This document shows positions 1-64,000 of a DNA stretch of 64,000 bases, piece by piece (the first letter of the stretch is position 1; every line of letters begins with the position of its first letter). The position numbers and the translations under genes were made by a program. The DNA lies in assembly GCA_035356615.1 (NCBI GenBank), contig DAOQSN010000003.1, forward strand, positions 9,835 to 73,834. Direction: 5' to 3'. Under the pieces are notes generated by a model. It was given only the letters and a program-made list of their open reading frames with translations. It did not search any database and was not told where the DNA came from. Origin of the DNA: Phycisphaerae bacterium. Lineage in GTDB: Bacteria > Planctomycetota > Phycisphaerae > UBA1845.

Positions 1-1
1 C

Positions 2-463
2 AATGACAACTGGGTCGATATCATCGACTTCGGTGTCTTCGCCAATCGCTGGGGTACCCACCCACCCGTGAACACCGACTGCGCCACGACGGGCTTCCAT
101 GCGGACATGTCCGGCAATGGCACGGTGGACGATGGCGACTTCACGTTCATCCAGCTCAACTTCCTGCTGGAGGGTGATGGCCCCTGCTGCGTGCCGTTCG
201 CGCCAGGTGCACCGCAGGGCATGCCGCTGATGGAGATCTCCGTGGCGGAGCTTGTCGCCCGCGGGTTGGGTGAGCTGGCCAACGCCGACCTCAACGGTGA
301 CGGCCTGCTGAATACGACCGACGTGATGCTGTTCGCCGCCGGTCAGCGGCCCCGGCCGCCGCAGACGGTGACACCGCAACCGGTTACCCCGCAACCGGGC
401 ATGCAACCCACCCCGGTCCAGCGCGGGCTTCCCACGGCGGTTCCGGAGCGCATTGCGCCGTAG
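2..463 (+). CDS. Dockerin-like (EF-hand-type Ca-binding repeat) protein, C-terminal part; ORF is open to the left window edge
   Basis: Frame 2 is open from nt 2. It has three D-x-N/D-x-D-G-type segments (NDNWVDIIDFGVF, MSGNGTVDDGDFTFI, DLNGDGLLNTTDVMLF) followed by a P/T/Q-rich tail. Stop codon at 461-463. Confidence 0.6.
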   Translation, partial: NDNWVDIIDFGVFANRWGTHPPVNTDCATTGFHADMSGNGTVDDGDFTFIQLNFLLEGDGPCCVPFAPGAPQGMPLMEISVAELVARGLGELANADLNGDGLLNTTDVMLFAAGQRPRPPQTVTPQPVTPQPGMQPTPVQRGLPTAVPERIAP

Positions 464-748
464 GTAGCGACAACCGGCGCGGGTCCGGGCGGCCTCAGCG
501 TCGCCCGGACCCGCTGCCCGAACGTGTGCGGAAGAGCACCTGCCCTGCTTGCGTCTTTGCCCGAATGGGCCGGAGCGTTAGACTGGCGGGGCACCAGCAT
601 GATCGAGTGGACGCCCACGCGGAGGAGGAGGCCGAATCGGGCGTCCCAAGAGTGACGGATCTGGAGCGGCGTGGGCGTCGCAAGCCGTCCATGCCGCTCC
701 ACCCCGTCCACCACGGTGAAGCAACGCGGAAGGAGCGAGGTTCAAACG

Positions 749-1408
749 ATGCAACCGGTTAAGACGTATGCGATGCTGGCGGCGATGTTGTGCATCGGGA
801 GTGCGCTGGGAACGGCGGCGGCCTTGGCCGACGACCCGCCGCCGTACATCCCGGTGAACCTGGAATGGCGCCCGGCCTGGCAGATGGTGGCACCGGGCAG
901 CGCGGTCCAGATCGGGCTGTACGCCGTCGCCGACAGCGAGGAGGAAGAGCAGAAGATATCGGCCGCTCGCGTGCTTTTCGGATGGGACCCCGCCTATCTA
1001 CTGCTGGAGGGGCTCAATCAGTCGGGGGCCGCCCCGTTGATGGTCTCGACGTTCCCCCAGAACGACCCCTACGGCCTCAATGAGGCGAACGGGAGCGTCC
1101 CGTACCGTCCCCTCGATGGAGACGGGTACTACCAGGCTTGGGCGATGCTCGGAGACAACCTGTATGCCACGCCGGCGGGCACGCTGTTGACGACCTTCGT
1201 ATTCACGGCCATGGACTACACGGCCGGAACGACGCTGGAGATCTTCGAGACGGCCGGTAACCCGCCGGGGACGAGTGCGGTGTTCGATGGCAACTGGGCG
1301 AACCGCAACATCCTGGCCGAGCGGGGTTGCGCGATGGTCGTCATTCCGGAGCCCGCGACGGTGCTCCTGTTGGCGACCGGTTGCCTGCTGTGGCGACGCC
1401 GGCGGTAG
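749..1408 (+). CDS. PEP-CTERM-anchored secreted protein with cohesin-like beta-sandwich signature
   Basis: ATG at 749 lies after GGAAGGAG. Signal peptide MQPVKTYAMLAAMLCIGSALGTAAALA. The C-terminus VIPEPATVLLLATGCLLWRRRR is the PEP motif plus TM helix plus Arg cluster. The middle region (VQIGLYAV...ISAARVLFGWDPAYLLLEG...GTLLTTFVFTAM) fits a cohesin-type pattern. Confidence 0.8.
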   Translation: MQPVKTYAMLAAMLCIGSALGTAAALADDPPPYIPVNLEWRPAWQMVAPGSAVQIGLYAVADSEEEEQKISAARVLFGWDPAYLLLEGLNQSGAAPLMVSTFPQNDPYGLNEANGSVPYRPLDGDGYYQAWAMLGDNLYATPAGTLLTTFVFTAMDYTAGTTLEIFETAGNPPGTSAVFDGNWANRNILAERGCAMVVIPEPATVLLLATGCLLWRRRR

Positions 1409-1737
1409 CGCAGCGACGCGGAGACTTGTCAGCCGGGCACGGCCGTGCCGACCATGCAGCCCGACGCGTAAAGTCAGCGCGGGCAGGCCCCTCGGGCGGG
1501 GTCCGCCCGCTTCTTCTGCGCTCGTAGTCTCGTGAAGCGGAGAGGTACGAACGGGTCGTGACCAGAGTGACGCGCGCACTGCATAGGACCACGCCAACGC
1601 GAAACCAACGTGGTACGCCTAAGCCAGCCGCGGGCGACTGCCGGCATGCCGCGGGGACGTCCGCGCACGCCAATGGGAGGGCGTGGCGGCGCTGCGCTTG
1701 CCCATGCCACCCGCATTGGAGCGGCGGTTTCGCAAAC

Positions 1738-2610
1738 GTGTGGCGCTGTTTGGCGTCCATGTGCACCGCGGCGGCCCTGCTGGCCGGAGCAGCCGCTGGG
1801 TCGGCAGGCATTGAGCAATCTCGCGGCGGCTTACCGCACCCACGCGTTGCGGCGGTCCCGCCGCCGCCGAACGGTCCCCACGCGGGGTTGATGACGGCCC
1901 CCGGTTCGATGGGCGTGGACGGCCACGGTGCCGGTGACACGGGACCGTTGCCCGGAGGCGACGTCCCCACCCTGCTCCTTCGTCTGAGCGACGATGGAGG
2001 TTACCTTTGCACCGCGCCCGGAGCGGAGTTCAGCGTAATCCTGTCCTTGCGCCATCCGCCGGGGCCGGTGGTCGGCTACCAGGCGTTCGTGCGTTTCGAC
2101 GCCGACGACGTGACGTTTGTGCGGGGCACGTATTCCCATCCTGACCCGTTCGCCGTCCTCTTCGCCTACCCGATCGCGGCCGTCGATGGGCAGATTACCC
2201 TGGCGGCCGGCATACTCCCCGGTATCCAGCCGCCCCTGACGCACGACGCCGACCTCGCCACGCTGACGTTTCTGGCGATTTCCGGCGCGGTGCCCACGGT
2301 CGTCGAGCTACCGTCGCACAATCCGCCGTCGCGTCTCATTCTCAGCGACGACACTCTGGTGCTCCCCAGGCTGGTCGACTCACCGTGGATCGTTCCGGTC
2401 AACGGTCCTCCCGATCCATGCGGCTGCTTCCGGCCTGACGTGAACACCGACGGGCGCGTCGATGCGGACGATTTCGGCCTGCTGTGGGAGTGCCTTAGCG
2501 GACCGCAGGTGACACCGCCCGCCGGCGGATGCGACTGTGCGGACCTCGATGCCGATGGCGACGTCGACCTGGCCGACGTGGCCCGGCTGCAATGGGCATT
2601 CTCCGGCTGA
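1738..2610 (+). CDS. Secreted cohesin-like plus C-terminal dockerin-like repeat protein (start uncertain: GTG 1738, ATG 1759, or upstream to 1558)
   Basis: Signal-like (M)WRCLASMCTAAALLAGAAAG. Cohesin-like block FSVILSL...VVGYQAFVRFDADDVTFVRG...ADLATLTFLAISG. C-terminal DVNTDGRVDADDFGLL and DLDADGDVDLADVARL dockerin-type repeats. Confidence 0.7.
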   Translation: MWRCLASMCTAAALLAGAAAGSAGIEQSRGGLPHPRVAAVPPPPNGPHAGLMTAPGSMGVDGHGAGDTGPLPGGDVPTLLLRLSDDGGYLCTAPGAEFSVILSLRHPPGPVVGYQAFVRFDADDVTFVRGTYSHPDPFAVLFAYPIAAVDGQITLAAGILPGIQPPLTHDADLATLTFLAISGAVPTVVELPSHNPPSRLILSDDTLVLPRLVDSPWIVPVNGPPDPCGCFRPDVNTDGRVDADDFGLLWECLSGPQVTPPAGGCDCADLDADGDVDLADVARLQWAFSG

Positions 2611-2715
2611 GGGCGCTTCGCCCTGTTCCGCGAGCCCGGTAGCGACGCTGCGACACGCGTGCGTGCAAACACGCGTCGGCGGCGTTGAGGCTCGACCGCT
2701 CCCCGACGGTCGCGG

Positions 2716-5700
2716 CTAGCCACCGCCCCGCGTTGCCTCCTCGACGACGCGGATTTCGTCGTCTGTCAGACCGTAGAGCTCGTAGACAAGCCGGTCGATC
2801 TGTCGGTCGGTGGCGTCGATCTGGCGCTCGAGGGCGGTCCGCTTGTGCGGGGTCTTCGCCGCGGGAAGGGCCTGGTGCAGGTCGAGCATCGTCTGGACGA
2901 GGGTGACGAGGCGGTGGTAGCGTCCTCGCGGGCGCGGGGCCGCACGACCGGGAGGGCAAACCGGGAGACTGCGCGTTTCCTTCAAGACGATCTTCGGAAA
3001 ATCGTCACGTTGAGCGATAGTCGACTTATGCAGGAAATACCAGGACAGAAGTCGGCTGTTAAGGATACCAAGCAAGTACCTGAGATCGGGCGCACCGGGA
3101 AGGGCGAGCACCGATTGCATCGACTTGTTCGTCACGAAGTCTTGTGATACCATGACAGCTTGAATTCGGAATTTCCGGCTGATGAGCTCGCGGAGCAGAA
3201 GCCGAGGTCCGGTGAAGTACCGTTCCGGCTTCGGCTCCGCGAGGGTATCGTCAAACTGAATGAACGCCGGCGGCCCCGGTTCGTAGGTGTATCTGCGCAC
3301 GGTCCCGGTGAACGCCGGGCGCGCGTGTCGGCCCCGCGAACGCCCCGTGAGCGAAAACGGTGTGACGCCTCGCTGGATGTCAGCGAAAGTGCTGAACGGG
3401 CGAGCGACGCTCTCAATCTTGCCGAGGATGGATGTAGCCGCGTCATCTGCGCAGGTCAGATACTCGTCCCTGTTGTGCGCGAGCCACCGCGTGAAGTCTG
3501 CCGCAAGGTAGTCCTCGTCTATCTCCGAGCTCTCCGAAATCCGATGCCGCTTCGGGAACGTTCGGAGTCTGACCGGACACGGCACGGTCCGTGGCCACTG
3601 GAGACGGTCCGCACGCTTGGCCAGGACAAACATAGTCGTGTCAACCCAGGCGCGAAAGACATCGTACGGGAGGTTCACGAAAACTCGCGGATCCGTGGTA
3701 CAAGCGAGCAGCCGACGTAGAGGCGAGAAATCCGCGCCGCTGTACCAGCCGGTCGGGGTGATGAACGCGATCAGCCCCCCAGACTTCGCCAGACGAACCG
3801 CCTGCTCTATGAAGAGGGCGTAGCTGTCCACCCCTGAAGAAACGCCTTCAAAGCGACTTCGCAGATACAGAGACTCAGGCGCGCTGATTGCGGCTCCATA
3901 CGGCGGGTTTCCGATGACCGCGTCGAAGCCGCAATCGGGGTCGGGGGCCCGGGACTGGGGAGTGGGGACTGGGGACTGGGCGCCTGCAACCCGAGCCCCG
4001 GAACCTGAGCCCCTGCCGCCCGGGCCTGACCCCCGAAACACCTCTGGGAACTCAGTCTTCCAGTCGAAGACGTTGATGCGCAGGCGCTCGTCCTCGTCGA
4101 ACATGTTCAATTGCTGCCCGTTGTAGAAGTCCGGGCCGATCAGCGAGTTGCCGCACTTGATGTTGCGGTTCAGGTCGGGCAGGGCCCGTTCGTGGAAGAG
4201 CCGGAGCGTCGAGTCGATCGTCTCGCCGGTCTCGCCCTCCAGCACCTTCAGCAGCAACGACAGCTTGGTCGTCTCGACGGCCTGCGGATCGATGTCCACG
4301 CCGTAGATGTGGTTCAGCAGAATCCGCTTCTTTTCCTGGATGGTGAGGCGCCATTGACCGCCGGCGGCTTGGTAGATGGGAAGCGACGAACGGCGGGAGG
4401 CCTTGTCCGCAGATGACGCAGATTGACGCAGATTACATACCTGTGATGCCGGCTGCTGATCTGCGTTAATCGGCGAAATCTGCGGACCCGATCCGGGCAT
4501 CTGGGCGACGTACCAGTCGCGGTGCCAGTCCAGCAGGTACTGGTACGCGCCCAGCAGGAACGATCCCGAACCGCAGGCAGGGTCGAGAATCCGCAGCCTG
4601 GAAATCGGGCCTAGGGGCTCGGGGTCAGGGGCTGGGCGGGGTTTCTTCGCAGGGCGGCGATGAGCGCGTTCAGGAGTTTTCCCACGCGCTGACAGAGATC
4701 CCAGATCGGCACGACGGCTTCCCGTTTCACCAAGTCGAGCCGCACCGCCAACGTCAGATGAGTCTCCAACTCTGCCAGCGAGCCCCGCGCCATGGAGAGG
4801 TGATGAAGGTAGTCGCCCCGGTGCGTCCGGCTGTGCCCCTCCGCGACGTTCGCCGGAATCGAGACGGCCGCTCGTTGGATCTGACTGGCCAGTCCGAAGC
4901 GCTCCTGCGCCGGCAGCGCTTTCGCCACACGGTAGACCTGCTCCACGAGGTCCATCGCTCTCTGCCACACTTCCAGGTCGCGGTAGTGCTTGACGGCCAT
5001 CGGCCTCGTCTCCCAAACCCCCACTCCCTGACCCCCGACCCCGAGTCCCGAGTCCCGAACCCCGTTCTTCGAGCAGCTTGCCGACCGTGTTCCTCACGAT
5101 GTAGTCGACGATGTAGGTCGGCGTGTAGTACACGCCGCCGGCCTTGCGAACCTCGGGCTTCTCCTCGACCTTGGCGTGGTGGCCTTTCGTCAGGCGGATC
5201 ACCTTGCCCAGGAACTGCTCATAGACGTGCCCCAGAATCTCCGGCGGTAGGACGGAGAACTCGTAGGGGCTGTCGGGGTAGTACAGGCCGCGAAGCACGT
5301 CCTTGAGCACGCGGTCATCAAGTTGCAGGCCCAGTGTCAGCTCATCGATTGCCCCGCGCCCGAACTCAGGTGTGAAGTAGAACAGCCCGGAGTTGTAGCG
5401 TTCATCGGCGCGGCGGAAGATCGCGCCCAGGCGCTCGTAGACCTTGTCCCCGTTGAGCAACCCCTGGAGTTGCCCGTAGCGCTCGATGCCCCGGTCTTCG
5501 CACAGGCGCAGGAAGACGACCCGGTCGATGGTGCGCTGGACGGCAAAGTTGAGGTCGCGGACCGATAAGTCCGGATTACGCAACGCGAAGTTCTGCGCCA
5601 GCATCTCCCGCCAGAGCTCGATCTCCCGGAGAAACTCGGCGTCCACCTCGGCCGTGCCGCGCTTGCGTTTGTTGGATTCGGCGTATTGGTCGAAGGCACC

Positions 5701-6249
5701 CTTAAGGACGGCCTCCTTGGCGAACAAGCCGCTGATCCAATCCCAGTGGGCGGCGTATTGATCGCAGGTGCAGTAGAAGACGCGGGCCGTGGCGGGCTTG
5801 TCCGTTGGCGCAGGGCGGATGCGGCAGTCGTAAACCGCGAACTCCTCGAAGTCCGTCAGGACGGAGAGGGGCAGCTTGCTGGTCCAGGCGTAGCGACGGA
5901 GTTGATAAGCCGCCTCCGGATCGCTACTCAGGGCGACCGCCGGCTTCTTCGCCTCGACGAAGAACTTGCGCGTGCCGCCGATGCGGAAGCAGTAGTCGGG
6001 TGCCTTGGTGGCCCCGCCGATCTTGATGGCGTCCTCGTGGATGACGTCCTTGTAGGCTTCGGCCAGCCCGCCCTCGTTGTCCACGTCCCAGCCGAGGGCT
6101 TCGAAAAAGGGGTCGATGAACTCGCGGCGCACCTGGGTCTCATGGTAGCCTGGCGAGCCATACGCTTCGCGGTTGCGCGCGAAGCGCTCCGCCAGCTCCA
6201 CCACCGTGGCCGGGCAGGGCGATTGCGCTTCGCGCTCTGAGGTGCTCAC
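2716..6249 (-). CDS. Type IIG restriction-modification enzyme: N-terminal PD-(D/E)XK nuclease, gamma-class N6-adenine methyltransferase (Eco57I/BpuSI-like) and TaqI-like C-terminal specificity domain
   Basis: Nuclease motif APDYCF...KFFVEAKKP. GVYYTPTYIVDYIVRNTVGKLL block. Motif I ILDPACGSGSFLLGAY. Motif IV VIGNPPYG. TRD-type LGILNSRLLSWYF. The probable start is GTG at 6249; the longer ORF to 6486 would overlap the kinase gene. The ORF is continuous but contains three palindromic insertions, listed as separate features. Confidence 0.85.
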   Translation of the reverse strand: MSTSEREAQSPCPATVVELAERFARNREAYGSPGYHETQVRREFIDPFFEALGWDVDNEGGLAEAYKDVIHEDAIKIGGATKAPDYCFRIGGTRKFFVEAKKPAVALSSDPEAAYQLRRYAWTSKLPLSVLTDFEEFAVYDCRIRPAPTDKPATARVFYCTCDQYAAHWDWISGLFAKEAVLKGAFDQYAESNKRKRGTAEVDAEFLREIELWREMLAQNFALRNPDLSVRDLNFAVQRTIDRVVFLRLCEDRGIERYGQLQGLLNGDKVYERLGAIFRRADERYNSGLFYFTPEFGRGAIDELTLGLQLDDRVLKDVLRGLYYPDSPYEFSVLPPEILGHVYEQFLGKVIRLTKGHHAKVEEKPEVRKAGGVYYTPTYIVDYIVRNTVGKLLEERGSGLGTRGRGSGSGGLGDEADGRQALPRPGSVAESDGPRGAGLPCGESAAGAGALRTGQSDPTSGRLDSGERRGGAQPDAPGRLPSSPLHGAGLAGRVGDSSDVGGAARLGETGSRRADLGSLSARGKTPERAHRRPAKKPRPAPDPEPLGPISRLRILDPACGSGSFLLGAYQYLLDWHRDWYVAQMPGSGPQISPINADQQPASQVCNLRQSASSADKASRRSSLPIYQAAGGQWRLTIQEKKRILLNHIYGVDIDPQAVETTKLSLLLKVLEGETGETIDSTLRLFHERALPDLNRNIKCGNSLIGPDFYNGQQLNMFDEDERLRINVFDWKTEFPEVFRGSGPGGRGSGSGARVAGAQSPVPTPQSRAPDPDCGFDAVIGNPPYGAAISAPESLYLRSRFEGVSSGVDSYALFIEQAVRLAKSGGLIAFITPTGWYSGADFSPLRRLLACTTDPRVFVNLPYDVFRAWVDTTMFVLAKRADRLQWPRTVPCPVRLRTFPKRHRISESSEIDEDYLAADFTRWLAHNRDEYLTCADDAATSILGKIESVARPFSTFADIQRGVTPFSLTGRSRGRHARPAFTGTVRRYTYEPGPPAFIQFDDTLAEPKPERYFTGPRLLLRELISRKFRIQAVMVSQDFVTNKSMQSVLALPGAPDLRYLLGILNSRLLSWYFLHKSTIAQRDDFPKIVLKETRSLPVCPPGRAAPRPRGRYHRLVTLVQTMLDLHQALPAAKTPHKRTALERQIDATDRQIDRLVYELYGLTDDEIRVVEEATRGGG
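3937..4034 (-). repeat. Family A solo hairpin (no cargo) inserted in frame just upstream of the NPPY motif
   Basis: GGGGTCGGGGGCCCGGG (3937-3953) pairs with CCCGGGCCTGACCCCC (4019-4034). The GGGACTGGGG/GGGAGTGGGG strings are shared with the full copy. It translates as GSGPGGRGSGSGARVAGAQSPVPTPQSRAPDP in the host ORF. Confidence 0.55.
4407..4485 (-). repeat. Family C hairpin (CCGCAGAT...ACGCAGAT arms) inserted in frame in the Type IIG gene
   Basis: CCGCAGATGACGCAGATTGACGCAGAT (4407-4433) is an imperfect inverted repeat of ATCTGCGTTAATCGGCGAAATCTGCGG (4459-4485). It translates as ...ISPINADQQPASQVCNLRQSASSADK... between the conserved DWHRDWY and IYQAAGGQWRLT blocks. Confidence 0.6.
4611..5000 (-). 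CDS. Four-helix-bundle protein (23S rRNA intervening-sequence protein / Avd-like family), nested inside the Type IIG gene in a different frame
   Basis: MAVKHYRDLEVWQRAMDLVEQVYRVAKALPAQERFGLASQIQRAAVSIPANVAEGHSR...YLHHLSMARGSLAELETHLTLA is the textbook sequence pattern of this family. ATG at 5000 follows GGGAGACGAGG. Confidence 0.85.
   Translation of the reverse strand: MAVKHYRDLEVWQRAMDLVEQVYRVAKALPAQERFGLASQIQRAAVSIPANVAEGHSRTHRGDYLHHLSMARGSLAELETHLTLAVRLDLVKREAVVPIWDLCQRVGKLLNALIAALRRNPAQPLTPSP
4614..5064 (-). mobile_element. IVS-like palindromic element (family A, full copy) carrying the four-helix-bundle gene
   Basis: On the gene strand, a G-rich arm (5064->5017, ...GGGACTCGGGGTCGGGGGTCAGGGAGTGGGGG) and a partly complementary C-rich arm (4641->4614, CCCCGCCCAGCCCCTGACCCCGAGCCCC) bracket the cargo ORF. 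Confidence 0.6.
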
Positions 6250-6328
6250 GGCAGGGAGAATAGCAGGCGTCGCGCCGGGCTTCAACGCCTGGGCGACACG
6301 GCGCAGGAGCCAGCGGGAGCGCCGGTTG

Positions 6329-7285
6329 TCACTGTGCCAGTTCGTCCGGCAGATCGGCGAGGAAGTCTTCGAGGGGCAGCAGGCCGGTCTCGGCCAGGTC
6401 GGCTTCGAGTTCCTCGTCCAAGCCGAGGACGGTCTCGCCGGAGGCGGCCAACTCGCCTTCCGGACGCAGCAGAATGGCGCGGGCAATCTCCGCCCGCTCG
6501 ATGAACGTAGGCATGTCGCGCAGCCGCCCGTCCATGTCGCCGGCGCAGCAATCCTCGATCAGACGCGCGACCGACATCGGCAGTTCCGCGCCGGCCGACT
6601 CCCCCGCCCGCGTGCGCAGCAGACCGGCGCGGGTGGGGGCGTCCAGGTTGATCGTCTGGTTCATTTGCGTGGGCACCGGACGGCCTGTGAGTACCCGATG
6701 CAGGGCCGCCCCCAGCCCGAACACGTCGGTCCGCTGGTCCAGCCGCTCCATCCGCACCTGCTCCGGTGCGATGTAGTCCGGGGTCCCCTGAATCTTGGTC
6801 TTGGCCTCTCCCAGCCGCGAGCTTTGCCCGAAGTCGATGAGCTTCACCTGGTCGTTGGGCATCAGCAGGATGTTGCCCGGCTTTAAGTCGGCATGCACGT
6901 ACCCGGCGCAGTGCATGGCGTGGAGCCCCTCGGCCGCCCGGACGAACACCCGCAGCATGTCCGGGATGCCGCGCGGCGCCTTCCCATCGGTCAAGGGCAC
7001 GCCGTCCACGTACTCCATGAACAGCATCGCGCCGCGCAGCCGGAAGCGCTGGCGGATCATCCGCAACTCGTACACCTTGCGAATGGCGGGATGGTCGATC
7101 AGTGACCCGATCGTGTACTCCGCCCGCAGCAGATTGGCTATGCGCACGTCCTCGGGCGACTGAATCTTGACGATCTTAACGGCGTAATCTCGCCCCGTGC
7201 GCATACACCGGGCACGATAGATGCGCGACTGGGCACCCGTCCCGAGCTTCTCTAGAAGCCGGAAGTTTGGGATGTCAAGTGTCAA
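6329..7285 (-). CDS. Hanks-type serine/threonine protein kinase with acidic C-terminal tail
   Basis: Gly-loop LGTGAQSRIY, AVKIV lysine, catalytic HADLKPGNILL, DFG, GTPDYIAPE. Confidence 0.9.
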   Translation of the reverse strand: MTLDIPNFRLLEKLGTGAQSRIYRARCMRTGRDYAVKIVKIQSPEDVRIANLLRAEYTIGSLIDHPAIRKVYELRMIRQRFRLRGAMLFMEYVDGVPLTDGKAPRGIPDMLRVFVRAAEGLHAMHCAGYVHADLKPGNILLMPNDQVKLIDFGQSSRLGEAKTKIQGTPDYIAPEQVRMERLDQRTDVFGLGAALHRVLTGRPVPTQMNQTINLDAPTRAGLLRTRAGESAGAELPMSVARLIEDCCAGDMDGRLRDMPTFIERAEIARAILLRPEGELAASGETVLGLDEELEADLAETGLLPLEDFLADLPDELAQ

Positions 7286-7612
7286 TTCCCACCCTCAACA
7301 GACAGTGCAAGCTGCCGGACGCTCCGCAGCAGGAGGAGCCCGAGTGAACCCCCAGGGCGCATCCAAACGTGCATCGGCAGTTCGCTGCCGTCCCAGACAC
7401 CTCCAGCGGAGTCGTCAAGCCGTCCGGATCGCCGCGCCGCAGTCTTGGCGCGGTCGGTCCACACGATCAGCAGGCCTGGGGAGGGCAGAAAGCGGCGAAC
7501 AGGTATGGGGACGAACGAATGATTGCGTACGGAAAGATTGTCTTCCGCTGTCTGCACATCCCCAACAAATCCAGTATAGGAACACGGAACCCGATGGTCA
7601 AATCCAGGCTGG

Positions 7613-8476
7613 TTATCGGACTTCAGCCAGGGCGTGGGCCGCGTCCGGGGGGATGCTTTGCGGCGCGCCCTGGACGTCTTCCGGGGTGCGGGTCAGGGTC
7701 AGTGCTACCAACTCCGGGGGGCAATTGATGCGGATGCGTACCGGCCCCGAGAGACCGACCCCGGCCGTGACGTGGACCAGCGTGCCATTCAGGCGGTGCA
7801 GCCCCTGGGATGCCCTCAGCGGGATGCGATCGTGATTGAAGAGGCAACCGAGCTTGGTGAAGCGGATCTGGCCCCCGTGGGTATGCCCGGACAGTAGCAG
7901 GAGGACCGAGCCTGGCCGAATGCGGTAGACGGCCGAGGGGTAGTGGGTCAGCAGGATGGTCGGCAACGAAAGCGCGGGGTGGGGCAACGCGAGTTGCGGG
8001 TTGCCATCTCGGCGTGACCACTGGGCGAGGCCGGCAACGGCCAGCGTTTGCCCGCGAACGCGCAGCGGTTCCCACTCGTCGAGCAACAATCGGAACGGCA
8101 GGTTGGGGTGGGTCGCCATCGCTCGGCCGTCGTGGTTGCCGGGCACCGCGAACACCGGGACGCGTCCTGCCACCGGCTCAAACACGCGGCAGATCAGGTG
8201 GGCTACCTTGCGCCAGCGCCGCGTACGGGGTGCCAGGTCGCCGGTAACGGCCACGAAATCAACCGGGGTTTCGGCGAGCAGACGCTGGGTGTGCGTGAGT
8301 ACGTCAGTCCATCCGCGCACGTGCAGGTCCGAGAGGTGCAGGATGCGGAGCCCCACGAGGGCCTCCGGCAGATGCGGGACTGCAACGGACCGGGTGCGCA
8401 CGACCAGTGTCCCGTGCCGAACGTCGTCCACCTCGGACGGTGCGAACACGATGGTACCGGTGTCGGTTATGGTCAT
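7613..8476 (-). CDS. Calcineurin-like metallophosphoesterase
   Basis: Motifs ILHLSDLHV, VAVTGDL, AVPGNHD, SGHTHGG. ATG at 8476 (MTITDTG...) is preferred over the longer ORF to 8584. Confidence 0.85.
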   Translation of the reverse strand: MTITDTGTIVFAPSEVDDVRHGTLVVRTRSVAVPHLPEALVGLRILHLSDLHVRGWTDVLTHTQRLLAETPVDFVAVTGDLAPRTRRWRKVAHLICRVFEPVAGRVPVFAVPGNHDGRAMATHPNLPFRLLLDEWEPLRVRGQTLAVAGLAQWSRRDGNPQLALPHPALSLPTILLTHYPSAVYRIRPGSVLLLLSGHTHGGQIRFTKLGCLFNHDRIPLRASQGLHRLNGTLVHVTAGVGLSGPVRIRINCPPELVALTLTRTPEDVQGAPQSIPPDAAHALAEVR

Positions 8477-9078
8477 CGGGCATACATCGGCAGGCCCACC
8501 GTGGCCCGTGCAGCGTGTCCCGGTGCGGGCCACGTGTTGGCGGCGTCCGGGAGGCCGACGTCGCGGGCGGGCCTGCTTAGACAATCTACGTCGGCCGGTG
8601 GCCGGCGGTGCGGTGGGGGTAGAGCGTGGGCGGCGAGGTGAGGGCTGCGGGCGGCAAGCGGCGGTCCCGCTGTTCCGGGACTGCGCCGTCTGGGTTGTGT
8701 CGGCACAGGTGCCTTACTATGATCCTGGAGTCTCAACAAGCGGGCGACCGGCGTGGGTTGGGCATTCGGGCCGGTCTTCGGGCGGTTCCCGGCAACAGAT
8801 AGAGGACCGGCGGACGCACGGTCGTGCTTACCCCCGGGGCAACACGAGAAGGCGCGGCATGGGCCCGTCCTGCCGGGCGACCGGTCCGAGCGCCTGGATG
8901 AGTGTGCGTGCGGCTTTCCCGGCGGGTGGCCAGGGGGCGGTCACCAGCGCTGTCCGGTGCCGCTTGCGACAGGCCGTGCCGGCGGAGGCTCTCGTTGGTA
9001 TCGGGGCGGTCCACGACGGCCACGCGGTGCCGGCCACATCGCCCCGCGGGACACCCGGTGAGGGAGTCGTTGGGGACC

Positions 9079-10947
9079 ATGAGCGTGCCTAGCGCGGAAC
9101 AGCAACGTCAGCGGCGGACCGTGGAGACAATCGACCTGGCGGACGTGACGGTCCGCTTCTCCGGTGATTCCGGCGACGGGATGCAGCTTGCCGGGACGCA
9201 GATGACGAACACGTCGGCGATTTTCGGCAACGACGTGTGCACCTGGCCGGACTACCCCGCGGAAATCCGCGCGCCGGTGGGCACGCCGGCGGGCGTCAGC
9301 GGGTTTCAGTTGCATTTCGGTTCGCACAAGCTGCGCACGCCGGGCGACCGCGTGCAGGCGTTGGTGGCGATGAACCCGGCCGCCCTGAAGGTAAACCTGG
9401 CGGATCTGGAGCCGGGCGGCATCCTGGTTGTCAATGAAGACGCGTTTACCGCGGGCAACCTGAAGAAGGCGGGGTACACGTCCAATCCCCTGGACGACGG
9501 CTCGTTGAGCGGCTTCCGCGTGCACCGGGTGCCGATCGAGCGGCTGAACGCCGAGGCGGTGGCAGACACGGGGCTGACCGGCCGGGCGGTGGGACGCTGC
9601 AAGAACTTCTTCGCGCTGGGGCTGACGTACTGGCTCTACGATCGTTCGATGGAGCCGACGCTCAAGTGGATCGAGGAGAAGTTCGGGACGCTGCCGGCGG
9701 TGGCGGCCGCCAACGCCCGGGCGCTCAAGGCGGGCTACTACTTCGGCGAAACGGCCGAGATGTTCGAGGCGCGCTACTTCGTGCGCAAGGCCACCCTGCC
9801 GCCCGGACGCTATCGCCGCGCCACCGGGAATGAGGCCTTGGCATTGGGGCTGGTGACGGCCGCCCGGCTGGCGGGCAAGACCCTGTTCTATGGCAGCTAC
9901 CCGATCACGCCGGCCAGCGACATTCTGCATGAGCTGTCGCGGCTGAAGCACTACGACGTGCGCACGTTTCAGGCGGAGGACGAGATTGCCGCGGTGACCT
10001 CATGCATCGGGGCGGCCTACGCCGGCGCCATTGCGGTGACGGGCACCAGCGGGCCGGGGCTGGCGCTGAAGGGTGAGGCGATCGGACTGGCCGTGATGAC
10101 GGAGCTGCCGCTCGTGGTCATCGACGTACAGCGGGCGGGGCCGAGCACCGGCATGCCGACCAAGCCGGAACAGGCCGACCTCAGCCAGGCGCTGTGCGGG
10201 CGACACGGTGAGTCGCCGGTCTGCGTGCTGGCGGCGGGCACGCCGGCCGATTGCTTTGACCTGGCCATAGAGGCCGTGCGCATCGCCACCGAGTTCATGA
10301 CGCCCGTGGTGCTGCTCAGCGACGGCTACATCGCCAACGGGGCGGGGCCGTGGCGGGTGCCTGAGCTCAGCGCCCTGCCGATGCTGACCGTCAGGCACCC
10401 CAAGGCCGGGGAGCCATTTGAGCCGTACCAGCGTGATGAGCGACTTTCCCGACCGTGGGCGCTGCCGGGCACGCCGGGATTGCAGCACCGCGTCGGCGGG
10501 CTCGAGAAGACGGATATCACCGGGCACGTGTGCTATGAGCCGCAGAACCATGAGCACATGGTCCGCCTGCGGCGGCAGAAGATCGACAATATCGCGCGGA
10601 CGCTGCCGCCGCTGGAGGTGCTGGGGCGGCGGGACGCGGAGCTGGTGGTGGTCGGCTGGGGCAGTACGTATGGGGCGATCACCACGGCCGTTGAACATTG
10701 CCAGGCGGAAGGCCTGAGCGTTTCGTCGATTCACCTGCGTTACCTGGACCCGCTGCCACCGGAGTTGGGCACGCTGTTGCCGCGTTTCGGGCGGGTGCTG
10801 ATTCCGGAGAACAACCTGGGCCAACTGCGCCGCCACCTGCGGGCGGAGCTGCCGGTGGACCCGCTGGGGTTCAACAAGGTCCAGGGCAAGCCATTTGCGG
10901 TGGGGGAGATCGAGGCGAAGATCCGCGAGGTGTTGAAAGGAAAGTAA
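9079..10947 (+). CDS. korA: 2-oxoacid (2-oxoglutarate):ferredoxin/acceptor oxidoreductase, alpha subunit
   Basis: N-terminal [19 protein letters not shown]. It continues with [18 protein letters not shown] and [18 protein letters not shown]. Its length and its pairing with the beta subunit fit the family. Confidence 0.85.
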
Positions 10948-10952
10948 GAGTC

Positions 10953-11975
10953 ATGCCGGCGGACGTTACCCTGCCGCAGCTTACGGCGAAGGACTACGCC
11001 AGCGACCAGGAAGTGCGCTGGTGTCCGGGCTGTGGGGATTATGCGATTCTGGCGCAGATGAAGAAGGTGCTGGCCGAGGTCGGCATCCCGCGGGAGAAGC
11101 TCGTGTTTGTGTCCGGTATCGGCTGCTCGAGCCGGTTTCCGTACTACCTGGAGACGTACGGGCTGCACGGGATTCACGGGCGGGCCATGGCCGTTGCCAC
11201 CGGCGTGCGGGTCGCCAATCCGGACCTGTCGGTGTGGGTGGTGACGGGGGACGGCGACGGGCTGAGCATCGGCGGCAATCACTTCATTCACACGATGCGG
11301 CGCAACGTCGATGTCAAGGTTCTGCTTTTCGACAACCGCATCTACGGCCTGACGAAAGGACAGTACTCACCCACCAGTCCCCAGGGCAAGAAGACGAAGT
11401 CGACCCCGCTGGGTGCCATCGACTATCCGCTGCACCCGCTTTCCGTGGCCATCGGCGCGGAGGCGACGTTCGTCGCCCGCACGATCGACGTGAACGTCAA
11501 GCACCTGGCGGAGGTGCTTAAGCGGGCGGCCGAGCACAGGGGCACCGCGTTCATTCAAATCTACCAGAACTGTGTCATTTTCAACGACGGCGCGTTCGAG
11601 TACGCGACGGATAAGCCCACCAAGGACGACACCACCCTCTACCTCGAGCACGGCAAGCCGCTGTTGTTCGGCCGGGACCGCAGGCAGGGCATTCGGCTCA
11701 ACGGCATGACACCCGAGATCGTGACGCTCGGTGAGGGCGTCACCGAAGCCGATCTGCTGGTGCACGACGAGAAAGCGGACGACCCGAGCCTGGCGTATCT
11801 GCTCAGCCGCATGCACCACCCGCAATTCCCCGAGCCGATGGGCGTGTTCCGCTGCGTGCAGCGCCCGACCTACGAGGACCTCCTCATGGGTCAGGTGCAG
11901 TCGGCGATCGAAGCCCACGGCCCCGGCAAGCTGGAGGACCTCTTCGCCGAAGGCGAGACCTGGGACGTGAGCTGA
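10953..11975 (+). CDS. korB: 2-oxoacid:ferredoxin/acceptor oxidoreductase, beta subunit (TPP-binding)
   Basis: WCPGCGDYAIL, VSGIGCSSRFPYY and VVTGDGDGLSIGGNHFIH TPP motifs. It starts 6 nt after the korA stop. Confidence 0.85.
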   Translation: MPADVTLPQLTAKDYASDQEVRWCPGCGDYAILAQMKKVLAEVGIPREKLVFVSGIGCSSRFPYYLETYGLHGIHGRAMAVATGVRVANPDLSVWVVTGDGDGLSIGGNHFIHTMRRNVDVKVLLFDNRIYGLTKGQYSPTSPQGKKTKSTPLGAIDYPLHPLSVAIGAEATFVARTIDVNVKHLAEVLKRAAEHRGTAFIQIYQNCVIFNDGAFEYATDKPTKDDTTLYLEHGKPLLFGRDRRQGIRLNGMTPEIVTLGEGVTEADLLVHDEKADDPSLAYLLSRMHHPQFPEPMGVFRCVQRPTYEDLLMGQVQSAIEAHGPGKLEDLFAEGETWDVS

Positions 11976-12115
11976 CGGGTGGGCCCGGGCCGCCTGGGTT
12001 TCAGCGCTGACCTTGTAGCCGTCCGCTCTGCGCCTTATCCTGCCCGCCATGCGGCCGACTTGCCCCGCAGGCTCGTCGGGAGAGTCGAGTGGACAGGGGC
12101 GCAGGAGTGCTCGCC

Positions 12116-14058
12116 ATGGCCAAGCGGCGAAAGGCCCGTTCCCCCGAGCCCGAGGTCTCAGGCCCCGTGAAGGGCGACTTCATCGCCCCGCCGGAGGCAT
12201 CGGAGACGGACGAGCGCGAGGACGCTCTGCCGCGGCAAGAGGAGTTCTGGCGCCCGCCGGTGCGGTTCGGCAGCGTCCCGGTGGAGAAGGAGCCGCTGGG
12301 CTGGGACCGCCGGCGCGGCTTCCGCAAGCTCTTCCCGCATGTGCCGCTGCCGTTTCAGGTCATCGAGCGGGTGACCTTCGGCCATCCCGAGCTGGAGCCC
12401 AACCGCCTGTTCTGGGGCGACAACCTGCACGTCATGCGGCAGCTTCCGTCGGAGAGCATCGACCTGATCTACATCGACCCGCCGTTCTTTTCCGGCCGGC
12501 AGTACAACGTCATCTTCGGCGACCAGAACGAACTCCGCTCCTTCTCCGACATCCGGGAAGGGGGCATGCCTGGCTACCTCATCTGGCTCAACGCCCGGCT
12601 CTACGAGATGAAACGGCTGCTCAAGAAAACGGGGAGCATCTGTGTTCATCTTGATTGGCACGCGGTGCACTATGCGAGGGTCGAGTTGGACAAGATATTC
12701 GGCCATGGCTGCTTCAGGAACGAGGTCGTCTGGTACTACTACAACAAGATGCATGATCGTCGCAAACGCCTGTTACCGCGAGCACATGACGCGATCCTCG
12801 TGTTCGGTAAGACATCGGAAGCTAAGTACAACCAGGTCGAGATCCCGCTTGAGCAGCCAGTCAAGAGACTCGCTCGAAAGAAAATCGGCGGTCGCGCGGT
12901 CAACGCCCGTGATGAAGACGGCAACCTACTTTACATCACGAAGAGCTCGCGGGCCCTGGATGATGTATGGCGAATCTCAATGCTGCAGCCCGCGGACAAG
13001 ACCTATCGAATTGGTTATCCCACCGAGAAGCCACCGCGACTGCTGGAATGGTTAATCAAAACTTCAGCTACGAAGGGGACACGGTCGCCGATTTCTTTTG
13101 CGGCGGTGGTGTTACGCCATTCGCGGCTCAGGCGCTCGCTCGCCGCTGGATCGCCTGCGACCAGTCGCGGGTGGCGGTGGCGATCACGGCCGACCGCCTG
13201 GCACGCGGGGCAGAGCAGTTGATGCTCGACCACGTGACCGTGCCGATCCCGGACTTCACGATCGAGCACTGGGGGGTGTACGAGTCGCGGCGGCTGGCGG
13301 AGATGCCGCCGGAGCAGTTCCGGGCGTTCGTCCTCCGCTGCTTCGGGGCCGTGCCGGAGGAAATGGACAGGATTAACAAGATTCACAAGATCAGAAACCA
13401 AAATCCTGTAAGTCTTGTAAATCCTGTCCATATTCATGGCTACAAGGGCGCGATACCGGTCTGGGTGGGCGAGCCGGACCAGAAGAAGGGCGTCACCGCG
13501 CAGGATGTGCAGGCGTTCGCCAACGCTATGCGCAAGACGCTCCGCTACCAGCAGGACAACCTGCGCGAGGGGATCATGCTGGCGTGGGCGTTTCGGCCCG
13601 ACGCGCTGGAGGCGGCCGAGCGCCTGCGGCGGCTCGAACAGACGGACCTCAACTTCATCCGCCTGGATATGATCCGCATCGACTCGCCGCGCTTCCGCGA
13701 GCACGTGACGTCGCTGACAACGCAGCACGCAGACTACGAGAACTTCCTGACGTTCGTGCAGGCGCCGAAGGTCGAGGTGGGGTTCAAGCGCGTGGCCGCG
13801 CGGAGCTACGTGTTCGACGTGAGCGAGACGGTCGTGATGAACCCCGGGGCGAAGATCATCAACGTGCAATGGGACTTCGACTACGGCAAACGCTTCTCCA
13901 GTACGCCCGGTTACTCGTTCATCCGCGGGAAGAACAAGGAGGCGCAATTGCAGGCGCAGTACGAGTTCCCCAATGCCGGGAGGCAGCGTATTGCATGCAA
14001 GGTCCAGGATGACCTCGGCGGCGAGGGCCTGTGGACGGCGGAGATTGACGTGGAGTAG
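12116..14058 (+). pseudogene. Beta-class N4/N6 DNA methyltransferase (Type III Mod-like) with a C-terminal PKD-like domain; disrupted by a frameshift near 13060-13070
   Basis: Motif IV IDLIYIDPPFFSG and YPTEKPPRLLEWLIKTS lie in frame 2. Motif I GDTVADFFCGGGVTPFAAQALARRWIACDQS lies in frame 1. The two ORFs (12089-13222 and 12967-14058) overlap. The C-terminus INVQWDFDYG...YEFPNAGRQRIACKVQDDLGGEG resembles a PKD fold. Confidence 0.75.
13365..13429 (+). repeat. Family B solo hairpin inserted in frame inside the Mod gene
   Basis: GGACAGGATTAACAAGATTCACAAGAT ... ATCCTGTAAGTCTTGTAAATCCTGTCC. It translates as MDRINKIHKIRNQNPVSLVNPVHI in the host ORF and is markedly AT-richer than the flanks. Confidence 0.7.
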
Positions 14059-14821
14059 ACAGGATTTACAAGATTAACAGGATTAAGAGAGAGAGAAACA
14101 GAATCTTGTCAATCTTGTGAATCCTGTCCAACCAGGCCGAGCAATGATACGGGATTTACAAGATTAACAGGATTAGGAGAGAGAACAACAGAATCTTGTC
14201 AATCCTGTAAATCCTGTCAAAAAAGAGGGCTCGATGACCATTGACCAGTTGACGGAGAAGGTGATTGGTTGCGCGTACCGAGTTCATAATGAATTGGGGG
14301 CCGGGTTCCTGGAGAAGGTGTATGAGAACGCGCTGCGGATCGAGTTGGCTGAGGCGGGATTGCGCGTGCAGCAACAGCACCCAATTCCGGTGGTATATCA
14401 CGGCGAGGTGGTGGGCGAGTATTTTGCCGATCTGATGGTGGAGGACTGCCTCATTGTCGAACTGAAAGCGGTGCAGAGCGTGGGCAAGGAGCACGAAGTG
14501 CAGTTGGTGAATTACCTGGCGGCGACGGGCATTGATGATGGCGTGCTCATTAACTTCGGCTCCTCGGTCCAGGTGAAACGCAAGTTCAGGCGGTACAAGG
14601 AGCGGGCACCATCCTCGGCGGTCGCGCCGGGCCGCGCACCGGCGGGGACCGGCGCCCAGCCCATCGCCGGGAGCGTGGTTGAGGGGCAGTGAGCAAAGAA
14701 TGGACAGGATTTACAAGATTAACAGGATGAGAAGGAAGTAGAACGGGACCTTCGGGGTCTTGGACGTGACGGGACAGACAGGCTGGACGAATCTGATCTT
14801 GTCGATCCTGTAAATCCTGTC
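14058..14821 (+). mobile_element. Family B hairpin cluster (three copies) flanking a GxxExxY gene, occupying the mod-res intergenic space
   Basis: Hairpins at 14058-14129, 14151-14218 and 14702-14821. All are built from GACAGGATTTACAAGATTAACAGGAT / ATCTTGTCAATCCTGTAAATCCTGTC arms. Confidence 0.7.
14234..14692 (+). CDS. GxxExxY protein (PD-(D/E)XK nuclease-fold family)
   Basis: VIGCAYRVHNELGAGFLEKVYENALRIELAEAGL...PVVYHGEVVGEYFADLMVEDCLIVELKAV...QLVNYLAATG... matches the GxxExxY signature and the D...ELK core. Confidence 0.85.
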   Translation: MTIDQLTEKVIGCAYRVHNELGAGFLEKVYENALRIELAEAGLRVQQQHPIPVVYHGEVVGEYFADLMVEDCLIVELKAVQSVGKEHEVQLVNYLAATGIDDGVLINFGSSVQVKRKFRRYKERAPSSAVAPGRAPAGTGAQPIAGSVVEGQ

Positions 14822-14837
14822 TAATGATGGGACTGCG

Positions 14838-16847
14838 ATGTTCAACCGCTTCGCACAATACGAGGATGCCTTGCGGGACTGGCGCCGGGACGGAATGCCG
14901 GGGCTCAACGCCGAGTCCTACAAGTATATCGAGTTCCTGACTTCACCTGACGACGATCAAGCGCCGCGGGCGGGCACACTCTGGCCGCACCAGTGGGAGT
15001 CGTTTCTGCGGGTGGTGTATGCGCATGAGGTCCTGGGAAAGGGCGAGATCGGGGCCGACGGCCTGCTGCTCAACGTGGTGACCGGCGGCGGCAAGACCGC
15101 CGTCATCGCGGCCATCGTCGCCTGGCTGCGCATCGCGCACAGCGTGCAGAAGTTCGTCCTGCTTTGCCCGAACCTCATCGTGCGCGACCGCCTGGAGGAC
15201 GACTTCGAGGGCGGCAAAGTGTTCAAGGACCGTGACCTGCTCCCGGCGAACAGGCCCGAGGATTTCGTTCTGAGCACCCTGGGTAGCGGGAGGCAAGGGG
15301 GTTGGGCTGACTTGCTGAGCGCAAGCATCGTGCTGGGCAACATCCACCAGTTCTACCAAAGCAACAAGGCCGGACAAAGCAACCTGTCGGCGTTGATGAA
15401 CGGGCCCGGCTTCGCCCTGTTCAACGACGAAGCGCACAACTCACCGGCGCCGGAATACGAGGCCACCCTGTTGCGCATGCGCGAGAAGATCGTCCTGCGA
15501 GTGGACACCACCGCGACGCCCGACCGGGCCGACGGAAAGGCGCCCGATAGCGACATGATCTATGAGTACGGCGTGACCGACGCGCTTGCCGATGGACTCA
15601 TCAAGACGCCGGTGGTCTACCAGCCGGACATCAAGACTGTGGAGTTGACGTACACGGACGCCCGAACCAGCGAGCGGCGCAAAGTCGAGGAGATCGACTG
15701 GGAGGAAGTCGACCGCCTGGGGCTCAGCGCGACGCAGTGGGTGACGGACGACGAACCGATGCGCCAGCAGATGGCCATCGCACTGCGCCGCCTGGAGGAA
15801 CAGGAACGCCGCGCGAAGGGACGCTATCAGCCGATCCTGTTTGTCGTCGCCGTGTGCAAGCTGGACGCCGAGAAGGCGGCGGATACGCTTAACAAGTACT
15901 TCAAGGTCAAGGCGCTGCTGGTGACCGAGGATAGCGACGAGGCCGATCGGCAGAAGGCGCGCGAGCTCGGCAAGGAGAGGAAATCGGGCAAGCCGTATCG
16001 CGCGGTGGTCAGCGTGCTGATGCTGCGCGAAGGGTGGGACGTGCCCGAAGTCGGCGTGATTCTGCTTCTGCGCAAGTTTAGCTCGCGCGTGTACGGTCAA
16101 CAGGTCACCGGGCGGGGGCTGCGGCGGGTTCGCGTCAAGGGTATCGGTGCCGATGAGCCGCAAATCTGCGCCGTTGTGGATCATCCGAAGCTTGAGCACC
16201 AGTGGCTGTGGGACATCTTCAATGCGAAGAAGCGCGAGAACGTCCGCATTGACGACCTGTTTGACGAGACCGAAGACCTGCCGCCTCCGCCGCCCAAGCA
16301 GCAGCTCGACAAGCCGGGACTCGTCATCGACGTTCCGCCCGTCGATCCCTCACTGGTGGACGATGGCGAGTTCGACGTCGGGGACGTGCCTCCGCCCCCG
16401 AAGCCCGTTGAGAACTGGAAGCATGTGCTGGACCGGATCGAGTACCAGCCCACGGTGGTCGAGATCACCAAGGTGGGCATTGCCGGTGTAGTCGGGCAGG
16501 AGCTGGGCGGACGCGGCTGGCGAACAATCCACTCGGCGCCGGACACCGGGGGGCCGGGCGATGCGGCCGCGCGTCCGTCTGACCAGGCCGTGCGGACCGC
16601 CGTGAAGGACAGACTCCTGGACATGGCCGAGGAGTTGACCGTCGAGGCGGGTTACGCCGCTGCATTCAAGGACCGTGTGTACAGCGCGCTGCTCCACCAC
16701 GTCCGGGCCCGGTTCCTGAGCGGCGCTTCCCTCGGGCTTGCCGAGCGCGCGGACGTCGAATTCGCGTGGAAAATGCTGCCGCAGGTCAAGGCGAAGACCG
16801 CGGGGATCCCAGGGCTGATAGCGGGGATCATCGAGTATGGCGATTAG
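14838..16847 (+). CDS. SF2 DEAD/DEAH-box helicase, Type III restriction Res-like but lacking an endonuclease domain
   Basis: Walker A VVTGGGKTAVIAA, motif II LFNDEAHNS, motif III VDTTATP, motif VI-like GQQVTGRGLRR. Confidence 0.8.
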   Translation: MFNRFAQYEDALRDWRRDGMPGLNAESYKYIEFLTSPDDDQAPRAGTLWPHQWESFLRVVYAHEVLGKGEIGADGLLLNVVTGGGKTAVIAAIVAWLRIAHSVQKFVLLCPNLIVRDRLEDDFEGGKVFKDRDLLPANRPEDFVLSTLGSGRQGGWADLLSASIVLGNIHQFYQSNKAGQSNLSALMNGPGFALFNDEAHNSPAPEYEATLLRMREKIVLRVDTTATPDRADGKAPDSDMIYEYGVTDALADGLIKTPVVYQPDIKTVELTYTDARTSERRKVEEIDWEEVDRLGLSATQWVTDDEPMRQQMAIALRRLEEQERRAKGRYQPILFVVAVCKLDAEKAADTLNKYFKVKALLVTEDSDEADRQKARELGKERKSGKPYRAVVSVLMLREGWDVPEVGVILLLRKFSSRVYGQQVTGRGLRRVRVKGIGADEPQICAVVDHPKLEHQWLWDIFNAKKRENVRIDDLFDETEDLPPPPPKQQLDKPGLVIDVPPVDPSLVDDGEFDVGDVPPPPKPVENWKHVLDRIEYQPTVVEITKVGIAGVVGQELGGRGWRTIHSAPDTGGPGDAAARPSDQAVRTAVKDRLLDMAEELTVEAGYAAAFKDRVYSALLHHVRARFLSGASLGLAERADVEFAWKMLPQVKAKTAGIPGLIAGIIEYGD

Positions 16848-17187
16848 CAAACACGGCGTGTACACCAACCCCGCGAAGAGCCCGTGGAACTTCGAGCGCT
16901 ATCACAGCGATCTCGAGCGACGGATGATGGATCGCCTTGAGCATGACCCGCACGTTGTCAAGTGGATGAAGCGCCACGGCATTACCATCCCCTGGATCGA
17001 CGGACAGAGGCACCAGCGCCGGTACGTCCCTGATTTCCTCGTGGAGTATGAGGGAGGCGGAAAAGCGGTCATCGAGATCAAGGATCCGAGCCGCCTGGAC
17101 TCCAACGACGTCCAGCGCAAGCGCAGAGCGGCGGAGATATGGGCCAGGCAGCGGACTATGGAGTACGTCCTGGCGACATGCGAGTAG
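16837..17187 (+). CDS. Small TnsA-N/restriction-endonuclease-like PD-(D/E)XK nuclease
   Basis: YHSDLERRMMDRLEHDPHVVKW...RRYVPDFLVEYEGGGKAVIEIKDP gives the E...PDF...EIK arrangement. It overlaps the helicase gene by 11 nt. Confidence 0.7.
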   Translation: MAISKHGVYTNPAKSPWNFERYHSDLERRMMDRLEHDPHVVKWMKRHGITIPWIDGQRHQRRYVPDFLVEYEGGGKAVIEIKDPSRLDSNDVQRKRRAAEIWARQRTMEYVLATCE

Positions 17188-17244
17188 CTCCCTTCAGCGG
17201 GTTCCGGCGAGCGCCTGGCACGCGGTCCGATCGCCTTGTGAAGT

Positions 17245-18324
<1,080 letters not shown>

Positions 18325-18453
18325 CGGACCATCCTCTCCGTTGGTACCAGGCCATCCGGACGCCGAGGCACCTGCCTTGCCATCATCAGTCCCCCAGGTC
18401 CGAAGGACCTGAGCACCCGACAGACTCCGAAGCGTCTGTGCAACCTCTCTCTC

Positions 18454-19698
18454 TCAATCGACAATCGACAATCGACAATCGACAGTCGCAAATGGCCGCG
18501 CGGAATTCGCTTCTTCGGGCGTGGGCGTGACGACGGGCAGTCCAAGCCAGTCGTGCACCGGCCGGGCGTCCAACTTCGCCAGCCGCAGGCGCGTCGCCCG
18601 CGCGTGCACCGGGCCGGCGTTGCTGACCACGAGCGCGTCGGCCGCGTACTCCAAACCGGCGGCGACGGACACAATAGGCGTCCCGCGATAGACGCGACCC
18701 GGCGCAGCGAAGCGATCATCGAGAATGGCCGGAACATCAATCCCAGTGTCGCGAGCCGCACGCCAGAACGGGTAGATGTTCTTGCCGAGGTCGACAAGCA
18801 GCACTCGGCGCACGCCCTCGCCAGCGAGCTTCCGCAGGTGGGCATGAATGAAACGCCAGCCGAGAAAGCGCTCGCAACCGGCGTGGTCGAGCCGCCAGCG
18901 TTGATATCGGGGTCGTTCCCAGAGCGCTCTCGCCAAGCCGGCCACGCGGCCACGCATGTGCGCCCATCGGGTGCGCGCGCGTGCCGCCAGCCAGGCGTAG
19001 CGTTCGAGCCAGTCTTGCCGGTACACGCTCCAGTACGGTTCGGGCAGGTAACGGGCCGCCACCCGCAGGTTGTTCCGGATGTCGTAGAAAGCGATCCGCG
19101 CATGGCGGCGGGCCTGGGCGGTCTTCAGGTGCTCAACCGCCAAGTCGTTGAAGACTTCGACTTTCCACCCCCCGGCCGTCAGGCGGAAGCTCAGGTCGTA
19201 CTCCTCCGCCTGCATGAAGAAGGTCGGGTCCAACCCGCCGACCGCTCGCAGTGCGGCCGTGCGCAGGCCGACCCCACACCCGACGAACACCGCTGGCAAC
19301 GCGGCCCCCTCCTCGTGTCCGTTCGGCAGGTGCACCGTGAAGCCGGCTGCTCCGAGCCGGGGGTCCGCACGGAAGTGGTCGATCATCCGCAGGACGGCCC
19401 CTTGGCGAGGGTAGGAGTCATCGTCGAGGAAGACGATGAATTCGCCGGCGGCCTGGTGCACGCCGTAAGCCTTAGCGCAACTGCCGGCGTTGCGACGGCG
19501 GCGAATCACCGTGTCCGCCAGGTCGGCGGCGGTGTCAGGCGTGCCGTCCGCGGAGGCATTGTCGACCACGATCACTTCATAGTTGGCGCGCGGCAGGCCG
19601 ACCCAGTCGGGTGCCGCCAGCCTGCGGAGTGTATCCACCACGACTTCGTGGCGGTTGTGCGTGGCCAGGATGAAGCTTACTTGCCGGCCTGCGCGCAT
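18454..19698 (-). CDS. Family 2 glycosyltransferase with C-terminal extension
   Basis: VSFILATHNRHEVVVDTLRRL...YEVIVVDNASADGTPD...FLDDDS GT-A motifs. ATG at 19698 is preferred over the longer ORF to 20028. Confidence 0.8.
   Translation of the reverse strand: MRAGRQVSFILATHNRHEVVVDTLRRLAAPDWVGLPRANYEVIVVDNASADGTPDTAADLADTVIRRRRNAGSCAKAYGVHQAAGEFIVFLDDDSYPRQGAVLRMIDHFRADPRLGAAGFTVHLPNGHEEGAALPAVFVGCGVGLRTAALRAVGGLDPTFFMQAEEYDLSFRLTAGGWKVEVFNDLAVEHLKTAQARRHARIAFYDIRNNLRVAARYLPEPYWSVYRQDWLERYAWLAARARTRWAHMRGRVAGLARALWERPRYQRWRLDHAGCERFLGWRFIHAHLRKLAGEGVRRVLLVDLGKNIYPFWRAARDTGIDVPAILDDRFAAPGRVYRGTPIVSVAAGLEYAADALVVSNAGPVHARATRLRLAKLDARPVHDWLGLPVVTPTPEEANSARPFATVDCRLSIVD
18456..18483. repeat. Heptanucleotide tandem repeat (AATCGAC)x4 preceded by a (CT)n run
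   Basis: Read directly: caatcgacaatcgacaatcgacaatcgac. It covers the stop codon region of the glycosyltransferase gene. Confidence 0.9.
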
Positions 19699-20060
19699 AT
19701 GGGGCGCCCCTTTCGCCCCCGGGACGGGGGCGATGGTGTTTTTATCGGTCGGTTCGGTGTGATACTGGACCCGTGGGGCGGGCGGGAGCGTCGTCTTGGA
19801 AGGTGCGATACCAAACGTTGGCATGGGCCGGCCCGCAGGGACTCCGTTTTTGGAGACTATATTCCGCTGGCACTGGAGCTGCGGACGCCGTTGCTGTGGG
19901 GCATGCAGTTGCGCCCCAATGTCGGCGTTGGCGTCAAGTGGGAACTGAGCAGATTCCGATAACTGTGTCGATACGAGGCTGGGAAGCGGCCTTGGGGGTG
20001 GGTCGGGGTGCCGGTCGGGCTCCGACACCTGGCAGGTTCATGAGAAGGAGTCGAGTGAAC

Positions 20061-20720
20061 ATGCGATCAGCCACGCCGGGGGAGGTTCGGCTTGAGGTTC
20101 AGGCGAGGCGGCGACCTCCCGGGTTGGCTGTGCGTCTTCCTGCAACCGCACACGGGGTTGAGACAAGTGGCTCGACGTTGGAAGTAGAGGAGACGGGCGA
20201 GCGGGCCCCGGCCGAGCTGTGGCTGGAGTGCACCGATGCCGATGGCCGGCCAGCGGAGTGGTTTCACGACCTTTGGTGGACGGAGGTGCTCAGTCGGTGG
20301 GGTGACCTGTCGGTGACGGTGCACGTCCTGCCCACTCCCGGGGCGTTGCTGCACGCGGTGGTGGTGTCGGCCGTCGAGATGGTGCGTCGCGTGGCGCCGC
20401 GTTGGCGTGTCGTGGGTCATGCGTATGTGGACGAGCTAGGTGCCGACGCCGCGGTGGAGGCGCTAGCGCGGAGCGCCTACCACGAGGTGCGTTTGATCGA
20501 CCAGCCGCGTTCCACGTGCAGAGGCGATCGTTCGGAATCGTCGCTCACCCTTCCTGAGTTCCTCGGGCGCGTTCGGCGCGAGCAGGAGCGGCTCGGCGTG
20601 ACTCGTCCGATTCTTACCCGGGTGGCGGATGCGCCCGCGGGCAACTCCGGCGGAGCAAGTGCCTCCTTCGGCTCCGCCGGGACCGTGGTCACTGCTCCCG
20701 TTTCCTTGTTTTCGCGGTAG
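20061..20720 (+). CDS. Hypothetical protein
   Basis: ATG at 20061 lies 10 nt after GAAGGAG. The 219-codon ORF has non-repetitive composition. No recognisable motif. Confidence 0.5.
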   Translation: MRSATPGEVRLEVQARRRPPGLAVRLPATAHGVETSGSTLEVEETGERAPAELWLECTDADGRPAEWFHDLWWTEVLSRWGDLSVTVHVLPTPGALLHAVVVSAVEMVRRVAPRWRVVGHAYVDELGADAAVEALARSAYHEVRLIDQPRSTCRGDRSESSLTLPEFLGRVRREQERLGVTRPILTRVADAPAGNSGGASASFGSAGTVVTAPVSLFSR

Positions 20721-20845
20721 CGAATGGGTCATCGTGGGGCCGTCTTGGGCGACCTGCTGCGGGTCGCCCCGCGCGCCGGCGGAGGGTACCGGTCGGGTGT
20801 TGCCGATGCTCGCTTGTCCGTGCGCACCGGGCTACGATACCGTGC

Positions 20846-22126
20846 ATGTCGCTCGTGGTGCAGAAGTTCGGGGGCAGCAGCCTGGCCACACCGGAGAAGA
20901 TCCACCGGGCGGCGCGGCGGGCGATTCGGTCGAAGTTAGAGGGGCGGCGCGTCGTGCTGGTGGTGTCGGCGATGGGGGACTCCACCGACGAACTGCTGAA
21001 GCTGGCCTCGGGCGTCTGCTCCGATCCGCCCAAGCGCGAACTGGACATGTTGCTGACGACGGGGGAGCAGGTGTCGATCGCCCTGATGGCGATGGCCATC
21101 GAGTCGGCGGGACATGAGGCGATCAGTCTGACGGCAGGGCAGCTTGGCCTGGTGACGGACAGTGCGCACACGCGGGCCCGCATTCAGCGGATCAGCCGGG
21201 AGCGCATTGACCGCGAGCTGGACCAGGGGCGGATCGTCATCGTGGCCGGCTTTCAGGGGACCGACGCCGGGGGGGAGATCACGACCATGGGGCGCGGCGC
21301 TTCGGACACTACGGCCGTGGCGCTCGCGGGGGCCCTGGGTGCCGACCGCTGCGAGGTGTACAAGGACGTCGACGGGGTGTACACGGCCGACCCGCGGCTG
21401 GTGCCCAATGCGCGTCGCATTCCGGTGCTCAGCTACGACGCCATGCTGGAGATGGCCGGCGCGGGGGCGGGGGTTCTGCATCCGCGGGCGATTGACTTTG
21501 CCAGGAAGTTCAACGTGGCGTTGGAGGTGCGCAGCTCGTTGTGGGAAGGGAAGGGTACGATGATCACGCCGGAAACCGCCGAGACGGCCGCCCTGCCGGT
21601 GCGCGGCGTCGTGCTGCGCGAGGACCTGGCGCTGGCGGCGCTTGCCGGAGTGCCGAACCAGCCGGGCGTGACGGCCCGGGTGTTCGCTCAGCTTGCCGAC
21701 AAGCAGATTCTCGTTGACGACATCGTGCAAGGCGTCGAGGCAGACGGGCGCACGGTGCGGATCAGCTTCTCGATCAGCCGGACGGACGCCGGCGCAACGC
21801 GCGAGGTGTGCGAACGACTCAGGCAGCAGTGCGGCTGGGCGGGCGTGGAGATGGACGAGAGTGTGTCGAAGATCAGCGCCATCGGCGTGGGCATGCGGTC
21901 CCACGCCGGTGTGGCCCACGTGATGTTCGACGCGCTGGCGCGGGCCCAGATTGACGTGCTGGGCATTTCCACGAGCGAGATCGTTATCAGTTGCCTCGTG
22001 CGTCGTGGCGACGGGCCGCGCGCGCTGCGGGGGGTGCATGATGCCTTCGGGCTGGGTGAGCCGGGGCCGCAGGCGCCGATGTCCGGGGTAACGTCGTTGC
22101 AGGGGCCCGCCGCGACGAAGCTGTAG
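20846..22126 (+). CDS. lysC: Aspartate kinase
   Basis: MSLVVQKFGGSSLATPEKI, VVLVVSAMGDSTDELL, ITTMGRGASDTTAVALA, and C-terminal ACT-like repeats. Confidence 0.9.
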   Translation: MSLVVQKFGGSSLATPEKIHRAARRAIRSKLEGRRVVLVVSAMGDSTDELLKLASGVCSDPPKRELDMLLTTGEQVSIALMAMAIESAGHEAISLTAGQLGLVTDSAHTRARIQRISRERIDRELDQGRIVIVAGFQGTDAGGEITTMGRGASDTTAVALAGALGADRCEVYKDVDGVYTADPRLVPNARRIPVLSYDAMLEMAGAGAGVLHPRAIDFARKFNVALEVRSSLWEGKGTMITPETAETAALPVRGVVLREDLALAALAGVPNQPGVTARVFAQLADKQILVDDIVQGVEADGRTVRISFSISRTDAGATREVCERLRQQCGWAGVEMDESVSKISAIGVGMRSHAGVAHVMFDALARAQIDVLGISTSEIVISCLVRRGDGPRALRGVHDAFGLGEPGPQAPMSGVTSLQGPAATKL

Positions 22127-22203
22127 CGGTGCCCCCGTGGTCGGCGGGCGCTGCCGGCTCCTGCGACGCTCGCCGTGGGGCGAGGTTGCGTCGGGGTGAT
22201 CGC

Positions 22204-22842
22204 ATGCGCAGACGAAGGCCATGCTTGCCCGCCTCCGTGTTCTTCCCCCGGCCGTGGCGGCGCCGGCGCACGGTGGGGTGGGTCGTGCTGGTGCTGGTGG
22301 TCGTGCTGGTCGGCGCGGTGGACCGCTACTACGCGGGGCAGGGCGGCGGCGACGATTGGGCACGCTACCACGACCGTTGCTTTGCGGTCGCGAAGGTTGT
22401 GGATGGAGACACCCTGGACGTGGCTGCTCCTGACGGACGCAGCGCGACGACGCGCATCCGGTTATGGGGCGTCGATACGCCCGAGCTGGCGCGTGGGGAT
22501 GGTGGGGCGATGTACTTCGGTCCCGAGGCAGGCGCGTTTGCAGAGCGCATGCTCGACGGACAGACGGTCCGCCTTGTCCTGCATCCCCAGCGCTCGCGCG
22601 ACAAGTACGGCCGGTTGCTGGCGTACGTGTACCTGGCCCCGCAAGGACCGATGTTTAATGAGCGGTTGTTGGAGGAGGGCTACGCCTACGCGGACACGCG
22701 GTTCGCCCACCCGTTCAAGGCGGATTTTGTGCGGCTGGAGCAGACCGCGCGGCGGGCGGGGGTGGGCCTGTGGGGCGGCGTCACGCCCGGTCTGATGCCT
22801 GAGTGGAGGCGGCGTCTGGAGACGAGGGGGCGTAAAGGCTGA
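22204..22842 (+). CDS. Membrane-anchored thermonuclease (staphylococcal nuclease/SNase-like)
   Basis: N-terminal TM segment VGWVVLVLVVVLVGAV. VVDGDTLDV...IRLWGVDTPEL...DKYGRLLAYVYL...NERLLEEGYAYA. Confidence 0.8.
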   Translation: MRRRRPCLPASVFFPRPWRRRRTVGWVVLVLVVVLVGAVDRYYAGQGGGDDWARYHDRCFAVAKVVDGDTLDVAAPDGRSATTRIRLWGVDTPELARGDGGAMYFGPEAGAFAERMLDGQTVRLVLHPQRSRDKYGRLLAYVYLAPQGPMFNERLLEEGYAYADTRFAHPFKADFVRLEQTARRAGVGLWGGVTPGLMPEWRRRLETRGRKG

Positions 22843-23531
22843 CAGTGCCGGCCGCGGGTGTTCCTCCCAGGCGGGGGGGTCCGGTAAGACCTGCAGGGCA
22901 GGAGCGACAGGTCGCTTGGCCGGCGTGCCGGGTGGGCGGGGGCCGCCCCCAACAAGAGGGGGAGGTTCCGGCCCAAGGGGAGCCGCTGGATTCGGGGCAC
23001 TTGTCGTGCCTGACCTGCCGGAGCCGGGTCGTGCGGGGTGGTTTCCACGGCGGCAGCCGGGATGACGGACGCCGGGGCGGCGGTTGTCGGGCTTGCGTGG
23101 GGTCGCGAGTCGGCCACAGCGGCTTGGCGAGTCTTGCATTGCGGACCGGCTCCGGCTACACTCCAAGTTGGGGTGTACCCGCCGAAATGGGGGATTAGCG
23201 GCGTTAAGGGGAGCGTGGGGGACGGGTTCCGGACCGGATGGTCCAGCGAGATTACGGCTGCCGGGGCCGCGCGGGGTTGTCCTTCGACACTGAACAACAG
23301 AACGGCACACCATTGCGGCGGGTCGGCGGTGCGTTTCGCCGGAGCCGGGAACAGCCCACGAGGTACCCTGATCGGCGGCGGCGCCAAGCGCAGGCGAGGT
23401 CAACCTCGCCCTCCCCGAGGGTGATTTCAGCGGAAGGATACGGCAGAGGGTGGGTTCGGGCAGGGCACGGGGCGACGAGCGGTCCCCCGGGACGACCCGA
23501 AAGCACACCTGATAGAAAGGAGCCTGAAACG

Positions 23532-26500
23532 ATGAGGGGGCACGGGAGTCTGAGCATGCGGCTGAGCGGGTGGGCAGTGCCGGGCTTTCTCCTGGCGATC
23601 CTGACGGCGCCGACTTTTGCGCAGGGCAGCGGCGGAGCGGTCGAGGTGGCCCAGCGGGGGCCGTCCTACGAGGTCCGCTACACGGCCAACTTCCTGCCGG
23701 ACGAGCTCTCGCTCGATACGGTGCTGGGCTACGACCACGTGGAGATCACCGACGGGGCGTGGCTGAACGAGGCGGGCCTGCCGTTGCTGCCGGTCCGCAT
23801 TGCGTCCGTTGCGTTGCCTGCGGGGATGACGGTGACCGGGCTGCGGGTGCTGGGCGTAGAGACCGTGGATGTGGAGGGGGAGTATACGATCTTCCCGGGC
23901 CAGCCCTACACGCGTTGCTCGCTGCCGGCGCCGGAGTTTACGGCGCCGAATCCGCTGGCCTACGCTTCGGCCGATCCCTATCCGCTGGAGGTGGCGGAGT
24001 TGATTGACCAGGCCGACCTGGCGGGTCAGAGCTTCGCCCGCGTGCGCCTGTACCCGGTGCAGTACGTGGCGGCACAGAAGAAGCTGCGGCTTTGTACGGC
24101 GATCCGGATCGCCCTGGACGGGGTTCCGGGGTACGTGTGTGGTGACTACCTGCCGCAGCGGATATCGGAGGAGGGCCGGGCGACGCTGGAGCAGATGCTC
24201 GTCGAGTCGGTGGTGAACCCGGAGCACATTGCGGTGCAAGCGGACCCGGCGGGTGCTCCGAGCAGCCGCGGTGTGGCGCCCGGGGATTACGATTACGTCA
24301 TCATCACCCAGAGCAGTTGGGCGAGTGCGTTCGCGCCCCTGGCGGCGTGGAAGACCAAGAAGGGCGTGCCGGCGACCGTGGTGACCACGACATGGATCTA
24401 CACCAGCGGTGGCTACAGCGGCACCGAGGCCGAGAAGATCCGCGCCTTCGTGATCGACGCGTACAACAACTGGGGGACGACGTTCTTCCTGCTGGGCGGC
24501 GACACGAACACGGTGCCCTACCACGTGGACCACCACATCGAGGACGACATACCCAACGACACGTACTACGCAGACTTCGACAGTGACTGGTTCACTGAAG
24601 TGAACGTGGGGCGCGCCTCGGTACGCGACAGTGCGGCGGTGGCCACCTTCGTCAACAAGACATTGAACTATGAGAAGAACCCGCCCCTCACGGACTTCGC
24701 GAAGACGGCAACGCTGCTGGGCTTCGATCTGAAGGAGCTCCACAGCAACGAGGGCCAGCTTTGCAAGTACTACATTCACAGCAACTACCTGCCTGCGACG
24801 TGGACCGTGCGTACCGAGTACGACAGCGAGCAGGGCTCGCACAAGGCGGATGCCACGGGCTACCTGAACCTGGGTAACGTCCTGGTGAACCACATTGACC
24901 ATTCCTCCACCAACGTCATGGGGGTAGGGTCGGTCAACCACGGCGACTACTTCAGCACCAGCGACATGGGCGCCCTGACGAACGGGAGCCGCCAGAGCCT
25001 GTGGTATTCGATCGGCTGCTGGGCCTGCGACTATGCGGCGACCACCTGCGTGGCGGAGGCCTTTGTCCGCAACGCTTCGGGCGGCGGCATCGGGTTCATC
25101 GGCAACTCCCGTTACGGCTGGTACATTCCTTACATCGGGGACGGGGCCTCGCTCCGCTATGACCGTTACTTCTTCCGGTCGGTGATGTCACAGGGGCATG
25201 ACCGGATGGGGGTCGCCTTAGCCGACCATCGGAACGACGCCTACGCGGGAGACAGCTACGCCAGGTACATTTACACCGAACTGACGCTGCTGGGCGATCC
25301 GCAGACGCGTCTCTGGCTCGAGAATCCGGGGGCGTTCACGGTCGAGCATCCGGCGACCCTGCCCGTGAATGCGTACACTTCCTTCCCCGTGTTTGTGTAT
25401 CGCAACGGGGTGCCCGCCAGCGGATTCACCGTGTGCCTCATGAAGGACAACGACGTGTACGAGGTGGCAATGACCGGCGCGGAGGGTTACGTCACCTTCT
25501 GGTTTGCACCGGGCACAACGGGCACCATGTACGTCACGGTCACGCGCAAAAACTACGTGCCCTACGAGGGTCAGGCGCAAGTCGTCTACGGCCCCACCGA
25601 CCCCGAGGCGTGCTGCTTTGGCGACGAGAGCTGTCTCGACCGGCTGGCACAGGACTGCGTGGCCCTGGGAGGAACCCCGCTGGGGCCCGGTACCGCGTGC
25701 GCCACGGCCTGCTGCCCCGGACCGGCCCGGGCGTGCTGCTTTGAGGACGGCTCCTGTGCCGACCTGGATCCGGCGGTGTGCACCGGCGACGGCGGCACCC
25801 CCTGGGCTGCGGGGACCGACTGTGACAGCGTCTATTGCCCACAACCGCCCGATCCGCGGATGATCGACATCGGGCTCATCTCCACCGTCAATCCCAACAG
25901 TGTCTGCCCGGGGCGGTCGTTCGACGTCTACGTCACCCTCTCGGCTCCTGACGACGACATCCAAGATTTGCGGTTGTTGCAGTTCGACGCCAGTCTGAGC
26001 ACCAACCTGACGGTCAACAGCGTCACCTGGCAGTTGCCGGTACTTCCCGGCATGTACCTGTTCGACAGTTACCTGCCCGTGATCGGGGCAGCCTACACGG
26101 GCGTCGAACGCGAGCCCGGCTACATCGTGGACCTCGACGCCACGGCGCAAACCGTGGCGCGCCTGAGCGTCACCTACCAGGGCGGGACGGCCGAGCTCAA
26201 CGTGGTCGGCCCCGCGGGCACCTCCATCGACGAGGGCGCCTACTTTGAGGCGGGTTTCGACCCCGTGCCGTCGTTCAGTCTCAACCTCGGCAACGTCACC
26301 GGTGGCACTCTGATCTTCAGCGAAGGCAGTTGTGATGAGATCCACATCGTCAGCAGTGATCCCGCCGACGGTTGGATCGACGCCCGCGTGCCGATTGATC
26401 CAAGCACGCTGGAGGTGCAGGGTTGGACGAGTGTGCAGGTGACGTTTGACGGCGACGTCGAGGGCTTGGCAGTAACCGACTTTGCCGTGACCGAGGTTTG

Positions 26501-26894
26501 CGCCAGCGGCTCATGCGACGGCGTTGCCCCCTCCGTCTCCGCCCTGCTGCCGATCTCCAGCACCACGGTGCTGCTGGCCTTGGATCGCCCGATTGACCCG
26601 AGGGCGTGGACGGTCATCACCCTGCTGGGTGGGGATCCGACGGACCGCATCCGCCTCGGCTACCTGCCGGCCGACGCCGACGGCAGCCGGACCTCGAATG
26701 CTCAGGATATTGTGCAGGTGATCAACCAGATCAACGCGGTGTTCGGCGGAGGCACGCCGGTTCTGCACCAGTGTGACATCAACCGGTCGGGCACGGTGAC
26801 GGTGGCCGACATGCTGACGCTCATCAACCTGCTCAACGGCGCGTCGCCGTACCCGGTTGCGTACTTTGGAGAACAGCTCCCTGCGCTGCCGTAG
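23532..26894 (+). CDS. Secreted peptidase C25 (gingipain-like cysteine protease) with Cys-rich repeats and C-terminal dockerin-like module
   Basis: ATG at 23532 lies after GAAAGGAG. Signal peptide ...LLAILTAPTFAQG. YDYVIITQSSW...AWKTKKG..., FFLLGGDTNTVPY, catalytic-region VNHIDHSS and SIGCWACDY. CCF-x-D-x-SC repeated twice. C-terminal DADGSRTSNAQDIVQVI / DINRSGTVTVADMLTLI. Confidence 0.8.
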   Translation: MRGHGSLSMRLSGWAVPGFLLAILTAPTFAQGSGGAVEVAQRGPSYEVRYTANFLPDELSLDTVLGYDHVEITDGAWLNEAGLPLLPVRIASVALPAGMTVTGLRVLGVETVDVEGEYTIFPGQPYTRCSLPAPEFTAPNPLAYASADPYPLEVAELIDQADLAGQSFARVRLYPVQYVAAQKKLRLCTAIRIALDGVPGYVCGDYLPQRISEEGRATLEQMLVESVVNPEHIAVQADPAGAPSSRGVAPGDYDYVIITQSSWASAFAPLAAWKTKKGVPATVVTTTWIYTSGGYSGTEAEKIRAFVIDAYNNWGTTFFLLGGDTNTVPYHVDHHIEDDIPNDTYYADFDSDWFTEVNVGRASVRDSAAVATFVNKTLNYEKNPPLTDFAKTATLLGFDLKELHSNEGQLCKYYIHSNYLPATWTVRTEYDSEQGSHKADATGYLNLGNVLVNHIDHSSTNVMGVGSVNHGDYFSTSDMGALTNGSRQSLWYSIGCWACDYAATTCVAEAFVRNASGGGIGFIGNSRYGWYIPYIGDGASLRYDRYFFRSVMSQGHDRMGVALADHRNDAYAGDSYARYIYTELTLLGDPQTRLWLENPGAFTVEHPATLPVNAYTSFPVFVYRNGVPASGFTVCLMKDNDVYEVAMTGAEGYVTFWFAPGTTGTMYVTVTRKNYVPYEGQAQVVYGPTDPEACCFGDESCLDRLAQDCVALGGTPLGPGTACATACCPGPARACCFEDGSCADLDPAVCTGDGGTPWAAGTDCDSVYCPQPPDPRMIDIGLISTVNPNSVCPGRSFDVYVTLSAPDDDIQDLRLLQFDASLSTNLTVNSVTWQLPVLPGMYLFDSYLPVIGAAYTGVEREPGYIVDLDATAQTVARLSVTYQGGTAELNVVGPAGTSIDEGAYFEAGFDPVPSFSLNLGNVTGGTLIFSEGSCDEIHIVSSDPADGWIDARVPIDPSTLEVQGWTSVQVTFDGDVEGLAVTDFAVTEVCASGSCDGVAPSVSALLPISSTTVLLALDRPIDPRAWTVITLLGGDPTDRIRLGYLPADADGSRTSNAQDIVQVINQINAVFGGGTPVLHQCDINRSGTVTVADMLTLINLLNGASPYPVAYFGEQLPALP

Positions 26895-26926
26895 GTAGAA
26901 GGCAAGCGGCAACAGGCAACAGAAAC

Positions 26927-26951
26927 GTGGCACGGGCGTCGCGCCCGTGAC
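26927..26951. terminator. GC hairpin of the CACGGGC...GCCCGTG family directly after the peptidase gene; possible intrinsic terminator or REP-like repeat
   Basis: gtggCACGGGCGtcgCGCCCGTGac lies 33 nt after the stop codon. No T-tract follows. Confidence 0.4.
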
Positions 26952-26999
26952 TTCACCGGCGTCTCGCCTGGGTATCCGCCGCGGCTTCGTCCGCGTGGA

Positions 27000-27051
27000 C
27001 ACCGGCGAGACGCCGGTGCCATAATGCGGGTACCTCGGCGAGACGCCGGTG
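27000..27051. repeat. Repeated CACCGGCGAGACGCCGGTG hairpins (two full copies, plus a partial inverted copy at 26954-26968)
   Basis: Read directly: an 8-bp stem with a 3-nt loop, repeated within 100 bp. Confidence 0.7.
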
Positions 27052-27255
27052 CGACGGAAGCGGTGCCGGAACGCGGGATGCCGCCGGTCGGGAGCGGCAG
27101 AGAGCCGCGGCGGTCTGATCCGGCGGGACCTCATTCGCCACTCGCTCTTCGACACTCGCCATTCCGCCTTGAGCGGCCCCCCCGGGGGGCAGGGGGCAAC
27201 CGTCCGCGGCCGCCTGCACTTCCGAGCGCGTGCATCTGAGGGTACAAACGGTGCG

Positions 27256-28377
27256 ATGGTCAGCGACGACGACATGCTGCCGCTGGTGCGCCCGGGTGCA
27301 GACGGCGAGCCGCCGGGGTTCCAACCGCCGGCGTTGCCCGAGCCCGCGGCGGAGGACGATGACGTCCTCGCCGACGACGGGGAGGAGGCCCCGCCGGTCG
27401 TCTTCACCCACCGCATCACCAAGCGCATGGCCGGCGCCCGGCTGGACAAGTTCCTGCGTGAACGCCACCCGCGCATCTCCCGGACCACATTGCAGCGCTA
27501 CATCAAGGAAGGGCAGGTGACGATCGGTGGGGCCGGCGTCAAGCCCAGCTATGAGATCCTCGCGGGCGACGAAGTCCAGGTCACCCTGCCGCCGCCGCCG
27601 ACCGTGGACGTGATCCCCGAGGACATTCCGCTGGACATCCTCTATGAAGACCAGTGGCTGATGGTGATCAACAAGCAAATCGGCATCGTCTGCCACCCCG
27701 GTTTCCCCGGGCAGCACGGGACGATCGCCAACGCCGTGATGTTTCACGCCGGGCGGGTCAGTGCGGGGAGTGATCCGTTCCGGCCGGGCATCGTGCACCG
27801 CCTGGACAAGAACACCACCGGCGTGATGCTTATCGCCAAGTGCGACGAGGCCCACTGGCGCATCTCACGCCAGTTCGAGCGCCGCACGACGCAGAAGGAG
27901 TACTTCGCCATCTGTGAAGGGCGCATCGCGTTGGATGGCGACGTTATCAACCGGCCGCTGGCGCCGCATCCCGATACGACCCGGCGCATGGTCCTGGCAC
28001 GCCCCGGCCCGCTGCCGCGGCAGGCAATGTTCAAGGAGGCCGTTACCGAGTACCGCGTGCTGAAGCGCTACCGCGGCTTCACCACCGTGGCGTTGTTCCC
28101 GAAGACCGGCCGGACGCACCAGCTCCGCGTCCACATGATGTCCATCGGACACCCGATTCTCGGGGACACGTACTACGGCGGGCACTGGGTCAGCGAGCGC
28201 GACCTTACCGGCGCCGGCGGCACGGAGCCGCTCTGTGAGTTCCAGGCCCTGCACGCCCGGCGCCTGCGGGTCATGCACCCGTTTCTCGATCAGCCGCTGG
28301 AGATTGAAGCCCCGCTGCCCGCGCGGCTGACCCGGATTGTCGAGTTGCTCGAAGCGCACCGGCCCGCGGAGCGGTGA
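27256..28377 (+). CDS. rluD: RluA-family 23S rRNA pseudouridine synthase (RluD-like) with S4 domain
   Basis: RLDKFLRERHPRISRTTLQRYIKEG (S4). Catalytic GIVHRLDKNTTGVMLIAK. YFAICEG, GRTHQLRVH. Confidence 0.85.
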   Translation: MVSDDDMLPLVRPGADGEPPGFQPPALPEPAAEDDDVLADDGEEAPPVVFTHRITKRMAGARLDKFLRERHPRISRTTLQRYIKEGQVTIGGAGVKPSYEILAGDEVQVTLPPPPTVDVIPEDIPLDILYEDQWLMVINKQIGIVCHPGFPGQHGTIANAVMFHAGRVSAGSDPFRPGIVHRLDKNTTGVMLIAKCDEAHWRISRQFERRTTQKEYFAICEGRIALDGDVINRPLAPHPDTTRRMVLARPGPLPRQAMFKEAVTEYRVLKRYRGFTTVALFPKTGRTHQLRVHMMSIGHPILGDTYYGGHWVSERDLTGAGGTEPLCEFQALHARRLRVMHPFLDQPLEIEAPLPARLTRIVELLEAHRPAER

Positions 28378-28427
28378 CGGGCAGGAGGTAACGACGGCAA
28401 GGCGCCGCGAACGGCATCAAGACCGCC

Positions 28428-28522
28428 GTGGCACGGGCATCCTGCCCGTGGCCGCGCGCGGGTTCGAGCGTACGGCGGGTGATCCCTCTCCCTCACAGGG
28501 AGAGGGGGTAGGGGTGAGGGTG
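28428..28522. repeat. Two adjacent dispersed-repeat hairpins (CACGGGCA..TGCCCGTG and CCCTCTCCCT..AGGGAGAGGG + GGTAGGGGTGAGGG) in a convergent intergenic region
   Basis: gtggcacgggcatcctgcccgtggc at 28428-28452. ccctctccctcacagggagagggggtaggggtgagggtgg at 28484-28522. Confidence 0.8.
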
Positions 28523-28566
28523 GCGGAGGCGAGGGCGCGCGGGGCGGCACCGCTGCCTGCGATGTT

Positions 28567-31500
28567 CTATTCTGTCACTACGAAGCTCCGGTGGGCGCGC
28601 AGACATACGTACTGCCCGGTGTCCGGGTCGCAGAGGTACATGCGCAGGTCCAGGTGAACCCGCCCGGCCGGCCCGGTGGTAAACGTGCACAGCGGCGCCT
28701 GCGGGCCGGCATAGCCCTCGGTCACCTCGTCGGAGAGCACGTGCGCCAAATAGAAGTGCGGCGGCAGATCGTCGTCGCCTTCCAGTTGCGGCCGGTAATC
28801 CTCCGGGATGTCCACCGCCTGGAAGTGGCCGGTAGCGGCCCAGGCCCCGGTGGACGCCGGTGCGGCATCCGAGAATGCGTCGGCGCCGGTGTCGGTGAAT
28901 GCTGCGAGCATGTACTGATTGACGGCGTCGGTGTCAGCGCGGCAGTGCAGTTCATATGTGGTGTACGGTGCAAGAACGCGCACTGCCGCCCGGCGGTTGG
29001 GCCGGCGGACCTCGAAAGTCAAATCGGCTTCCGTGCAGAGGGGGCCTTGCGGCGGCAGCAGAACGCGGGGCTCTCCTTCCGGCAGCGAACCGCCGCCCAT
29101 GAGCAGGTATCCCTCGCCCCCGCTTGGGCCCGAGAAATTGGCGAAGAAGAGCTGGTAGTCCGTCAGGTCCACGTCGTCATCGCTGTCGAGATCGGCGGCG
29201 CCGCACCCCGGCGGGTAGCCGACCCCTGCGCCGAGCAGGCAGACTGCGAAAGTACCGAAGTCGGCCAAGTCAACATCGCAGTCGTCGTCGACGTCTCCCG
29301 GCAGGGTCAAGGACGTCATCGTCAGTGTCGCCGCGTCGCTGATGACTGAACCGCAATGCCACACGCGCACGCGATAGTCGCCGGCGTCGGCCGCCCGGGC
29401 GTCGGCAATCACCAGCGTGGGCGTTGTCGCTCCGGAGATGACGCTGCCGTAGCCGGTCGGACCGTCGAACAACGGTGTGCTATCGCGGTACCATTGATAC
29501 TCCAAGGGTCCGCACCCGCATGCGTCGACGGCGAATGAGGGCGTGCCGCACGCCTCGACGGCCTGATCGTCTGGCTGGGTCACCCGTGGTGGCGCTGCGT
29601 CGTTCCATCGCGCGATATGTCGCGCCGGGAGTCCTCCAGAGGTCACGAACTGGCCGCCGGCGAACAGGGCCGGCAGATGCGGCGCGCAGTCTGCTTCGGG
29701 GTAGACCGTCAAGGCACGCACACAGTTGTTCATCCCCGACCCCAGTGGGTGCCAGGCGCTGCCGTCCCAGCGGGCGATCCTGTCGCATGGACCACCGCTG
29801 GCGCTCATGAAGTCGCCGCCTGCGATCAACTCGCCGTTGAAGACCGCAAGGGCACGCAGAGCGTCGTTCGTCCCCGACCCCACTGGCTGCCAGGTGCTCC
29901 CGTTCCAGCAGGCGATGTAGTTGCACGTCACGCCGCCAGCGGTCGTGAAACTACCTCCCGCGATCAGCTCGCCGTTGTAGACCCTCAGCGCGTACACATA
30001 ACCGTTCATCCCCGACCCCAGCGGCTGCCAGGTGCTACCGTTCCAGCGGGCGATCCGGTTGCACGGCACGCCGCCAGCCGTCGTGAAACCGCCCCCCGCG
30101 ATCAAATCACCGTTGTGGGCCGTTAGGGCGGTCACGGCGCCGCTGTTCATCCCCGACCCCAGCGGCTGCCAGACGGCGCCGTCCCAGCGGGCGATGTAGA
30201 GGCACGACACGCCGCCGGCGGTCGTGAACCAGCCCCCCGCAATCAGCTCGCCATTGTAGACCCTCAGGGCGTACACATCACCGTTCATCCCCGACCCCAG
30301 CGGATGCCAGGTGCTACCGTTCCAGCGGGCGATCCGGTTGCACGGCACGCCGCCCGCCGTCGTGAAACCGCCCCCCGCGATCAAATCGCCGTTGTAGACC
30401 GACAGGGCTTGCACGTATGGGTAACTGCCGCCCATCCCCGATCCCAGCGGTTGCCAGTCCAAACCATCCCATTGGGCGATGTAGTTCACGTCCAGCCCGC
30501 CCGCATGTCGGAGTTCGCCGCCCACCATGAGCACGGGCGGTTGCGGACCAGCGCCATCACGGTCCCACACAGTCATCGCCAGCACACGACCGTCCAAGCC
30601 CAGGTACCCATCCGGAAACTGCTCCACCCAGCCGAGGCAGGGACACCCCGGCTGGCACTCGTCGGGCACGCCGTCACCCTGGCAATCCTCGCTAGTTCCC
30701 GCATGGATATCGCAACAGTCGCGTACGCCGTTCTGATTGCAGTCCGCCCACCAGCATTCCGGTTCGCACTCATCCGGGACGTCATTCTCGTTGCAGTCGT
30801 CGCTCAGCCCGGAGCCGATGTCGCAACAGTCGCTTTTCCCGTTCTGATTGCAGTCCTCCCAGCATTCCGGCTCGCACTCGTCCGGTACGCCGCTGACGTT
30901 ACAGTCTAGGCTGGTGCCGTGGTAGATATCGCAACTGTCTGGGGTGTCGTTGTCGTTGCAGTCCGGCTGCGGCATGTAGCCCTCGAAATCAGCGGCCATG
31001 TAGGACTGCGTGTCACAAGCCAAGCTGCTCGAGAGCCCACCATACGGGCTGTCGCTGTAGATCACCACGTCGCGCACGTAGTATGGCCCATCGATGCCGC
31101 GTTGCCCGATCAGGGTACCGTTGAAGGTGAGCGTCAAGCTCTCGACGGCGCCGCCGGTTAGGTACTGGGTGCCGTATGCGAACTGGAGGTGCTCCCCACA
31201 TGGGCCAACCAGCCGAACGTCATAGATGTACACGCGCGTATCGGTGACGAGGACGCCGAGATCGACGCGAAGTTGGTCGAACAGCCCGTTGCCGTTGCTG
31301 TCGATCCCGGCGTCGGAATTGACGCCCGTGAGCTGAATCGCCGGATGCTCGAACGACGCAACCAGCCACGCTTGGGTTGGCTGCGAGCCGTCCTGAACCA
31401 AGTCGGTCGGCATCGCGCCGGACTCGCTCCAAAGGACCAGTTCGGCCTGGGTGATCGTATAGGGCGCGTCCTCGTTGATGTTGGTGATATCCTCGGCTGA

Positions 31501-32541
31501 AATCTGGGCCGACACGGTCGTCGAGCCGACCGGTAGTGAGGCTGTGCCGTGTCCCTGGAGCGTCTGTCCCAAGGCCGTTTCGAGCGTCACGTGCAGCGCG
31601 TACTCTCCGGCGACGAATACAGTAACCGGAGCTGTGATGGCGAGGAACTCGTACAGCCCGTTACCGTTCGTGTCGACTCCGGCATCGCCGAGGAGCGTCG
31701 AGTCGAACGTCGCGGTGGGTACCACCACCTCGAGCTGCGCGGCCACGTGCCGCAGGAAGCTGTGCCCCATGCTGGTCGTGCCGGTGATCTCGGCCATGGC
31801 GGTGTACTGCCCGACCTCGTTGGCTTGGAAGACCGCGCTATAGAGCCCGTCACCGACAGTGTCATCGGCGTTCAGGCCGTCGTCCAGCAGCACCAAGGGG
31901 ATCACATCGCCCGCCGGTGGCATAAGATTGACTGTCACCGTGGCGCCCACGACTGGCGTCGAGTTCTCGTACACCGCGGCCACGACGACACTGTACTTAC
32001 CCTGGACCAGGATCGCGTCGGTCATGAACAGAGCGGCCGCAACGGGGCTGTCCGTCGTGACCTGAGTGATTACCGCGACGTCCTGCGTCAGCCCGCTGCC
32101 TGCGAAGCTCACCACATAGCTGCCTGGACCAAGAGCCGGGAAAACGTACACGTGGTGATACCCCGGGGCGCTGGCGGGCATGATCATGAAACTATCGGGC
32201 TCGTCAGTACCCTCGAAGTCGCCGTATTCGCCACCGAAATTGGCGATTGTCTGCGGATCGAGTATCTCGCTGTTGGGCCCGGTGATGCTCGTCGTCAGCG
32301 CTCCGCCCGAGGACGTGATCTGCACGTAGATCACCGTGCAGTCGTCGATGGCGAAGGAGGCGGTCTCGCTGGGCACCTCGGGAGCCAGATGCTCCACCGC
32401 GGTCTGAGTTCTCTGCAAGGCCACCAAAACGTCGGGGTCCTGCGCTCGAGCGGCGCCCGTACCCGCAGCCGACGTCGCAGCGAGCACGACACCCACCGTC
32501 AAAGTCAATCGCGCCCATCGGGAACTTCCCACTGCCTTCAT
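28567..32541 (-). CDS. Giant secreted protein: Ig-like/adhesin N-region, Cys-rich triple repeat, 6-7-bladed beta-propeller repeats, Ig-like domain and dockerin-like module
   Basis: Signal peptide MKAVGSSRWARLTLTVGVVLAATSAAGTGAARA. Three copies of CNQNG..DCCDI..G.S.DCN.N.VPDECEPEC. About 47-aa repeats IARWNGSTWQPLGSGMNG.VYALRVYNGELIAGG.FTTAGGV.C. DVDDDCDVDLADF / DLDSDDDVDLTDY. Confidence 0.85.
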   Translation of the reverse strand: MKAVGSSRWARLTLTVGVVLAATSAAGTGAARAQDPDVLVALQRTQTAVEHLAPEVPSETASFAIDDCTVIYVQITSSGGALTTSITGPNSEILDPQTIANFGGEYGDFEGTDEPDSFMIMPASAPGYHHVYVFPALGPGSYVVSFAGSGLTQDVAVITQVTTDSPVAAALFMTDAILVQGKYSVVVAAVYENSTPVVGATVTVNLMPPAGDVIPLVLLDDGLNADDTVGDGLYSAVFQANEVGQYTAMAEITGTTSMGHSFLRHVAAQLEVVVPTATFDSTLLGDAGVDTNGNGLYEFLAITAPVTVFVAGEYALHVTLETALGQTLQGHGTASLPVGSTTVSAQISAEDITNINEDAPYTITQAELVLWSESGAMPTDLVQDGSQPTQAWLVASFEHPAIQLTGVNSDAGIDSNGNGLFDQLRVDLGVLVTDTRVYIYDVRLVGPCGEHLQFAYGTQYLTGGAVESLTLTFNGTLIGQRGIDGPYYVRDVVIYSDSPYGGLSSSLACDTQSYMAADFEGYMPQPDCNDNDTPDSCDIYHGTSLDCNVSGVPDECEPECWEDCNQNGKSDCCDIGSGLSDDCNENDVPDECEPECWWADCNQNGVRDCCDIHAGTSEDCQGDGVPDECQPGCPCLGWVEQFPDGYLGLDGRVLAMTVWDRDGAGPQPPVLMVGGELRHAGGLDVNYIAQWDGLDWQPLGSGMGGSYPYVQALSVYNGDLIAGGGFTTAGGVPCNRIARWNGSTWHPLGSGMNGDVYALRVYNGELIAGGWFTTAGGVSCLYIARWDGAVWQPLGSGMNSGAVTALTAHNGDLIAGGGFTTAGGVPCNRIARWNGSTWQPLGSGMNGYVYALRVYNGELIAGGSFTTAGGVTCNYIACWNGSTWQPVGSGTNDALRALAVFNGELIAGGDFMSASGGPCDRIARWDGSAWHPLGSGMNNCVRALTVYPEADCAPHLPALFAGGQFVTSGGLPARHIARWNDAAPPRVTQPDDQAVEACGTPSFAVDACGCGPLEYQWYRDSTPLFDGPTGYGSVISGATTPTLVIADARAADAGDYRVRVWHCGSVISDAATLTMTSLTLPGDVDDDCDVDLADFGTFAVCLLGAGVGYPPGCGAADLDSDDDVDLTDYQLFFANFSGPSGGEGYLLMGGGSLPEGEPRVLLPPQGPLCTEADLTFEVRRPNRRAAVRVLAPYTTYELHCRADTDAVNQYMLAAFTDTGADAFSDAAPASTGAWAATGHFQAVDIPEDYRPQLEGDDDLPPHFYLAHVLSDEVTEGYAGPQAPLCTFTTGPAGRVHLDLRMYLCDPDTGQYVCLRAHRSFVVTE

Positions 32542-33269
32542 TGGTCATCCCCCTGCTTCAGGTTTGTAGGGACGATGCAAAGCTTGGCCTCCGAAACGTA
32601 GACTACGTACCGCTCGTCGTAGGACCAGCACGGCGCGGGTATCCACATCTCGGGGGGAGGCAGCGCCACCGGCTTGCCCACGCGGGTTCCATCGGAGCGC
32701 TCGAAGACCTCGTGGTACTGCTCCTCGTAAGACCACCCGCCCCCCCCGATGAACGGAACTGGGGAAAGCGAGAAATGCTGCTTCCGCTTCGCCGAGAACA
32801 CCGCCACGTACCGCCCGGACGGCGATGCCACCGCGTTGACCACTGTGGGCTTGGCCGTCGACAGGACTCGCCCCTGGAACTTCAATGTGCCGCTCGGAAG
32901 ATCGAACGCAAACGGGTCGATCGTTTGAGCTTCAGCCCTGCAGTCGCAGACGACGCCCGTCGCTGCCGTCCACGCCGCTGCCCCCACGGGCTCCAGCCGC
33001 TCTGCTCCCGGCTGATAGCGGTAGATTACGCTGTCGGGTGGCGGCACACTCGCAGCGAGATCCGCACCGGCCGCTTCCGTCGGCGTCACGGTGCGCAGGA
33101 GCAGGTCGGCCGCGTCGGGTGAGGAGCCGCGGAGCAGGAGCTGGTACGCGTCCTCCCAGCCCGGCGTGTCATAGACCGGCAGGTCGGGCGCACGCCGTCT
33201 GCAACTTGCGCCCAGCAGCAAGCCGCCCACGGTCAACACCACCACCAGCAGTACGTCTCGGAACGCCAT
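32538..33269 (-). CDS. Putative lipoprotein/periplasmic protein, tandem paralog 1 (PD40/TolB-like SPSGRYVAV motifs)
   Basis: MAFRDVLLVVVLTVGGLLLGASC signal with a lipobox-like Cys. Its stop overlaps the ATG of the giant gene (ATGA). Confidence 0.75.
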   Translation of the reverse strand: MAFRDVLLVVVLTVGGLLLGASCRRRAPDLPVYDTPGWEDAYQLLLRGSSPDAADLLLRTVTPTEAAGADLAASVPPPDSVIYRYQPGAERLEPVGAAAWTAATGVVCDCRAEAQTIDPFAFDLPSGTLKFQGRVLSTAKPTVVNAVASPSGRYVAVFSAKRKQHFSLSPVPFIGGGGWSYEEQYHEVFERSDGTRVGKPVALPPPEMWIPAPCWSYDERYVVYVSEAKLCIVPTNLKQGDDQ

Positions 33270-33449
33270 GATTTCACCTCGGTTTCAGGTCGCCATTGGC
33301 GCGCTCGACGTTAATCAACCACGGACCGACCGTCGCAGCCACACCGGTGTCCGCGACACTCGCGTGGTTTCGCCCGGCGTTCCGGCGACGGTGACGCCTA
33401 CTGCCAAGGTCAGTCTCGGGCCTCGGGAACTTCCCATCGCCTTCATCGG

Positions 33450-34184
33450 TCATTCTCCTCTCTCTACGTCCGTAGGGACGATGCAAAGGATGATGCCGGC
33501 AGAATCGCGGTAGACCACATACCGTTCGTCGCAGGACCAGCAGGCCATCGTCCCCCAGTTGACCGAGCTCAGCGGCAGCGCCACCGCCGCGCCGAGGCGG
33601 GTTCCGTCGGAACGTTTGAGCACTTCGTGATAGTGTTGCTCGATGCACCCGCCTCCGCCCATAAAAGGAACCGGCGAAAACGAATGACGCCGCGTCCGCT
33701 CACCCGAGACCACGGCCACGTACCGCCCGGACGGCGAGGGCACCACGTTCGCGAGCGAGGGCTTGGCCGTCGTTACGGCTCGGCCTTGAAACGTCAACGT
33801 GTCGCTCTGATAATCGACCCCGAACGGATCAATCGGTTGGGCCTCCTGGGCCACACAATCGCAAACCTCCCCGGTCGCCGCCGTCCAGGCCGAAGCGCGC
33901 ACGGTCTCCAGCCGTTGTGCTCCGGGCTGATAACGGTAGATCACGCTGTCGGGAGACGGCGCACTCGTCACCCGATGGGCTGCGACTGGTTCCGGCACCG
34001 CAAACGCGCGCAGCAGCAGGTCGGTGCTCCCGGGAGCGGAGCTGCGCAGCACGAATTGGCCAGCCCCCCCCCAGTCCGCAGTGTCGTAAACCGGCAGGTC
34101 CGGCGCGCGCCGCCTGCAACTCGCGCCCAGTAGCAGGCCGCCGAGGCTCAACAAGACCACCATCAAGATGTCTCGGAAAGCCAT
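33450..34184 (-). CDS. Putative lipoprotein, tandem paralog 2
   Basis: MAFRDILMVVLLSLGGLLLGASC... About 60% identical by eye to paralogs 1 and 3. Confidence 0.75.
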   Translation of the reverse strand: MAFRDILMVVLLSLGGLLLGASCRRRAPDLPVYDTADWGGAGQFVLRSSAPGSTDLLLRAFAVPEPVAAHRVTSAPSPDSVIYRYQPGAQRLETVRASAWTAATGEVCDCVAQEAQPIDPFGVDYQSDTLTFQGRAVTTAKPSLANVVPSPSGRYVAVVSGERTRRHSFSPVPFMGGGGCIEQHYHEVLKRSDGTRLGAAVALPLSSVNWGTMACWSCDERYVVYRDSAGIILCIVPTDVERGE

Positions 34185-34364
34185 GATTTCACCTCGGTTT
34201 CAGGTCGCCATTGGCGCGCTCGACGTTAATCAACCACGGAGCCACATTCGCGACCACGCCGGCGTCCGCGACACTCACGTGGTTTCGCTCGGCGTCGCGG
34301 CGAGCACCACGCCTACTGTCAGGGTCGCCCTCGGACATCCGGAACTTCCCATTGCCTCCGTCGG

Positions 34365-35087
34365 TCATTCGCCCTTCTTTACGTTCGCAGGGACAATGCA
34401 AAGCTTGCCATCTGAAGCGTAGACTACATGCCGCTCGTCGCAGGACCAGCAGGCTATCGCCCCCCCCATGTACATGGCCTTGGGCAGGGTCACCACCCGG
34501 CCGACGCGGGTTCCGTCGGAACGCCTGAACAACTCGTGGTAGTACTGCCAACCGACTGTGTCCCCCACCCCCGAAAACGAGACCGGCGCAAGCCCGTTAC
34601 GCCGCAGCCTCTTGGCCGAAAGCACCGCCACGTACCGCCCGGACGGCGATGTCCGCGCCGTCAGCACTTTGGCACCGCCCGTCGTCAGGGCTCGGCCTTG
34701 AAACGTCAGGGTATGGGTCCGGTAGTCGAACACCAACGGGTCGATCGCCCCCTGCGTCGCCGAGTCGCAGATTGCTCCCGTCGCTGCCGTCCACGCCGCA
34801 GCCCCCACGGGCTCCAACCGGTCTGCTCCGGGCTCATAGCGGTAGATCACGCGGTCGGTCGGCGCGCTGCCCGCGGCGTCGGGCGAGCGCCTTTCCGCCT
34901 CCGTCAAGGTGCGAAGCAGCAGGTCGGTGCTGTCGGGTGCGGAACTGCGGAGCAGGAGCCGCGACGCACCCTCCCAATCCGGGGTGTCATAGACCTGCAG
35001 ATCCGGAGGGCGCTGCCTGCAACTCGCGCCCAGCAACAGCCCGCCCAGGCTCAGCAAGACCGTCGCCAGGATGTCTCGGAACGCCAT
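34365..35087 (-). CDS. Putative lipoprotein, tandem paralog 3
   Basis: MAFRDILATVLLSLGGLLLGASC... It starts 4 nt after the stop of the upstream hydrolase gene. Confidence 0.75.
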   Translation of the reverse strand: MAFRDILATVLLSLGGLLLGASCRQRPPDLQVYDTPDWEGASRLLLRSSAPDSTDLLLRTLTEAERRSPDAAGSAPTDRVIYRYEPGADRLEPVGAAAWTAATGAICDSATQGAIDPLVFDYRTHTLTFQGRALTTGGAKVLTARTSPSGRYVAVLSAKRLRRNGLAPVSFSGVGDTVGWQYYHELFRRSDGTRVGRVVTLPKAMYMGGAIACWSCDERHVVYASDGKLCIVPANVKKGE

Positions 35088-35091
35088 GATT

Positions 35092-36738
35092 TCACCTCGG
35101 TTTCAGGTCGCCATTGGCGCGCTCGACGTTGACCAACCACGGACTGACCGTCGCGGCCACACCGGCGTCGGCGACATTCGCGTGGTTTCGCCCGGCGGCA
35201 CCGAGGAATGTGAACGTGTTGGTCACCCGCGGCTGGAGACTGCCCAACCCGACCCCGCTCGGGACCGTCACGAGTGTGTCGTTGCCCAGTGGAACCGGGT
35301 TGGGCACGCCCGTCATCGTGGCCACCGTGATCGAGCCCACGCCTATGTTGACGCGCCGGAAGCTCAGGGTTACCGCCGACGTGTTCCGCAAGACCTGATA
35401 CAACGTGTCGACGATCTCCCGCGAGAGAAGGACACTCTGGGAGTGGATGATGGCCAACGCAATACTCTCGGCCCGCAGGGCGGCATACTCGTCCGTCCCG
35501 TAGTAATCAATCATCGCGTTGCCGTTGGTATCCGCGTCGGCCGCGACCGTGTTATACACGATGTCGCCGGGCAGCCTCCCGATGTTGCCCCGATTGAACG
35601 CGGCACAGACATTGGTACGCAGGTCCGGCCTGCCAGGGTCGGGGCGCGTCAGGTAGGCCAAGGCGTTCGCCATGCCCGGAAGACCGTCGAATTCGACGTA
35701 GGTGGCCAGCACTGCGGCGCTTCGGTGGGTCTCGGCGACGTCAGCCAGGACGCTGCCGTTATGGGGCGTGCTCAATGTGGTATAAGATAGAATCTTGAAC
35801 GTGTTCCGATGGGCCGGATAGTATCGATCGAGGAACTCGCGCGTGTCGAGGCCGCCCTTGCTGTGGCAGACCAGGTGGACGCTGTCCACGCCGAACTGAC
35901 GCACGATCGGCGGGATTTGGGTGCTGAGCCGGCCGCCGTTGTCCATCCGGGCGGCGGTCGGCAGGTCGATCGTGTTGTTCCAGAGCAGGAACTGGGCGTC
36001 GAGACCCGTTGTGAAGCCCCGCCGCGCGAAGAAGCCGCCGTCCGACTCATTCCCGTGAATCAGGATGACCGGCGACATGCACTGGATCTCAATTGTGACC
36101 CAATCGATGGCCGTACACCACCGCTCCTCGGGAAAGTTGGCGGTGTCGATGTCGATTCTGATTATATTGTCACGCGGGATGGGTGGGTCGCCTCCCGTGC
36201 CGGGCGCCTCGGGAAACAAGACAAACTGGATCGGCACCCTAAACGAGTTCAACCGCCACTGGTTGTTAACGCCCTGGAGAAACTCACTGTTCTCGTGATC
36301 GAGCATGTTCATCGGGACGCCGTTGAAGCTCGCGCGGTCGCGCTCGCAAGGCGGTGTGGAATAAGGGAGGCAGTCGTAGTCAACGTCCGACACTGGCATG
36401 CTGATGACAGCATAGCGCGAGATCAAACCGCGCGCGATGAGCTCCTCGGCGTGGACCAGACGTCCGTCAGGGTAGGTCGGCCCAAGGTAGCGGGTGGTCT
36501 GACAGGTGATGATAAGCGGTCCTTGGCTGCGGAACAAGCACTCGGTATCGAGACCGGAGCCCGCGTCGACGACGAAGGTTCGGTCGTCACGCGTGGGAGC
36601 CGGGAAGGGAGATGAACCCCGTCCGTCCCATTCCGGAGGTGGGTCGTCAACGTCATTCGCCTGCGCCGGGCAGACCCAGAGCAAGTTGGTGAGCAGCAGC
36701 CCGCCGAGCCAGAGCTTCAACACGCTGCACGCCTTCAT
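35092..36738 (-). CDS. Secreted alpha/beta-hydrolase, lipase/esterase-like
   Basis: ATG at 36738 lies after TAAGGAGGAAG. Signal peptide MKACSVLKLWLGGLLLTNLLWVCPAQA. VILIHGNESDGG and the nucleophile elbow VHLVCHSKGGLDT. Confidence 0.75.
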   Translation of the reverse strand: MKACSVLKLWLGGLLLTNLLWVCPAQANDVDDPPPEWDGRGSSPFPAPTRDDRTFVVDAGSGLDTECLFRSQGPLIITCQTTRYLGPTYPDGRLVHAEELIARGLISRYAVISMPVSDVDYDCLPYSTPPCERDRASFNGVPMNMLDHENSEFLQGVNNQWRLNSFRVPIQFVLFPEAPGTGGDPPIPRDNIIRIDIDTANFPEERWCTAIDWVTIEIQCMSPVILIHGNESDGGFFARRGFTTGLDAQFLLWNNTIDLPTAARMDNGGRLSTQIPPIVRQFGVDSVHLVCHSKGGLDTREFLDRYYPAHRNTFKILSYTTLSTPHNGSVLADVAETHRSAAVLATYVEFDGLPGMANALAYLTRPDPGRPDLRTNVCAAFNRGNIGRLPGDIVYNTVAADADTNGNAMIDYYGTDEYAALRAESIALAIIHSQSVLLSREIVDTLYQVLRNTSAVTLSFRRVNIGVGSITVATMTGVPNPVPLGNDTLVTVPSGVGLGSLQPRVTNTFTFLGAAGRNHANVADAGVAATVSPWLVNVERANGDLKPR

Positions 36739-37219
36739 GATCTTCCTCCTTAGTCTCGACGATCGTCGTGCCGCCGCCACCGCCAGCGCGATCATTCTAA
36801 TCCGAGTTGCCCTCTTCGTCCGCGCCTCCACACACCCGACTTGCCGGAACTTACACACTTTACGGAAGCGTCTCTTGGCATCCTATAGCCTGCCCTTCCC
36901 TCGCGTCAAACTCCGCGGGGAGGCGTGCCTCAATCGGGGGTTGGCGGGGGGATTGGTGGTTCAGGCTACCCGACCAGAACCGGCATGCGGTGGCCGAGGA
37001 TGCCCCATGAGGCGGAGCACGGTGAGCACACTCCGTGGTCACAACTCTCGGGCGCGGCGCAACTTGTGGTCGCCGGGACGCACGGAACATATAGTTGACC
37101 GTGCGCAACCGTGCGACAATCGGGGTATCGCTGCCCCGCGTGGGCTGAAACCCCGTATGTGCTTAGCATCTGGTGGGCGGTGGGTAAGCGTGCTTGTGCT
37201 CCGCCCGGCGTGTTCGCTT

Positions 37220-37262
37220 CCCCTACCCTCACCCCAGCCCCTCTCCCTACGAGGGAGAGGGG
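37220..37262. repeat. Dispersed repeat CCCCTACCCTCACCCC-AGCCCCTCTCCCTacgAGGGAGAGGGG (opposite orientation to the 28484 copy)
   Basis: Read directly. Confidence 0.85.
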
Positions 37263-37397
37263 TTCCTGGTCGCAGGCCCACCCACAGTGGGCGAAGGGAC
37301 GGCGGCGACGCTAAACACATCCGACGCCCGCGGCTCGCCTGCGTCGCGGAATCGCACACGGTCGCTTCTGCACGCCCCACAGGCCGGACGCGGACCA

Positions 37398-37480
37398 CGG
37401 CGGGTGGAACCCGGCCCGCACCATGTGAACCGCGGCGGGTGGAACCCGCACTACGCTGGGACCGCGGCGGGTGGAACCCG
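37398..37480. repeat. Three direct copies of CGGCGGGTGGAACCCG spaced 32-35 bp
   Basis: Copies at 37398-37413, 37433-37448 and 37465-37480. Confidence 0.8.
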
Positions 37481-37500
37481 GCCTGCGGTGAGGCTGCCCG

Positions 37501-38964
37501 TCAGTGTTTGGCTGCCTGAAAGCGTTCGATCGTCTCTTGCAGGGACGGCTTGACCCGGTCGTTGGGGCAGAGTTCGAGGGCCTGCTTCTCCAGAGCGATG
37601 GCTTCCTCGACGGCGCCGGTCTCGAACTTCGCCAGCGCGAGCGTGTCCAGGAACATCCAGTTCTTCCCGCCGGAGACCTCGTGGCAGCGCTGGGCGGCCG
37701 ACAGGGCCAGCTCGTTGAACTTGCCCTGGAACGGCGGTTCGGTAAGCAGCGTCCAGGCCGCCTCGTTAAGCAGGCCGGCGTCCTCCGCCGCCTTCTTGAG
37801 CAGCTCGGCGGCGGCGGCTTTCGCGGGCTCCGTCTTGCCCATGTCGGCCAGCAGGCGCACCTTCGCCCAGAGCCGGCGCGGCTCTTGCGGCTCGGCCGTG
37901 ATCGCGCGGTCGAGTGCCTCCAGAGCCACGTCGCCGTAGCGCGTCCGATGCATCTCCGAACCGAGCACGTCGGCCATCTGCGTCAGTGCCGGCGCGTCGG
38001 TCTTGCAGATTTCGAGGGTGGCCAGCACCCAGGCGCGGGCCTCGTCCTGTTGACCGGAGGCACTCAGAGCTCCGAAGTGCGCCAAGCGGGCGTCGATGTC
38101 GTTGGGGGCGAGGTCGGTCGCGCGTTTCGCGGCCTGGGCGGCCAGCTTCACGAACTCGGGATGGTTCTCGACGCCGAGCAACTGGTCGGCAAGGCCGGCC
38201 AATGCCTTGGGCTTGTCAGTGAAGCGCGACAGGGCCTCGCGGGCGATGCCCAGGGCCTGCTCGGGTTGGTTGAGCCCCTCCAGGCAAGCGACGATCTTGA
38301 AGTGCCACGGCTCGGTCAGCTCCGGGTTGAGCGCGAGCAGCGTGTCCGCGTGCTTCATCACGTCTTCCCATTTGGCACTGAACAACGCCGTTTGCAGATC
38401 GCGCTCCGCGCGGCGAAGCTGCTTGGCCCGCTGGACGTCGTACTTGCCGGCCAGCAACTGAGTGAGCGTCTCTTCCAGGTCGCCCGCGGGGTGCCCGATC
38501 CAGGCGATGCGCCCCTCCTTGTCGATGACGAACGCCGTCGGAATACCACCCTCGCCCGCGGCATCCATGTAGGCTTTGGAGGTGCGGTCCTCCTTCTCAT
38601 ACCCGATTGTGTAGGCGAGCTTGTCCCCCTGCTTCTGCACGAAGGCCTCGACTTTCTCCAGCGTGTTGTCAGGGTCTTCGGTGGTCAGGCCGATGATGGT
38701 GACGCCCGCGGGTCCGAACTTGCGTTGCAGCTCGGTCAGGTGAGGCACGGCCGCCAAGCACGGGGAGCACCACGTCGCCCAGAACTCGACGACCACCACG
38801 GACTTGCCCTTGACGGCCGCGAGGTCGACCGGTTGACCCTTGACCCACTTGTCCACTTGCAGAGCCGGGGCCGGATCACCGATGTCCAACGTTGCCGGCG
38901 CGGTCTGTCCGAAGGCTGCTCCTGCGCCCACCAGGACCAGGCCTGCCCATAGTGCGTGTCTCAT
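37501..38964 (-). CDS. Secreted TlpA/ResA-like thioredoxin-fold thiol:disulfide oxidoreductase fused to TPR-like helical repeats
   Basis: Signal peptide MRHALWAGLVLVGAGAAFG. VVVEFWATWCSPCLAAVPHL (CxxC). IPTAFVIDKEGRIAWIG. C-terminal helical repeats ending ALELCPND. Confidence 0.8.
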   Translation of the reverse strand: MRHALWAGLVLVGAGAAFGQTAPATLDIGDPAPALQVDKWVKGQPVDLAAVKGKSVVVVEFWATWCSPCLAAVPHLTELQRKFGPAGVTIIGLTTEDPDNTLEKVEAFVQKQGDKLAYTIGYEKEDRTSKAYMDAAGEGGIPTAFVIDKEGRIAWIGHPAGDLEETLTQLLAGKYDVQRAKQLRRAERDLQTALFSAKWEDVMKHADTLLALNPELTEPWHFKIVACLEGLNQPEQALGIAREALSRFTDKPKALAGLADQLLGVENHPEFVKLAAQAAKRATDLAPNDIDARLAHFGALSASGQQDEARAWVLATLEICKTDAPALTQMADVLGSEMHRTRYGDVALEALDRAITAEPQEPRRLWAKVRLLADMGKTEPAKAAAAELLKKAAEDAGLLNEAAWTLLTEPPFQGKFNELALSAAQRCHEVSGGKNWMFLDTLALAKFETGAVEEAIALEKQALELCPNDRVKPSLQETIERFQAAKH

Positions 38965-39184
38965 GCAGTTACTCCTGACTACCATTAACGTTGAGTCGTT
39001 TGCCTTTGCGGAAGTTGCCCCCGCGGGTCCAGCGAAGCAGCAGTGTCCGCCCCCGGGAGCTTGTCTAGGAAGTAGCGTCGGCCCGAGGGGGCCGACATGG
39101 AGGTCTCCCCACCTGCTGCAACGGGCTGCGGGCCGGCGAACGCACCGGTATGTCCGTGGCGGAAGGAGCTTCTTCAGCAGGTTC

Positions 39185-40684
39185 CTACGGCTGCTTGTCC
39201 TTCTCAAACTCCTGCGCGCGTGCTTCGAGGGCCTTCTTCTGTTCCTCGTCCTGGCACAGCTCCACGGCCTTCTTGAACATTTCCAGGGCTTCGGCGGTGG
39301 CCCCGTGGCGGAGCTTCGCCACGGCCAGAGTCAGCACGTACTCCCAGTTGGTGCCGCCGGACAGCTCGTGGCAGCGCTGAGCGGCCTCCAGGGCCAGCTC
39401 TTTGTAGCGGTCTCCGAGGAGCGGATCGGCAAGCAACTCGGAGGCGAACGCGTTCAGGCTGACCGGATCGGTCTGGGCCTTATTGAGGAACTCGCGTCCC
39501 ACGGCGCGGACGTCGCGGGGCTCCTTGGCGCCGCGGGCCATGATGAAGAACTTCGACTGCACGTAGCCGGCGTCCGTGGGGCGGGCCTTGATTGCGTCGT
39601 TGACCGCACGCAGCGCCAAATCCGTATACTGCCCGCCGGCCAGACCGGCCAGCGTGGTCGCGAACCCGTGCAGGTCGGGCGGTCTGCCCGCCAGCGTCTT
39701 GAGCAGCTTCGCCCCGAAGCGGGCGATTTCCGTGTCGTTCCGCTGCGCCGCCAGGGCCTGGATGTATACCAGGCTCGCGCTGTAGTCGTTCGGGTTGACC
39801 TTGAGGGCATCCTGGGCCGCGCGCGTGGCGAGCTTGTTGAAGCTGGCGCCGTAGTTGCCCCTCAGCAGCGTCGTGGCCAGCGATTGCAGCGACGTGGCAT
39901 CGCCCTGGAACTGCGCGATGGCCTTCTCCGCCACACCCAGGGCGGTCTCGCGGGTCGACTCGTATTGCAGGTACGCGAGCAGCTTCAACTCCCACGTGTC
40001 CACCTGCTTGGGGCTGCGCTCGAGCAGCTTGTCGATCTCAGCTACCTGGGCGGCGAGTTTCTCTTCATCGACCTTCCGACGTTCACTCCCGGACTGAGGG
40101 GCCCGAGGATTGGCGATCTGCAGCAGTTGCGTGCGGAGCACGGCCGCCTGCCGGGCGGTGTCCACGTCATAGGTACCAGCCAGGACGGCCGGCAGCACCG
40201 CGTCCAGCGCAAACGGCGAGCCGATCCACGCGACGCGTCCCGAACGATCCACCACGAAGGCCGTCGGGATGCCATCCTGTCCGGCGGCGCGCATGTAGGC
40301 GTCGTACGTCCGCCCGTCTTTGTCAAACGCAACCGCGTAGGCCATCTGGTCGCCCTGCCGCTGCACGAACGACCTGACCGCGTCCAGCTTGTTGCGGTCG
40401 TCCTGCTTGGTCACGCCGACGATCACGAGCCCCTGCGCGGCGTATTGCGTCTGGAGGCGTGTCAGATGCGGGATGCTCGCCCGGCAAGGACCGCACCACG
40501 TCGCCCAGAACTCCAGCACCAGCACGCCGCGCCCCTGCAGCATGGGCACGTCCACCGCCTCCCCCTTGAGCCACGTGTCAAGCTGGAAACGCGGAGCCGC
40601 GTCGCCGATCGTCAAGTCAGCCCCCGCCAGCGGGGCGAACAAGCACACTGCCAAGGCAAACACCGGCCCGGAAGTCCGCTTCAT
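39185..40684 (-). CDS. Secreted TlpA-like thioredoxin-fold protein fused to TPR-like repeats (tandem paralog)
   Basis: Signal peptide MKRTSGPVFALAVCLFAPLAGA. LVLEFWATWCGPCRASIPHL. IPTAFVVDRSGRVAWIG. Confidence 0.8.
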   Translation of the reverse strand: MKRTSGPVFALAVCLFAPLAGADLTIGDAAPRFQLDTWLKGEAVDVPMLQGRGVLVLEFWATWCGPCRASIPHLTRLQTQYAAQGLVIVGVTKQDDRNKLDAVRSFVQRQGDQMAYAVAFDKDGRTYDAYMRAAGQDGIPTAFVVDRSGRVAWIGSPFALDAVLPAVLAGTYDVDTARQAAVLRTQLLQIANPRAPQSGSERRKVDEEKLAAQVAEIDKLLERSPKQVDTWELKLLAYLQYESTRETALGVAEKAIAQFQGDATSLQSLATTLLRGNYGASFNKLATRAAQDALKVNPNDYSASLVYIQALAAQRNDTEIARFGAKLLKTLAGRPPDLHGFATTLAGLAGGQYTDLALRAVNDAIKARPTDAGYVQSKFFIMARGAKEPRDVRAVGREFLNKAQTDPVSLNAFASELLADPLLGDRYKELALEAAQRCHELSGGTNWEYVLTLAVAKLRHGATAEALEMFKKAVELCQDEEQKKALEARAQEFEKDKQP

Positions 40685-41260
40685 CGTTACATCCTCCGCG
40701 CCCGGTGCCGACGGCAGGTTCCGCGACCGATGCGTCCCGCCCCGGACACCCGGGTGAAACGAACCCGATCTCCGACTCCACTTTCATCATACCCTCTGCC
40801 GCCGGGTTTCACCACTGCACCAAGACGGGTCTCGGGGCGTTCTGCGAGCGGTGTGCCACGCCGCCGCGAAAGGGGGGGCTGGGGCGTCCGCTCTGAGATT
40901 TGAGATATCAAATCTCGCCACGCCCCCGCGATAGGGGTTCCGGGGGGAGCGGACGGCGGCGGCAGCGACCGCCCGGCGGGAGCGGCGGCGGGCATGAATC
41001 GGCCCCTCTCCCGCATCGGGGGCTTCCGCGCCCGGCGTGGGCTACGCCCCCATCGACCGCGGGCGAGCTCGGACGCCAAGTTCACGGCGTTGGGTGCCCT
41101 GCTTTCCCGCGACCGCGGTCGCGGGTAACCATGCCTCTGCGGACGCAGCACATGCCCACCCCCGCCTGCGGCGGGTGAGGGCATGGCACCCACGCTAAAA
41201 CGTACTCTCCCCCGGCGAGAGAGGCAGGGGTCTGGAGCTGCAGCGCGGGGCTGATGCCGA

Positions 41261-41295
41261 CCCCTCTCCCCCGGGGAGAGGGGCAGGGGTGAGGG
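41261..41295. repeat. Dispersed repeat CCCCTCTCCCCCGGGGAGAGGGGCAGGGGTGAGGG (a degenerate copy lies at about 41201-41232)
   Basis: Read directly. Confidence 0.8.
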
Positions 41296-41873
41296 CCGCG
41301 GAGGCGGGTGCATGCTTACGACTCGGAGGCAAGGTTGCCCGCGACTCCTCCGGAGGGGACGCCGCGGCCACGACACGCGCGGCGATGGATCGTCAGTCGC
41401 GGCGACGTGGGGGCTGCCGCTCCTCGGAGGTGCCGGCGGCTGCTGCTACGCTCGCCTGCCGGACTCCGCCTGATCCGCGGTGTACCGGCAGGTGGGCGTT
41501 CAACGAACCCCATCTTGCGGGTCGTGCGGGCAGCGCCCTGATCGCCCGGGAGCCGAAGGTCGCCGGATCGCCGGCGTGCGGGAGGTTGCCGGTAGCCCGT
41601 CGTGCAGGAGATGCCCACGGATTGCCCGCGTGCGGGAGGTTGGCGAATCGCCCGCGTGCCGGGCGGGGTCGGTCCTCCCCGGCCGGGGCCGGTCTAGACC
41701 GCCGGGGCTTGCCCGGGGTCGTGGGTGGATTAGAATGCTGCCGGTGGTGAGGACGTGGCCGGCCGGGGCGGCGACCCCGGCGGGCGTCGGGTGCTACGGC
41801 CACGCCCGCGAGGGTGGGTCGGTCCTGCACCCCAGCCGCAGAGGCCGACGCTGCCCAGCGGCGAAGCCCGAAA

Positions 41874-43252
<1,379 letters not shown>

Positions 43253-43256
<4 letters not shown>

Positions 43257-43474
43257 ACGTCACCTCCCCTTTGCTTTCGTCGGGGCAAGCGTACCAGCGT
43301 CAGCCGGTAGCCGAGTGTTGCGGCCAGCCTCTCGGCCGACGCGAGAGACAACCCCCGCTCGCCGGACAGCAGCCGCGACAAGGCGGATTGCTCGATACCA
43401 CCGTCAACCGACAGCCGGTATCGAGTCCGCCCGTCCGCTTGGATCAGCTTCCGAAGATCGTCCAGTAGGTTCAT
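43253..43474 (-). CDS. Small helix-turn-helix (XRE/Cro-like) DNA-binding protein
   Basis: MNLLDDLRKLIQADGRTRYRLSVDGGIEQSALSRLLSGERGLSLASAERLAATLGY. Its stop overlaps the integrase ATG (ATGA). Confidence 0.6.
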
Positions 43475-43505
43475 GCCGGTACCATACCCCATTGCTTGCC
43501 GCGCG

Positions 43506-45902
43506 TCAACTACAATCCGCCGGGTCATCGTAAATCGGTTCCGCGTCCGGGTCGGCTTCCGGGACGCGCCAGACCACCTCGTCCGGGGGGCCGTCTCCGA
43601 CGCTTTCGACACTGGCGACACTGGCGACGGTGCCAGAACCCCTGTTTTCGGGGTCGTGGCGCGGGGTTTCGTCGCCGTCGCCAATGTCGCCAAGCCGAAA
43701 CGTCGCCGTCGCCCGCCCACCGGCTGGACCAGGCTGCGTGTAGTCCCACCGCCCGAAGCCCGCCTTGACCAGGGCGTCCAACGCTTCCCGTGCCAGCTCG
43801 GGCTGGTCGCGGAATCGCCGGGGGCCGCGGGCCAAGTCGCGGGCTGTGCAGCGATTGCCGTGTTGGCGAATCCACGCCACCAGCTTCCGCCGATCCGCCG
43901 TCGCCGGGTCAACGCCTCCCTCGTCGCTCGCCAGCAGGGGGTACAACCTTGCGGCTTCGCTCCCGAACCACGACGCCAGCTTGCACGCTCTCTCCATGAC
44001 GCCGGGCGTCACCACCACCGCACCACCCGCCGCCGATGCTTCGCAGGTTGCCAACGTCAAGGCCAGCCGGAGCGCGATGCCCCGCAGCTTGTCCAGCGCG
44101 GCGCGCAGGTCATCATCATCGGTGGCGTCGATATCCTTGCCCAGGAGGTCGCGCCACGCTATGAACACCCGCCGCGCGTCCGACCCGACGCCGACCGTAG
44201 CCGGTATGGGCGAACCGGAGTCATCGGTCGCGGGCCGCCAGTCCAGCAGGGCCGCCAACAAGTCGCGCCACGCGAACACGGCCGCCGGGTCAAGCACGCC
44301 CGCCGACCACCGCGACGGCCGTTGGGGTGGCCACACCAACAAGAATCGCGCCAGAAAGCCGCTTTCGCGTTCCGCCCTGGCGAACGTGCGCTTCAGCGTG
44401 CGTGGTTGGATTCCGCCCAGCAAGCTCACCGCCGCGTGCTCCACGAATATGGAGACGCCGCCCGTCTTGCGGTCCACCAAAACGTGCTCCGCGCTGTACA
44501 TGCTAAGGTACGCTTCGCGGTCATTACCTCTGCCACCTGCCGCATACCGATCGAATCCACCGATCAGCCCCGACAGCTCGTCGCGCACGCACAGCAGCCC
44601 CAGCGGATTGTCGTTCAACATCGTGGCGAGGCGTTCTACTGTTATATCTGCCACCAACACACGCTTCTCGATCGGCCGCTCGGGTTCCAACGGTGGATCG
44701 GTTGCGGGGCCGTCGCGTTGCGATTTCTTCCACGTGGCGAGGTCCACCTCATAACGCGCCAACGCCGACACGTGCTCACGCATCGCGCGTTCGTGTTCGA
44801 CCCGCTCGGCCTTGAATAGTTCGATCAACGGCCGCGTAATCAGTCTCAGCAACGGGGTTTTCGTCGTGCCCGAGCGCCCGACGATCGTGCCCCAAAGCAC
44901 AGCGGCTTCCGACCAGCCGGGAAATACTTCGATGCGCGCTCGATTGCCGATGCACGCCGTTGCCGTGACCAGCGCCCCCAGGGCCGCCCATGCCGGATCG
45001 GTGTCGGTCGCCGCCGCCGCCGACAGCGCGAAGTCACGCATGGTGTCGGGCAGCAACTCGACGGGGAACGGTTGCCATTCGGCCGCCGGGTCCGGTGCAT
45101 CGTCCGCGGGGTCGTAGCGCGCTACGCTCGCCGCGATGCGCTCAACTTCGGCTTCGTCCAGCGGCACGTCACAGCGCTTGCGATTCACAATGTGTAGGGC
45201 CGTGGCGATTTCTTCTCGCTCAACACCCGCGCGCCGCATCACGCCCGCCATACTCATTAACGTTGCGTTGCGCTTGCCCTCTGGGATGCCCTGCCCGTTC
45301 AGCGGGTCCGGTCCGGCTGCCCCGCGGGGCTTCCGGGCCGGTTCCCGCAGAAGGTCCAGCAGCCAACCCGGAGCGTCGGCAAGCGGCGTGCTTTCAGGAT
45401 CGTGAATCCATCTATACAGATTGCCACTTGCATGATTGCTCGGCGGCGCCAACACGTATCCACCCGCGCCCCGCGTGTCGATGCCGGGGCCGAGTTTCCC
45501 CGCAGTGTTTCGGTACATGCCGTCCAGCGGATACCGAAAGTAATAGTGGCACCCACCGCCACCCGTAGCAGCGGTTACAGTTTTCGGCAACGGGCCATAC
45601 TGCACTTCGAGCTGCGCAAGGCTTGCGGGTCCGCCGTGGCGCGGGTCGATGTCGAGAACCAGCAAACCGCTTTCGGGTCCGGTGCATACTGCAACATTCG
45701 CAGACGGCCAGCGCTGCCACCAGGTGCGGATGCGTTCCGCGTCGGTCGTGCCCTCGGCCAGCCCGTGTGCCGGGCGCGGATGTTTGCCCGCAGACTTACA
45801 AGCAGGCTCGCCGCAAGAGCACCCCCCGTTTTTGATTGAATTACACGGGAACGTTCGCCAGCCGCACGCGGCGTAAGACAAGGCAGCGTCTAGCGTGGTC
45901 AT
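43506..45902 (-). CDS. Bifunctional primase-polymerase (PrimPol N-terminal, PriCT-like) fused to a DUF3987-type replication-helicase-like domain
   Basis: ALSYAACGWRTFPC...GKHP...NVAVCTGPESGLLVLDIDPRHGG. GGYVLAPPS. GKRNATLMSMAGVMRR. C-terminal ...VRDELSGLIGGFDRY...REAYLSMYS... Confidence 0.8.
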   Translation of the reverse strand: MTTLDAALSYAACGWRTFPCNSIKNGGCSCGEPACKSAGKHPRPAHGLAEGTTDAERIRTWWQRWPSANVAVCTGPESGLLVLDIDPRHGGPASLAQLEVQYGPLPKTVTAATGGGGCHYYFRYPLDGMYRNTAGKLGPGIDTRGAGGYVLAPPSNHASGNLYRWIHDPESTPLADAPGWLLDLLREPARKPRGAAGPDPLNGQGIPEGKRNATLMSMAGVMRRAGVEREEIATALHIVNRKRCDVPLDEAEVERIAASVARYDPADDAPDPAAEWQPFPVELLPDTMRDFALSAAAATDTDPAWAALGALVTATACIGNRARIEVFPGWSEAAVLWGTIVGRSGTTKTPLLRLITRPLIELFKAERVEHERAMREHVSALARYEVDLATWKKSQRDGPATDPPLEPERPIEKRVLVADITVERLATMLNDNPLGLLCVRDELSGLIGGFDRYAAGGRGNDREAYLSMYSAEHVLVDRKTGGVSIFVEHAAVSLLGGIQPRTLKRTFARAERESGFLARFLLVWPPQRPSRWSAGVLDPAAVFAWRDLLAALLDWRPATDDSGSPIPATVGVGSDARRVFIAWRDLLGKDIDATDDDDLRAALDKLRGIALRLALTLATCEASAAGGAVVVTPGVMERACKLASWFGSEAARLYPLLASDEGGVDPATADRRKLVAWIRQHGNRCTARDLARGPRRFRDQPELAREALDALVKAGFGRWDYTQPGPAGGRATATFRLGDIGDGDETPRHDPENRGSGTVASVASVESVGDGPPDEVVWRVPEADPDAEPIYDDPADCS

Positions 45903-46117
45903 CGCGCACCGCCTTTCGTGCGCGCGTCGAGCCAGGCTTGCAGCGCGTGAACGTTGTAAAGGGTTCGGGCCCCGAGCCGCAGGTGCGGGATTTCGCCGGA
46001 GTTCGTGCGCGACCACAGCAACCGCACGCCGATGCCCAGCATTCGCGCCGCCTCACGCGCGCCAACCGCCAGGGGGGCCGGGGCGTCGGGGGTCACAGAG
46101 TGTTTCTTACTGGGCAT
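45899..46117 (-). CDS. Excisionase-family (AlpA/MerR-type HTH_17) DNA-binding protein
   Basis: LAVGAREAARMLGIGVRLLWSRTNSGEIPHLRLGARTLYNVHALQAWL. Confidence 0.7.
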   Translation of the reverse strand: MPSKKHSVTPDAPAPLAVGAREAARMLGIGVRLLWSRTNSGEIPHLRLGARTLYNVHALQAWLDARTKGGAR

Positions 46118-46316
46118 CGGTGTCCCCTTTGCGTGCTGCCCGTGCCAGTAGTTCGCGCTCTACGGCAGCACAATTGAAGAGGAGGCGGCGCCCAGCGCGC
46201 AGGTAGGGCACGCGCTCGGCTTCGGCTTCGGTGCGCAGCCAGGCAGCGGGCACCCCGAGCCGGAACGCCGCGCGCTCCAGTGAGATGAAACTTTCGTTGG
46301 TGTTGCGTGGGTCCAT
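46107..46316 (-). CDS. Second excisionase-family HTH protein
   Basis: ISLERAAFRLGVPAAWLRTEAEAERVPYLRAGRRLLFNCAAVEREL. It overlaps the next gene by 11 nt. Confidence 0.65.
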   Translation of the reverse strand: MDPRNTNESFISLERAAFRLGVPAAWLRTEAEAERVPYLRAGRRLLFNCAAVERELLARAARKGDTDAQ

Positions 46317-46390
46317 GCCCCGAGTGTGAACGCGCGCGGACCGCACGCAAGCGTTTTTCGCCGTGAGGGGGTTTCTTTCGGATATTCGGA

Positions 46391-47065
46391 TTAGTTTCCG
46401 GGTTTCTTTCGGATTTGGCCGAGCTGGGCCAGGGCGGCTTGGCAACGTTCGCGCGTGGCGTTTTCAGTGTTCACGGCCAGCATCGTCTGCACAAGCTTCA
46501 TCGCGTCGCCGGGCGAATAGCAGAAGTTTCGTTGACCGGGCCGGGCCGTCGTCAGGCCAGCTCGTTTCGCATACTTATTCAACGTGTCATTCGTGACGCC
46601 CGTTAGCCCGCGCAGCTCGGGTATGGTGACGCCGGGGCCGTCCGCCACGTCCGCCACCGGGGGCACGTCGGCAGCGGGCGTCGGTTCAGCATGCACGGGG
46701 ACGGGGTCAACCCATCGCAGTACACCGTCTATGGCCAACGCCAGGTCGCGCGGCACGTCGCCGAAACGCTGCCACGCTATGGGGTCCTGCTTGGCCAGCA
46801 GCGCCACCCACCGGCTATCCGTCGCGCACCGCACCGCCTCTTGCAGCACCGACCGCAACGCGGGCGCCTCGCGCTCGGCCATGTAGGCCGCCAGCGCAGG
46901 CACCAGTGCCCCAAGCTGGTTCGCCATCTCCCGGAACGCTTGCACGTCGTCGGGATACGCTTCTGCGGGGCTACGCCCGCGAAGCTCCGCGTAGTTGCGC
47001 TCGGGCAATTCGAGTAAGGCGTCGCGGATCGTCAGCAGCCGGGAGCGAAGATCGTCGGGGGGCAT
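46391..47065 (-). CDS. Hypothetical island protein with C-terminal HTH-like segment
   Basis: ATG at 47065 (MPPDDLRSRLL...). VTIPELRGLTGVTNDTLNKYAKRAGL resembles an HTH. Confidence 0.55.
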   Translation of the reverse strand: MPPDDLRSRLLTIRDALLELPERNYAELRGRSPAEAYPDDVQAFREMANQLGALVPALAAYMAEREAPALRSVLQEAVRCATDSRWVALLAKQDPIAWQRFGDVPRDLALAIDGVLRWVDPVPVHAEPTPAADVPPVADVADGPGVTIPELRGLTGVTNDTLNKYAKRAGLTTARPGQRNFCYSPGDAMKLVQTMLAVNTENATRERCQAALAQLGQIRKKPGN

Positions 47066-47348
47066 GCCACCTATCCTTCGCGGGCCGACCCGGCCGAGCC
47101 CAGGCGATAGGTGTTCCTGGACCCGGCTGGGCCGTTCGCAAGCCGTCGCCTGCTGCCCACCACAGTTTCCGCGTGCGGTCGCCCGCGTCAACACACTTGC
47201 CAAACATTGCCACCGGCGCCCTTAACCTCTTATCTACTTTTCGGTCGCCTTGTTGTTTCAGGGGCCGCCGGTTCCGCCCCTACCGCCAAGCCCGCCGAGC
47301 TGCCGATCGTCGCTTGGCGCGGCCTTTCCGCCTGCGGCCGGGGCATCG

Positions 47349-47573
47349 TCACTCGCCGGCGGGGGCTTGGGCTGCCATTGCGCACGCCCAGTCGCGGGGG
47401 ACACTCCGCAACACGCCGCCCAAGCAGTGTGCATAGGCGCCCGTCCGACGATTGCGGATCAGCATGCCCACCATGGCGTCACGGACCGGATGCTGCACCC
47501 ACCGTCGGATAACTTCGAACCCGTCTGGCACCAACCCGGCCAAGGCCGGGGGTTCCTGCTGAGTCTGAGTCAT
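47349..47573 (-). CDS. Hypothetical small island protein
   Basis: ATG at 47573 lies after GGAGGTGA. 74 codons; no recognisable motif. Confidence 0.45.
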   Translation of the reverse strand: MTQTQQEPPALAGLVPDGFEVIRRWVQHPVRDAMVGMLIRNRRTGAYAHCLGGVLRSVPRDWACAMAAQAPAGE

Positions 47574-48086
47574 CGTGTCACCTCCATTGTTCACTTCCCC
47601 CCCCCATGCCGGGCGAGACACACAATCGCCTCCCGGACGGCCGGGGGCAAGCTCGGCCACGCTTTCACCACCGCCGCAAGCTGGGGGTCCGCCGCTTCCG
47701 TTCGGGGTCCGTCCGGTTCCCGAGGGGGGTCCGCCGGGGCCGGTTTTCTGCGCCCAACTGCTGACAGTTCTGCTGACGCGCGGGCTGGGGGTTTCGTAAG
47801 TCCTTGTCCCGTAACGTCTTGTGGCGCCGGGCATCGGTCTACGGAACCGAAGGTTGGAGGTTCGAATCCTCCGCGGCGCGATTTCAACGGTTTGTGATTG
47901 ACGCGGGTGGATCTCTACGAGGGGTGATTCTGCGCGCAGAGCCGGCGGCCCAGGGGCAGGCTCGCTTGACTCGGGACGCCGGCGGGGAGGCAGTGTGCTG
48001 CCTGGGGTCGGGGGGCGGCCCGCGGGGTACATTCGGACCTGGCGTCACTGCCCGGTGACGGCGGTGGCGGCGGGAGCAGGGACGCT

Positions 48087-48410
48087 ATGAGCGCGGCGAC
48101 GGAGCATCCGATCCCCGAAGGCGATTTCGCGGCGGCGTTGGCGGATTGCGACGCGGCGTTGGCGGATTGCGACGCGGCGTTGGCGGATTGCGACGCGGCG
48201 TTGACGTACCCCGAGAACCTCGGCGTGGGCCGGCCGAATCAGCCGGAGCACGCCGCGGTCCCCTGCGGACGCGGCCAGGCGCTGGTAGCGCTGGGCCGGC
48301 ACGAGGACGCGCTGGACGCCTGGAAGGACGGGGCGGCCGGTGCCGAGGGGTCGCCGGAGAAGACTGAGTACCGCCGGCTCTGCGCCGAGCAACTGGCGTC
48401 TGACAAGTAG
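48087..48410 (+). CDS. Small TPR-like protein containing a perfect 21-bp x3 tandem repeat
   Basis: ...GDFAAALADCDAALADCDAALADCDAALTYPENL...RGQALVALGRHEDALDAW resembles a TPR helix pair. The repeat lies at 48132-48203. Confidence 0.45.
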   Translation: MSAATEHPIPEGDFAAALADCDAALADCDAALADCDAALTYPENLGVGRPNQPEHAAVPCGRGQALVALGRHEDALDAWKDGAAGAEGSPEKTEYRRLCAEQLASDK

Positions 48411-48629
48411 ACGAACGAGTGCAGCACGCGTCTGCTGTCGAGCAACGGAGTTGCAGCGATGGCGGGGATGCCGCGGAAGGTGCGGGCGGCGGGCGGACCG
48501 CTGATCCGACGTCTTGCGGTACTCGGCACGCCCGGGTAGCCGGGCCGCCAGCCTGACTACATTGGCGCGGAATGTCAGTCGCTGCGCCCGTCATAAGGGG
48601 CGGGCGCATCGCGCGCAGGAGAGCGATTC

Positions 48630-50966
48630 ATGACGCTGATCGGTGCGCTCCTCGGTCTCGCCTTCTGGCAATATGCGCCGGCGGCGTTGCCGGAGGAGGC
48701 GCTGCCTGTCGGTTCAGCGGCTCCGGAGCTGCGCGCGAAGCCGCCCAGCCTCGACACGTACAACGTCGTGTGGACCACTCCTGGCGCTGACGCGTCCGAC
48801 TCTATGCCGATCGGCAACGGCGTGGTGGGGCTCAATGTCTGGGTCGAGCAAGGCGGCGACCTGCTGTTCTACATCGCCCGCGTCGATGCGTGGAGCGAAT
48901 GCGACCGGTTGCTGAAATTGGGCCGCATCCGCCTTTCGCTGACGCCCAATCCATTCACACCGGGTCAGCCGTTTCGCCAGGAGCTTGTTCTGCGCGAGGG
49001 GCGTGTCGCAATCACCGCCGGGGCTGCTGAGCACGAGGTGGAGCTTTCAGTGTTCGTGGAGGCACAAGCACCGATCGTCCACATCGACTGTCAATCGGCG
49101 TCGCCGATCCGAGTCACGGCCACGCTCGAGAACTGGCGCACGGAGCGCCGCGTGCTGACGGACAAGGGCGAGTTGCAGTCATCGTGGACCATGCGCGATG
49201 CGCCGGACGATATCGTGCAGCGCGAAACGTGGGAATCAGCCGACGTTGTCGCGGACGATCCGATGGCCGTGGTCTGGTACCATCGCAACGAGCACTCCAT
49301 CGTGCCGTTCACCCTGCGGCACCAGGGCTTGGAGGAGATCGCCGAGCGCTTCCCGGATCCGCTTCTGGGCCGCACGTTCGGCGGGCAGATGGAGAGTCCG
49401 CAGCTTCGCAGGATCGGCCCGGCCACGCTGGCGGGCGACAAGGTGACGGCCGCCAACATCCGGATCACGACGCATTCCGCGCAGACGCCGACGGTGGCGG
49501 CCTGGATGGATGCCGTCCGGCAGTTGGCGGCCGCACCCGGCGCGGGTGGTGATGCCGCGACTGCGACCGCCCGGTGGTGGCGCGACTTCTGGGAGCGCAG
49601 TTGGATCTATATAGATGGCGACCCCGCGCAGCCCGCGGGCACCGGTGACGCGGCGCCGCCGTCGCGCATCACGCAAGCGTACATTCTCCAGCGCTGGATG
49701 ATTGCCTGCGCATCGCGTGGCAAGTTCCCGCCGAAGTTCAATGGCTCCATCTTCACCGTGGAGCCGAAGTTCACCGACGAGTCGATACCGTTCAACGCCG
49801 ACTGGCGCCGCTGGGGCGGCTCGTATTGGTGGCAGAACACGCGCCTCCCCTACTACCCGATGCTGGCGGCCGGCGACTTCGATCTCATGCAGCCGCTGTT
49901 TGATTTCTACGAGGGCGCGGTGCCCGGCTGCAAGGCCCGCGTCCAACTCTATTACCACGCCGATGGCGTGTACTTCCCGGAGACGATGACCACGTTCGCC
50001 ACGTATGCCAACAGCGACTACGGCTGGAACCGCGCCGGCGTCGACCGCTCCGTCATCCAGAGTCCGTGGTGGCAGTGGGCGTGGCAGCAGAGCCTGGAGC
50101 TGGCGCAACTCATGCTCGATTACGCCGCCTATACCGGCGACGAGCGGTTCCTGACCGAGCGTGCCCTGCCGATGGCCCGCGCGGCGCTGCGCTATTACGA
50201 CTCGCGCTTCGCCCGAGACGAACGCGGCAGACTCATTATATCGCCCACGCAGGTCGTCGAGACGTACTGGGAGGACGTGGTCAACGATGCTCCCTCCGTG
50301 GCCGGCTTGCAGGCGGTGTGCGATGCGCTGCTCGCGCTGCCGGACCGCATCGGCTCGCCGGAAGATCGCGCGCTGTGGCGACGCATGCGGGAGGCCACGC
50401 CCCTCCTACCGATGCGACGCATCGACGACCGACTCGTTGCGGCGCCGGCCGAGAGGTACAAGGATAAACGCAGCAACTGTGAGACTCCTGAGTTGTACGG
50501 CCTGTTCCCGTTCCGCGTGCTGGGCGTGGGCAAGCCGAACTACGACGCGGCCGTCGAGGCCTATCGCCGCCGCCACGACAAGTCGCACGTCGGCTGGACG
50601 CAGGACGGGGCGTTTGCCGCTCTGCTGGGCCTGACCGACGAGGCCAAGGCCGACCTGCTCGCCAAGAGCGCCAACAGCCACCCCAACTTCCGTTTCCCGG
50701 CCATGTGGGGCCCGAACTTCGACTGGCTGCCCGACCAGGACCACGGCAGCAACCTGATGACGCTGCTCCAGTTGATGCTGCTGCAATGCGACGGCCGGCA
50801 GATCCGCCTGCTGCCCGCATGGCCGAAGGAGTGGGACGTGAGCTTCAGGTTGCACGCGCCGCGCGAGACGACGGTGGAATGCGAATATCGCCACGGGTCG
50901 ATCATTTCGCTCACGGTGACGCCGGCCGCGCGGCGTGCGGATGTGGTTGCCGGCGGAGGCGATTGA
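48630..50966 (+). CDS. Secreted glycoside-hydrolase-like protein (GH95-like / DUF5703-N-type N-terminus, six-hairpin-type body)
   Basis: YNVVWTTPGADASDSMPIGNGVVGLNVWVEQGGDLLFYIARVDAWSE..RLLKLGRIRLSL. Family assignment is from memory of this N-terminal pattern only. Confidence 0.55.
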   Translation: MTLIGALLGLAFWQYAPAALPEEALPVGSAAPELRAKPPSLDTYNVVWTTPGADASDSMPIGNGVVGLNVWVEQGGDLLFYIARVDAWSECDRLLKLGRIRLSLTPNPFTPGQPFRQELVLREGRVAITAGAAEHEVELSVFVEAQAPIVHIDCQSASPIRVTATLENWRTERRVLTDKGELQSSWTMRDAPDDIVQRETWESADVVADDPMAVVWYHRNEHSIVPFTLRHQGLEEIAERFPDPLLGRTFGGQMESPQLRRIGPATLAGDKVTAANIRITTHSAQTPTVAAWMDAVRQLAAAPGAGGDAATATARWWRDFWERSWIYIDGDPAQPAGTGDAAPPSRITQAYILQRWMIACASRGKFPPKFNGSIFTVEPKFTDESIPFNADWRRWGGSYWWQNTRLPYYPMLAAGDFDLMQPLFDFYEGAVPGCKARVQLYYHADGVYFPETMTTFATYANSDYGWNRAGVDRSVIQSPWWQWAWQQSLELAQLMLDYAAYTGDERFLTERALPMARAALRYYDSRFARDERGRLIISPTQVVETYWEDVVNDAPSVAGLQAVCDALLALPDRIGSPEDRALWRRMREATPLLPMRRIDDRLVAAPAERYKDKRSNCETPELYGLFPFRVLGVGKPNYDAAVEAYRRRHDKSHVGWTQDGAFAALLGLTDEAKADLLAKSANSHPNFRFPAMWGPNFDWLPDQDHGSNLMTLLQLMLLQCDGRQIRLLPAWPKEWDVSFRLHAPRETTVECEYRHGSIISLTVTPAARRADVVAGGGD

Positions 50967-51292
50967 CCGGGGACTGCCTTCGCTGAACCGGTTCGGTGAT
51001 TCCGGCGCGGCAGGACCGCCACGCCGGCAGCCGACCAAAGGGCGTCGGCTGGCCCGCCTCTTCGAGTGCCCCGCCTCTTCAGAGGTGGGGGAGCGATGTC
51101 GGCCGACTGGTCGAAGGTGTCAGGGGACTGGCGCCGCGCCGGACGCACCCGAGTCTCGGACGCGGCGTCGGCCACGCTTGCGGTGTACCCGCGGTGCCTG
51201 TCCCCTGTCTCGGCCAGGTCCATATGGCCCCGGGTGCACGTCACGGTGACGGTCGTAGGCCTGGACCGCTGGATGTCGCTTGCGACAGGCGA

Positions 51293-53533
51293 TCACTTCC
51301 TCCGTCGCCGCGTCGCGGGCGCAGCCTTTTCGGCGCGTCGGGACCCCGGTCTTCTGCCCGTCTTGGGCGGGCGGGCGGTCTGCGATATCGCACCTGCCGG
51401 TCCTGCGGCCAAGGCCAGGTCCAGTTTCCGGTCCGCCAGGTCGATGGCGGCGATGGTCACCCGTACACGGTCGCCGATCTTGAACTGGCGACGCGTCCGC
51501 TGGCCGATGACGCAGCCGGCCGCGCTGTCCACTTCCCACCAGTCCTCGGGCATGTCGGTGAAGCGCAGCAGTCCCTCCACCAGATACTCAGGCAACTGGA
51601 CGAAGATCCCGAAATTGGTCACCCCCGTGACGATCCCTTCGAATTCCTCGCCCACGCGTTGTTCGAGCAGCCGCAGGATATAGACGAGCTTAAGTTCACG
51701 CTCGGCCGCCTCCGCCCGGCGTTCATTGCGGCTGCAATGCGCGCCTACTTTCTTGCACTCGTCGAGGGTGGGCACCTCCACGCGGCGGCGGCCTTTCCTG
51801 AATCCGCCCTGCAGGTAGGCGTCCAGCAGCCGGTGGATGGTCAGATCCGGGTACCGGCGGATGGGCGAGGTGAAGTGCGTGTAGTTGTCGCTGGCCAGTG
51901 CGAAATGCCCCACCGGAGCGGGCTCGTAGACGGCCCGTTCGAGCGACTTCAGGATCGCCAGGTTGACGGCGAATGCCTCCGGCCGACCCCTCACCTTCTC
52001 CAGCAACGGCTGCAACGCCGCTCGGTCCATTCCTTTGACGGGGGGTAGTCGCAGGGCTCGCAGGAACCGGTTCAGGGGCGGCGTCGCGGCCTCGTCGGGC
52101 GGTGGGTGCACGCGGCGCAAAGCCGGCACGCCCAGGCCCGCCAGCAGCTCGGCCACCACCTCGTTGGCTTCCACCATGAACATCTCAATGATCGTGTGCG
52201 AGAAGCTCATGTCCGCCGGCTCCACGCCCGCCACGGCCCCTTTTTCGTCGAACACGACCTCGACTTCCGGCAGGTCCAGCACAAGCATGCCGTTGGCCAA
52301 TCGGCGCCGCCGGATCACCCGCGCCAGCGCATCCATCCGCCGCAGCAAGGCGGTGACCTTCTTCGCGTAGCCTCCGACTTTGCCGGCGAGGATCTGCGTC
52401 GCCTGCCCATACGTCAGCCGCTTGGCCGAGCAGATGACTGTGTTGGCGAAACGCGTCGCCACGCGCCGCCCGGCCGTGTCGTAGGTGATGAATGCACTCT
52501 TGGTCAGCCGGGGCTCTCCTTCCTGCAGGCTGCATACCCCGTTGGAGAGCACCTCCGGCAGCATCGGAATGACCAGCCGCGGGAAGTAGACGCTGTTGGC
52601 TCGCGCGCGGGCTTCCTCGTCCAGCGCCCTCCCCGGCTGCACGAAGTAGGACACGTCGGCGATGTGCACCCCCAGCTCCAGCCGGCCGCCGGCCAGTTCG
52701 GTTAGCGAAATGGCGTCGTCAAAATCACGGGCATCATCCGGATCAATGGTGATTACGGTCAGATCACACAAGTCCTCACGCCCGCTGGCGCCGTCCTCCG
52801 GGTCGTAGGACTTCACGACCCGCGCGGCCTCCCTGGCCACGGCAGCGGGGAACTCCTCCGGTAACTGGTACTGCTGGATGATGCTCTGCGCATCGACGCC
52901 CGGATCGCCCCGCTTACCCAACACCTTGGTGATCACGCCGCGGGCGTCGCGGCCGCGGGCGGGATACTCGCTGATCTCGACCACCACCTGGTCGCCGCTG
53001 CGGGCGCGTTTGGCGCCCGGGTCACCCACGAAGATGGGCGCATGCAGGATGTCGCCGTCCGGCCGCACGAACCAGCGCTGCAGTTCGTGGCACAGTTCAC
53101 CCACGAACCGGCTCTGGCCGCGCTCGATGATCTCGACGATGCGGCCCTCGTACATCATTCGGCCTTCACGCTTGCCCCGCTTCAGCACCGCGGCCGCCAC
53201 GGTATCGCCGGTGACGGCATCGCCCGCATGACCGGGCGGGATGAACAGGTCGCCGTGCGCATTGGGTGTGTCGGGAATGACGAAGCCGAAGCCCCGCGGG
53301 TTGGAGCGAAAGCGGCCTACCACCCGGCGCGCCGGATCGGGCAGGGTCAGCGCGCTGGCTGACCCCATCACGATCCGCCCCGTCTTCATCAGGGCCTTGA
53401 CCGTCTCGCGGAAGTCGCCGTACTCCTCGTCGGCGATGCCCATCGCCTTGGCGAGCTTGTGGATCTTCTGGGGTTGATAGCCCTGGCGGGCCAGGTGCCG
53501 GACAATCCGATCCGCAAACCGTTCCGTCGTCAT
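51293..53533 (-). CDS. rnr: Ribonuclease R
   Basis: N-terminal HTH/cold-shock-like region. RNB domain (ITIDPDDARDFDDAISL, YFPRLVIPMLPE, HFALASDNYTHFTSPIRRYPDLTIHR). S1 domain FEGIVTGVTNFGIFVQL. Basic tail. Confidence 0.9.
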   Translation of the reverse strand: MTTERFADRIVRHLARQGYQPQKIHKLAKAMGIADEEYGDFRETVKALMKTGRIVMGSASALTLPDPARRVVGRFRSNPRGFGFVIPDTPNAHGDLFIPPGHAGDAVTGDTVAAAVLKRGKREGRMMYEGRIVEIIERGQSRFVGELCHELQRWFVRPDGDILHAPIFVGDPGAKRARSGDQVVVEISEYPARGRDARGVITKVLGKRGDPGVDAQSIIQQYQLPEEFPAAVAREAARVVKSYDPEDGASGREDLCDLTVITIDPDDARDFDDAISLTELAGGRLELGVHIADVSYFVQPGRALDEEARARANSVYFPRLVIPMLPEVLSNGVCSLQEGEPRLTKSAFITYDTAGRRVATRFANTVICSAKRLTYGQATQILAGKVGGYAKKVTALLRRMDALARVIRRRRLANGMLVLDLPEVEVVFDEKGAVAGVEPADMSFSHTIIEMFMVEANEVVAELLAGLGVPALRRVHPPPDEAATPPLNRFLRALRLPPVKGMDRAALQPLLEKVRGRPEAFAVNLAILKSLERAVYEPAPVGHFALASDNYTHFTSPIRRYPDLTIHRLLDAYLQGGFRKGRRRVEVPTLDECKKVGAHCSRNERRAEAAERELKLVYILRLLEQRVGEEFEGIVTGVTNFGIFVQLPEYLVEGLLRFTDMPEDWWEVDSAAGCVIGQRTRRQFKIGDRVRVTIAAIDLADRKLDLALAAGPAGAISQTARPPKTGRRPGSRRAEKAAPATRRRRK

Positions 53534-53819
53534 GGCGATTCCTCACGCTGTCGTCGTGGCCATCGTCAGCCGAAGTAAGCCGCACATCCTACGTGTCTTG
53601 CTCCCGCAGGCCAATGGCCGGCAGCCGCTCCGCTTTGCGGCCAACCGTGGCGGAACGCGCTGCGGCCTGCGGCGAAGCCACGCAGTGTTCAGGGTTCGGG
53701 GTTCAGGGTTTGGCGATCAGCTATCAGCCCTCAGCTTTCAGCCAATGGTAGGGTGCGGCCCGGACGCGCCAATTCGAGGCCCACATCTGAATGGTGCGTC
53801 AAGGGACGCTAGACGGCTT

Positions 53820-54953
53820 CTATTCCCCTGGGCCTGATGTCACAACTAGCGATAAGACACCTAGACCCCCGCCGGGAGATGGCGATTCTTCTATGTCGTC
53901 GTCCCAAGGTGGTTGCGGCGGCTCATTGTCGAAGCCTTCCGACAACAACCCTTGAAGCCGGCTGAGCTGTCCAGTCCCGGATGACACGCGCGAGATGAGC
54001 CCAGCGATAGCGCCGTGCAGCGAACGGTCACTCATGACGCCAACACCAGGGCGCCACTTTTCGCCCAGCCGCAACCCACTCCAAGCCTGCACGAATTCGT
54101 CCAACCCGATGCATGACAAGACAGACTCCGCCGTTTCGTTCCCATGAACAGCCACATCCGCATGGGGCCATGGATGAGGATGGCGGTGATGACGCCAAGG
54201 AAACGGGAGGCAACACTCAACGAACTCCCTACACTCGGGGCAGTGTTCGGGGTCGAGAAACCCCCAAGGCCAAGGATGGACTGGAGCAGGAGCCCGTTGC
54301 GACGACGCCTCTGAGACAATCGCCGGTATTAGGTCTTTGCTGGTCAGCGATTTCCGACCGCCGAGTATCTGTCTCATGACGCGCGCGCTGACTAACGACA
54401 AGCAACCGGGAGCAGTCAGAAGGCCGTAGGCCCCCAGCATTCCCGAACGATTTCGAAGATGAAAGTGCCCACCCTTGAAGATCCCGGAGACACCAACAAA
54501 AGGAGGGAATCCGTCCAACAGCGAGAGCTGCCATTCGTCGATCCCGAATCGCCCCGCCGATCGAGCAGACCCCACACTCCCTCGCTTCGCCTGGATGAGG
54601 CAAGCGCGCTGCCACCGCAGTCTATTGCCTTCTACGTAGGACGCAAGAACCAGAAGGTCCGCCAATTCTCTCTGATGTTCCTCTCCTCCTATGGCGAATC
54701 TTACCTGGGAACGATGACCGTGAAGGAACTGCCCGTCAATGTCAAGGAACGCGCCCTCAACGTCGGCATGCAATCCCGGCGCGTCACGGCAACGAACAGA
54801 GGGCGTTCGCTGTATCGCATCCACTAGGGCCGCGACAGAGGCCACCTCGTCGGCATGTTCAGCATAGACCTCTTCGATCGACGAACGCAGATGTTGGGCT
54901 AGCCGCCACTGCCAATCCTGATACTCGGGCATTGTCGTCAGTACGTCCAACAT
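53820..54953 (-). CDS. Orphan hypothetical protein, lower GC than surroundings; possible PD-(D/E)XK-like core and Cys/His/Trp-rich segment
   Basis: A 377-codon ORF at about 57% GC in two 60-nt samples, against about 68% elsewhere. ...EHQRELADLLVLASY...RACLIQAKRG... HPWPWGFLDPEHCPECREFVECCLPFPWRHHRHPHPWPH. Confidence 0.6.
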   Translation of the reverse strand: MLDVLTTMPEYQDWQWRLAQHLRSSIEEVYAEHADEVASVAALVDAIQRTPSVRCRDAPGLHADVEGAFLDIDGQFLHGHRSQVRFAIGGEEHQRELADLLVLASYVEGNRLRWQRACLIQAKRGSVGSARSAGRFGIDEWQLSLLDGFPPFVGVSGIFKGGHFHLRNRSGMLGAYGLLTAPGCLSLVSARVMRQILGGRKSLTSKDLIPAIVSEASSQRAPAPVHPWPWGFLDPEHCPECREFVECCLPFPWRHHRHPHPWPHADVAVHGNETAESVLSCIGLDEFVQAWSGLRLGEKWRPGVGVMSDRSLHGAIAGLISRVSSGTGQLSRLQGLLSEGFDNEPPQPPWDDDIEESPSPGGGLGVLSLVVTSGPGE

Positions 54954-55005
54954 TCTTATGACCCCTTGGCGCCAGCAATACGAAGTGCGTACCGCAAGCG
55001 CGAAC

Positions 55006-55413
55006 CTACGCCCCGATCATCGCGCTGGCCGTTTCGCTCCATAGACCCTTTTCACCGGTCGTGGCGATCCAGCGGAGCATGTAGTGGGCGGTCTTGCCGG
55101 CGTCTTCGCCGGGGTAGTCGGCCGCGTACGGCGTACGCGTGTCGACCGACAGGAAGCTCGGCTCGCTGGCCCGGGTCGGGGGCGGGTCGCCGACCTTGAC
55201 CCAGATCTCGGCCCCCATCACGCCGGGCGGCTTGACCTTGCGCGTCGGCGTGGCCTCGTCAGCGAACGCGATCGTGTGCTGGAGCCGCTGGCTGGTGTCC
55301 ACGGTGACCACGGGCCGCGTCTTGGGCGGACCCTCGGGGCTCCCCTCGCGGTCGGGCACGGTGATCCCCATCGCGGCCCGCTCGGTGTCGAACTTCAGGC
55401 GGCTGCCAGTCAT
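55006..55413 (-). CDS. Hypothetical protein with FN3/Ig-like C-terminal signature; may be the 3' half of the split HU-like gene
   Basis: ...GAEIWVKVGDPPP...GKTAHYMLRWIATTGEKGLWSETASAMI. Its ATG overlaps the stop of the zinc-finger gene (ATGA). Confidence 0.5.
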   Translation of the reverse strand: MTGSRLKFDTERAAMGITVPDREGSPEGPPKTRPVVTVDTSQRLQHTIAFADEATPTRKVKPPGVMGAEIWVKVGDPPPTRASEPSFLSVDTRTPYAADYPGEDAGKTAHYMLRWIATTGEKGLWSETASAMIGA

Positions 55414-55589
55414 TCGTCGTCACTGCCCTCGGCTTCGAGGCGTCGCATGGCTTCCAGGTCGAAGTAGCGCTCGCCGCAGGCGGCACACACGTCGGCCTTG
55501 ACGCCGCTCACGGTTCGGCCGTTCTGCAGGCGAATCGACACCTCCTTGCGTTGGACGCGCCTTGACCCGCAGGACACACAAATCTTCAG
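55410..55589 (-). CDS. YgiT-type zinc-finger protein (MqsA-N-terminal-like antitoxin lacking the HTH domain); non-ATG (CTG) start inferred
   Basis: (M)KICVSCGSRRVQRKEVSIRLQNGRTVSGVKADVCAACGERYFDLEAM has two CxxC pairs with the typical spacing. It begins 10 nt after the toxin stop. Confidence 0.6.
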   Translation of the reverse strand: MKICVSCGSRRVQRKEVSIRLQNGRTVSGVKADVCAACGERYFDLEAMRRLEAEGSDDE

Positions 55590-55599
55590 ATCGGGGCGT

Positions 55600-55917
55600 T
55601 CACTCGCCGAGCGTGGCGATCTTCGCGGAGACGAAGACGTAGAAGACTTCTTGCTCCGCTTGGCGGACGATGGCCCCTTTTGTGTAGATGAGTGTCCCGT
55701 TGTAGCTGAAGCTCTTGATGACATATAGTTTCTCACTCGTATGCCGTTTTGCTCGGCTGCGTGAGCGCAGAGTTTTCGCGATGGCCTGGGCATTGGCGAT
55801 CGATTCGATCACGTCGCCGGCGGTCAGCCCGTCGGCCTCCATCTCGTCGCGGGCCTTTTCGGTGAATCGTATCCATCCCCGCAGTACCAGGCGCTTGATC
55901 TGGAGCAGTACGTCCAT
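55600..55917 (-). CDS. MqsR-family toxin-like protein
   Basis: MDVLLQIKRLVLRGWIRFTEKARDEMEADGLTAGDVIESI...LYVIKSFSYNGTLIYTKGAIV...VFYVFVSAKI aligns by eye with E. coli MqsR (LSQVKKLVNAGQVRTT...VYLKITVIHDVLIVSFKEK). AT-richer than the flanks. Confidence 0.6.
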   Translation of the reverse strand: MDVLLQIKRLVLRGWIRFTEKARDEMEADGLTAGDVIESIANAQAIAKTLRSRSRAKRHTSEKLYVIKSFSYNGTLIYTKGAIVRQAEQEVFYVFVSAKIATLGE

Positions 55918-56290
55918 CCTTGTGTATCCTAACCGGCAAAACGCCGCGAATCAACCCGAAGGGAGAAAGCGCATTAGCCCCGACATCCACGCGGTACCGG
56001 GCCGGCCCGAAGCGGTCGGGCGGGCCTGTGAAGACGCCCTTGATCCGTGGGAAGAAGTCCATCATGCCGAAGTGGTTGACCCGCTGGCCCTGCTCGACCC
56101 GCCGCTGCCAGGGCAGCTTGAGCACGGCGGTCACGGGCAGGATGTCCGGCTTGCTCACCGTCGACCTCTGGTCGATGATGTCCTGGACCAGGTCGTCGCC
56201 GCCGGCACTGCCGCCGATCTGGACCATGGCCGCGTAGTCGTCGGGGTCAGCGGTGATGTTGTTCTCGAATAGGGCGTCTTTGATGGGCAT
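55733..56290 (-). pseudogene. HU-like DNA-binding domain gene (Bacteroidota HU/DUF4469-type N-terminus); only about the first 110 codons look genuine
   Basis: MPIKDALFENNITADPDDYAAMV...DDLVQDIIDQRSTVSKPDILPVTAVL...VEQGQRVNHFGMMDFFPRIKGVFTGPPDRFGPARYRVDVGAN. Downstream of about 55950 the frame runs out of phase across the toxin gene. Confidence 0.5.
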
Positions 56291-56733
56291 CGGTCAGTCC
56301 TCCCGGGCTGAAACCTTGCCGCTCAGTGTACGCGGCGGTGGGCGGGCGTCAAGGGTGTGGAAATTGGGCCGGCGCAAGGCGGCTCAAGCGCTGCCGGAGG
56401 TTGCGGATCGCCCGTCGGATCGTGTCGGGCGACTGCGCGCCTCCAGCTCACACAGCGCGTAGGAGCTGGTCCGCTACGATATGCTGATTCGGTTGACCAC
56501 CCCGCAGGCCCCGGCGGTCTGTTCGATTCGCTTGTAGTGGTCGTTTTCGGTATGATCGGCCCCAGCGTGATGACGGTGGGTGACCGCCTCCGCGTCTCAC
56601 TGGTGCGCGCCGACGTGGAGCAGAGGTTCATCGATTCCAAGCGCGTCGGTGGGCCCGCACCCTGACGCGCACCGTGGTCATCCGCCGTGGAGTGACTTGC
56701 TGCCCAGTTGTGAACCCCGTTGCGGGCCAAAGA

Positions 56734-57081
56734 ATGAGCGAGATCCTTCCAGAATGTGTCGGTGACGTACCCAATGTCTGCGGGCGAGAGGGCTTGATCC
56801 GCGCGGCCCTGGCCCGCACGGACCGGCGTCCCTTGTCCGACAGCGGTGCCGATTTCGCTCGTATCCAGAGCGTGTTCGCCATCGCGCTGCACATGCGCCA
56901 GCCGCTGATTCCCGCCGGCGGGGACGATTTGCGCGCGGCCGGGATTATCAGCAACGTCCAGCACATGCTGGAGCATCCTAACGACGCGTATCATCACAAT
57001 GCGACGGTCTTTCGCTCGTGCTACAAACGCATGGCCGAGTTCATCCCGCAACTCGTCCGCGCGGGTCGCCGGCGGCGGTGA
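56734..57081 (+). pseudogene. N-terminal remnant of a GH57-like glycoside hydrolase
   Basis: FAIALHMRQPLIPAGGDDLRAAGIISNVQHMLEHP...HNATVFRSCYKRMAEFIPQLV matches my memory of the start of GH57-type enzymes. The ORF then stops after RAGRRRR, 10 nt before the convergent kinase gene. Confidence 0.4.
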
Positions 57082-57090
57082 CTTGTCCGC

Positions 57091-58395
57091 TCATGCCGCA
57101 GGTGGGATGGGTGGCTGGGGAATCTCGAAGGAAAACTCCGCCCAGCTTCCCTCCTGCGACTTGGCCTCCATGCGACCGCCGTGGGCGTGGATGATCCGCC
57201 AACAGGTGTAGAGACCGATGCCCGTGCCCTTCTGCTTGAGCAACTCCGGAGATTGGATTCGAGAGAACTTGCGAAACAGCCTGGCGCGGGCGCTTTCGGG
57301 GAACCCCGGCCCCTCGTTCCACACGGATACCGCCAACGCCCCCGCAGGCCGACTGACCCGCAGTCGCACCGTCCCACCGTCCTTGCCGTACTTGCAGGCG
57401 TTGCCGAGCAGGTTGACCAAGACGATCTTGATGAGTTCCGGGTCGAGAGTGACGGTCTGCGGCGGCTCGGGAATCTCACGGTGCATCGTGATCCGCCTTG
57501 CCTCCATCTGCGGGGCTATGATCTCGACGGCGGGGTTGATCAGCACCTCCAGCAGATCAACTTCTCGTACGGCAATATCGACCTGGCGGCCTTCAATCCT
57601 CGCCAGGTCCAGGTACTCCTGGATGAGGTTCAACAAGTACCTGCCTTTCGAGATCATCCGGTCGAGGCGGTCGCGTTGCGGGGAAGTCAGCTCGCCGAGG
57701 TAGCCGTCCTTCATGAGGGAGGCGTCGGTCATCAGCGAGGCGATCGGGCTCTTCAGTTCGTGGGTGACGAAGGCCAACATGCCGAAGTAGTCCCGCAGCG
57801 CGGCATCCAGCCGCTCGATCTGGATGGTCTTCTCGACCGCCTGGCTGAGCCGCTCGGCGATGATCTGATGCAGCAGGACGTGGCGGTCGTCGTAAGCGTG
57901 CGGGCGCCGCGAGCTGCGAAACAGAACGCCTACCACGCGATCCTCCACGATCAACGGGCAGGTCATGCTGGAACGCACGCCCTCGCGGACCAGCAACTTC
58001 GTGGAAGCACTGCCCGGATGAGCCTCCAGGTAGCGTTCCAGGTCGGTGATCACACGGACCGCCCGGCGTCTCAGAACCTCCGCCAGCGAGGTGTGCAGCA
58101 GGTCTTCCGCATAGCCCTTGCGCAGCAGGACCGGCTCATACGCCGCCTTGGTATGATAGGCAACCAGGCGCGCCCCGTTGTCCTCCACAAGCGCCAGGCC
58201 GAAACGATCGCACGGACTGATGTCGCGCGTGGACTCAAACACGAAGTCGATCACGGCCTCCAGCGACGGCCGGGCTGCCACCTGCCGGTTGATTTCGTCG
58301 ACGGCCATCGACTCGTGCGCCGTCAGCTCAGCCGCACGCGTCCGAGGATCGCCCACGTCTACGTACCGGACGAGTACCCGCTCCGAATCAGACAT
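57091..58395 (-). CDS. Cytoplasmic GAF-domain sensor histidine kinase (no adjacent response regulator)
   Basis: HisKA FVTHELKSPIASL. HATPase N box LLGNACKYG, G1 WNEGPGF, G2 GTGIGLY. The N-terminal region is GAF-like. Confidence 0.85.
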   Translation of the reverse strand: MSDSERVLVRYVDVGDPRTRAAELTAHESMAVDEINRQVAARPSLEAVIDFVFESTRDISPCDRFGLALVEDNGARLVAYHTKAAYEPVLLRKGYAEDLLHTSLAEVLRRRAVRVITDLERYLEAHPGSASTKLLVREGVRSSMTCPLIVEDRVVGVLFRSSRRPHAYDDRHVLLHQIIAERLSQAVEKTIQIERLDAALRDYFGMLAFVTHELKSPIASLMTDASLMKDGYLGELTSPQRDRLDRMISKGRYLLNLIQEYLDLARIEGRQVDIAVREVDLLEVLINPAVEIIAPQMEARRITMHREIPEPPQTVTLDPELIKIVLVNLLGNACKYGKDGGTVRLRVSRPAGALAVSVWNEGPGFPESARARLFRKFSRIQSPELLKQKGTGIGLYTCWRIIHAHGGRMEAKSQEGSWAEFSFEIPQPPIPPAA

Positions 58396-58699
58396 CACTG
58401 CCTTGCCCTTCTCGGTGTTCCTCATCTCACCGGTCGCGGCGACCCGCCGTCCGGGCCATGTCTGCCGTTCGCGCCGGCCAAGCGTGGCAGGGCAATTGGA
58501 CGCCAATTTGCCCGAGGGATCAAGGGGCCCGAGGAGAGGCTCCGCTCACCGGAGCGGGTACCCTGCTTCTTGCGCGGAAGGACCACGACGGTCCGTTGCG
58601 GGCTTCAAGACCGGGTAGCGAGTTATACGGTTCCTTGAGTCGCTAACGCAGGCTTCCTGCCTTGCAGGGAGGGGTCGGGGGGGAGTCACAACGACGCTT

Positions 58700-58735
58700 C
58701 CCCTCACCCTACCCTCTCCCCCAAGGGGGAGAGGG
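58700..58735. repeat. Dispersed repeat CCCCTCACCCTACCCTCTCCCCCAAGGGGGAGAGGGG
   Basis: Read directly; same family as the copies at 28484, 37220 and 41261. Confidence 0.85.
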
Positions 58736-58992
58736 GTCTCGTTAGACGTTCTTGAAATTCCGTGATCCGGATGCCCAGCGCATGCGTACTCCAGGTGGAG
58801 CGGATGACGCCGCGGGCACGGCCGCGGTCCGGTGGCCACGGCCGGTGCGACTACCGACGTTTTCCAAGACAGCGTATGGTCGAATCAGCTCCACGTATCA
58901 GGGAAACCGACAACGAGGCCGGTTTGGCTTGGCCAAGCGCAGCGCCGCCGTGCCTTCCCTCCGACCGGCGGCCGTCGCAACGGCATGCCGGC

Positions 58993-59064
58993 GCCTTTGG
59001 CTTGGGCATGCCACGCGCCTTTGGCTTGGGCATGCCACACGCCTTCGGCTTGGGCATGCCGCGC
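58993..59064. promoter_or_regulatory. 24-bp tandem repeat x3, each unit carrying a GGCATGCC palindrome, 40 bp upstream of the membrane-protein gene
   Basis: gcctttggcttgggcatgccacgc / gcctttggcttgggcatgccacac / gccttcggcttgggcatgccgcgc, plus a fourth GGCATGCC at 58982-58989. Confidence 0.5.
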
Positions 59065-59104
59065 TCCCAGTTCCCCATTTGCGTAGTCCTATTCAGAGGG
59101 CACC

Positions 59105-60664
59105 ATGTCCACACGCAACGATGACAGTCAACGTGCCGCGGCCGGAGCGGTTGAGTCGTTACCGAGTGGCACGCCCGCCGCCGTGAGTCGCGGCGAGTTC
59201 GGGTTGCTGCTGGTTCTGGTTCTCGGTCTCGTCGTGCTTGCTGATTGGCTGTTCTGGCAGCAGCCCCGCGGCTGGACCATCGGGGCGTATGGTCTGCTCC
59301 TGACCGGCGCTGTGCTCGCGTGGGAGCGGAGACTGCCGCGCCGGGTGCCCGCGGTTGTGGTTACGGCGGCGCTCGTGGCGTTGTTGGTACAGTGTCTTGA
59401 GGAACCGGGTCTTCTCGCCATGACCCTGAGCGTTCTCGGGCTGTTCACGCTGGGGCTGATCCTGAGAGAGGGTTGGTCCGCGAGTTCCGTCGAGTGGCTC
59501 AGGCGGTGGGTGCTGCTCGGGGTAATCGGCTGGCAGACGATGTTCCGGGACGCACACGCCTGTGGTCACGCTGCCGGAGGCGCAGGTCGGGGCGGCCTGC
59601 GATTTCTGCGCGGTTGGTCGATTCCACTGCTTCTGACCGTCCTGTTCCTCTTGCTCTTTTGTGTCGCCAACCCGGTTCTGTCCAGGTGGCTGTCAGACGC
59701 ATGGCACGGTGTCCGGGAACTGCTGCTTCAGCTCGTGGATTGGTCCCCCAGCGGCGGGCGCATCGTAATGTGGCTCCTGGTGGGCGTCGCGGTGTGGACG
59801 TTGCTGCGTTTCCGGTCCGGTGCAGGGGGCGGTCGATACGGCGCGAGCCCGGCGGCCGAGACGACCGCGTTGCCGTCGGTCGCCCCGACGTTCATCGTAC
59901 GCAGCCTGGTGCTCTTCAACGCGGTCTTCGCGTTGGAGACGCTCCTCGACATCCGCTATCTATGGGCGGGGGCCCAACTGCCGGCGGGACTGACCTACGC
60001 CCAGTACGCGCACCGCGGGGCGTTCCCGCTCGTGGCGGCGGCGATGCTGGCGGCGGTCTTCGTGCTGGTGACGTTCCGCGCCGGTTCGCGGGAGGCGTCC
60101 TCAGGCTGGGCACGCCGCCTGGTGTACCTCTGGCTTGCCCAGAACCTGTTGCTGGTCGCCTCCGCCGCCTGGCGGTTATGCCTGTACGTGGATGCGTACA
60201 GCCTGACGCGCTGGCGGGTAGCCGCGGCGATCTGGATGCTGCTTGTTCTCTGCGGCCTCGCGTGGATCCTCCTGCGCATCGTTGCCCGACGTTCGAGTGT
60301 CTGGCTGATCAACGTCAACCTGCTCACGGCGATGGTCGTCCTCTACGCCTGCGCGTTCGTCAACTTCGACGGTTGGATCGGCAGCTTCAACGTGACCCAT
60401 TGTCTGGAGGTGCGGGGCGAGGGACCGCGGATCGATCTGGCGTACCTCGAGCACCTGGGGCCGGAGACCCTGCCGGCCCTGGCGCGTCTCGTCGAGACGT
60501 CCGGTGATCCGACGATCCTGGCCCGCGCGCGGGCGACAATGCACCGCCTCGACGGCGGCCTGCGGGACGACCTCAGGGCATGGCGGGGCTGGACCTGGCG
60601 ACGCCAGCGTCTGGGGCGTATCGACCTTCCCCCGGAGGGTGGCAACTTGGCAGCACCCAACTGA
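59105..60664 (+). CDS. Polytopic inner-membrane protein (DUF4153/DUF4173-like)
   Basis: More than 10 hydrophobic segments. N-terminal ...LVLGLVVLADWLFWQQPRGWTIGAYGLLL... pattern. Confidence 0.6.
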   Translation: MSTRNDDSQRAAAGAVESLPSGTPAAVSRGEFGLLLVLVLGLVVLADWLFWQQPRGWTIGAYGLLLTGAVLAWERRLPRRVPAVVVTAALVALLVQCLEEPGLLAMTLSVLGLFTLGLILREGWSASSVEWLRRWVLLGVIGWQTMFRDAHACGHAAGGAGRGGLRFLRGWSIPLLLTVLFLLLFCVANPVLSRWLSDAWHGVRELLLQLVDWSPSGGRIVMWLLVGVAVWTLLRFRSGAGGGRYGASPAAETTALPSVAPTFIVRSLVLFNAVFALETLLDIRYLWAGAQLPAGLTYAQYAHRGAFPLVAAAMLAAVFVLVTFRAGSREASSGWARRLVYLWLAQNLLLVASAAWRLCLYVDAYSLTRWRVAAAIWMLLVLCGLAWILLRIVARRSSVWLINVNLLTAMVVLYACAFVNFDGWIGSFNVTHCLEVRGEGPRIDLAYLEHLGPETLPALARLVETSGDPTILARARATMHRLDGGLRDDLRAWRGWTWRRQRLGRIDLPPEGGNLAAPN

Positions 60665-60994
60665 TGCGTCCGGTCGCGGGCCCGCGGGCGCATGTCGTTG
60701 CACGCGCGGCCGGCTCTGCAAGTCCTGCCTGATCCCGAGGCTGTGTACCATCGGCGCTGGCGAGTCGGAGCGTGTCGAGGCGGCAAGCCGAGCGCGTGCG
60801 CTTCCCGGCTGCCCCCGTGGAAACGTCGTGCATGTGTCCGGTCCTGGGATCGGCAATCCCGAATCCGGACGCTGCCGGCCGGCCCCGGGGCCAATCCGTT
60901 GTTGCGACAACCCGGATTACACGCTGCTACGCCGGTTTTGGACGGTACACCGGTGCTGGCACGCCCTTTGCGAACGCAGGGGCGGAGGAAGTGC

Positions 60995-62248
60995 ATGGAT
61001 GTGCCGCGTCCATCAGTGGCTCGCCGCCGGCTCGTTCGCCGCCTGATCGGAGTGGCGGTGGCGGTTGGCATCGTGGCCGGGGTCACGTGGGGGCTGTCTC
61101 GCCTGGAGCCGGCGGCCCCCGCGGTGGAGCGGTCGGCCGTCTGGCTGGACACGGTCAAGCGCGGGGCGATGCTGCGGCAGGTGCGGGGCACGGGCAGCCT
61201 GGTGCCGGAAATGACCTGGTGGGTGCCCGCGGTTACCGACGGGCGCATCGAGCGGATCCTCGTTCTGCCGGGCGCGACCGTGCAGGCGGATACGGTGTTG
61301 TTGGAGTTGAGCAACCCGGAGCTCGACCTGGCGGCCGTGAGCGCCGAGTGGCAGCTCAAGTCTGCGGAAGCGGACCTGGCAGCCCTGCGTGTGAGCTTGC
61401 AGAACGAGTTGCTCACACTGCGGGCTTCCATGGCGCGGCTGGAGGCCGATCATCAGGAAGCCCTGTTGCAGCAGGAAGTGGACGAGGAACTCTTCGCCGA
61501 CGGGCTGACGTCGGAACGTCAGGTCAAGCTCTCCCGGGTGCGGGTGGAGCAGTTGGCGGGGCTCATCGACATCGAACGGGGACGGCTGGAGACGTGGGAC
61601 GCCTCGCAGGAGGCCCGGCTGGCGGCCCAGCAGGCACGAGTCGAGGAGGCCCGGGCGCTGCACGGTTTGAAGGCGGCGCAGGTTGAGGCGTTGCGGGTGA
61701 AGGCGGGCACGACCGGCGTGCTCGAGCAGGTACCGGTCGAGGTCGGGCAACGAGTGGGCGCCGGGACCGCCCTGGCCAAGGTGACCGATGTGCGGTCCCT
61801 TAAAGCGGTGGTGCGCATTCCCGAGACGCAGGCCCGCGACGTCCAGGCGGGGCAGCCGGCGGCCATCGACACGCATAACGGCATCGTGCGGGGACGCGTC
61901 GTGCGTGTGGACCCGGCCGCCCAGCAAGGTACCGTGGCCGTGGACGTCAAGCTGGAGGACGAGTTGCCCCGGGGTGCCCGGCCGGACCTGACTGTTGTGG
62001 GAACCGTCGAGATAGAGCGCCTGGAGGATATCTTATACGTAGGCCGGCCGGTGCACGGGCAGGCAGGCAGCACGATCAGCCTGTTCAAGCTGCGCCCCGA
62101 CGGGGTGACCGCCGACCGCGTGCCGGTGGAGTTGGGGAGCAGTTCGGTAGACACCGTGGAGATTCGGCGCGGACTTGCCGTCGGCGATCAAGTGGTTCTG
62201 TCGGATATGTCGCGCTGGGACGAGTTCGACCGCGTGCGTTTGCGTTAA
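60995..62248 (+). CDS. HlyD/MacA-family efflux periplasmic adaptor
   Basis: ATG at 60995 lies after GGAGGAAG. TM anchor. GRIERILVLPGATVQADTVLLELSNPEL lipoyl-like motif. Coiled-coil region. C-terminal barrel. Confidence 0.8.
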   Translation: MDVPRPSVARRRLVRRLIGVAVAVGIVAGVTWGLSRLEPAAPAVERSAVWLDTVKRGAMLRQVRGTGSLVPEMTWWVPAVTDGRIERILVLPGATVQADTVLLELSNPELDLAAVSAEWQLKSAEADLAALRVSLQNELLTLRASMARLEADHQEALLQQEVDEELFADGLTSERQVKLSRVRVEQLAGLIDIERGRLETWDASQEARLAAQQARVEEARALHGLKAAQVEALRVKAGTTGVLEQVPVEVGQRVGAGTALAKVTDVRSLKAVVRIPETQARDVQAGQPAAIDTHNGIVRGRVVRVDPAAQQGTVAVDVKLEDELPRGARPDLTVVGTVEIERLEDILYVGRPVHGQAGSTISLFKLRPDGVTADRVPVELGSSSVDTVEIRRGLAVGDQVVLSDMSRWDEFDRVRLR

Positions 62249-62323
62249 GGGAGGATGATCACCGCTGGGCGACGAGCGCGACCCGCGGTGTCCTGAGTCT
62301 TGAAACGAGAAGCGAGCAAGCCC

Positions 62324-63088
62324 ATGAGCGAAGTCGCGAAAGTAAGGCCCGGCCCCCAAGTCGTCGTCGAGCCGGTGGTCAGAGGGAACGGCGGGACCGT
62401 GCTGCTGAGGCTCGATGGCGTCAGCAAGGTGTTTTACACCGACGAGGTCGAGACGCATGCCCTGTCGGACGTGCACTTGGAAATCCACCAGGGGGAATAC
62501 GTGTCCATCGCGGGCCCGTCCGGGTGCGGCAAGTCGACGCTGCTGTCGATCCTGGGTTTGCTCGATTCGCCGACGGAAGGGGCGTACATGCTCGACGGCC
62601 AGCCTGTCGCCGGGCTGTCGGTGCAGCAGCGGGCCCGCATTCGCAACCGCCAGGTGGGCTTCATCTTCCAGAGCTTCAATCTCATCGGCGACCTAACCGT
62701 GTACGAGAACGTGGAACTGCCGCTGACGTACCGCGGCATGCCCAAGGGCGAGCGGAAGCAGCGGACGCAGCAGGCTCTGGACAAGGTCGGCATGGCCCAC
62801 CGGGTGAAGCACTATCCTGCTCAACTCTCCGGCGGTCAGCAGCAGCGGGTGGCCGTGGCCCGGGCCCTGGTCGGGTCGCCGGCAATCCTGCTTGCCGACG
62901 AGCCGACGGGCAACCTGGATTCGCAGAACGGCGAGGCGGTGATGGAGTTGCTGGCGGAGTTGCACCGCGGCGGCGCCACCGTCTGCATGGTCACGCACGA
63001 CGAGCGCTACACACGTTACGCCACGCGCACCGTGCACCTCTTCGACGGACGCATCGTGGACGAGACCCGGGCCGACGAGGGGCACTGA
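62324..63088 (+). CDS. ABC transporter ATP-binding protein (MacB/LolD-type)
   Basis: Walker A GPSGCGKST, signature LSGGQQQRVAVARAL, Walker B ILLADEPTGNLD. Confidence 0.9.
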   Translation: MSEVAKVRPGPQVVVEPVVRGNGGTVLLRLDGVSKVFYTDEVETHALSDVHLEIHQGEYVSIAGPSGCGKSTLLSILGLLDSPTEGAYMLDGQPVAGLSVQQRARIRNRQVGFIFQSFNLIGDLTVYENVELPLTYRGMPKGERKQRTQQALDKVGMAHRVKHYPAQLSGGQQQRVAVARALVGSPAILLADEPTGNLDSQNGEAVMELLAELHRGGATVCMVTHDERYTRYATRTVHLFDGRIVDETRADEGH

Positions 63089-63244
63089 TCCACCAAGCGC
63101 GGCACCGTAGGGAGGGGGCAATGCACTTTGCCAGGCGACACGTTCGAGGGGCGCAGTATCGGTTTCCGCCGTGCGGGCAGCCAGTCCGCCCGACGGCGAA
63201 CCTGGGCCCCCTGGCGGCCCTGAGACACGAATGGGGTCTGGACT

Positions 63245-64000
63245 ATGCACTCGCTCATTGAGGACATCCGCTTCGGGCTTCGCATGCTGGCGAAAGCGCC
63301 GGGGTTCACGGCCATCGCCGTGGTCACGCTTGCCCTCGGCATTGGAGCCAACACGGCCGTGTTCAGTTTCGTGCACGGCATGCTGCTGCGGCCGCTTGGC
63401 TATCCCCACGAGGACCGGCTGGTGTGCCTGACTACGGCGAACCCCGTGGAAGGCTGGTCGGGAGCCAATGCCTCAATCCCGGATTATCTCGACTGGCGCG
63501 CGCAGAACACAACATTTGAGGACATGGGGATCTACCTGACCTCCAGCTACAACCTGACCGGTGGGGAGCAGCCGGAGCGGGTCAGTTCGGTCGGCGCGTC
63601 TGCGAGCTTGCTGGCGGTCCTGGGTGTCGAGGCGGAGATCGGCCGGGCCTTCGGTCCCGACGAGGACCAGTCGGGACAAGAACGCGTTGCCGTGCTGTCC
63701 CAGAGCTTCTGGCAACGCCGATTCGGTGGGGAGCCAGGCGTGGTGGGTACTACGGTCACGCTGGACGACGTCCCGTACACGATTCTCGGCGTGTTGCCGG
63801 CCGGGTTGGAGCGGGCCTGGGGGCGGTTCGATGTGTGGACACCGTTTGCCATCTACGATAGCGGAGGAGACCGGGGGTATGGGGCGTACCAGATCTTCGG
63901 CCGACTCAAGCCCGGTGTCAGCGTGGCTGAGGCGCAAACGGAGTTGGCGGGCATTGCCGCTCGACTCGCGGAGAGCTATCCGGAGACAAACAAGGGCAAG
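63245..64000 (+). CDS. FtsX/MacB-type ABC permease (ADOP-family-like N-terminus), 3'-truncated by the window edge
   Basis: My own translation: MHSLIEDIRFGLRMLAKAPGFTAIAVVTLALGIGANTAVFSFVHGMLLRPLGYPHEDRLV... The frame stays open to nt 64000. It is absent from the ORF track because it has no stop. Confidence 0.8.
   Translation, partial: MHSLIEDIRFGLRMLAKAPGFTAIAVVTLALGIGANTAVFSFVHGMLLRPLGYPHEDRLVCLTTANPVEGWSGANASIPDYLDWRAQNTTFEDMGIYLTSSYNLTGGEQPERVSSVGASASLLAVLGVEAEIGRAFGPDEDQSGQERVAVLSQSFWQRRFGGEPGVVGTTVTLDDVPYTILGVLPAGLERAWGRFDVWTPFAIYDSGGDRGYGAYQIFGRLKPGVSVAEAQTELAGIAARLAESYPETNKGK

Follow-up and report, generated by a model that had tools for sequence, protein, structure and literature searches.

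A tyrosine integrase gene that probably spans its own attachment site in a tRNA-integrated replicon of Planctomycetota

The integrase gene of a small genomic island in a Planctomycetota bacterium very likely spans the attP of the island itself, with integration removing a conserved C-terminal module from the enzyme and excision restoring it. According to this model, the circular form would encode a 532-aa integrase, of which the body, with a putative arm-binding part as well as core-binding and catalytic ones, takes up residues 1 to about 375, and recombination with the tRNA gene would cut the open reading frame (ORF) inside the linker. The integrated copy would make a 458-aa enzyme that has all catalytic residues and is devoid of the terminal module, and the piece coding for this module would be left behind at the opposite end of the island, at a distance of 5.9 kb and without a start codon of its own. 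Excision would rejoin both pieces of the gene. This class of mechanism has been known for about 30 years from phage Mx8; what is new is the conserved module, the attP encoded by the linker, the size of the family and its spread across the phylum.

The island and its attachment site

Within the window, by which we mean the whole 64-kb stretch of DNA analyzed (66% GC), an intact tRNA-Arg(ACG) gene was found by ARAGORN (65.9 bits with the tRNA model of Rfam). The 3' two-thirds of this gene are present a second time, forming an exact 50-bp direct repeat (41898-41947 = 47831-47880) with 5,883 bp between the two copies, or 5,933 bp if one copy is counted. Exact repeats of this kind are the classical mark left by elements that integrate into tRNA genes at their 3' part. 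The tRNA-Arg(ACG) gene at 41874-41947 is the integration target, on the attL side, and its 3' 50 nt are supplied by the island. The element is a 5.9-kb integrative replicon without capsid genes, and all of its genes are tightly packed on one strand. Its features are the following.

41874-41947, plus strand: intact tRNA-Arg(ACG) gene
41898-41947: attL copy of the core repeat (copy 1), which begins at tRNA position 25, where the anticodon stem starts, and reaches the 3' end
43256 to 41880, minus strand: integrase in the integrated state, 458 aa, from the ORF list
43253-43492, minus strand: small HTH_3 (XRE-type) regulator (Pfam HTH_3, E = 4e-6; PHROG transcriptional regulator/repressor; gene call in L003)
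43506-45902, minus strand: replication protein, 798 aa, with Prim-Pol, PriCT_1 and DUF3987 helicase-like families (Pfam families precomputed in L003)
45899-46117, minus strand: HTH_17 excisionase-like protein, 72 aa (Pfam HTH_17, E = 7e-9; PHROG 66, "excisionase and transcriptional regulator")
46107-46316 (69 aa), 46391-47065 (224 aa) and 47349-47573 (74 aa), minus strand: three co-directional ORFs
47591-47830, minus strand: 79 codons and a TGA stop, the detached 3' part of the integrase gene
47831-47880: attR copy of the core repeat (copy 2), which is the 3' tRNA fragment that was displaced
Predicted attP junction of the circular form: TTGTGGCGCCGG-core-TTGCAGTTTCTC
Predicted attB junction of the empty site: CAATTGGATAGA-core-ATTTCAACGGTT

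The stop of the HTH_3 gene overlaps the integrase start by 4 nt. The replication protein also matched a PHROG DNA primase/helicase (E = 1e-33), and the HTH_17 protein is a candidate for the directionality factor. The three co-directional ORFs had no Pfam or PHROG matches. The region exists as an independent, identical copy in JGI L003. When the 74-nt attP and attB junctions of this exact element were searched in metagenome contigs, 0 exact matches were obtained.

At the attR end, ARAGORN calls the displaced fragment (47805-47881) a tRNA-Arg, and as a D-arm-less molecule this fragment passes the Rfam tRNA threshold (31.8 bits versus a cut-off of 29). It scores as a tRNA because the island bases beside the core (GCGCCGG, 47823-47830) pair with the 3' acceptor strand. 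A second tRNA-Arg gene at this position was rejected, as the call is made up of the attR fragment and of adjoining island bases that happen to pair; we take it for a probable pseudo-tRNA, likely to mislead annotation.

The surroundings of the island were also inspected. Just outside it, a small ORF (48087-48410) contains a perfect 21-bp tandem repeat of 3.4 copies (48132-48203) that encodes AALADCD heptads. Upstream of the tRNA gene, a 1.1-kb region (40700-41870) of 70-74% GC is without a convincing ORF, and there are a 26-bp tandem repeat of 4.5 copies (GATCGCCCGCGTGCGGGAGGTCGCCG, 41540-41659) and more short repeats near 41200-41290. Just left of the tRNA locus, positions 37501-40684 (minus strand) are occupied by two adjacent paralogues of 568 and 499 aa, harboring thioredoxin/AhpC-TSA domains and a TPR-like C-terminal region.

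The detached end of the integrase

In the integrated state, the integrase ORF reads through the repeat as ...RRGGFEPPTFGSVDRC and stops after SIQLS, its last codons being antisense to the D-arm of the tRNA, exactly as the initial annotation had described. On the minus strand, core copy 1 encodes integrase residues 437-453 (GGFEPPTFGSVDRC). The protein is a tyrosine recombinase (PF00589 at E = 7e-17, residues 186-360), in which R226, K255, H321, R324, H347 and Y357 are invariant in 30 homologues, Tyr357 being the catalytic tyrosine. The truncated 458-aa form keeps all of these catalytic residues, plus 96 aa past Tyr357. One database protein (P0001) is 100% identical to the integrated-state integrase, and two others (P0002 and P0003) end in ...FGSVDRCSI(R/Q)LS, which is the integrated junction seen in this window. 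About 25 aa past the catalytic tyrosine, a (L/M)RATGTD motif is nearly invariant in the family alignment (A1).

At the other end of the island, an ORF of 98 aa (47591-47887, minus strand) carries the second repeat copy in the same frame as the integrase, again as initially annotated. Since the 50 bp are identical in both copies, the position of the crossover within them is irrelevant. Joining the island ends in silico into attP (47830 + core + 41948) gave an uninterrupted 532-aa integrase frame, in which a tail takes the place of the 5 aa. The swap for 5 residues therefore stands as first proposed, but the tail measures 79 aa instead of the 81 aa given then. Because attP lies within its ORF, the encoded integrase differs between the integrated and the episomal states (458 versus 532 aa), which had been anticipated as well.

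The first 44 or so codons of the tail continue the linker, and the last 35 or so encode a conserved module, DPQLAAVVKAWPSLPPAVREAIVCLAR. The GC content of the last 35 codons at the three codon positions (0.80/0.57/0.83) compares with 0.73/0.54/0.81 in the integrase body, and the first 44 codons have a GC3 of just 0.52. The TGA stop of the tail is located 17 nt ahead of the ATG (47573) of the next co-directional gene, which lies behind a GGAGGTG ribosome-binding site. No start codon was found upstream of the motif inside the island, the sole one being a TTG in host DNA. The C9 run near the tail end that had been pointed out is present (47597-47605, G9 on the coding strand) and encodes Gly-Gly-Gly before the last Lys codon and the stop, but nothing beyond these glycine codons is supported: we rejected it as a slippage site, because the run has the same length in the identical copy L003 and is not conserved by the homologues. 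Homologous tails end in variable Gly/Ala-rich sequence.

The public gene call in L003 covers this tail with a 161-aa ORF in a different frame (5423-5908 of L003, corresponding to window 47349-47834), the GC3 of which is 0.64. Current annotation, by this call in the wrong frame, hides the integrase tail.

An AlphaFold2 model based on alignment A1, which holds 30 sequences of which only 4 cover the tail, predicts that the 532-aa protein consists of a lambda-Int-like body, a disordered linker of about 120 aa and a terminal two-helix hairpin. The body (pLDDT >90) comprises an N-terminal three-stranded sheet, with strands predicted at residues 10-12, 21-25 and 31-35 (pLDDT >90), a core-binding domain made of helices and the catalytic domain. 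For residues 380-499 the pLDDT is about 35, and the two terminal helices are predicted at residues 502-510 and 516-528 (pLDDT 76-85). Foldseek retrieved lambda Int, Brujita Int, Tn1549 Int, Xer and Cre, the best PDB match being full-length lambda Int (1z1b_A, E = 2e-10, 372 columns) and the second one Brujita Int.

The tail consensus, DPDLAxVVxAWPxLPxxxRAxIxAxV, describes a terminal module, some 30 residues long and including invariant Trp and Leu, which is strongly conserved, whereas the linker is not. A profile of the tail matched 898 proteins in a word-indexed search and 12,877 clusters when run against 1.84 billion representatives, 2,372 of them at E <= 1e-10; no family for the tail was found in Pfam or PHROGs. 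The early impression of a helix-like, conserved motif at the tail end is borne out by these cluster matches and by the two predicted helices. Among the matches listed, all were unannotated proteins of 35-173 aa with the motif at their C-terminal end, and many of these ORFs begin with antisense-tRNA peptides (GGFEPPTHGFSVRC, MGRGGFEPPTHGFSVRC..., GGIRTPD..., RTRTFDPLIKSQL). These short motif ORFs would be the detached integrase ends of integrated copies.

When the frames in alignment A1 and in the orphan ORFs P0121-P0240 were read, different family members were seen to use all three antisense frames of the tRNA T-arm (GFEP, IRTP/RTPD and DSNP peptides). The linker thus tolerates whatever the targeted tRNA dictates.

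We found that the split gene also occurs in its unbroken form. Among 643 homologues, there are three uninterrupted long integrases, P0026 (553 aa), P0049 (563 aa) and P0062 (553 aa), each of which contains an antisense-tRNA peptide and has the same motif at its end; P0062 was assembled in three samples. P0049 carries ...GIEPVTFGSVDRC followed by PTSQ..., that is, the same tRNA-Arg core as the window element. Two contigs encode it, which are circular permutations of each other and whose ends overlap by 123 and 55 bp; each closes into a circle of 7,474 bp that shares the gene set of the window element (DUF3987 replication protein, HTH_17 proteins) and lacks an intact tRNA gene. The circular element L001 has the same tRNA segment, from the same starting tRNA position, inside its integrase gene, where the core likewise lies 3' of the catalytic Tyr codon. 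A different 7,474-bp contig, with the orphan tail P0238, was rejected as a circular element and is an unrelated chromosomal contig.

A genome scan yielded at least 586 relatives, with Planctomycetota as the only phylum (Phycisphaerae, Sedimentisphaerales, Pirellulales, Gemmataceae, Isosphaeraceae and Bremerella). We examined 80 related genomic loci, with a flank limit of 10 kb for the repeat search. In 61 of them, the integrase ORF terminates at a tRNA gene or inside it, and among the tRNAs concerned are Arg, Ser, Phe, Cys, Lys, Thr, Asp, Met, Leu and SeC. A repeat of the tRNA 3' part was present within 10 kb in 10 loci, and in all 10 of them joining the ends gave an open frame; roughly 50 of the 61 tRNA-adjacent loci yielded neither a repeat nor a tail within the 10 kb. 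The 10 reconstructed relatives have islands of 5.5-9.9 kb, tails of 59-80 aa and replacement tails of 15-84 aa. The motif HMM matches 7 of the 10 tails, and those of L062, L072 and L074 are more divergent and alike by eye only. L072 belongs to Bremerella cremea JCM 17758, a cultivated carrier. The same split is seen in relatives that use at least nine other tRNA isoacceptors.

On a 106-kb Planctomycetota contig (L043, 8795-10350), the tail motif is found directly downstream of the integrase match and in another frame, which could reflect either a tandem array of two elements recreating an attP-like junction or a frameshifted long form. In the literature searched, we found no description of this Planctomycetota integrase family.

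These data bear on whether the tail belongs to the integrase at all. It could be an independent small gene or a chance open frame whose continuity with the integrase is incidental; gene callers do list motif ORFs of 35-173 aa by the thousands, and at 66% GC long stop-free frames are common in the window. Against this, all 11 reconstructions (the window element and the 10 relatives), among them low-GC Sedimentisphaerales, have a frame that stays open through the junction, naturally fused forms exist, the motif has no upstream start other than the TTG in host DNA, and the orphan ORFs run back into antisense tRNA fragments. The continuity of the frame goes beyond chance since the same arrangement recurs in relatives, and the conservation of its amino acids excludes a chance ORF. 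We therefore regard an unconnected origin of the tail as extremely unlikely. On this sequence evidence, the tail is a genuine coding part of the integrase; both of the checks proposed for it at the outset came out in its favor, namely homologues with a matching C-terminal extension (P0026, P0049, P0062 and 10 of 10 reconstructed relatives) and a coding signature (GC3 of 0.83 in the motif part and conservation in thousands of sequences).

The gene order points to a further consequence, as integration would also uncouple the co-directional downstream genes from integrase transcription. It is conceivable that this is what matters: integration would break a circular, one-directional unit, and the genes from 47573 on, eventually including the replication module, would lose read-through from the promoter of the integrase and HTH_3 genes. 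The co-directional layout, with the next gene 17 nt past the tail stop, agrees with such a transcriptional switch, as do the same layout in the circular relative (12-nt gap between the integrase gene and the next one) and the location of the sole promoter-like site on the gene strand upstream of the HTH_3-integrase pair. However, the promoter scan is weak, the sigma-70 consensus may not apply in Planctomycetota, and a conserved protein module at the end of the ORF is left unexplained. As the main explanation we consider a transcriptional switch clearly unlikely, although it is compatible with removal of the module and does not exclude it.

An attP within coding sequence

The initial annotation had also noted a short sequence repeated near both island ends and suggested that these could be arm-type sites. 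Indeed, the 64 kb contain exactly two occurrences of CAACTGCTGACAGNNNNGCTGACG, at 42063-42086 and 47755-47778, where 0 are expected by chance (3 or fewer mismatches allowed). The pattern of the arm repeat is CAACTGCTGACAG-N4-GCTGACG, and the two sites are as follows.

42057-42086: putative P' arm-type site, on the integrase side, 110-139 bp from the core; encodes residues 391-398 or thereabouts
47749-47778: putative P arm-type site, on the tail side, 53-82 bp from the core; encodes residues 471-479 or thereabouts

The P' site holds two GCTGAC hexamers 12 bp apart, and all four plus-strand GCTGAC hexamers of the island fall in the two arm repeats. Because the two repeats are read in different frames, they are DNA-level features. 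A comparable geometry was found in all 11 elements: on the integrase side, the longest word common to both arms is 111-176 bp away from the core, and on the tail side the distance is 54-95 bp. In many cases this shared word forms a tandem pair with a spacing of 12-15 bp, and its sequence varies from one element to another. Taken singly, some of the shared words do not exceed the length that chance would give, but chance would not produce the geometry that they have in common. The conserved geometry in the 10 related elements thus lends comparative support to the idea of arm-type sites and supports reading the paired arm repeats as putative sites of this type.

The P' repeat, the core (residues 437-453) and the P repeat all map inside the stretch predicted to be disordered. 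The DNA encoding the linker is attP itself, made of the P' arm repeat, the 50-bp tRNA core and the P arm repeat.

The linker-coding P arm also contains a 22-bp tandem repeat of 2.7 copies (GGGGGTCCGCCGGTTCCGAG, 47683-47737), and GGGGGTCCG of this repeat recurs at 42315, on the other side of the core. The 22-bp repeats could be further protein-binding sites, for instance for an excisionase-like protein, or mere Pro/Gly-rich coding sequence.

Known systems and the possible role of the swap

The att-spanning integrase of phage Mx8, IntP, and its prophage form IntX were reportedly described by Tojo et al. in 1996 and Magrini et al. in 1999. In Mx8, attP lies inside int, and integration creates a new int 3' end and an altered protein that recombines with different efficiencies (PMC6070905). 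The integrases of Mx8 and SSV have been said to "extend across attP", and the Islander pipeline allows for such cases (PMC4383910). As in Mx8, the window element has a tyrosine integrase ORF that runs, downstream of the catalytic tyrosine, through an attP core derived from a tRNA 3' end, and a C-terminal segment that is swapped for a host-encoded one on integration and restored by excision. The two proteins are also of similar size (533 aa for IntP, 532 aa here), and both contain an antisense-tRNA peptide, ...STGLEPVLLGS... near residue 420 in Mx8 and residues 437-453 here. Both elements possess an excision gene of the HTH/MerR type, uoi in Mx8 and the HTH_17 gene here. In BLASTP, the N-terminal, putatively arm-binding domains are weakly similar (56 aa, E = 0.001), and otherwise only the tRNA-derived stretch matches. 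The tails, in contrast, have no detectable similarity, and the AWPxLP module is absent from Mx8, a 49.5-kb tailed phage of Myxococcota, whereas the element described here is a 5.9-kb capsid-less Prim-Pol replicon of Planctomycetota. Unlike in the single phage Mx8, the att-spanning design holds here across a family using many tRNAs. Mx8 was not retrieved at E <= 1e-5 when the 532-aa integrase was searched by tblastn against 50,697 phage records, which returned only distant catalytic-domain matches in Streptococcus phages and similar ones. The integrase thus appears, judged by its layout, to work like Mx8 IntP, but it is not a sequence-level member of that family.

In SSV-type viruses, the integrase gene is broken and the provirus is left without an intact integrase. 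These fuselloviruses of Sulfolobus carry attP in the integrase gene and target a tRNA, and integration partitions the gene (PMC4383910). Here, unlike in the SSV type, residues 1-453 with the whole catalytic domain stay intact, and only the distal module is removed. Lambda Int is the best structural match over all three domains, and its attachment site likewise has arm repeats on both sides of the core. Lambda attP, however, lies outside int, and lambda Int (356 aa) ends a few residues past its catalytic Tyr342, whereas the 532-aa integrase runs 175 aa beyond Tyr357.

Integration-dependent immunity of the mycobacteriophages BPs, Brujita and Charlie was reportedly described by Broussard et al. 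in 2013. In these phages, attP is located in the repressor gene, an ssrA-like degron is removed, and there are no arm-type sites and no directionality factor (PMC9262239). The likeness is that integration at a tRNA-Arg-type attB truncates the protein of the attP-containing gene and changes its properties. Here, in contrast, attP is in int, the removed part is a predicted two-helix module, and the element has paired arm repeats and an excisionase-like gene. Thus, the SSV type and integration-dependent immunity, which the initial annotation had chosen for comparison, differ in their defining features, and Mx8 IntP/IntX is the closest precedent.

The mycobacteriophages nevertheless suggest another reading, in which the tail is a degradation signal that makes the episomal form unstable and the integrated one stable, or the reverse. 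In BPs and Brujita, C-terminal tags on Int and repressor set the decision (PMC9262239), and Brujita Int ranks second among the structural matches of the integrase body. The last residues of the tails, however, vary (...HGGGK, ...AAAGR, ...KTGRR, ...FKSTG) and in no case resemble LAA, what is conserved is a two-helix unit further inside, and attP is not in a repressor gene. As the extreme C termini are not conserved, a degron switch becomes less likely, and we consider it very unlikely.

It could also be that the overlap is neutral overprinting in a compact replicon, the module having some role in the episome and its loss being without regulatory meaning, so that both forms recombine equally. 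In line with this, the truncated form is complete in its catalytic residues and extends 96 aa beyond Tyr357, these small elements are densely packed and have all their genes on one strand, and the replacement tails of the relatives are arbitrary in length (15-84 aa) and sequence. On the other hand, the module is conserved far more than the linker, and it always lies beyond attP, so that integration always removes it, at no fewer than ten different tRNAs. Moreover, in Mx8, the sole case tested by experiment, the swap is reported to alter activity (PMC6070905). We therefore regard neutral overprinting as unlikely, if not strongly so.

The explanation that we prefer is that the integrase gene spans its own attP and loses the module upon integration. 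By analogy with IntP and IntX of Mx8, removal of the module may alter the activity of the integrase or its choice of partner, for which we put the chances at about even. Such an altered activity would stabilize the integrated state, and integration would then amount to a reversible covalent modification of the enzyme.

More broadly, and at somewhat short of even confidence, we propose that Planctomycetota harbor a very large family of elements whose integrase consists of a body, a disordered tether encoded by attP and a detachable module, that the module may act as a sensor of the episomal or integrated state controlling recombination, and that the more than 12,000 clusters of short ORFs would be its detached C termini. 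Because the tether is encoded by the entire attP, with its arm sites and the 3' half of whichever tRNA is the target, in any of the three antisense frames, the family could retarget many tRNAs without breaking the protein.

If so, this would account for a recurrent annotation error and for thousands of small orphan ORFs labelled "hypothetical", and island finders could use the motif as a marker of the far island end. The mycobacteriophage literature regards an attP with arm sites in a coding region as a severe constraint (PMC9262239); the present element suggests that a full-size attP with putative arm sites can sit there by encoding a linker that is predicted to be disordered. What was a curiosity of the single phage Mx8 (1996-1999) would become a general, conserved design of a whole bacterial phylum, and its conservation argues that the C-terminal swap has been selected for and is not accidental. 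The module of about 30 residues may provide a testable handle on how a tyrosine integrase could sense whether it is encoded by a circle or by the chromosome.
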